24,929 nt of DNA from a virus (taxonomy: Duplodnaviria > Caudoviricetes), in the IMG/VR virus record IMGVR_UViG_3300044472_000025, positions 1 through 24,929 of that record; one strand, 5' to 3'. Made by a program: the position numbers and the translations under genes. Under the pieces are notes generated by a model. It saw nothing but the letters and a program-made list of their open reading frames with translations. It was not told the DNA's origin and did not search any database. Positions 1 through 24,929 of this stretch are shown piece by piece (within the stretch, counting starts at the first letter, position 1; every line of letters begins with the position of its first letter).

Positions 1-2
1 GT

Positions 3-629
3 CTGAAGGTGGAGGTGCTGCCGCAACACACGTCCGCCGTAGCAGCCAAGGGCAGTTACCAAACGTCGAGGCAGATCGTGAAGCTGTTCGAGGGTAAGAC
101 CAATCCGCAAACGGCCGCGCACGAGATCCTGCACCATGCCGAGCGCATGATGCCGGAAGCCGTGCAGCAGGGCATCCGGCGTGAGTGGCAACGTTCTCTC
201 GACAAGGCGATCAGCGAGGCCGACGGCCCGCAGCGCGCCGCCCTGGAAGACGCGAAGCAGATGATGTCGGGCGACAAGGCCGAGGCATCGGCCGCGAAGG
301 ACCGCGTAATCCAGGCCTTCAGGGACAAGGTGCTCGATCCCAAGGAGCACTATGCCCTCACCGACCCGAGCGAGTTCTGGGCGGTCAACGCCGCACGCAT
401 CCTGCATGAGCGCTTCACCGGTCGTGGCTCTTGGCGTGCTCAGGCCGTGCAGTGGCTGAACGAGATGGTCGAGCACGTGAAGGGCATCGTCGGCGTGCGC
501 TCTGATGCGCCAGTGCTGAAAGCGCTCGACACCGTGCTCAACCCCAAGACAAACAAGGGGCGTAAGCAATCCGCCGGCATGCTCAAGTCGACAGATGAGC
601 GCGGACAATTTCTTGGCGCTTCACCGTAG
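3..629 (+). CDS. C-terminal part of a large virion/ejection (polyvalent-type) protein with zincin-like metallopeptidase motif; 5'-truncated by the window
   Basis: Frame is open from the window edge; TAAHEILHH (HExxH) plus downstream PSEFWA glutamate motif; lies just upstream of the lysis genes. Confidence 0.6.
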   Translation: MKVEVLPQHTSAVAAKGSYQTSRQIVKLFEGKTNPQTAAHEILHHAERMMPEAVQQGIRREWQRSLDKAISEADGPQRAALEDAKQMMSGDKAEASAAKDRVIQAFRDKVLDPKEHYALTDPSEFWAVNAARILHERFTGRGSWRAQAVQWLNEMVEHVKGIVGVRSDAPVLKALDTVLNPKTNKGRKQSAGMLKSTDERGQFLGASP

Positions 630-682
630 ATTCCCCACACCCGACCGTCGAGGCCGTACAGATGAGAGATCAGGAGCGTGAC

Positions 683-931
683 ATGCACACCCGTAGCGAC
701 GACCCGCCGATCAAGGTGACGCGTGAGATCCCTCTGCCGTGGCTCATCGCGATCGTGATGGGCCTCATCGTTCAAGCGGTGACGATCTGGAACTCAGTGA
801 ACGCGCTCACCGTCGAGGTGAAAGAACTGCGCGTCACCACGGCGACAGGTTCGCTCAAGACCGTCGAGCACGAAGTGCAGCTCGCGGATGTGCTACGCCG
901 CTTGGCGGCTGTCGAGACGAGGTGCAAGTGA
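683..931 (+). CDS. Small membrane protein (one TM helix plus coiled coil), lysis-region holin/antiholin-like
   Basis: AGGAG RBS before ATG 683; hydrophobic LPWLIAIVMGLIVQAVTIW followed by a heptad-like helix. Confidence 0.6.
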   Translation: MHTRSDDPPIKVTREIPLPWLIAIVMGLIVQAVTIWNSVNALTVEVKELRVTTATGSLKTVEHEVQLADVLRRLAAVETRCK

Positions 932-1158
932 TGGATGAGTTCAAAGCCGAATTGCGCAAACTGCACAAGTACGCAAGTACGTGGGTGACGTTCCTGTGGA
1001 CATCCTGCTACATGTACTGGATGCAACTTTCTCACGATACCCAGCAGCAGATACTTTCAAGTTACGGTTTGTTGCGCTATGCTCCCGCAGTAGCATTTGC
1101 TACGTTCCTGATTGCCCGTGCGATGCCGCAGGCGCAGAAGGACACACCTAAGGAGTAG
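931..1158 (+). CDS. Putative holin (two hydrophobic segments)
   Basis: TGATG coupling with upstream gene; MDEFKAELRKLHKYASTWVTFLW...APAVAFATFLIARAMPQ; charged C-terminus. Confidence 0.55.
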   Translation: MDEFKAELRKLHKYASTWVTFLWTSCYMYWMQLSHDTQQQILSSYGLLRYAPAVAFATFLIARAMPQAQKDTPKE

Positions 1159-1164
1159 TTTTTC

Positions 1165-1404
1165 ATGAGCTCAGACCTCTACGTCACTCGGCTGTACTGG
1201 GACGGACGTAGAGGGATCGCCAAGACGGCGGACGCTGAAGTGAAGCTAAGTGAGCCGCCGCTGCTCAACATCCCTGCGCGTTTCGACGAGATCGACTACG
1301 CACCCGAAGTGGAAGTAGCCCAACTGCGAGATCGCTTCGGGAAGTGGCGCGACATGCACCACGAGGAGATCGAAGCGGCAAAGCGTTTTCTTGAAGGACT
1401 CTGA
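1165..1404 (+). CDS. Hypothetical protein (79 aa)
   Basis: AAGGAG RBS upstream; fills the gap between neighbouring genes. Confidence 0.7.
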   Translation: MSSDLYVTRLYWDGRRGIAKTADAEVKLSEPPLLNIPARFDEIDYAPEVEVAQLRDRFGKWRDMHHEEIEAAKRFLEGL

Positions 1405-1406
1405 TC

Positions 1407-1886
1407 GTGCTCACACTCCTGTCAATGCTCGGCGGCGGCATCTTCCGCCTCGTCCCGTTCATCGTCGACTTCTTCAAACAGAAGCAAGACGCCGACCACG
1501 AGTACCGCATGTCGCAGTTGCAGCTGCAGATCGACCAAGCTCGAGCGACGCAAGCGATCGACTTGGCGCACGCGCAGGCCGATATTGCAACGAATGCCGG
1601 CGAACTCGCGGCCTGGACCGAAGCGCTGAAAGCGCAAGGTGCGCCGAGCGGCGTAGCGTGGGTCGATGCCGTGTCGGCCACGGTGCGGCCGTTCTTGACG
1701 TACTGGTGGTGCGTGGGCCTGTACGGCAGCGCAAAGCTCATCCAGGTGGTTGTGGCCTTCCAGTCGCATGCGGCGCTCGCGCAGTTCGTGCCGATCCTCG
1801 TGACGGAGTTCGATCAGCAGGTCATTGCTTCGATCCTCGCGTTCTGGTTCGTCGATAGGGCCTTGCGCAAGATGGGCGGCAAGTGA
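1407..1886 (+). CDS. Holin-like membrane protein (resembles the 3TM gene-transfer-agent holin family)
   Basis: N-terminal hydrophobic segment, coiled coil, WVDAVSATVRPFLTY motif, C-terminal ILAFWFVDR; overlaps endolysin start (GTGA). Confidence 0.65.
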   Translation: MLTLLSMLGGGIFRLVPFIVDFFKQKQDADHEYRMSQLQLQIDQARATQAIDLAHAQADIATNAGELAAWTEALKAQGAPSGVAWVDAVSATVRPFLTYWWCVGLYGSAKLIQVVVAFQSHAALAQFVPILVTEFDQQVIASILAFWFVDRALRKMGGK

Positions 1887-2305
1887 TCTCGACCCCGCCC
1901 GGCCTCATCACGCTGATCCAGCGCTTCGAGGGCCTGCGCCTGCGGGCCTACTGGTGCCCGGCCGGGATCCTAACGTGCGGGTGGGGGTCAACGGGACCGG
2001 ACATCGGCCCGGCGACGGTGTGGACGCGCGAGGAGGCTGACCGGCGCATGCTGCTCGACGCGCAGCGCTTCACGTTGTCGGCGCAGCGGCTGTGTCCGCG
2101 CGCCGAGGGCACGCAACTCGCGGCTCTGGCGGATTTCGCCTACAACCTCGGCACGACGCGCCTCGCGAGTTCCACGTTGCGGCGCAAGTTCAACCGAGGC
2201 GACATCGAGGGTGCTCGTGCCGAGTTCGGTCGCTGGGTGTACGCAGGCGGCAAGAAACTGCCGGGCCTGGTGCTGCGACGCGCCGCCGAGGCGGCGCTGC
2301 TGTAG
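1883..2305 (+). CDS. Endolysin, GH24 phage lysozyme
   Basis: FEGLRLRAYWCPAGILTCGWG (E-x8-C-x5-T triad), FAYNLG, STLRRK, WVYAGGKKLPGLVLRRAAE. Confidence 0.95.
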   Translation: MISTPPGLITLIQRFEGLRLRAYWCPAGILTCGWGSTGPDIGPATVWTREEADRRMLLDAQRFTLSAQRLCPRAEGTQLAALADFAYNLGTTRLASSTLRRKFNRGDIEGARAEFGRWVYAGGKKLPGLVLRRAAEAALL

Positions 2306-2306
2306 C

Positions 2307-2444
2307 CTACTTCTTGCCCTTCTTGGGCTTCTTGTCGCTCTTGACGCCGGCTTTCTTGTCGAGCGCCGTGTCCTTCTTCGAGCCTTCCTTGACGCCGGCC
2401 TTCTTGTCGCGGGCCATGTCCATCTTCTCGGTCATCTTCTTCAT
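2307..2444 (-). CDS. Small Lys-rich protein (45 aa; not in ORF track)
   Basis: Manual translation MKKMTEKMDMARDKKAGVKEGSKKDTALDKKAGVKSDKKPKKGKK; AAGGA RBS; ATGA overlap with upstream gene. Confidence 0.75.
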   Translation of the reverse strand: MKKMTEKMDMARDKKAGVKEGSKKDTALDKKAGVKSDKKPKKGKK

Positions 2445-2617
2445 TTCTTGAATCCTTTCAGGGTTTCAGCGAGCCGGGCACGTTTGCCTTCCTTGCCGGG
2501 TTTCTTGGCCGCAGCCGCGAGCTTCGCAGCCGGGATCTTCTTGCCTTGCGGCACGCCGAGTTCCTTGTGCAGCGCACCCGGCTTCTTGATGGCGCCGGCG
2601 ATCCAATTCTTGGCCAT
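2441..2617 (-). CDS. Small basic phage protein (58 aa; not in ORF track)
   Basis: Manual translation MAKNWIAGAIKKPGALHKELGVPQGKKIPAAKLAAAAKKPGKEGKRARLAETLKGFKK; AGGAGG RBS at 2626-2631. Confidence 0.85.
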   Translation of the reverse strand: MAKNWIAGAIKKPGALHKELGVPQGKKIPAAKLAAAAKKPGKEGKRARLAETLKGFKK

Positions 2618-2648
2618 GATGCGGGCCTCCTGAAAGACAAGGTGCGCT

Positions 2649-2678
2649 ATTGTGCGGCAAACTCCTGCTGCCGCACAA
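2649..2678 (-). promoter_or_regulatory. Inverted repeat overlapping a possible sigma70 promoter (hairpin or operator)
   Basis: TTGTGCGGCA-9 nt-TGCCGCACAA perfect 10-bp arms; minus strand reads TTGTGC-18 nt-CACAAT. Confidence 0.45.
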
Positions 2679-2681
2679 CCG

Positions 2682-3389
2682 TCACAGGTTGCTCAACATC
2701 TTGGCGAACGCCATCTGCCACATGTCGTCGTGCTCGGCGCGGGCCCAGCCATCGATCCACGGGCCGCCGAGCGTGAAGTGGGCGATGCCCAGGTTCTCGG
2801 GCCGGGGTTGCGCGTTCACAAGCCAGTTCCACGCCGGGTCGAGTTCGCCGATCTCGTCGTCATGCAGCCAGTAGAGGGCGTGCAAGTCGCGCCCCGGGCG
2901 CGCGTTGATGTCGTGGATGGTCAGGCGCCTGTTGGCCTTGTGGTCGCAGTTGAACAGCATCACGCTCGACCAGTTCTTGCGCGCGTAGACGCTCTGCTCT
3001 TGGTTGACCATCTTCCGTTGGCGATCGACGACTTGCTGGTGCTGCACCACGCTGAGGGCCTTCTTCGCTGTCGCCTCGATCAGCATCTCGCGCGGGTCGC
3101 GGTAGAAGATGACGTCGCAGTCGACGAACAACGCCATGCCGCCTTGGCAGAGGATCGGCGTGAGGAAACGCGAGATCGCGAAGCGCGTGCTCTTCTTCGC
3201 GTTGCTCACGAGATCATAGTCCTGGCCCCCGCGGTGGTCAGCCAAGCGCCAGAGCAATCCGTGTGCGGTGAGCTTGCTCGCGCACAGCAGTTCAGGCTCG
3301 ATCTGCCCGTGCGTCACGTCGCGCAAGGACTCGACCGCCACGCGGGCGGCCTCATGCTCGCGCTCGTCATAGCCGATGTAGACTTTCAT
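2682..3389 (-). CDS. GT-A glycosyltransferase (GT8-like, similar to the plant CDI-type family)
   Basis: IGYDERE, STRFAISRF, ALFVDCD (DxD), RKNWSSVMLFNC, WNWLV, HFTLGGPW. Confidence 0.85.
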   Translation of the reverse strand: MKVYIGYDEREHEAARVAVESLRDVTHGQIEPELLCASKLTAHGLLWRLADHRGGQDYDLVSNAKKSTRFAISRFLTPILCQGGMALFVDCDVIFYRDPREMLIEATAKKALSVVQHQQVVDRQRKMVNQEQSVYARKNWSSVMLFNCDHKANRRLTIHDINARPGRDLHALYWLHDDEIGELDPAWNWLVNAQPRPENLGIAHFTLGGPWIDGWARAEHDDMWQMAFAKMLSNL

Positions 3390-4036
3390 GCCGGCACGAG
3401 AATGTAGTCGCCTGAGATTTCCTCAACGACCTTGTACCCGAGCCGCTGAAGAAACGAGACAGCCCCTTGCGGCTTGAGCCCGAAGCGCGAAGCCATGTCG
3501 CGTTTCTGCTCCACGATGATCGTCGGCTTGCAGCGCTCGATCGTCTTCAGGCCGCCGATGAGCACGTTCTCTTCGTAGCCTTCGCAATCGATCTTCAGCA
3601 AGTCGACGTTTTCGAGGTTGAACGAGTCAAGCCGACGCATCGGCACGTCGCCGCCGGCGCGCACCTGGCTGTCGCCGCTGCTGCCCTTGGTGGTCTCGAT
3701 GCGGCAGGTGCCCTCGACGGCGCCGAGCGCGTAGGCATGCAGATCGACGTTCTTGAAGTCGGCGAGATTGCGGATGAAGCACTCGCGATGCTCGAGCACC
3801 GGCTCGAAAGCAACGACCTTCTCGAAGCGGTGCGCGAGATTGAAGCTCCACAGGCCGATATGTGCGCCGACATCGACTGCCGTGCCGTTGGTATGGCAGT
3901 GCGCGAGAGTGGCAACCTGCTTGCGGCCTTGGTAAGTGTCACGACCGTTGAGCGGCAACTTGTTCTTGGGCGTGCTCATCCATTCGAGCATGTGGGATTC
4001 GTGGCTAGGCCACCACCAGCCGAGGGCTTGTTTCAT
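3386..4036 (-). CDS. FkbM family SAM-dependent methyltransferase
   Basis: VDVGAHIGLWS, AFEP, LKIDCEGYEENVLIG, KPTIIVE. Confidence 0.93.
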   Translation of the reverse strand: MKQALGWWWPSHESHMLEWMSTPKNKLPLNGRDTYQGRKQVATLAHCHTNGTAVDVGAHIGLWSFNLAHRFEKVVAFEPVLEHRECFIRNLADFKNVDLHAYALGAVEGTCRIETTKGSSGDSQVRAGGDVPMRRLDSFNLENVDLLKIDCEGYEENVLIGGLKTIERCKPTIIVEQKRDMASRFGLKPQGAVSFLQRLGYKVVEEISGDYILVPA

Positions 4037-4311
4037 CACGCTTCTCCTTCAAGTTTGTCCGCAAGTTCACGAAGCGCAGCCGCAGCCTTGCGAGCCGCTT
4101 TCTTCTCGGGCGTGATTGGATCGGGTTCAATAGCCACCCGAATGCCTGAGCACAAACCGAGCAACGAGGCATGCGTTCTGGGTTCTGGTACGTTGCACTC
4201 ACGTGCAAGTTCTTTCGCCATTGAGAGCGGTACCGTTACCTCAATGATCGTCACGCGGCGCGCGTCTGCGTTTGCTTGGATGTCGATAAGGGTGCCGAGA
4301 GCCGAAGTCAT
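4036..4311 (-). CDS. Hypothetical protein (91 aa) within the glycosyltransferase cluster
   Basis: ATG overlaps GT9 stop (ATGA) and its TGA overlaps the FkbM ATG. Confidence 0.6.
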   Translation of the reverse strand: MTSALGTLIDIQANADARRVTIIEVTVPLSMAKELARECNVPEPRTHASLLGLCSGIRVAIEPDPITPEKKAARKAAAALRELADKLEGEA

Positions 4312-5069
4312 TTCAGGATCTCCTTGAGTTCGTTCAAAACCGCTGCCGGGGTGATTGTCGTCATTGCTGCGCGGCAATGGTCGCAGTTCGTTCGCATGCC
4401 GCAACCCAGTCCTTCACCCGCAAACAAGTTGCGGTGCGACGGGTAACCGGTGACGGCCGGTGAGATGAAACCGCCGAAGATGACGACGGCTGGCGTGCCG
4501 ACGGCGGCTGCTGCGTGGTGCAAGCCGCCTTCCGTGCCCACGAACGCACGACACACCGACAGCACGGCGCAGGCCTTGCGGAAGGTGTCGGTTTCGACGA
4601 ACTGGGCGTGCAACAGTTTGCGTGTGCCGGGCGGGCCGCACTGCACGAGCTTGGCGATGCGCCCGAGGTAGATCGCGCTGTCGAGTTGCCCCCAGAAGAT
4701 CGGGCCCCACGCCTTGTTGTTATGGCCCTGGGCCTTCACGTGCGGCTCGACCATCACCATGCCGCGGTAGGGCTCGGCGAAGGCGAGCTCGGCGGGGGTG
4801 AAGAACATCTCGGCGGGCTTGGGCTGGTACTTGCGCCATGTCCAGCGGGTTTCGGTCTTCGCTGCGATGTACGGCCGCACACCGGGGCCGTTCACGATGC
4901 GCGCGAAGTTCGGCAGCCCCCGCAAGTTCTTGACGAGGTACGGCACGCCGTCGAACACCTCAGACCAGATCGGGCGCCCGTCGCGGCCGACGATGAGGAC
5001 CGGGGCCTTCGTCTTGTGGTGCAGCGCGCGGGCTTCGCCGCTCGCCATGATGGCGTCGCCGATGCCCAC
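4308..5069 (-). CDS. GT9 family glycosyltransferase (ADP-heptose:LPS heptosyltransferase-like)
   Basis: N-terminal MGIGDAIM; C-terminal FVGTEGGLHHAAAAVGTPAVVIFGG; terminal C-x-M-x4-C-x2-C. Confidence 0.88.
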   Translation of the reverse strand: MGIGDAIMASGEARALHHKTKAPVLIVGRDGRPIWSEVFDGVPYLVKNLRGLPNFARIVNGPGVRPYIAAKTETRWTWRKYQPKPAEMFFTPAELAFAEPYRGMVMVEPHVKAQGHNNKAWGPIFWGQLDSAIYLGRIAKLVQCGPPGTRKLLHAQFVETDTFRKACAVLSVCRAFVGTEGGLHHAAAAVGTPAVVIFGGFISPAVTGYPSHRNLFAGEGLGCGMRTNCDHCRAAMTTITPAAVLNELKEILK

Positions 5070-5603
5070 TTACGGTGTCTCGACGAGGGTGAAGTTGAGG
5101 CCCCTGTTGAGGTGAGGTTCGCCGAACGTGTCGAGCCACCACTGATAGGGTTTGACCGTCACGTGCAGGTTCTCGTCGGTGCCCGGGAACGTCTTCTTGG
5201 CCGGGCGACAGCACACGCTGGCCCACACGGTGTGACGGGCGTAGGAGAACAGGCGTGCGATGAACTCGTCGACCTCGGCCTCAGGGATGTGCTCGAGCAC
5301 ATCGCTGCACAGCACGGCATCGAACTGCTTGCCGATTGGTGGCAGTTGCGCGTAGCGTTTGAAGGCCGGGTCGTAGAGCGTGACGTTCTTGCGTTTGATG
5401 CCCCACTCGCTGTGAACCGTGTGCGGGCTTGCGTAGGCATCGCCTCGGCCGCAGCCGAAGTCGAGCAGCGTCACGCACCCGTGGCGCTTCAGGATCTTGC
5501 CAATTTGCTTCTTGTGCTGCAGCACACTCAGGCCGTGGAAGTTGCCCTCGTCGGCGGCCATCTCGCGGTAGCGGCCGGTCAGCGTGTCCACACGCCCACC
5601 CAT
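5070..5603 (-). CDS. Class I SAM-dependent methyltransferase
   Basis: LLDFGCGRG, YDPA, FDAVLCSDVLEHIPE, NLHVTVKPYQWW. Confidence 0.9.
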   Translation of the reverse strand: MGGRVDTLTGRYREMAADEGNFHGLSVLQHKKQIGKILKRHGCVTLLDFGCGRGDAYASPHTVHSEWGIKRKNVTLYDPAFKRYAQLPPIGKQFDAVLCSDVLEHIPEAEVDEFIARLFSYARHTVWASVCCRPAKKTFPGTDENLHVTVKPYQWWLDTFGEPHLNRGLNFTLVETP

Positions 5604-6130
5604 TCGCCGAAGTGCCCGCCGTAGCTCGACTCGCGCAGCTTGAAGCCCGCACGTTCCATCGTCTTCCCGATGTAATGCGGTTCGTTCTTCGAGCGCTCGT
5701 CAACGATGGTGGGCGCGTGCTCCGGCGGCAGTCGCAGCACCACGGCTTCGCGTGCGGCCTCCGCGAACGCAGCGCAGGCCGCAGTCGGGTTGCGCAGCTT
5801 GTGCAACAACGCCAGCGCGATCACGATGTCGTAGCTGCGTTTCGGGCGCCACGTGTTGGCGTCGGCGACTTCGAAGGTGACCGGCAGGTCGCCGCGCACA
5901 CGGTTCGCGACTTCGACGTGCTGCGGCACGATCTCCACTCCGTGGACCGCTACGGCGCCTAGCTTGGCCATCTCGATGCTGATGAGGCCTTCGGCGCACC
6001 CGATGTCGAGCACCGACTTGCCGGCGCAGTTGTCGCACAGCCAGTTGAGCCCCTTCATCTGGTCACCGATCGTTCGGTCCCCCGGGCGCCCCGGGGTCCA
6101 GAACCAACCCTTCACTTTCTGTTGAGCCAT
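5579..6130 (-). CDS. Class I SAM-dependent methyltransferase
   Basis: GKSVLDIGCAEG, VHGVEI, YDIVIALALLHKL; start taken at ATG 6130 (MAQQKV). Confidence 0.9.
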   Translation of the reverse strand: MAQQKVKGWFWTPGRPGDRTIGDQMKGLNWLCDNCAGKSVLDIGCAEGLISIEMAKLGAVAVHGVEIVPQHVEVANRVRGDLPVTFEVADANTWRPKRSYDIVIALALLHKLRNPTAACAAFAEAAREAVVLRLPPEHAPTIVDERSKNEPHYIGKTMERAGFKLRESSYGGHFGEWVGVWTR

Positions 6131-6840
6131 TGCCAAGCCTTTCCTTCTCTGATTTCGTCGAGAGTCCACTGATTGTCGGCGAGCACACCGAAGGCACGAA
6201 GCCTATCGTCGCCCTCTGCGCTGAGCGCGGCGCGGTAGGCCAAGCCGTGAACTGCGGAGTGCTTGGAGACGATCGGGCAGACACCGTGCAGGAGTGCTTC
6301 GACTGCTGCGGCCGACGAATGCGTGACGAGCCCCCACGCGCCTTCGAGATCGTCTTGCAACGTGCCGCTGGCCCGTGTCTTGTCACGGTCCCATGCGCGG
6401 ATGCGCAGCGGTCGCGCAGTGCCGAGCGCGTAGTAGTAGCGCAGCCAGTCGTGCTTCACGCCGATGATGTCGCGCATGAAGGCCTCGGACTGCGGGCACA
6501 CAACCCAATGCGCGCCCGGACCTACATCCTGCCACTCACGCGGCACAAGGCCTAAGGCTGCGAAGCGCTTGCCGTCGGTCTGTTGATCGCCAACGCGCAT
6601 CTGCACTGCGTTCTTCGCGATGCGGAATTGTTGCCCGCGTACCGCATCGAAGAAGGAGTTGTCGATGTAGTAGAAGGGCAGCCCTGCGGCCTGCACCTTG
6701 CGCCAAGCATCGAGGTTCGTGTGGTTCACGCCGTAGAAAACCGCGCCGACGGCGCGCTTGTCCGGGCAGCCGTCGAGGAAGGCCCAGCAGATGTCGGCTG
6801 ACTTCTGCTTGCCGGCGACGGGGTGTGCGGTCAGGCCCAT
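6112..6840 (-). CDS. GT-B glycosyltransferase-like protein (KpsC/KpsS capsule-biosynthesis-like), paralog 1
   Basis: YYIDNSFF, VVCPQS, LVTHSSAAAVEALLHGV, QWTLDEIREG; start taken at ATG 6840. Confidence 0.65.
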   Translation of the reverse strand: MGLTAHPVAGKQKSADICWAFLDGCPDKRAVGAVFYGVNHTNLDAWRKVQAAGLPFYYIDNSFFDAVRGQQFRIAKNAVQMRVGDQQTDGKRFAALGLVPREWQDVGPGAHWVVCPQSEAFMRDIIGVKHDWLRYYYALGTARPLRIRAWDRDKTRASGTLQDDLEGAWGLVTHSSAAAVEALLHGVCPIVSKHSAVHGLAYRAALSAEGDDRLRAFGVLADNQWTLDEIREGKAWQWLNRK

Positions 6841-7595
6841 TTCGCAGGCCCCCAGTCGAGTGCGCGCATGCGTGCGAAGGGCTCGCCGTTTTCGACCTCG
6901 GCGACCTTCCACTGCCCGTGCGACATGCGATGTAGGGCGAGTTCGCGAGACGAGTCTGAGCACACCCAGTATGGCGCAGCGTGCCGCACCGGCACGCCTT
7001 CAACCAATGCCTGCACACCGGCAGCACTCGACCAGATGACGCACTCCTTGCACCCCTTCAGGTCGCGGAACAGCGGCACTTTCGGCACGAAGTTGCCGGG
7101 GTGGGGGCGGAAGCGCACGTTCTTCTCACCGCGCGCTTTCAGCTTGGCGACCGTCTTTTCACCCCACTGCGGTGGGCTTGCCATGAGTTTTGAGCCGACC
7201 ATGCGTTGGCCGCAGACGAGAATGTGCCCTTCGGCATTGCTTTGCCGGGGCTTGATCTCGAACCCGAGCCGCGAGAACCGGTCTTCGTCGCCCACAGGGA
7301 ACCAGCCGCTGCCGTTGTGGCCGTGCGTGCTGATCGCATACATCGACTTGTCGATGCGTTGCAGGTAGGCGTTCTCGGTCACGATGACAGTGCCGCCGCG
7401 GCGCTCCCAATCGTCGGCCTGCTCCTCGGACTGACCGGCCTTCTTGTTCCACATCACGAGCAGGTCGTCGCGACTTGACGGGCGCCGGTTGCGCATCTCC
7501 GAGTCCACGATGTAGCCGAGCCGCTTCAGGCCTTTCTCGAAGGCCTCACGCCGGTAGGCCGGCTCCTTGCGCAGTTGGATGATGGCGAGGCTCAC
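6831..7595 (-). CDS. GT-B glycosyltransferase-like protein (KpsC/KpsS capsule-biosynthesis-like), paralog 2
   Basis: VTENAYL, ILVCGQ, FRPHP (HP motif), WSSAAGVQALVEGVPV, QWKVAEVENG. Confidence 0.7.
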   Translation of the reverse strand: MSLAIIQLRKEPAYRREAFEKGLKRLGYIVDSEMRNRRPSSRDDLLVMWNKKAGQSEEQADDWERRGGTVIVTENAYLQRIDKSMYAISTHGHNGSGWFPVGDEDRFSRLGFEIKPRQSNAEGHILVCGQRMVGSKLMASPPQWGEKTVAKLKARGEKNVRFRPHPGNFVPKVPLFRDLKGCKECVIWSSAAGVQALVEGVPVRHAAPYWVCSDSSRELALHRMSHGQWKVAEVENGEPFARMRALDWGPAKWA

Positions 7596-8197
7596 AGTTC
7601 GCTCTCCAAAGTCGAGCGCGGGAACACGTCGAGCGCCGAACCTGGGGTGCAGTTGATGACCTCGCAGCCTTCGGCTTTCAGATCAGCCGCGAGCTTCGTG
7701 AACTTGTGAAGCCACTCCTCAAACTGGTGCTTCTGCACGCACGGGCTCGGGTGGTCGGGGTGCCAGTGCTTCTCGCCGTTCGGCCCCTCGCGCATGTCGA
7801 AGCCGATGAGTAGGATGCGCCGGCAGCCGAAGAGGTACGCGAGGTTGATGGCCGCATAGCCCGAGTTGCCGCCCGTGCAAAGCTCGCGCTTGCCGAGGCC
7901 GTCGCGGGCGATGTTGCGCATGTACTTCAACTGCCAGCGTTCGGCCGCTGCGCTGTCGCACGTCCAGCACTTGTGCATGAGCGCGGCTTTGCGCAGCTCG
8001 TCCGCATAGCTGCGCCAAAACATGAAGTCGATGCCGAAGATCACATCGGCCCAGGGCGCAAGCCGGAACGTGGCGTTCGTGACGATCAGCGGGTGGGTGT
8101 ATCGCGCGACCTGCAACTGCTCATGCGTGAGGCTCGGCCCGCTGGCCGCGATGACGCAAGTTTGACCGGACCAGTCGAGAGGCTTGGCGCTGTTCAT
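7592..8197 (-). CDS. Maf/MptE-like (CstII sialyltransferase-fold) glycosyltransferase-like protein
   Basis: CVIAASGPSL, IVTN, GGNSGYAAINLAYLFGCRRILLIGFDM, HW, VINCTPGSAL. Confidence 0.75.
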   Translation of the reverse strand: MNSAKPLDWSGQTCVIAASGPSLTHEQLQVARYTHPLIVTNATFRLAPWADVIFGIDFMFWRSYADELRKAALMHKCWTCDSAAAERWQLKYMRNIARDGLGKRELCTGGNSGYAAINLAYLFGCRRILLIGFDMREGPNGEKHWHPDHPSPCVQKHQFEEWLHKFTKLAADLKAEGCEVINCTPGSALDVFPRSTLESEL

Positions 8198-8219
8198 TTG
8201 GTAGCGAGTGTATCAGGTG

Positions 8220-8525
8220 CTACACTTTTGGCGGCAGGGTTTTCTCTCGTTTCTCGATCTCGCGTTCGATGTACCACCGCGCTTTCTTCAAGTCTTCGAG
8301 CACATCGTGCTTCAGGTCCGCGCGCCAGATGTACTTGACAGCGTTGCCGAGGTTGAAGCCCATGTGCTCCGTGATCGTGATGCACTCCACGCCGCTCGGG
8401 TGTGCGGTGTAGTGCTTGGGGTGGTTCACAGGGTCGGGCAGGGCTTGCTGGGCAAGATCGTCTCGGTAGGACCGCGAGCAGGGTGTGTGTTGCGCGCGTG
8501 CGATGAGTCGGTCGATCAGGCCCAC
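8220..8525 (-). CDS. DUF3310 protein (T7 gp1.7-like nucleotide kinase family)
   Basis: DPVNHPKHY, GVECI, FNLGNAVKYIWRA, EDLKKARWY. Confidence 0.9.
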   Translation of the reverse strand: MGLIDRLIARAQHTPCSRSYRDDLAQQALPDPVNHPKHYTAHPSGVECITITEHMGFNLGNAVKYIWRADLKHDVLEDLKKARWYIEREIEKREKTLPPKV

Positions 8526-9952
8526 AGGGCTTCTCCTTTGTACGAAAGCGTGTCCATGGTGGCGTCCTGCGTCGCGCGCTTGAGCACGATGCGCTCGTCC
8601 ACTGTCTCGTCAACCGTGCCGCGAGCGAGGATCAGGTACACCATTACTTCGCGGTCAAGCCCGGCCTGCATCTGACGCATCGGTCCGATGCGCTCGATCA
8701 GTTGATCGTGTGTTTCCATGTCCCACCAGATCGCGAAGAAGACGATGATGTGGCACACGTTCTGGAAGCCGTCCACGCCGTGACCGATCGACTGGGCATG
8801 CACGAAGGCGACGTCGATCAAACCCGCCTTGAAGTCATCCTCGTCCTTCTTGGTGTTGATGTGACGGCCGTTCGGGAACCGTTTCTTGAGCCGCATCAAG
8901 TCGGGCTTGAAGTGGTAGGCAACCATTACCGGCTCGCCTTGCGCCTCCTCGACGATCGACTCGAGCGCTTGCAGCTTCTCGTCGTGGGCTTCGACCCAGT
9001 GCGAGATGTCGCGCTCGATTTGCTCATCGCTGCCGGTGTAGACGGCGCCGTTGGCAAGCTGCAAGCACTTGATGACTTTGCCCGAGCTCGCGAAGGCCTC
9101 GATGTCATACCCCTTCAGGTGCATGAACATCTCGCGTTCCATGTTCCGGTAAAGAGCCTTCACCGCAGGCGGCAGGTCCACGTACACGCGCACGACAATC
9201 GGGTCTTTGATCGGGAACCAATCCTTCGGGTTGAGCGCGAGCGCTACGTCCTTAATGGCGTCGGTGATCTCCTTCTGGGCGTGCGGGAAGGCGATGCGCT
9301 TGATGCGCGTTTTATGCGCATGCACGGCGTCGCGCGCCCGCTGGTAGCCGAACCAGCGCGACTCGAAGGCATCGTAGGTGCGGCCCAGGCGCATGCCGCG
9401 GTCGATGAACCACATGGGGCCCCACGTGTCGGCGAGACCGTTGGGCACGAAAGTGCCGGTGAGGTTGAGCCAGCGACGCATCTTGTCGTGCGCGATCTTG
9501 GACAGGGCTTGCGCACGCTTGCCGCCTTGCAACAGCCGAAACGACTTGATCTTAGTCGCCTCATCGGCGATGCCCATGTCGAACGGCCAGTGGTCGACGC
9601 CGACCGTATCGACCAGCCAAGGCAAGACATCGTAATTGCTCGTGTAGATGTCGGCCTTGTCGTTGCGCAGCGCCGCCTTGCGCTGGTCGAGTGTGCCGAC
9701 GATGGGCTGCACCTTCAGGTGCGCGAACTGCTCCCACTTCGCAGCTTCTTCCGGCCATGTGCTGCGCGCCACGCGCAGCGGCGCGAAGACGATCGGCCGC
9801 TTCACCTCGTCGGCGAGCAGCAGCGTGTCGCACACCGACATGACAGCCGATGTCTTGCCCATGCCCATGCGAGCGAGCAATGCGCAGCGTTTGTTCGCGA
9901 GACCGAATCCGATCATCGGGTCTTGCCACGGGCGGGGGGTGAAAGGCCTCAC
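8516..9952 (-). CDS. SNF2-like superfamily 2 DNA helicase
   Basis: MGMGKT (Walker A), IADEAT (Walker B), LTGT, SIGHGVDGFQ, QLIERI. Confidence 0.93.
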   Translation of the reverse strand: MRPFTPRPWQDPMIGFGLANKRCALLARMGMGKTSAVMSVCDTLLLADEVKRPIVFAPLRVARSTWPEEAAKWEQFAHLKVQPIVGTLDQRKAALRNDKADIYTSNYDVLPWLVDTVGVDHWPFDMGIADEATKIKSFRLLQGGKRAQALSKIAHDKMRRWLNLTGTFVPNGLADTWGPMWFIDRGMRLGRTYDAFESRWFGYQRARDAVHAHKTRIKRIAFPHAQKEITDAIKDVALALNPKDWFPIKDPIVVRVYVDLPPAVKALYRNMEREMFMHLKGYDIEAFASSGKVIKCLQLANGAVYTGSDEQIERDISHWVEAHDEKLQALESIVEEAQGEPVMVAYHFKPDLMRLKKRFPNGRHINTKKDEDDFKAGLIDVAFVHAQSIGHGVDGFQNVCHIIVFFAIWWDMETHDQLIERIGPMRQMQAGLDREVMVYLILARGTVDETVDERIVLKRATQDATMDTLSYKGEALWA

Positions 9953-10239
9953 GGCGGCGGCGGCAACCAGCTATCCAGTTGCCCAAGCGTCGAGATCACG
10001 AGCACGATGCAGCCGGCTTCGCGCATGCGCTTGTGCTCCCGCAACTGCCCCGCGTTCGGCTTGCCGCCTGGCGCCTTAGTCTCGATGAAAGGGTGCCCCT
10101 CACTCAAGTCCCTCCCCCCGGGGAACAAGCAAAGCACATCCGGCGCATGCGCGCGCCCGAGCCACGACACGGCACGGATCTCGCCGCCGTAAGCTTCGAC
10201 GCGCTTCTTTAGCGCTTTGCGGATATCACGCTCGGCCAC
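9949..10239 (-). CDS. VRR-NUC domain nuclease
   Basis: ERDI...GRAHAPDVL...FIETKAPGGKP...Q; canonical position between PolA and helicase. Confidence 0.9.
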   Translation of the reverse strand: MAERDIRKALKKRVEAYGGEIRAVSWLGRAHAPDVLCLFPGGRDLSEGHPFIETKAPGGKPNAGQLREHKRMREAGCIVLVISTLGQLDSWLPPPP

Positions 10240-10582
10240 GCGTTGGTCTCCTCGGGTTCACTGCCTGGCTGCGCGCCGTGTTCACAGCGCGCGTCTCGAG
10301 CAGCCAATGGTCGGGGTTGATACACAGCGTGTTGCCGCACAGGTGGTCGATGGTCTGCGTCTCGGGGCACAGCGGCTCGTCGCGGAACTGTTGCTCCATC
10401 TCGCGGTGTGGTTGCACCGTCTTGTGCTTGCCGTCGCGATAGACGTTCATGCGGCCGTAGGGCCAGGGCTTGCCGTCCGTGCGACCGGTCCACTGCCAAC
10501 AGCCGTTCTCGTTTTGCCCGTCGACCAGGCGCGAGTTCGCGAGCAGTCTCTGGTACAGGCTGTCGTAGCGGACGGTTCTCAT
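10226..10582 (-). CDS. HNH (His-Me finger) homing endonuclease
   Basis: GCWQWTG, PYG, HR, IDHLCGNTLCINPDH; start taken at ATG 10582. Confidence 0.85.
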   Translation of the reverse strand: MRTVRYDSLYQRLLANSRLVDGQNENGCWQWTGRTDGKPWPYGRMNVYRDGKHKTVQPHREMEQQFRDEPLCPETQTIDHLCGNTLCINPDHWLLETRAVNTARSQAVNPRRPTRGRA

Positions 10583-10610
10583 CGGCTCAGCGTGTAGGTC
10601 AGGCTGCAGG

Positions 10611-11021
10611 TCACGGCACCAACTTGGCTGTTGGTTTGGTTGCAACCCCCTTTCGCAACGCCAACGTGAAAGGGTCGGTCGACGCCGTACCCCCGCTGTC
10701 GCAAACGAAAGCGGCAGGGCCGCCGGTGCAGCCCTTGAGCGTGTTGACGGTCAGGACCATGCTGTACTGCCCGGGCGACGTGAGGCTTGTGAGATCGCAC
10801 GTCGGGGTGACTGAACCGTCCGCAGCAACCGGCAGCGTGCAGGCGAGCGTCACAGGCACCGGCGCGGGGCCCGTGCCCGTGATGGCCGTGGCAGCGACAC
10901 TCGCAGACACCGGCTGCGCATCGCCAGCGGCATACGCAGTGCTCGTGAGGGTCGGGCCCGCGACTGCGGCTGCGGTTGTGAGCAGCCAGGCAAGGGTCGC
11001 GAGCGATAGAACTTTCAACAT
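10611..11021 (-). CDS. Secreted Thr/Ala/Pro-rich protein with signal peptide
   Basis: MLKVLSLATLAWLLTTAAAVA signal peptide (A-V-A cleavage); four Cys; AGGAG RBS. Confidence 0.75.
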   Translation of the reverse strand: MLKVLSLATLAWLLTTAAAVAGPTLTSTAYAAGDAQPVSASVAATAITGTGPAPVPVTLACTLPVAADGSVTPTCDLTSLTSPGQYSMVLTVNTLKGCTGGPAAFVCDSGGTASTDPFTLALRKGVATKPTAKLVP

Positions 11022-11054
11022 GTTGAATCTCCTGAGGTTTGGTAGAGGGGTTAC

Positions 11055-11492
11055 TCAATCGTCGGTGGGCGGCGTCACCAACGTGCGAAACACGCTCACG
11101 TTGTACTTGCCGGCGCCGGTGAACAGCCCTGTACCGGCCCCGGTTCCGACTACGGTGAGCACGTGCTCGCCAGCGTCGAGGTCCAGCGTCCAGTAGGCGT
11201 TCGGGCCAAACGGGACCGCAACCCCGTCCACGGCGACGTAGCTGAGCGTCACCTTGAACGAGCCCGGCGACCGGCAATACCGCGTGGCGCACGCGACCGT
11301 CTGGTTCAGCGGATACACGAGGCCGCGGAAAGCACCGGGTTTGGCGACAGTGAAATGCACGTCGTCGCTGAAGGCGCCGTTCACGACGAACGTCTCCGTC
11401 GTGTTGGTGGAGTAGTACCGGTCTTCAGCGCTCGCGTCGAAAACGCAAACGGCGAGGCACAGCGCGCAGATCAGGTAGAACAGGTTCTTCAT
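11055..11492 (-). CDS. Secreted beta-sandwich protein resembling FxDxF-family PEP-CTERM domains but lacking the PEP-CTERM tail
   Basis: Signal peptide MKNLFYLICALCLAVCVFDASA; GAFSDDVHF; LDAGEHVLTVVG...GKY; ends VTPPTDD; AAGGA RBS. Confidence 0.65.
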   Translation of the reverse strand: MKNLFYLICALCLAVCVFDASAEDRYYSTNTTETFVVNGAFSDDVHFTVAKPGAFRGLVYPLNQTVACATRYCRSPGSFKVTLSYVAVDGVAVPFGPNAYWTLDLDAGEHVLTVVGTGAGTGLFTGAGKYNVSVFRTLVTPPTDD

Positions 11493-11785
11493 GTCGTTTC
11501 CTTGGGTTTGAACAACTTCGCAGTAGGCCCGCACGCTGCGTTGATCTCACGGGCGTCAATGCAGTAGGCAGGCGCGTCTCGGACTCCGGGGCAGCCGTTT
11601 CTAGCTTGCACTGCGTTGCAGCGCATGCCTGGCGTTATGTCAGCTTTCGTTTCGCAACGCCCGTCGGGGGCGCCGGGCACCGTTGTGCATAGGTTGGAGC
11701 AAGCCTCGCACTTCTTGCGCTGTTTGCTCCACAGCACAGTGCGCCAATGAGGATTGAGAAATGTCTGGTCGAGAACGGCGCTCAC
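11489..11785 (-). CDS. Cys-rich hypothetical protein
   Basis: GTG start overlapping upstream stop; CEAC...C...YCIDARE...CGP. Confidence 0.65.
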   Translation of the reverse strand: MSAVLDQTFLNPHWRTVLWSKQRKKCEACSNLCTTVPGAPDGRCETKADITPGMRCNAVQARNGCPGVRDAPAYCIDAREINAACGPTAKLFKPKETT

Positions 11786-12006
11786 TCGGGCACCTTCTCG
11801 AAGCCGCTGTCGTCGAGGTAGCTTTCGCAGGCGTGGCGCCGGTTGCGGGCGTTGAACAGTCGCGGGGACTCGTGCAGCCCGTCGGCAGAAACGACCTTCT
11901 GCCAGTGCAGGAACCGCTCGCCGCAGCGGCGGCACGTGATGCCCTCCTCGTCACTGCGTTCATCGCGTTCGGCGTCATCTTCGCCGTCATTTAGTAGGTA
12001 CAACAC
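11782..12006 (-). CDS. Small hypothetical protein with CxxC...HxC zinc-binding motif
   Basis: AGGAGG RBS at 12011-12016; TCRRCG...HAC. Confidence 0.65.
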   Translation of the reverse strand: MLYLLNDGEDDAERDERSDEEGITCRRCGERFLHWQKVVSADGLHESPRLFNARNRRHACESYLDDSGFEKVPE

Positions 12007-12196
12007 GGTCCCTCCTGTTCGTTTTCCTGATGTCCTGGCGCAGCGCTGACAGCAACTCGACGATGCGAAAGAGTTGGTCGCGCAAGTCCATGAGCAAAGC
12101 CGTCTGCACCACGCGGTCATCGTGCTTCGCAGCTTCACTGCCTAAGCGCGTCGGCGTACCTGCCGGCAGTTCCCACTCGACGTTTTTATGTCTCAC
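11987..12196 (-). CDS. Hypothetical protein (69 aa)
   Basis: GTG 5 nt after the polymerase stop; helical LLMDLRDQL segment. Confidence 0.5.
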   Translation of the reverse strand: MRHKNVEWELPAGTPTRLGSEAAKHDDRVVQTALLMDLRDQLFRIVELLSALRQDIRKTNRRDRVVPTK

Positions 12197-12201
12197 CGGG
12201 G

Positions 12202-14421
12202 TCAGCCCTTCTCGTATCGCTTGGTTTCGAACCCTGCCGCGGCTAGCGGCAGCCCTGCATTCCACCCGAGATCGGAGCACATGATGCGGCCCAGTTCTTC
12301 CGCGGTGAATTGGGGTTCATCCGGGGTCTCGCAAATGAGTTCGTCGTGAACGTGCAAAACGATCGGGTAGCCGGCTGCCTCAGCCAACGGCATGCACTCG
12401 GCAAGCTGGTCGCAGGCGAGGGCTTGCACAAGGTTCTCGAACAGCTTGCCGCCATAGGTGTGAACCCGCCCCCACTGGCGCGTGTAGGTGTTCTGCCCGG
12501 TGTAGGTAATCGAGCCGTCCTTCTCGATCTGGGGGTTCGGGTAGCACAGCGCGCGGCCGCTGGGCAGCCCGATACGCAACCATGCGCCATCGCGGCGGAT
12601 CTTCACCTTGCGGCACGGGAAGGTCTCGCCCGGGGCGTCGATCGCCTCGCACGCGGTGTCTTCGAGCTCCTTCCAGTAGCTGCTGATCTGCGGATGCGCG
12701 CGGCGCCACAGGCGCTTGATGGCGTCGCAGGCTTGGAAGACTTGCTCAGCGAGACCGAAGCGCGCTTTGATCTTTGCGGCGGGTAGACGCTCTTCGGCAG
12801 CAAGGTGCTGCGGGCTGTCGTCACCGTACTTTACCCGGGCCTTCTCGACTTTCGCTTCCTCGATGTCGTACAGCCACTGCAAGAATCCCTCGGCCTCCTC
12901 GATCGCCCAGGCCGGCAAGGTGTCCCACACTTGCGCGGTCATCTTGTCGAGATCGATGCCGTAGGTCGCAGCTCCGGTGATCCACGCGCCGACACCGCCG
13001 CCGTACTGAAACATCAGTTCCTCGACCTTGCCAATTTGGCGCTCGGGGCCCTTCTTCGGCACCGTCTCGGGTGCGACGCCGAACGACTTCGCGTAGGCGA
13101 CGATGTAGAGATCGTGACCGATGCCGTTGTCGAAGTCGCGGAAGGCTTGCAGCTTCCACTCTTCCCCGGCGGCCCACGCCGCGCCGCGCCCTTCGATATT
13201 GGACAGGTCGGCGATGACCAGCTTTTTGCCCGGTCCGGCGACGATGGCGCCGCGCACGGTGTTGCCGATCGCTTCCATGACGTCGGGGAAGATGAGATCG
13301 GCGCAATCGGTCTTCAGCGCTTCGATCGCCAGTTCAATCTGCGCGTGCGACAGCGTAGGCCGCATGAGGTTGCCCGGCTGAAATCTGCGATGCGCCCAGC
13401 GGCCCGTGCGGCCGGCACCTCGGAACTGCGCGCAGCCGCGCAACCGGTGGTCGTGGCTCACGCTCTTGAGCAGCGCCTTGAATTTCGCTGCGGTGTTGCG
13501 CGAGGCCTGCAAGCGGATGCGGATCAGATCCTTCACGCCTTCAGGCAAGTCCGGGTCTTCCAGGCGCCGCTCGAGCGTGTCGGACTGCATGTCGGGCAGC
13601 GTGACGCCGTACTCGGCGAGGATGTGCTTGAGTAGTTCGTCGCGCTGGGTGGCCGCTTGCACGGCATCGTTGGTGGCTTCGCGCGTTTGCCGGGCGAGCT
13701 CGGCCTTTTCCTTGTCGCTCGCGCGCACGGCGGCTTGTGCCAGATCGACATCGACCGCGAACCCGCGCCCGTTGATCTTCCAGTCGAGCAAGCACAGATC
13801 GACTTGCTTGCCCTTGTAGTTCCACTCCGGCATGCGTCGGCGTGCGGAGCGCATGGTCACGATGTCTTGGCCTGCGTACTCGATGAAGTGCTGCCACTCC
13901 TTCGGGTGCGACTGCTTGGTGTTGTACGTGCCGTCCTCTTTCGGGATGCAGAACAACCGCACCCACTTGCGGCCTTCGGAGAGTTTGCGCTCGCCTTGAT
14001 CGACGTCGAGGATGCTGCCCAGCTTGTCGAGCGAACCGGGCAGTGCGTGCGCGAAGGCCTGCACCATCGTGTCGCGACGGCGCGAGTGCGTGATGAGCCC
14101 GGAGAGGATCGGCAGCGCGCGGTCGATCACCGGGAAGTCGAACTGACCGCCGTTGTGCGCCCACACGAGATTGCCGGAGTCTCGGATGCCCTGCTCAAGA
14201 TCGACCGGGGGCTGCCCCTTGCGCAGCGGCGCGCTGGTCCACACGCCACTCAAGTCCTCCTGCCAGTGCAAGCGGTCGTTGAGCAAGTCCCACACCTTGA
14301 CGGCATCGCCCTCGAGCGCGTAGGCCCATAGCGTGACCTCCGCGCGCTCGGCGTAGCGGTAGCTGCCGTCCTTGATCGGCACGGGACTGCGGGTCTCAAG
14401 GTCGATGTAGAAGTCGCGCAT
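12202..14421 (-). CDS. polA: Family A DNA polymerase with 3'-5' exonuclease (Leu762 type)
   Basis: ExoI DLET, ExoII HNGGQFD, ExoIII YAGQD; RTGRW; motif A DLSNIEGR; motif B RQIGKVEELMFQYG; motif C VHDE. Confidence 0.96.
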   Translation of the reverse strand: MRDFYIDLETRSPVPIKDGSYRYAERAEVTLWAYALEGDAVKVWDLLNDRLHWQEDLSGVWTSAPLRKGQPPVDLEQGIRDSGNLVWAHNGGQFDFPVIDRALPILSGLITHSRRRDTMVQAFAHALPGSLDKLGSILDVDQGERKLSEGRKWVRLFCIPKEDGTYNTKQSHPKEWQHFIEYAGQDIVTMRSARRRMPEWNYKGKQVDLCLLDWKINGRGFAVDVDLAQAAVRASDKEKAELARQTREATNDAVQAATQRDELLKHILAEYGVTLPDMQSDTLERRLEDPDLPEGVKDLIRIRLQASRNTAAKFKALLKSVSHDHRLRGCAQFRGAGRTGRWAHRRFQPGNLMRPTLSHAQIELAIEALKTDCADLIFPDVMEAIGNTVRGAIVAGPGKKLVIADLSNIEGRGAAWAAGEEWKLQAFRDFDNGIGHDLYIVAYAKSFGVAPETVPKKGPERQIGKVEELMFQYGGGVGAWITGAATYGIDLDKMTAQVWDTLPAWAIEEAEGFLQWLYDIEEAKVEKARVKYGDDSPQHLAAEERLPAAKIKARFGLAEQVFQACDAIKRLWRRAHPQISSYWKELEDTACEAIDAPGETFPCRKVKIRRDGAWLRIGLPSGRALCYPNPQIEKDGSITYTGQNTYTRQWGRVHTYGGKLFENLVQALACDQLAECMPLAEAAGYPIVLHVHDELICETPDEPQFTAEELGRIMCSDLGWNAGLPLAAAGFETKRYEKG

Positions 14422-14423
14422 TT

Positions 14424-14513
14424 TGGTGAGAGGGTGACAGGAATCGAACCTGCGACTAACCACCCGTATGACCCCGGGCAGTTCCCGCTAACCATCTGCG
14501 GGCACACCCCCTC
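14424..14513 (-). tRNA. Non-canonical tRNA-like RNA (9-bp acceptor, 5-bp D stem, 8-bp anticodon stem with 8-nt loop, canonical T arm, encoded ACCA)
   Basis: Minus strand: GAGGGGGTG TG CCCGC AGATGGTTA GCGGG A ACTGCCCG GGGTCATA CGGGTGGT TAGTC GCAGG TTCGATT CCTGT CACCCTCTC ACCA. Confidence 0.75.
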
Positions 14514-14516
14514 ACC

Positions 14517-14540
14517 AAAACGCGCGGGGCCGAAGCCCCG
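14517..14540 (-). terminator. C(UUCG)G hairpin, weak intrinsic terminator or processing stem after the SSB gene
   Basis: CGGGGC-TTCG-GCCCCG followed by CGCG-TTTT. Confidence 0.55.
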
Positions 14541-14547
14541 TGGCGTA

Positions 14548-15135
14548 TCAGCTCAGATCCTCGGCATCCGCGCCTTCGGTGATCTCGCCGAAGTCGTCGG
14601 CGACCGGTGCAGCACCGCCGCCGAAGGCGTCGCCGTCGCGCACGCGCTGGATGCCCAGCAACGTAGCGCGCAGGCCCTTGCCGTTCTTGTTGTCCTGGCA
14701 CCAGAACTCGACCTGGATGTTCACGAAGCAGCCGGCGTAGATGCGCCCGGCCTTGCCGTCATAGAGCTCGTTGTCGGGCATGTAGATGGGCGACTTGTCG
14801 GTATCCATCACCAGCGGGCGACCGGCGTTCTTGTAGCGGTGCGCGGTCAGGGCGTAGTGGCCTTGGTAGCCGTCGTAATCCTTGCGCTTGCCGTCGATCC
14901 AGCACGTGCCCTTCGGGTCCGTGAGGCAGTTGTCGTAGGCCGACTGCCACTTCTTCTCCCACTTCTCCTTGGCGGCCGCTTGCAGCGCCTCCTCGACCGC
15001 CTTCTTGGTTGGTGAGTCGTACGGCACGAGCGCCGTGACGGACCAGCGGAATTGCTTGTTGCCTTGGTAGTCCTCGGGCTCACCGAGGACCGGGAACGAG
15101 CAGCGAACACCGCTCAACATCAGTTTCAAGCCCAT
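14548..15135 (-). CDS. DUF2815 single-stranded DNA-binding protein
   Basis: VRCSFP, IYAGCFVN, GLRATLLGIQRVRDGDAFGGG, acidic C-tail; AAGGAG RBS. Confidence 0.92.
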   Translation of the reverse strand: MGLKLMLSGVRCSFPVLGEPEDYQGNKQFRWSVTALVPYDSPTKKAVEEALQAAAKEKWEKKWQSAYDNCLTDPKGTCWIDGKRKDYDGYQGHYALTAHRYKNAGRPLVMDTDKSPIYMPDNELYDGKAGRIYAGCFVNIQVEFWCQDNKNGKGLRATLLGIQRVRDGDAFGGGAAPVADDFGEITEGADAEDLS

Positions 15136-15165
15136 GGGAAATCTCCTTTGTCGGGCGGTTGGAAA

Positions 15166-15528
15166 TCAGGACTTCTGCGCAGCGAGACGGCTGCGAAGCT
15201 CGTAGCCCATCAGCGGCCAGCAATTGTTCACTGCGTTGGCGCGGGCGATCTTGCGGCCCATTTCGGCGTCGAAGTTCTCAGGGCTGGCGCAGGCCGACTC
15301 GCCGGTGACGGTGAAGCCATTGCGCAGCACCAGCACGCAGAAGGTGAGCAGAGCGAGTGCATCCGGGTTGCCTTGGGTCACACCCCTGTCTTGCGCTCCT
15401 GCCCACCCATCCATCGCGGTGAAGTACACCTCATCGGCGATGTTCGCCTCGATGTCGGCCGGCGTGATGCGCGGTGCGGTCAGGCCCTTGGCCTGGATTT
15501 CGGTTTCGATCTCGTGCTCGGTACTCAT
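15166..15528 (-). CDS. Phage Gp49/gp66 family protein (candidate Acb4-like anti-CBASS nucleotide sponge)
   Basis: APRITPADIE, LTFCVLVLRNGFTVTGESACASPENFDAEMGRKIA, WPLMGY. Confidence 0.85.
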   Translation of the reverse strand: MSTEHEIETEIQAKGLTAPRITPADIEANIADEVYFTAMDGWAGAQDRGVTQGNPDALALLTFCVLVLRNGFTVTGESACASPENFDAEMGRKIARANAVNNCWPLMGYELRSRLAAQKS

Positions 15529-16844
15529 GCTGACAAGTCCTCGTCTTGAACGGTTGCGAAATCCGAAGCGTCCGGCTTCGGTACGGTATACGGCTTCTTG
15601 ATCTGCGACAGCGGCTTGACCGAGGGCTTCGGGTCGTTCTGCACGATCAAGGCCTGCATCTCCTTCCAGCGCCGCGGGCCGATGACGGCAGGCACTTCGA
15701 TGGGCTTGCCTGCGGCATCGGTGCCTGGCGTCGGTTTGGTCATCTTCTCGAACTGCGTGGGCGACTTGAGCGACAGGTTGAAGGCGTTCTCGACCGTGAG
15801 CCGAAACTTCTTGCGCACCAGTTCCTCGGCCGCCATCTCGTCACTGAAACGGCGCGCTCCTTTGCGCCCGAGCTCCAGGCCGAAGCCCTCGACCGTATCG
15901 CCACCGATCAGGCGGCGCTCGACCTCGGCGCGCACGGCCTTGATCCAGTCCTCTATCAGAGGGGCGGCGGCCATAGCTTGTGCCAATCGGTCGCTCGGCG
16001 GCGGCTGCACGAACACCTGTTGCACTGGGTCGGCGATGACGTGGAAGTCCGCCCCGACCGTCTCCTGCACCTTGCGCGCAACGCTCGGGCACGTCGCCAT
16101 CGCACGGCAGAAGGCGCATTCCTGATCGTTCGGGTTCGGGTTCAGGTAGGCGGCCTCCCATTTCTCGCTCGGCACCAGGCCGTAATCGCGCTCGGCGTTG
16201 AGCACGGAACACGCCCGCGAGCGCACCGTGTCAGCGAACTTGAGCAGGTATTCGACACTGCACGCCCACTCGGTCGTGCCGGCAGCACGCGGCTGGTGGA
16301 TGAACAGGCGGATGCCGTCGATGTCGTGCGCGAGGCTCAGTTCGTTGTACAGGGCCAGCGCGTAGATGAGCAACTGCGTGTTCTTCTCGACCTCGACGGG
16401 GGTGTGCCCAAACTTGTAGTCGTGAACCTGCAGTTCGCGATCTCTGGTGAGGATGCCGACATCGAGCGTGCCGAACTGCCCCGGCAGCTGCACGACATCA
16501 GAGAAGTCCACCCGGTGCTCGATGAGGTACAGCGTGCAGCCGATGGTGAGCGAGCGCACCGTGTCGACGACGCCTTGCACCTCGTCTGCCGCATCGTCGG
16601 TGAAGCGCACATAGCGCGGCTCTTCGCCATCCGCATGCACGGGGACGAGCTCGCCCACCCACTTGCTCGCCCGGAAGTGTTCGGTCATGCACCGGCGCGC
16701 GATCTCGTGCTTTGCCGTGCCGTCGTCGCTGTACTTGTTCGCCTCGTTCGGAATCGACGCTTCGAGCGTAAGGCTGCCTGGGCACGCGAACCACTTCTTG
16801 CTGCCGCTGGGCGACAGGCGGGCGTGTTCTGCTTGTTCGGTCAC
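15525..16844 (-). CDS. DUF2800 Cas4-like PD-(D/E)XK exonuclease
   Basis: HARLSPSG...CPGS, GTAKHE, FGTLD, DYKFG, QLLIYALA, HQPR, CAFCRAMATC. Confidence 0.92.
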   Translation of the reverse strand: MTEQAEHARLSPSGSKKWFACPGSLTLEASIPNEANKYSDDGTAKHEIARRCMTEHFRASKWVGELVPVHADGEEPRYVRFTDDAADEVQGVVDTVRSLTIGCTLYLIEHRVDFSDVVQLPGQFGTLDVGILTRDRELQVHDYKFGHTPVEVEKNTQLLIYALALYNELSLAHDIDGIRLFIHQPRAAGTTEWACSVEYLLKFADTVRSRACSVLNAERDYGLVPSEKWEAAYLNPNPNDQECAFCRAMATCPSVARKVQETVGADFHVIADPVQQVFVQPPPSDRLAQAMAAAPLIEDWIKAVRAEVERRLIGGDTVEGFGLELGRKGARRFSDEMAAEELVRKKFRLTVENAFNLSLKSPTQFEKMTKPTPGTDAAGKPIEVPAVIGPRRWKEMQALIVQNDPKPSVKPLSQIKKPYTVPKPDASDFATVQDEDLSA

Positions 16845-17011
16845 TTGTTGAGTTCCCTGATGGGGTTGGAATCGAAGATAATCTGCGGAGCCTGCGGCAC
16901 GATCGTTACGATGACCGTGAACATCTCGCGCAATTCAGCTTCGGTGTTTTGCGGCAAGTCCTGCGCAGAGATGATCAAGACCGGCTTGGTGAACTGGATA
17001 ACGGCTGTCAC
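16841..17011 (-). CDS. Hypothetical protein (56 aa)
   Basis: GTGA coupling at both ends; MTAVIQFTKPVLIISAQDLP. Confidence 0.5.
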   Translation of the reverse strand: MTAVIQFTKPVLIISAQDLPQNTEAELREMFTVIVTIVPQAPQIIFDSNPIRELNK

Positions 17012-17199
17012 TTGCCGAGTTCCTTGCCGTTCACGAAGACGGACGCGCTCAGAGCGCCGTCGATAAGACGATCGCACGCGCGGATAGCGCCTTGCTTGGT
17101 GGTAAAGCCGATGTCCGGGGCTTGAGCGATGATCTGCCCGTTCCCGGCCCTCAGTTCCCAGAGCCACGTAGCGCCGATCTTATAGATGTTGAAACGCAT
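17008..17199 (-). CDS. YegP/DUF1508 family protein
   Basis: MRFNIYK...WLWELRAGNGQIIA...GFTTKQGA; alternative GTG start at 17223. Confidence 0.8.
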   Translation of the reverse strand: MRFNIYKIGATWLWELRAGNGQIIAQAPDIGFTTKQGAIRACDRLIDGALSASVFVNGKELGK

Positions 17200-17219
17200 G
17201 CGCCTGCCGACAGAAATGT

Positions 17220-17321
17220 TCACGCGCAATACCCCATGCCGGCAAGAGCAACCGCTGCGGGAATCGCGCCGACAGCGGCGAGGCAAGCAAGACGAACGCA
17301 CAGAAGCATTTCAGGTTTCAT
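17220..17321 (-). CDS. Small hydrophobic peptide (33 aa; not in ORF track)
   Basis: MKPEMLLCVRLACLAAVGAIPAAVALAGMGYCA; GGGG upstream; stop overlaps the next GTG. Confidence 0.4.
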   Translation of the reverse strand: MKPEMLLCVRLACLAAVGAIPAAVALAGMGYCA

Positions 17322-17356
17322 TTCAACCCCGAAAAACGTTGAGACTCATGTGCAAG

Positions 17357-17404
17357 GCCCTGTGCCGCAGGGCTGACGTGCGCAGCCCTGCTTGCGACAG
17401 GGCT
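17357..17404 (-). promoter_or_regulatory. Tandem GCCCTG...CAGGGC hairpins
   Basis: GCCCTG-5 nt-CAGGGC (17357-17373) and AGCCCTG-7 nt-CAGGGCT (17384-17404) directly after a stop codon. Confidence 0.45.
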
Positions 17405-17800
17405 TCAGCCGAGGCTTTCTTCCGTCGCGAGCGCTTCGGTGATCTCGGCCTTGAAGGCGTCGAACTGGTCGGGCAGCAGTTCGCTGCCCTTCTTCGCCTT
17501 GTACTTGCCGAGCAACGCGATGGCTGCTGCACGGTCCTTCTGGACCATCTTCTGAATCAGTTCGCCGATGCCGGTGTCCTCATACTTCACTGCGGGGGCG
17601 GCCGGCGGCGCCGAAGGTGCAACGGAAGGCGGGGTCACGGGCGCAGCGGCCGGGGCGGCAGAAGACGGGGAAGCCGCAGCTTTCTCCGTCTTCGCAGACT
17701 TTGGGGCCGGGGTTGCGGCATCGGCCTTGGGCTTGTCGGAAGACAGGAACGCCGCGGCTTCAGCCATCGAGGCGAACGCGAGCGTGATGGTCACGGACAT
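17405..17800 (-). CDS. Conserved phage protein with Ala/Pro linker, typically upstream of DUF2800
   Basis: MSVTITL...PA-rich linker...AIALLGKYKAKKGSELLPDQF; AAAGGT RBS; first gene of the leftward operon. Confidence 0.8.
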   Translation of the reverse strand: MSVTITLAFASMAEAAAFLSSDKPKADAATPAPKSAKTEKAAASPSSAAPAAAPVTPPSVAPSAPPAAPAVKYEDTGIGELIQKMVQKDRAAAIALLGKYKAKKGSELLPDQFDAFKAEITEALATEESLG

Positions 17801-17967
17801 GGGGGTCGCACCTTTCTGTGGTGGGTTGTTAAGAACTGCGAGGCGTAAGCGTATCAGATGATCCGCGGCGTGTGAACTAGGGTTTTCTCGCATCTTGGAA
17901 AAAAGGAAGCCCGCACAAGGCGGGCTGAAGGCGGCAACGGGTCGGAAGGAAGGAAGGGTGTTGCCGC

Positions 17968-18005
17968 GCTTGCAGTATAGCCGTACCACGTGCTACATTG
18001 CAAGC
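17968..18005. promoter_or_regulatory. Symmetric overlapping divergent sigma70 promoters / operator
   Basis: + strand TTGCAG-18-TACATT with extended TG; - strand TTGCAA-18-TATACT; arms GCTTGCAGTATAGC / GCTACATTGCAAGC match 12 of 14. Confidence 0.7.
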
Positions 18006-18233
18006 ATGAAATTCGAAGACATCACAGTCGGCCAGCGCAAGCGCATCGCCTCCCTCATGGGCACCAGCGATGGCAGCTTGCGCCACGTGCATGCCGGGCG
18101 GCGCCAGGCAAGCGCCGAGACGGCGATTCGCATCGAGCGCGCTGCCAAGCGCATCGGCCTGGACATCAAGCGCGAGTCCCTGTGCGAGGCTTGCGGTAGG
18201 TGCGACTTGGCAAAGAAAGCGAGGAAGGCATGA
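18006..18233 (+). CDS. Cro/YdaS-like helix-turn-helix regulator with C-terminal CxxCxxC
   Basis: RKRIASLMGTSDGSLRHVHAGRRQASAETAIRIE; first rightward gene, apparently leaderless. Confidence 0.8.
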   Translation: MKFEDITVGQRKRIASLMGTSDGSLRHVHAGRRQASAETAIRIERAAKRIGLDIKRESLCEACGRCDLAKKARKA

Positions 18234-18433
18234 TCGAGGTTCGCATCGAGAAACGTAGGCTGGATGCCTTCGGCAGCGATGTGCATGCCAACCTGCACAC
18301 GCTGCAACGCCTGCGTGACGCGGGCGTGCCGATGCGCGGGGTGCTCGCGCCTACCGTGCCTGAGTCGGGCCGCCTCGAAGTGGAACTCGACGACCTGGGC
18401 GTCGAAGAGTACGTATACCGATGGACACCCTGA
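18230..18433 (+). CDS. Hypothetical protein (67 aa)
   Basis: ATGA coupling, GAGG RBS; LRDAGVP motif. Confidence 0.7.
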   Translation: MIEVRIEKRRLDAFGSDVHANLHTLQRLRDAGVPMRGVLAPTVPESGRLEVELDDLGVEEYVYRWTP

Positions 18434-18930
18434 CCGAAGCCCTGGAGGTGTTGCGGCAGGTAGCGGCCCTCAAGCGCTATGACGCAAACGCAGGCCGCAC
18501 GAACGCGGGGCGGCATTACACCCTCAACATCCCGGCCCCACTAATGGCCCGCATTGACGCGCTTGCCGTCGAAGCTGTGGGCCGTGAGTACAGCCTGGAC
18601 CTGAGCCCTGAGAAGTTGCGCATCTGCGAGAGGCGTGCGAAAGCTCGCGCCTTCCTCAAGGCATTGGACGAGTTCCCGCCGACCAGCGCCGAGCCCACCT
18701 TGGATGACGCCTCAATCGTCCGACTGGCGCTCAAGGCCGGCTTCGACCCTCACTGCGCGTTCGGGTTGAGCAGTCGACTTGAAGGTGAGGCCTCTGCGCT
18801 CGACGAGGCCTTGTACGTCGCTGAGTACCCCGTCGGTCGGATGCTTGCGGCGTTCGCCGCAGAGGTTGCCAAAGCTGCCGTAGCGGGCAGGCGCTCTACA
18901 GCGCCAGTTCCGCCATCACCTGAAACGTGA
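18421..18930 (+). CDS. Hypothetical protein (169 aa)
   Basis: ATG overlapping upstream gene; same strand as operon. Confidence 0.6.
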   Translation: MDTLTEALEVLRQVAALKRYDANAGRTNAGRHYTLNIPAPLMARIDALAVEAVGREYSLDLSPEKLRICERRAKARAFLKALDEFPPTSAEPTLDDASIVRLALKAGFDPHCAFGLSSRLEGEASALDEALYVAEYPVGRMLAAFAAEVAKAAVAGRRSTAPVPPSPET

Positions 18931-19150
18931 ACTGGGACGGGCGTTTGTAAAACAGCGCGTACTCGACCAAGCGCAGTTCCCCTTCGTAGGTGTAGGCCTG
19001 TCCTAGGGCTTCACGGCGGCGCCGTATCAAATGATATGGAAACCCCTAGTCGCGGCAGCGGCAAAACGTGCAGAAAGTTCTTCCCTCGACGCAGGCCCCG
19101 CGCTATCCTGTGCGTCCGCCAACTGAGACAAGCCCCATGATCGACTTTGC

Positions 19151-19232
19151 GAATGCCAAGATGAGGGCCGCACCCTGTGAATTTCGGTTCTGGGTTCGGT
19201 TGGCGCTGAGCGCGGCCCTCATCTTGGCGTTT
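19151..19232. repeat. Long inverted repeat (17-bp perfect core, 21 bp with G-U) around a 40-bp spacer
   Basis: GCCAAGATGAGGGCCGC (19155-19171) / GCGGCCCTCATCTTGGC (19212-19228). Confidence 0.85.
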
Positions 19233-19252
19233 CCGTTTGTGGAGCCGCCGCA

Positions 19253-20257
19253 GTGAGCGGCGCCTATTACAACGAGATCGAGCCCTATGCAGCAGAGTGG
19301 TTGCGCAACCTCATCGTGTGCGAGCTCATCGCCGATGGCGAAGTCGACACCCGCAGCATCGAGGACGTGCGCCCCGACGACTTGCGAGGCTTCACGCAAT
19401 GCCACTTCTTCGCAGGCATCGGTGTGTGGTCCCATGCTTTGCGGCTCGCGGGCGTGCCCGACAGCATGCCTGTGTGGACGGGGAGCTGTCCTTGCCAACC
19501 TTTCTCCGCGGCAGGCCAAGGTCGCGGGTTTGATGACGAGCGGCATCTGTGGCCCGCTTGGCACTACATCATCGAGCAGTGCCGCCCTGGGCTTGTCTTT
19601 GGTGAGCAAGTTGCAAGCAAGGACGCAGAGCCTTGGATCGACCTTGTTCATACTGACATGGAAACCCTGGGTTACGCCTTCTGGGCGGTGCCGTTCCCGG
19701 CTGCGAGCGTCGGTGCGCCGCACATCCGAGACCGAGCTTACTTCGTGGCCTACGACGACGACGACGGATGCAAAAGGCTCGCGTACCCTTGGGTACAACG
19801 GGCAAGCGTTTATGACGCTCACGGACGCGGCCCTCACGGCTACCAAGCATTGGCCGACGCCGCGGGCCGAGGACAGCGAGTCATCGGGCGCCAGGCTGAG
19901 CCGGGGGATCGCGGACACGCTGACAGCGGTTTCGAGGCTGGCCGCCTGGAGCACACCCTTGGCTGCGGACGGGTCGAAAGCGGACGCGACCCTACCGGCA
20001 GTCCTGCGCAGGAGTACAGAGCAGGGTCGGTCGTTGAGTTGCGCGATGCAAGCCCGGCTTGCGTCTTGCGCGGCCACTGGGCCGATGCCGAATGGATCTG
20101 GTGCCGAGACGGCAAGTACCGGCCAGTTGAACCCGGCACATTCCCGCTGGCTCATGGGGCTCCTGCCCGAGTGGGACGCCTGCGCGCCTATGGCAACGCG
20201 ATCGTCGCGACGCAAGCCGCCGAGTTCATCAAAGCGGCACTCGCGTGCCGTCCCTGA
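19253..20257 (+). CDS. DNA (cytosine-5)-methyltransferase, alpha polypeptide
   Basis: FFAGIG (I), GSCPCQPFS (IV), GEQV (VI), PHIRDR (VIII), RLRAYGNAI (X); no motif IX in this frame. Confidence 0.92.
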   Translation: MSGAYYNEIEPYAAEWLRNLIVCELIADGEVDTRSIEDVRPDDLRGFTQCHFFAGIGVWSHALRLAGVPDSMPVWTGSCPCQPFSAAGQGRGFDDERHLWPAWHYIIEQCRPGLVFGEQVASKDAEPWIDLVHTDMETLGYAFWAVPFPAASVGAPHIRDRAYFVAYDDDDGCKRLAYPWVQRASVYDAHGRGPHGYQALADAAGRGQRVIGRQAEPGDRGHADSGFEAGRLEHTLGCGRVESGRDPTGSPAQEYRAGSVVELRDASPACVLRGHWADAEWIWCRDGKYRPVEPGTFPLAHGAPARVGRLRAYGNAIVATQAAEFIKAALACRP

Positions 20258-20279
20258 CGAGGTGAAGCTATGGGAGTGA
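19533..20279 (+). CDS. Overlapping alternate-frame ORF: putative beta polypeptide of the C5-methyltransferase
   Basis: +1 frame open 19287-20279; WPT/WPTP/WSTP repeats and QLNPAHSRWLMGL (motif IX-like); start uncertain. Confidence 0.7.
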   Translation: MTSGICGPLGTTSSSSAALGLSLVSKLQARTQSLGSTLFILTWKPWVTPSGRCRSRLRASVRRTSETELTSWPTTTTTDAKGSRTLGYNGQAFMTLTDAALTATKHWPTPRAEDSESSGARLSRGIADTLTAVSRLAAWSTPLAADGSKADATLPAVLRRSTEQGRSLSCAMQARLASCAATGPMPNGSGAETASTGQLNPAHSRWLMGLLPEWDACAPMATRSSRRKPPSSSKRHSRAVPDEVKLWE

Positions 20280-20458
20280 AAGCTGCCCCGACCACTGCTG
20301 TGTTGCCGCCGCTCGCGTGGGGTGAGGCGGGCCTGTGGCGCACGGCTGTCGAAGTGACCGAGCCGCGCAACGCGATCGAAGAGCTTGCTGCGTGGCTGGA
20401 GTTCCAGTGCGCCGAGCGCGAACTCGCCGACACCATACCGATGGGACTCGACTTGTGA
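20270..20458 (+). CDS. Hypothetical protein (62 aa)
   Basis: GAGGTG RBS before ATG 20270. Confidence 0.55.
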   Translation: MGVKAAPTTAVLPPLAWGEAGLWRTAVEVTEPRNAIEELAAWLEFQCAERELADTIPMGLDL

Positions 20459-20758
20459 CCGCTGACCTGCAACCCCCACGCTCAGCTAACCGTGCCGAGG
20501 AGACCTAGCGTGAATCTCGCGAACATAGTACTCGACACCGCCGCTCTCGGGGACGGTAGGCTGACGTACCGCATTGGCATCTACTTGGAAGGCGATGCAC
20601 CGCCGCGCGGGGTGTATTTGACCATCCCGGCCGAGACCTCTGAGCGTGATGTCATCAACGCGCTACGGTTGCTCGCCGACCGCATCGAAGAGGGGCCGAG
20701 GCCCGGGGGTCTGTTGGCGCTGCCGGGGGAACTGACGTGACCGCTGACCTGCAACCCC
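20455..20758 (+). repeat. 22-bp direct repeat flanking a one-gene segment
   Basis: GTGACCGCTGACCTGCAACCCC at 20455-20476 and 20737-20758. Confidence 0.9.
20510..20740 (+). CDS. Hypothetical protein (76 aa) between direct repeats
   Basis: GAGGAG RBS before GTG 20510; ALRLLADRIE helix. Confidence 0.65.
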   Translation: MNLANIVLDTAALGDGRLTYRIGIYLEGDAPPRGVYLTIPAETSERDVINALRLLADRIEEGPRPGGLLALPGELT

Positions 20759-20919
20759 TGGACGTGCTCGCCATTCGGCTGTACATGCTCATGAACGCGC
20801 GCAACCTGGCGTCAAGCATCGAGGTGTGGGTGTCCTTGAGCACGCGCATTGACGAGGTGTGCCGCCAGTTGCGCAGGCACGCACCTTACGGCTTCCTTGC
20901 CGGTTACTGGAACCCTTGA
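20737..20919 (+). CDS. Hypothetical protein (60 aa)
   Basis: GTGA and TGATG coupling on both sides. Confidence 0.55.
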   Translation: MTADLQPLDVLAIRLYMLMNARNLASSIEVWVSLSTRIDEVCRQLRRHAPYGFLAGYWNP

Positions 20920-21416
20920 TGAGCTTGTCCAGTCACCAAAGCGCGCGGATGAAAAACGACGAGTGGCTGACGCCGGTCGGCATCTTGGCCGTACTCGGCC
21001 ATTTCGATCTCGACCCGTGCGCACCTGAGAACCGCCCGTGGGACACGGCCGCGCGGCACTACACGAAGGCTGACGACGGGCTCTTGCGGCCTTGGCAGGG
21101 GCGCGTGTGGTGCAACCCGCCGTTCGGGCGAGAGGCGGTGAAGTGGTTGCGCAAGCTGGCCGCACACCGCAATGGCATCGCGCTGGTGCCGGCGCGCACG
21201 GAGACGCGCATGTTCTACGAAACCGTGTGGGGGCCCGCAGGCGCCGATGCCGTGTGCTTTTTGCGAGGGCGTCCCCACTTCTGCTACGTGAGCGGTGAGC
21301 GCGCGAAGGCGAACAGCGGCGCCCCGATCGCGCTGATAGCCTACGGTGGCGAAAACGTGACCGCCTTGCTCAACTGCGGTTTGGGCGTCATCGTGCATAA
21401 CTGGCGGTTGCCATGA
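20919..21416 (+). CDS. Phage DNA N6-adenine methyltransferase (phage Dam-like family)
   Basis: DEWLTP, FDLDPCA, DDGL...W, VWCNPPFG, LVPARTET. Confidence 0.9.
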   Translation: MSLSSHQSARMKNDEWLTPVGILAVLGHFDLDPCAPENRPWDTAARHYTKADDGLLRPWQGRVWCNPPFGREAVKWLRKLAAHRNGIALVPARTETRMFYETVWGPAGADAVCFLRGRPHFCYVSGERAKANSGAPIALIAYGGENVTALLNCGLGVIVHNWRLP

Positions 21417-22000
21417 GCGACCCCACAAACCCCCTGATCGCGGGCCTCGCGCCGCTTGTCGAGCGCGTGCGCACGGACGTGACGGCCATCAAGCGCGACG
21501 GCGTGAAGGGGCAGTCCTGGACGCGCGAGGCGCTGACGCCGGATCGCTTGGCTCGTCACCTCAACGGCGGCCCAGCGCGTGGGGTGTGCCCCATCAAGGA
21601 AGGCGAGAGCGTCACGCTGGTGGCCCTGCTCGACTTCGACAGCCACGGTGGCGAGACGGACTGGCCGGCGATGAGCGCGGCCGTGGCGCGCGTTGTCGAC
21701 GTGCTGGAGATGGCCTGGGGCATGTCGCCGGTGCTGTTCCGCTCGAGCGGCGGCCGCGGGGTTCACCTGTATTTGCTGTGGGATGAGCCGCAGGACTGCT
21801 ATTCGGTTCGCGAGTTTCTACGCGAGGTGCTTATGAGTTGTGGCTATAAGCCGGGCACTGCGGGTGTCGGGCGCGGGGAGGTGGAAGTCTTCCCGAAGCA
21901 AGACGCCGTGGGCGTGGGCGGCTTTGGGAACCAGTTCGTCCTTCCTCTGGCTGGCGCGTCGCAGCCGCTGGAGCTGACCGAGGGCGACCTGTGGGCCTGA
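21413..22000 (+). CDS. AEP-type primase catalytic domain (N-terminal part of a split primase)
   Basis: LARHLNG, LLDFDSH (DxD), RSSGGRGVHLYL, EVFPKQ, GNQFVLPL. Confidence 0.8.
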   Translation: MSDPTNPLIAGLAPLVERVRTDVTAIKRDGVKGQSWTREALTPDRLARHLNGGPARGVCPIKEGESVTLVALLDFDSHGGETDWPAMSAAVARVVDVLEMAWGMSPVLFRSSGGRGVHLYLLWDEPQDCYSVREFLREVLMSCGYKPGTAGVGRGEVEVFPKQDAVGVGGFGNQFVLPLAGASQPLELTEGDLWA

Positions 22001-24291
22001 TCCTCGCCGACCTCCCCCGTGACGCCATTCTCGCCCTTGGGTGGTGGCGCTCAAGTCCCCCCGTGCGCCGTCGCGAGCGCCCTGCGCGCGCCGTTGCCGT
22101 GGCGCCTACGGGTGAGGATGCCGCCGCGCTGCGCAGCCTGCTCGACTGGCTGGACCCCGACATGGGGTATGACGACTGGCTGCGCGTGGGCATGGCCCTG
22201 CACCACGAGACCGAGGGCTCGCCGGACGGCCTGGCCCTGTGGGACGAGTGGAGCTCGCGCGGCGTGACCTACCCCGCGAGTGAGGGGGTCGCGGCCAAGT
22301 GGGACAGTTTCTCTGGCGCCGCGGGCCGCGCCCCGGTGACACTGGCGTGGCTGCGCGGTCTTGCCGAGCGGGTGAGCAACGGCGCCGCGATCGACAGTGC
22401 CGATTTCCCGGTGCTGGATATCAACGGGCGGGAGGTGAACGGTTATGAGTGCAGGCACGTCGATGGGGCTGCTGTGGTGGCTGGGCGCGGTGGGTTGGGG
22501 CATGCTGGGCGTGGGTCTGGTGCTGGCGGGCCTGCTGATCGGGCACGCGCTATGGCTGGCGTGGCAGGACTGGCTGGACAGGCGCGAGGGGTTGGGGTCG
22601 CAGTGGGAGGACTGGCCGACCACGGGGGCCGGGCAGCAGGGGGAGGAGTAGCCGCCGCCGCGGACGAGGTGCCGCGCGTAGCAGCGTCGCAGCGGCCTGC
22701 TGAGCGCGCCGAGCGCCGGGGCATCCCCGAGGCAAAGCACCTATGTACCGACCAGGCCAACGCGAACCGTCTCGTCAAGGCCTACGGGTCGCGCGTGCTG
22801 GTGGCCGGGGGCCGCTGGTACGTGTGGGACGGGCGCGTCTGGCGCGGCGATGACGCCGACGTCTACCGCTACGCGTGCAGACTGTCGGCCATCGTGAAGG
22901 ACGAGGCGAAGGCTGTGCTCGCCAAGGCGCAGGCGGCTGTGGAGTCGGACGGGGGTGTGGGTGGGCGCATGAGACGGGCCGAGGGCGTCGCCGAGGCCCT
23001 GGAAAAGTGGAGCGTGAAGTGTGAGGGCCGTGGCGCCATCGAGGCGGCCGTGGGTCTGGCTCGCAAGATGCTGACGGTGGATGCCGGGTTGCTGGACGCC
23101 GACCCGTGGCTACTGAACGTGGCTAATGGAGTCGTCGACTTGCGCGACGGGTCGCTGCGCGCGCACCGGGCCGAGGATCTGATGACCAAGCTCGTGCCGG
23201 TCGACTACGTGCCTGACGCACGGTGCGAGGCGTGGGAGCGGGCGCTGCTCGAAATCTGCGGCGAGAGCGGCGAGAGCGCCGAGAGCGAGAGGAGTGGTGG
23301 CAGTAGCGGCGGGGCCGGGGCTGGTGGAGCGGGTAGCGCCGGTAGCAGCGGGGGCGCGGGCGGCAGCAGAGCGCCGGTAGCGTCATTCTTGCAGCGCTGG
23401 TTCGGCTACTGCCTGACCGGCCACGTGCGCGAACAAGTCTTCGTCGTCCACTGGGGTGACGGCTCCAACGGCAAATCCACCGTGATGGGTCTCATGGCAA
23501 AGACACTGGGCGATTACGCGGGTGTGGCTGCCCCGGGCCTCATCGCGAGCAGCGACAAGAGCGAGCGCCACCCCACCGAGATCGCCGCACTCATGGGTCG
23601 GCGCATGGTGACGGCGCACGAGACCCGCGAGGGGGTGCAGTTGCGCGAAGACTTCATCAAGCAGGCCACGGGTGACGACCGGCTGTCGGCGCGTTTCATG
23701 CGCGAGGACTTCTTCGACTTCGCGCCCACCCACAAGATCAACCTACTGACCAACCACAAACCTGTCGTCAAGGGGCAAGACGCAGGCATCTGGCGCCGGG
23801 TCATGCTCGTGCCCTACGGCGTGACCTTCGGCACCGCCGAGCAGGTTGCGCAGGGGCGCGCGTCACGCGTCAAAGATATGGAGCTCGCCGAAGCCCTGAG
23901 CACCGAGGAGGCCCTTCGCGGCGTGCTGGCCTGGCGCGTGCGCGGTGCGGTGGTGTGGGCCGAGGAGGGCTTGCGTCCACCGGGGGCTGTGCTTGATGCG
24001 TCGGCACGCTACCAGACAGAGCATGACCGGGTGGGGCTGTTCGTCGCCGAGTGCTGTGAAGTGGTGCCCGGGGCACGTGAACCGCTCACGCTGGGCATGG
24101 GTGGGCTGTACCCGAGTTACAAGAGTTGGTGCGCGGAGTCGGGGTTTCACGGTTTGGCGAGGGGGCGCTTTGTTGACGAGTTGCGCCGTGTCGTTCCGGG
24201 TTTGCAGATCGCTGAGACCTATGGGAAGGGCGAGAGCGGAGCTAGGCGCAAAATTTTGCAAGTTGCAGGGCTCAGGTTACTACCGGAGTAA
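21991..24291 (+). CDS. PriCT-2 + D5_N + SF3 helicase (P4/D5 family primase-helicase)
   Basis: YDDWLRVGMALH...WDEWS (PriCT-2); LNVANGVVDLRDG (D5_N); GDGSNGKST (Walker A); IKQATGDD; TNHKP; GIWRR. Confidence 0.92.
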   Translation: MGLILADLPRDAILALGWWRSSPPVRRRERPARAVAVAPTGEDAAALRSLLDWLDPDMGYDDWLRVGMALHHETEGSPDGLALWDEWSSRGVTYPASEGVAAKWDSFSGAAGRAPVTLAWLRGLAERVSNGAAIDSADFPVLDINGREVNGYECRHVDGAAVVAGRGGLGHAGRGSGAGGPADRARAMAGVAGLAGQARGVGVAVGGLADHGGRAAGGGVAAAADEVPRVAASQRPAERAERRGIPEAKHLCTDQANANRLVKAYGSRVLVAGGRWYVWDGRVWRGDDADVYRYACRLSAIVKDEAKAVLAKAQAAVESDGGVGGRMRRAEGVAEALEKWSVKCEGRGAIEAAVGLARKMLTVDAGLLDADPWLLNVANGVVDLRDGSLRAHRAEDLMTKLVPVDYVPDARCEAWERALLEICGESGESAESERSGGSSGGAGAGGAGSAGSSGGAGGSRAPVASFLQRWFGYCLTGHVREQVFVVHWGDGSNGKSTVMGLMAKTLGDYAGVAAPGLIASSDKSERHPTEIAALMGRRMVTAHETREGVQLREDFIKQATGDDRLSARFMREDFFDFAPTHKINLLTNHKPVVKGQDAGIWRRVMLVPYGVTFGTAEQVAQGRASRVKDMELAEALSTEEALRGVLAWRVRGAVVWAEEGLRPPGAVLDASARYQTEHDRVGLFVAECCEVVPGAREPLTLGMGGLYPSYKSWCAESGFHGLARGRFVDELRRVVPGLQIAETYGKGESGARRKILQVAGLRLLPE
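22445..22651 (+). CDS. Nested alternate-frame small membrane protein (68 aa) inside the primase linker
   Basis: GGAGGT RBS at 22431-22436, ATG 22445; Trp-rich hydrophobic LLWWLGAVGWGMLGVGLVLAGLLIGHALWLAW. Confidence 0.55.
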   Translation: MSAGTSMGLLWWLGAVGWGMLGVGLVLAGLLIGHALWLAWQDWLDRREGLGSQWEDWPTTGAGQQGEE

Positions 24292-24329
24292 GTGAGGGGG
24301 CACCACGGGGTCCGGGTTTACCCTAGAGG

Positions 24330-24456
24330 GCTGCACCTGTACACCTAAAAAACAGGCTTTTTCCGGTTAGCGCGCCTATAGGAGAAAATCAGTCGGACCC
24401 TGTTTTTACGTATGACCAACCGGAAAACGGCGTTTTTTGAGGTGCAGAGGTGCAGC
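24330..24456. other. Putative replication origin: imperfect 39-bp inverted repeat with TGCACCT iterons and A/T tracts
   Basis: Left arm GCTGCACCTGTACACCTAAAAAACAGGCTTTTTCCGGTT vs reverse complement of right arm GCTGCACCTCTGCACCTCAAAAAACGCCGTTTTCCGGTT; directly after the helicase gene. Confidence 0.65.
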
Positions 24457-24519
24457 GTAATTAAGTTACGTGATTTGGCGCTGTCGCAGCTACGGAACCG
24501 GTGGGGGTTCGAGCCCCCG

Positions 24520-24759
24520 TCAACGCAGGATCGCAGCAGCCATGATGCCCAGCAACACCACGGCGAGGGTTGCGACCCAGCGGTCCACACGCATGCGGGC
24601 GGGCTTGTGGACTTCAATGCTCGAGGCGTAGTCGGTGTGACGCCTGAAAGCCTGCGTGTGGGAGCGCGGGAAGCGGTAGGTAAGGGGTAGGGAGGCGATC
24701 CAGTCGGTTTCGCCTTGACGGGCCTTAGAGGCGCCTTCCTGGGGGTGGCCTGCGGTCAT
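24520..24759 (-). CDS. Small phage protein with C-terminal TM helix
   Basis: RFPRSHTQAF...IE motif; WVATLAVVLLGIMAAAIL; ATGA coupling. Confidence 0.65.
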   Translation of the reverse strand: MTAGHPQEGASKARQGETDWIASLPLTYRFPRSHTQAFRRHTDYASSIEVHKPARMRVDRWVATLAVVLLGIMAAAILR

Positions 24760-24929
24760 GGGTTGCCCTTCACAAGCGTACGGATGTCGGTTCCCGCCTT
24801 GCGGTCTTCGGCTGTCAGTTCGCAGCTGTCAATGTCGCCCGTGAGGCCGGACACGTCGCCCGTGCGGCCGGACACGTCGCCCGTGAGGCCGAACACGCGG
24901 CCCCAGAGGCCGGACACGTCGCCCGTGAG
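24756..24929 (-). CDS. C-terminus of a heptapeptide-repeat (LTGDVSG)n protein; truncated by the window and not in ORF track
   Basis: Manual translation LTGDVSG LWGRVFG LTGDVSG RTGDVSG LTGDIDSCELTAEDRKAGTDIRTLVKGNP; 21-bp tandem repeats. Confidence 0.75.
   Translation of the reverse strand, partial: LTGDVSGLWGRVFGLTGDVSGRTGDVSGLTGDIDSCELTAEDRKAGTDIRTLVKGNP

Follow-up and report, generated by a model that had tools for sequence, protein, structure and literature searches.

Between the single-strand-binding protein (SSB) gene and the family A DNA polymerase gene (polA) of the phage DNA analysed here, a stretch of 24,929 nucleotides that we call the window, the minus strand carries a tRNA-shaped RNA element set on a long double-stranded stalk. 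Comparison with related phages indicates that the conserved unit is the stalk, not the cloverleaf, and host RNase III very probably cuts this stalk on both strands. The full reading, an RNase III stalk together with a selected, functional RNA inside it (the cargo), we put at a probability of about one half.

The element and its gene neighbourhood

The element lies in a replication module (DUF2800, gp49, SSB and polA) that resembles the one in Bordetella phage BPP-1 and Burkholderia phage BcepC6B. The features, in the order of transcription, are:

15525..16844, minus strand: DUF2800 / PD-(D/E)XK nuclease gene (Pfam PF10926, PF12705), which opens the BPP-1-like replication module
15166..15528, minus strand: gene of the N4 gp49 / Sf6 gp66 family (Pfam PF13876)
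14548..15135, minus strand: Enc34-type SSB gene, DUF2815 type (PF10991, E 1.6e-30), homologue of BPP-1 bbp40
14525..14540, minus strand: GC-rich UUCG hairpin 3' of the SSB stop (from the fold; no terminator call)
14505..14526, minus strand: stalk 5' arm (from the fold; kept in relatives), with a predicted RNase III cut between 14515 and 14514
14437..14504, minus strand: tRNA-derived interior (cargo), with D arm, remodelled anticodon arm without a U33-type loop, variable loop and T arm
14425..14514, minus strand: predicted released 90-nt RNA (register from RNase III scoring), with a 10-bp closing stem, 3' CC overhang and cloverleaf
14415..14436, minus strand: stalk 3' arm (from the fold), containing ACCA and the first seven bases of polA, with a predicted RNase III cut between 14425 and 14424
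12202..14421, minus strand: polA (PF00476, weak), starting at ATG 14421 without a Shine-Dalgarno sequence

The polA product is 50% identical to BPP-1 Bbp42 in an alignment that runs from residue 1, and the nearest genome match by SSB is from an uncultured Burkholderiales (52% identity). GTG 14463, which an earlier, sequence-only reading of this DNA had named beforehand as a polA start that would speak against it, was rejected because ATG 14421 matches residue 1 of Bbp42 and is the homologous start. That reading's description of a polA start 2 nt after CCA and lacking a Shine-Dalgarno sequence stands.

A helix of 22 contiguous base pairs (14526-14505 paired with 14415-14436) closes the element and entirely buries the beginning of polA, ATG CGC G. 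The sequence-only reading had noticed that the terminal helix continues beyond the acceptor-like stem but had given it 16 bp; the extension is real, longer than described, and takes in more than the A of the start codon. Its account of a full cloverleaf in normal order with three overlong stems (9-bp acceptor, 5-bp D and 8-9-bp anticodon) is borne out, the region 14419-14520 folding in this form at z -5.4 (0 of 200 shuffles). The predicted 90-nt RNA by itself folds at z -3.7, with no shuffle out of 200 as good. A GC hairpin of variable sequence also stands 5' of the stalk in relatives. The TTTT in the window had been taken for the U-tract of the UUCG hairpin; the four U's lie 4 nt beyond the hairpin and are followed by G, where an intrinsic terminator would have at least five U's directly after a GC hairpin, and a terminator scan left the hairpin at the SSB end uncalled.

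Recurrence of the stalk and exchange of its interior

Relatives of the SSB were gathered on contigs of viruses, metagenomes and genomes, the first two large scans each giving the best 80 of 142, and we searched after the SSB stop for a strict stalk, defined by ends of the form YUUUGN...NCAAAR. Such a stalk was found in 52 of 134 non-redundant SSB-downstream regions of BPP-1-like phages, against 0/134 in SSB-coding sequence and 0.05 expected in shuffles; many of these loci are near-identical relatives and not independent events. By SSB identity, it was present in 33 of 48 regions at 60% or above, 9 of 29 at 45-60% and 10 of 57 below, leaving 82 of the 134 without a strict stalk. BPP-1 itself has the stalk, around an inner RNA of 58 nt. 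An unanchored search for long helices, which left out four regions as too short, recovered the same stalks, and many loci agreed in their best register. Searching for related loci with the N-terminal half of polA gave 20 candidates, none of which was confirmed.

Fifteen close relatives failed the strict test. By eye, a stalk with additional mismatches or a very small loop is present in seven of them (L053, L146, L139, L186, L136, L140 and L143), three have lost the 5' arm (L057, L157 and L162) and the other five have no stalk. Where the 5' arm is gone the cargo is gone as well, and CACCAAAAUG is retained; in L057, polA begins from CACCAAAAUG without a 5' arm. This case suggests that cleavage is not needed in every relative, and that opening of the start would matter rather than cutting as such. 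Loss of one arm in L057 and tandem modules in L151 are signs of recombination at the locus.

Close relatives retain ACCA, the fused ATG and the stalk around non-tRNA RNAs or an empty loop (empty in L136, L140, L143 and L003), and the same GAGGGG/CCCCUC run encloses non-tRNA interiors in L137, L165, L166 and L108. Some stalks have no CCA (CAUCAAAG, CACAAAG). Once six loci judged spurious by eye (L059, L105, L119, L124, L126 and L337) and one nested 29-nt sub-stem of L161 had been left out, 43 unique inner RNAs fell into at most 29 BLAST families (at least 20 nt) plus three near-empty loops. The figure of 29 is an upper bound, since BLAST separated L052/L054 from L167/L175 despite a common core. 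A T-arm lies near the 3' arm in four of the 29 families (the window, L069, L154 and L194), compared with 0.0045 expected, and within one family a compensatory stem change distinguishes L153 from L001. When Rfam was run on sets of 6, 20, 20 and 20 loci, no SSB-locus cargo reached its gathering score; the sole match was the tRNA in L042, described below.

Because the interiors vary, and because ACCA and the G-rich run, which makes up most of the 'acceptor stem', are common to non-tRNA cargos, the cloverleaf is best seen as one cargo among many; judged from these relatives, the 'long acceptor stem' and the encoded 'ACCA' are parts of the stalk. The sequence-only reading had named missing conservation in relatives as a refutation; conservation was found for the stalk but not for the cargo.

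In 32 stalks the predicted cut is followed, 3 nt on, by an ATG. For 15 of them this ATG opens polA, whose N-termini vary, and for another seven it opens a different frame, in one case confirmed as NUMOD4-HNH. A Shine-Dalgarno-like motif and a later start follow it in nine of the 32, and a second module in one, so in these the stalk consensus may have produced the ATG as a by-product.

Match to RNase III double-cut sites

The stalk was scored with a matrix made from the pair counts of 85 in vivo E. coli RNase III double cuts, as tabulated in PMC6212723 (Table S4). On this E. coli matrix, which may not be the host's, the window stalk scores -18.7. When the stalk's own base pairs were shuffled 20,000 times, this score was reached 3 times and that of the 10-pair core never. 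The best register places the cuts at UUUUGG^UGAG, after 14515, and CUCACC^AAAAUG, after 14425. With both strands scanned, this is the top RNase III site of the whole window, and the minus strand scores higher than the other (-18.7 versus -22.2). The high threshold given in PMC6212723 is -25.5, and our scoring runs about 1 unit above the published values on a control site (-22.7 versus -23.92). For the dicB control, the true register came third by total score and tied first by core score. The matrix alone therefore fixes the cut only to 1-2 nt, and motif identity is the better guide.

The build of the stalk agrees with that of mapped sites. There are 12 bp outside and 10 bp inside the predicted first cut, where about 11 bp on each side are expected, and the pairs follow the preference of mapped E. 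coli sites, with A-U/U-A in the proximal boxes and G-C between the cuts. The first six stalk columns were fixed by the search, so their conservation gives no evidence; at the free columns, the 52 unique stalks have 12 mismatches at the pair adjoining the cut versus 0 to 3 at each of the six others. The E. coli table of PMC6212723 also tolerates mismatches at the pair adjoining the cut. This evidence points to RNase III, and not RNase P, Z or E, as the enzyme that would process the stalk.

The tRNA-shaped interior

The acceptor-like stem of 9 bp (14513-14505/14436-14428) is followed by the linker UG, a D arm with a 5-bp stem and the loop AGAUGGUUA, an anticodon arm with an 8-9-bp stem and the 8-nt loop GGGUCAUA (14474-14467), a variable loop of 5 nt, and a T stem of 5 bp with a UUCGAUU loop, then ACCA and the ATG (14421-14419). 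The bases of the tRNA core and of the D-loop/T-loop elbow are all present (U8, A14, G15, G18, G19, A21, C48, G53, U54, U55, C56, A58 and C61), as in a canonical tRNA with its G15-C48 pair, and the D-loop and T-arm pattern arose in 5 of 200,000 shuffles of the 68-nt interior. The cargo stems are all fully paired and longer than those of a tRNA. Where a canonical tRNA has a 5-bp anticodon stem and a 7-nt loop with U33, this RNA has its 8-9 bp and 8 nt; nor does it have a 7/5 branch with NCCA, a 7-bp stem leaving the tail UCACC and the CCA fitting only a 9-bp stem.

ARAGORN with default settings called no gene at the element, and a relaxed run gave only noise among the matches listed. Apart from tRNA-Sec, with 24.8 bits (E 0.6) where the gathering score is 47, Rfam returned nothing. 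The sequence-only reading had proposed these ARAGORN and Infernal/Rfam checks, and its view that this is not a normal decoding tRNA agrees with their outcome and with the atypical anticodon arm. Given that stem and loop and the want of an acceptor identity of the cargo's own, the RNA is unlikely to decode.

No close homologue of the window cargo was found in IMG/VR, phage or plasmid records, which leaves it a single sequence; a BLAST search with the element in phage and plasmid records gave only T-arm-sized matches. Three pattern scans for the same cargo returned 5 loci (three being one stalkless tRNA-like sequence with the same D arm, two being ordinary-looking tRNAs), 22 loci (none with a stalk, the best having 10 of 13 pairs) and 28 loci (no close homologue). 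L342, one sequence on three contigs of an unrelated phage, has the window's 17-nt D arm and its variable loop, and likewise has no anticodon loop.

A scan for a stalk plus T-loop found a paired stalk in 9 of 96 unique sequences among the matches listed. At a non-SSB locus, after what we judged by eye to be a repressor-like gene, L042 has a tRNA-derived RNA with a scrambled anticodon arm in the same kind of stalk (Rfam tRNA, 45.4 bits). The same kind of stalk encloses tRNA-derived RNAs in L040, L036 and L320 and normal-looking tRNAs in L263, L325 and L326.

A proposed mechanism and its alternatives

We propose that RNase III would make a double cut after 14515 and after 14425 and yield three products. 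The SSB message would have its 3' end capped by the protective UUCG hairpin, a cloverleaf RNA of 90 nt with CC at its end would be set free, and polA would be left on a message with the 3-nt leader AAA and its start codon uncovered. The predicted message beginning AAA-AUG has little structure when folded; without a Shine-Dalgarno sequence its translation would be weak, which would suit a high ratio of SSB to polymerase. Since the content of the loop would be cut out of the message, the loop could work as a slot for small RNAs, swapped among phages. The window's cargo would then be a stable, non-decoding RNA acting in trans through its retained tRNA elbow, most plausibly on a host tRNA-binding protein, the least supported step of the scheme.

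A bolder version, which we offer speculatively and think improbable, makes the stalk of BPP-1-like phages a fast-evolving small-RNA cassette after SSB, comparable to the accessory-gene hotspots that carry counter-defence proteins. The window cargo would be a tRNA-elbow decoy, its CC end completed by the host CCA-adding enzyme, that titrates a tRNA-attacking defence protein; a decoy had also been among the suggestions of the sequence-only reading. One double cut would both excise this RNA and make a near-leaderless polymerase message, and the other cargo families would form a catalogue of undescribed phage RNAs.

The main rival to an elbow-mediated role in trans, itself our best guess, keeps the RNase III stalk and treats the tRNA-like interior as an inert passenger, a piece of tRNA that was captured and is tolerated since the loop is excised. 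This is possible, though on balance we doubt it. The empty loops of L136, L140, L143 and L003 and the failure to find a close cargo homologue in the records searched would suit it, and anticodon-less tRNA-like pieces are common in phage contigs. Decay should cost pairs, however, and here the D and anticodon stems have gained pairs without a mismatch while the elbow bases are intact; T-arms also recur in 4 of 29 unrelated cargo families. Against an RNase III stalk with a functional cargo stand the three relatives that lost 5' arm and cargo together, and the 82 regions without a strict stalk. The sequence-only reading had instead proposed a switch in which RNase P, Z or E, attracted by the tRNA mimicry, cleaves and thereby gates polA translation. 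An intact elbow with ACCA after the stem would suit RNase P on general grounds, and RNase P could still trim the released RNA. In the precursor, though, the elbow is present but leader and trailer are paired to each other, and RNase P cutting in the 5' arm would neither remove the 3' arm nor create a new polA 5' end. The stalk, ACCA and fused ATG persist in relatives that have no tRNA shape, and several stalks lack CCA. What survives of this proposal is that cleavage could release a near-leaderless polA message; the enzyme indicated is RNase III, the tRNA shape is dispensable in relatives, and recruitment of RNase P, Z or E through mimicry seems to us very unlikely.

We give similarly little credence to two further readings. 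The released RNA might regulate by antisense pairing of its loops, like P1 C4 or P4 CI RNA, and the anticodon-position loop does have a 9-nt complement over an ATG at window positions 24409-24417. Such a match occurred in 50 of 200 resampled windows, a chance level for targets within the 24.9 kb searched, and Rfam gave no C4-type match. Alternatively, the inverted repeat could act as DNA, forming the ends of a small mobile unit, or in transcription as a terminator, its resemblance to RNase III sites being incidental. Recombination at the locus (L151, L057) and the GC hairpin 5' of a U run would fit. The G-U pairs and tolerated mismatches fit a minus-strand RNA better, as do the higher minus-strand score, the missing terminator call and the agreement of the stalk with mapped RNase III sites. 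A decoding, quadruplet or UGA-suppressor tRNA has almost no probability in our estimate, and the frameshift or UGA-suppressing tRNA that the sequence-only reading had entertained found no support. The loop does hold CAU and UCA within a complete cloverleaf, but its stem of 8-9 bp and loop of 8 nt compare with a conserved 5 bp (6 in tRNA-Pyl) and 7 nt in the available text of PMC7609411, and its 14-bp acceptor branch with 12 bp in canonical tRNAs and allo-tRNAs in that of PMC5389517. ARAGORN and Rfam were negative, and the predicted cut splits the CCA.

Comparison with known systems

RNase III stems in phage messages are known, and their loops are usually treated as spacer. By the criteria of sequence and structure, the window stalk fits the class of RNase III double-cut sites, and it would work like those of the lambda N leader, Qin dicB and T7. 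In the lambda N leader sequence, CUUUGG...CCAAAG closes a 109-nt loop and the best register is the same as in the window stalk; the cuts predicted for it, at +88 and +197 from the presumed +1, agree with the presumed positions of the mapped sites. The lambda element is an early regulatory leader with a nut site and a Shine-Dalgarno sequence, whereas the window has an intercistronic site in a replication operon.

Among the closest likenesses is the dicF-dicB spacer of the Qin prophage in E. coli K-12, where Table S5a of PMC6212723 lists an in vivo double cut (UUUUGU^G and CAC^AAAAU) flanking a structured loop of 130 nt. Motif and register are the same (UUUUGN^ ... C^AAAAU), and a structured loop stands directly before a gene. 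In contrast to the window, where the ATG is inside the stalk and has no Shine-Dalgarno sequence, dicB keeps one after the cut; its loop is not tRNA-like, and the portion of PMC6212723 available to us describes no swapping of loops. T7 R1.1-type sites are likewise intercistronic stems that mature and protect phage mRNAs, but as presented in the available text of PMC8708148 they are small hairpins with single-strand cuts and no enclosed RNA. DicF is a prophage small RNA made from a polycistronic message with the involvement of RNase III; according to the available part of bioRxiv 2023.04.14.536235, the enzyme makes only its 5' end and the RNA acts by base pairing, whereas the double cut in the window would excise a whole RNA.

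Two features depart from these described cases: whole structured RNAs are exchanged inside a single fixed stalk, and a start codon is fused three bases behind the predicted cut. A literature search found no account of a stalk with swappable RNAs, a weak result given its thin coverage of subscription and older phage papers, including the classical lambda work. The swappable slot is to us the interesting part. One stalk with up to 29 unrelated folded RNAs of predictable ends amounts to a list of candidate phage small RNAs, and it gives a simple rule for finding more. The locus is moreover a natural setting in which to ask whether a near-leaderless message for an essential gene can be generated by a host nuclease.

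The element shares with tRNA-Sec and the allo-tRNAs (8/4, 9/3) a long acceptor-like stem, and with tRNA-Sec its weak Rfam score. It differs from them, as the sequence-only reading had remarked, in having a 9/5 branch in place of 8/5, 8/4 or 9/3, and it has a 5-nt variable loop in place of a long variable arm and no canonical anticodon loop. That geometry and the encoded CCA would come from a tRNA core placed on the stalk, and they are not those of a tRNA class. 'Odd tRNAs' of phages with long acceptor stems and an encoded CCA should accordingly be viewed with caution, as they can be tRNA cores on an RNase III stalk.

Cargo families and additional modules downstream of SSB

Among the loci collected for comparison (L-numbers), the RNA enclosed by the stalk, the closing helix downstream of the SSB gene, falls into distinct families. 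One of these, found in L001, L002, L072, L138, L144 and L153, is a multi-hairpin RNA of 131 nt with many GNRA-type loops, whose last stem is altered in L153 with a compensatory change. A search of this family against Rfam gave no matches. A second family (L052, L054, L167, L175 and L168) keeps a constant core while its central hairpin varies freely. In the cargo of L065, the loops of two hairpins seem, by eye, to be complementary to each other.

Some loci carry more than one structured element. A tandem pair of hairpin-plus-stalk modules with differing cargos lies 27–190 nt past the SSB stop in L151. In L001, L135, L141, L139, L152 and L057, the first 150–175 nt past the stop hold an additional structured module upstream of the stalk; it has a long and imperfect closing stem of its own and occurs in at least two sequence types.

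Other features of the window

Two further features of the window were recorded:

2682–8197, minus strand: genes for methyltransferases (FkbM and others) clustered with MptE-like and glycosyltransferase family 9 genes, all lying downstream of the helicase
19154–19231, plus strand: second long inverted repeat, with arms of about 17–19 bp and a 38-nt loop

The repeat stands immediately 5' of a C5 methylase gene (at 19253). Its RNase III-type scores of -22.2 (plus strand) and -20.7 (minus strand) place it second in the window, on a matrix derived from E. coli, which may not be the host.

tRNA-like RNAs with and without a stalk

In L042 (1495–1597), L040 and L036, a stalk of the kind described above encloses tRNA-derived cloverleaves whose anticodon arms are scrambled. 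The stalk motif also flanks tRNA genes of normal appearance in L263, L325 and L326, and in L326 the predicted cut would split the encoded CCA between C75 and A76. tRNA-like RNAs that lack an anticodon, keep intact D and T arms and have no stalk were found in contigs of unrelated phages (L342, L382, L384, L380 and L386).

Comparison with known leaders

The cloverleaves of L042 and L036 stand after a repressor-like gene, as judged by eye, which is the position of the lambda N leader. The start of the L065 cargo, also by eye, resembles the loop of the dicB leader of the Qin prophage.
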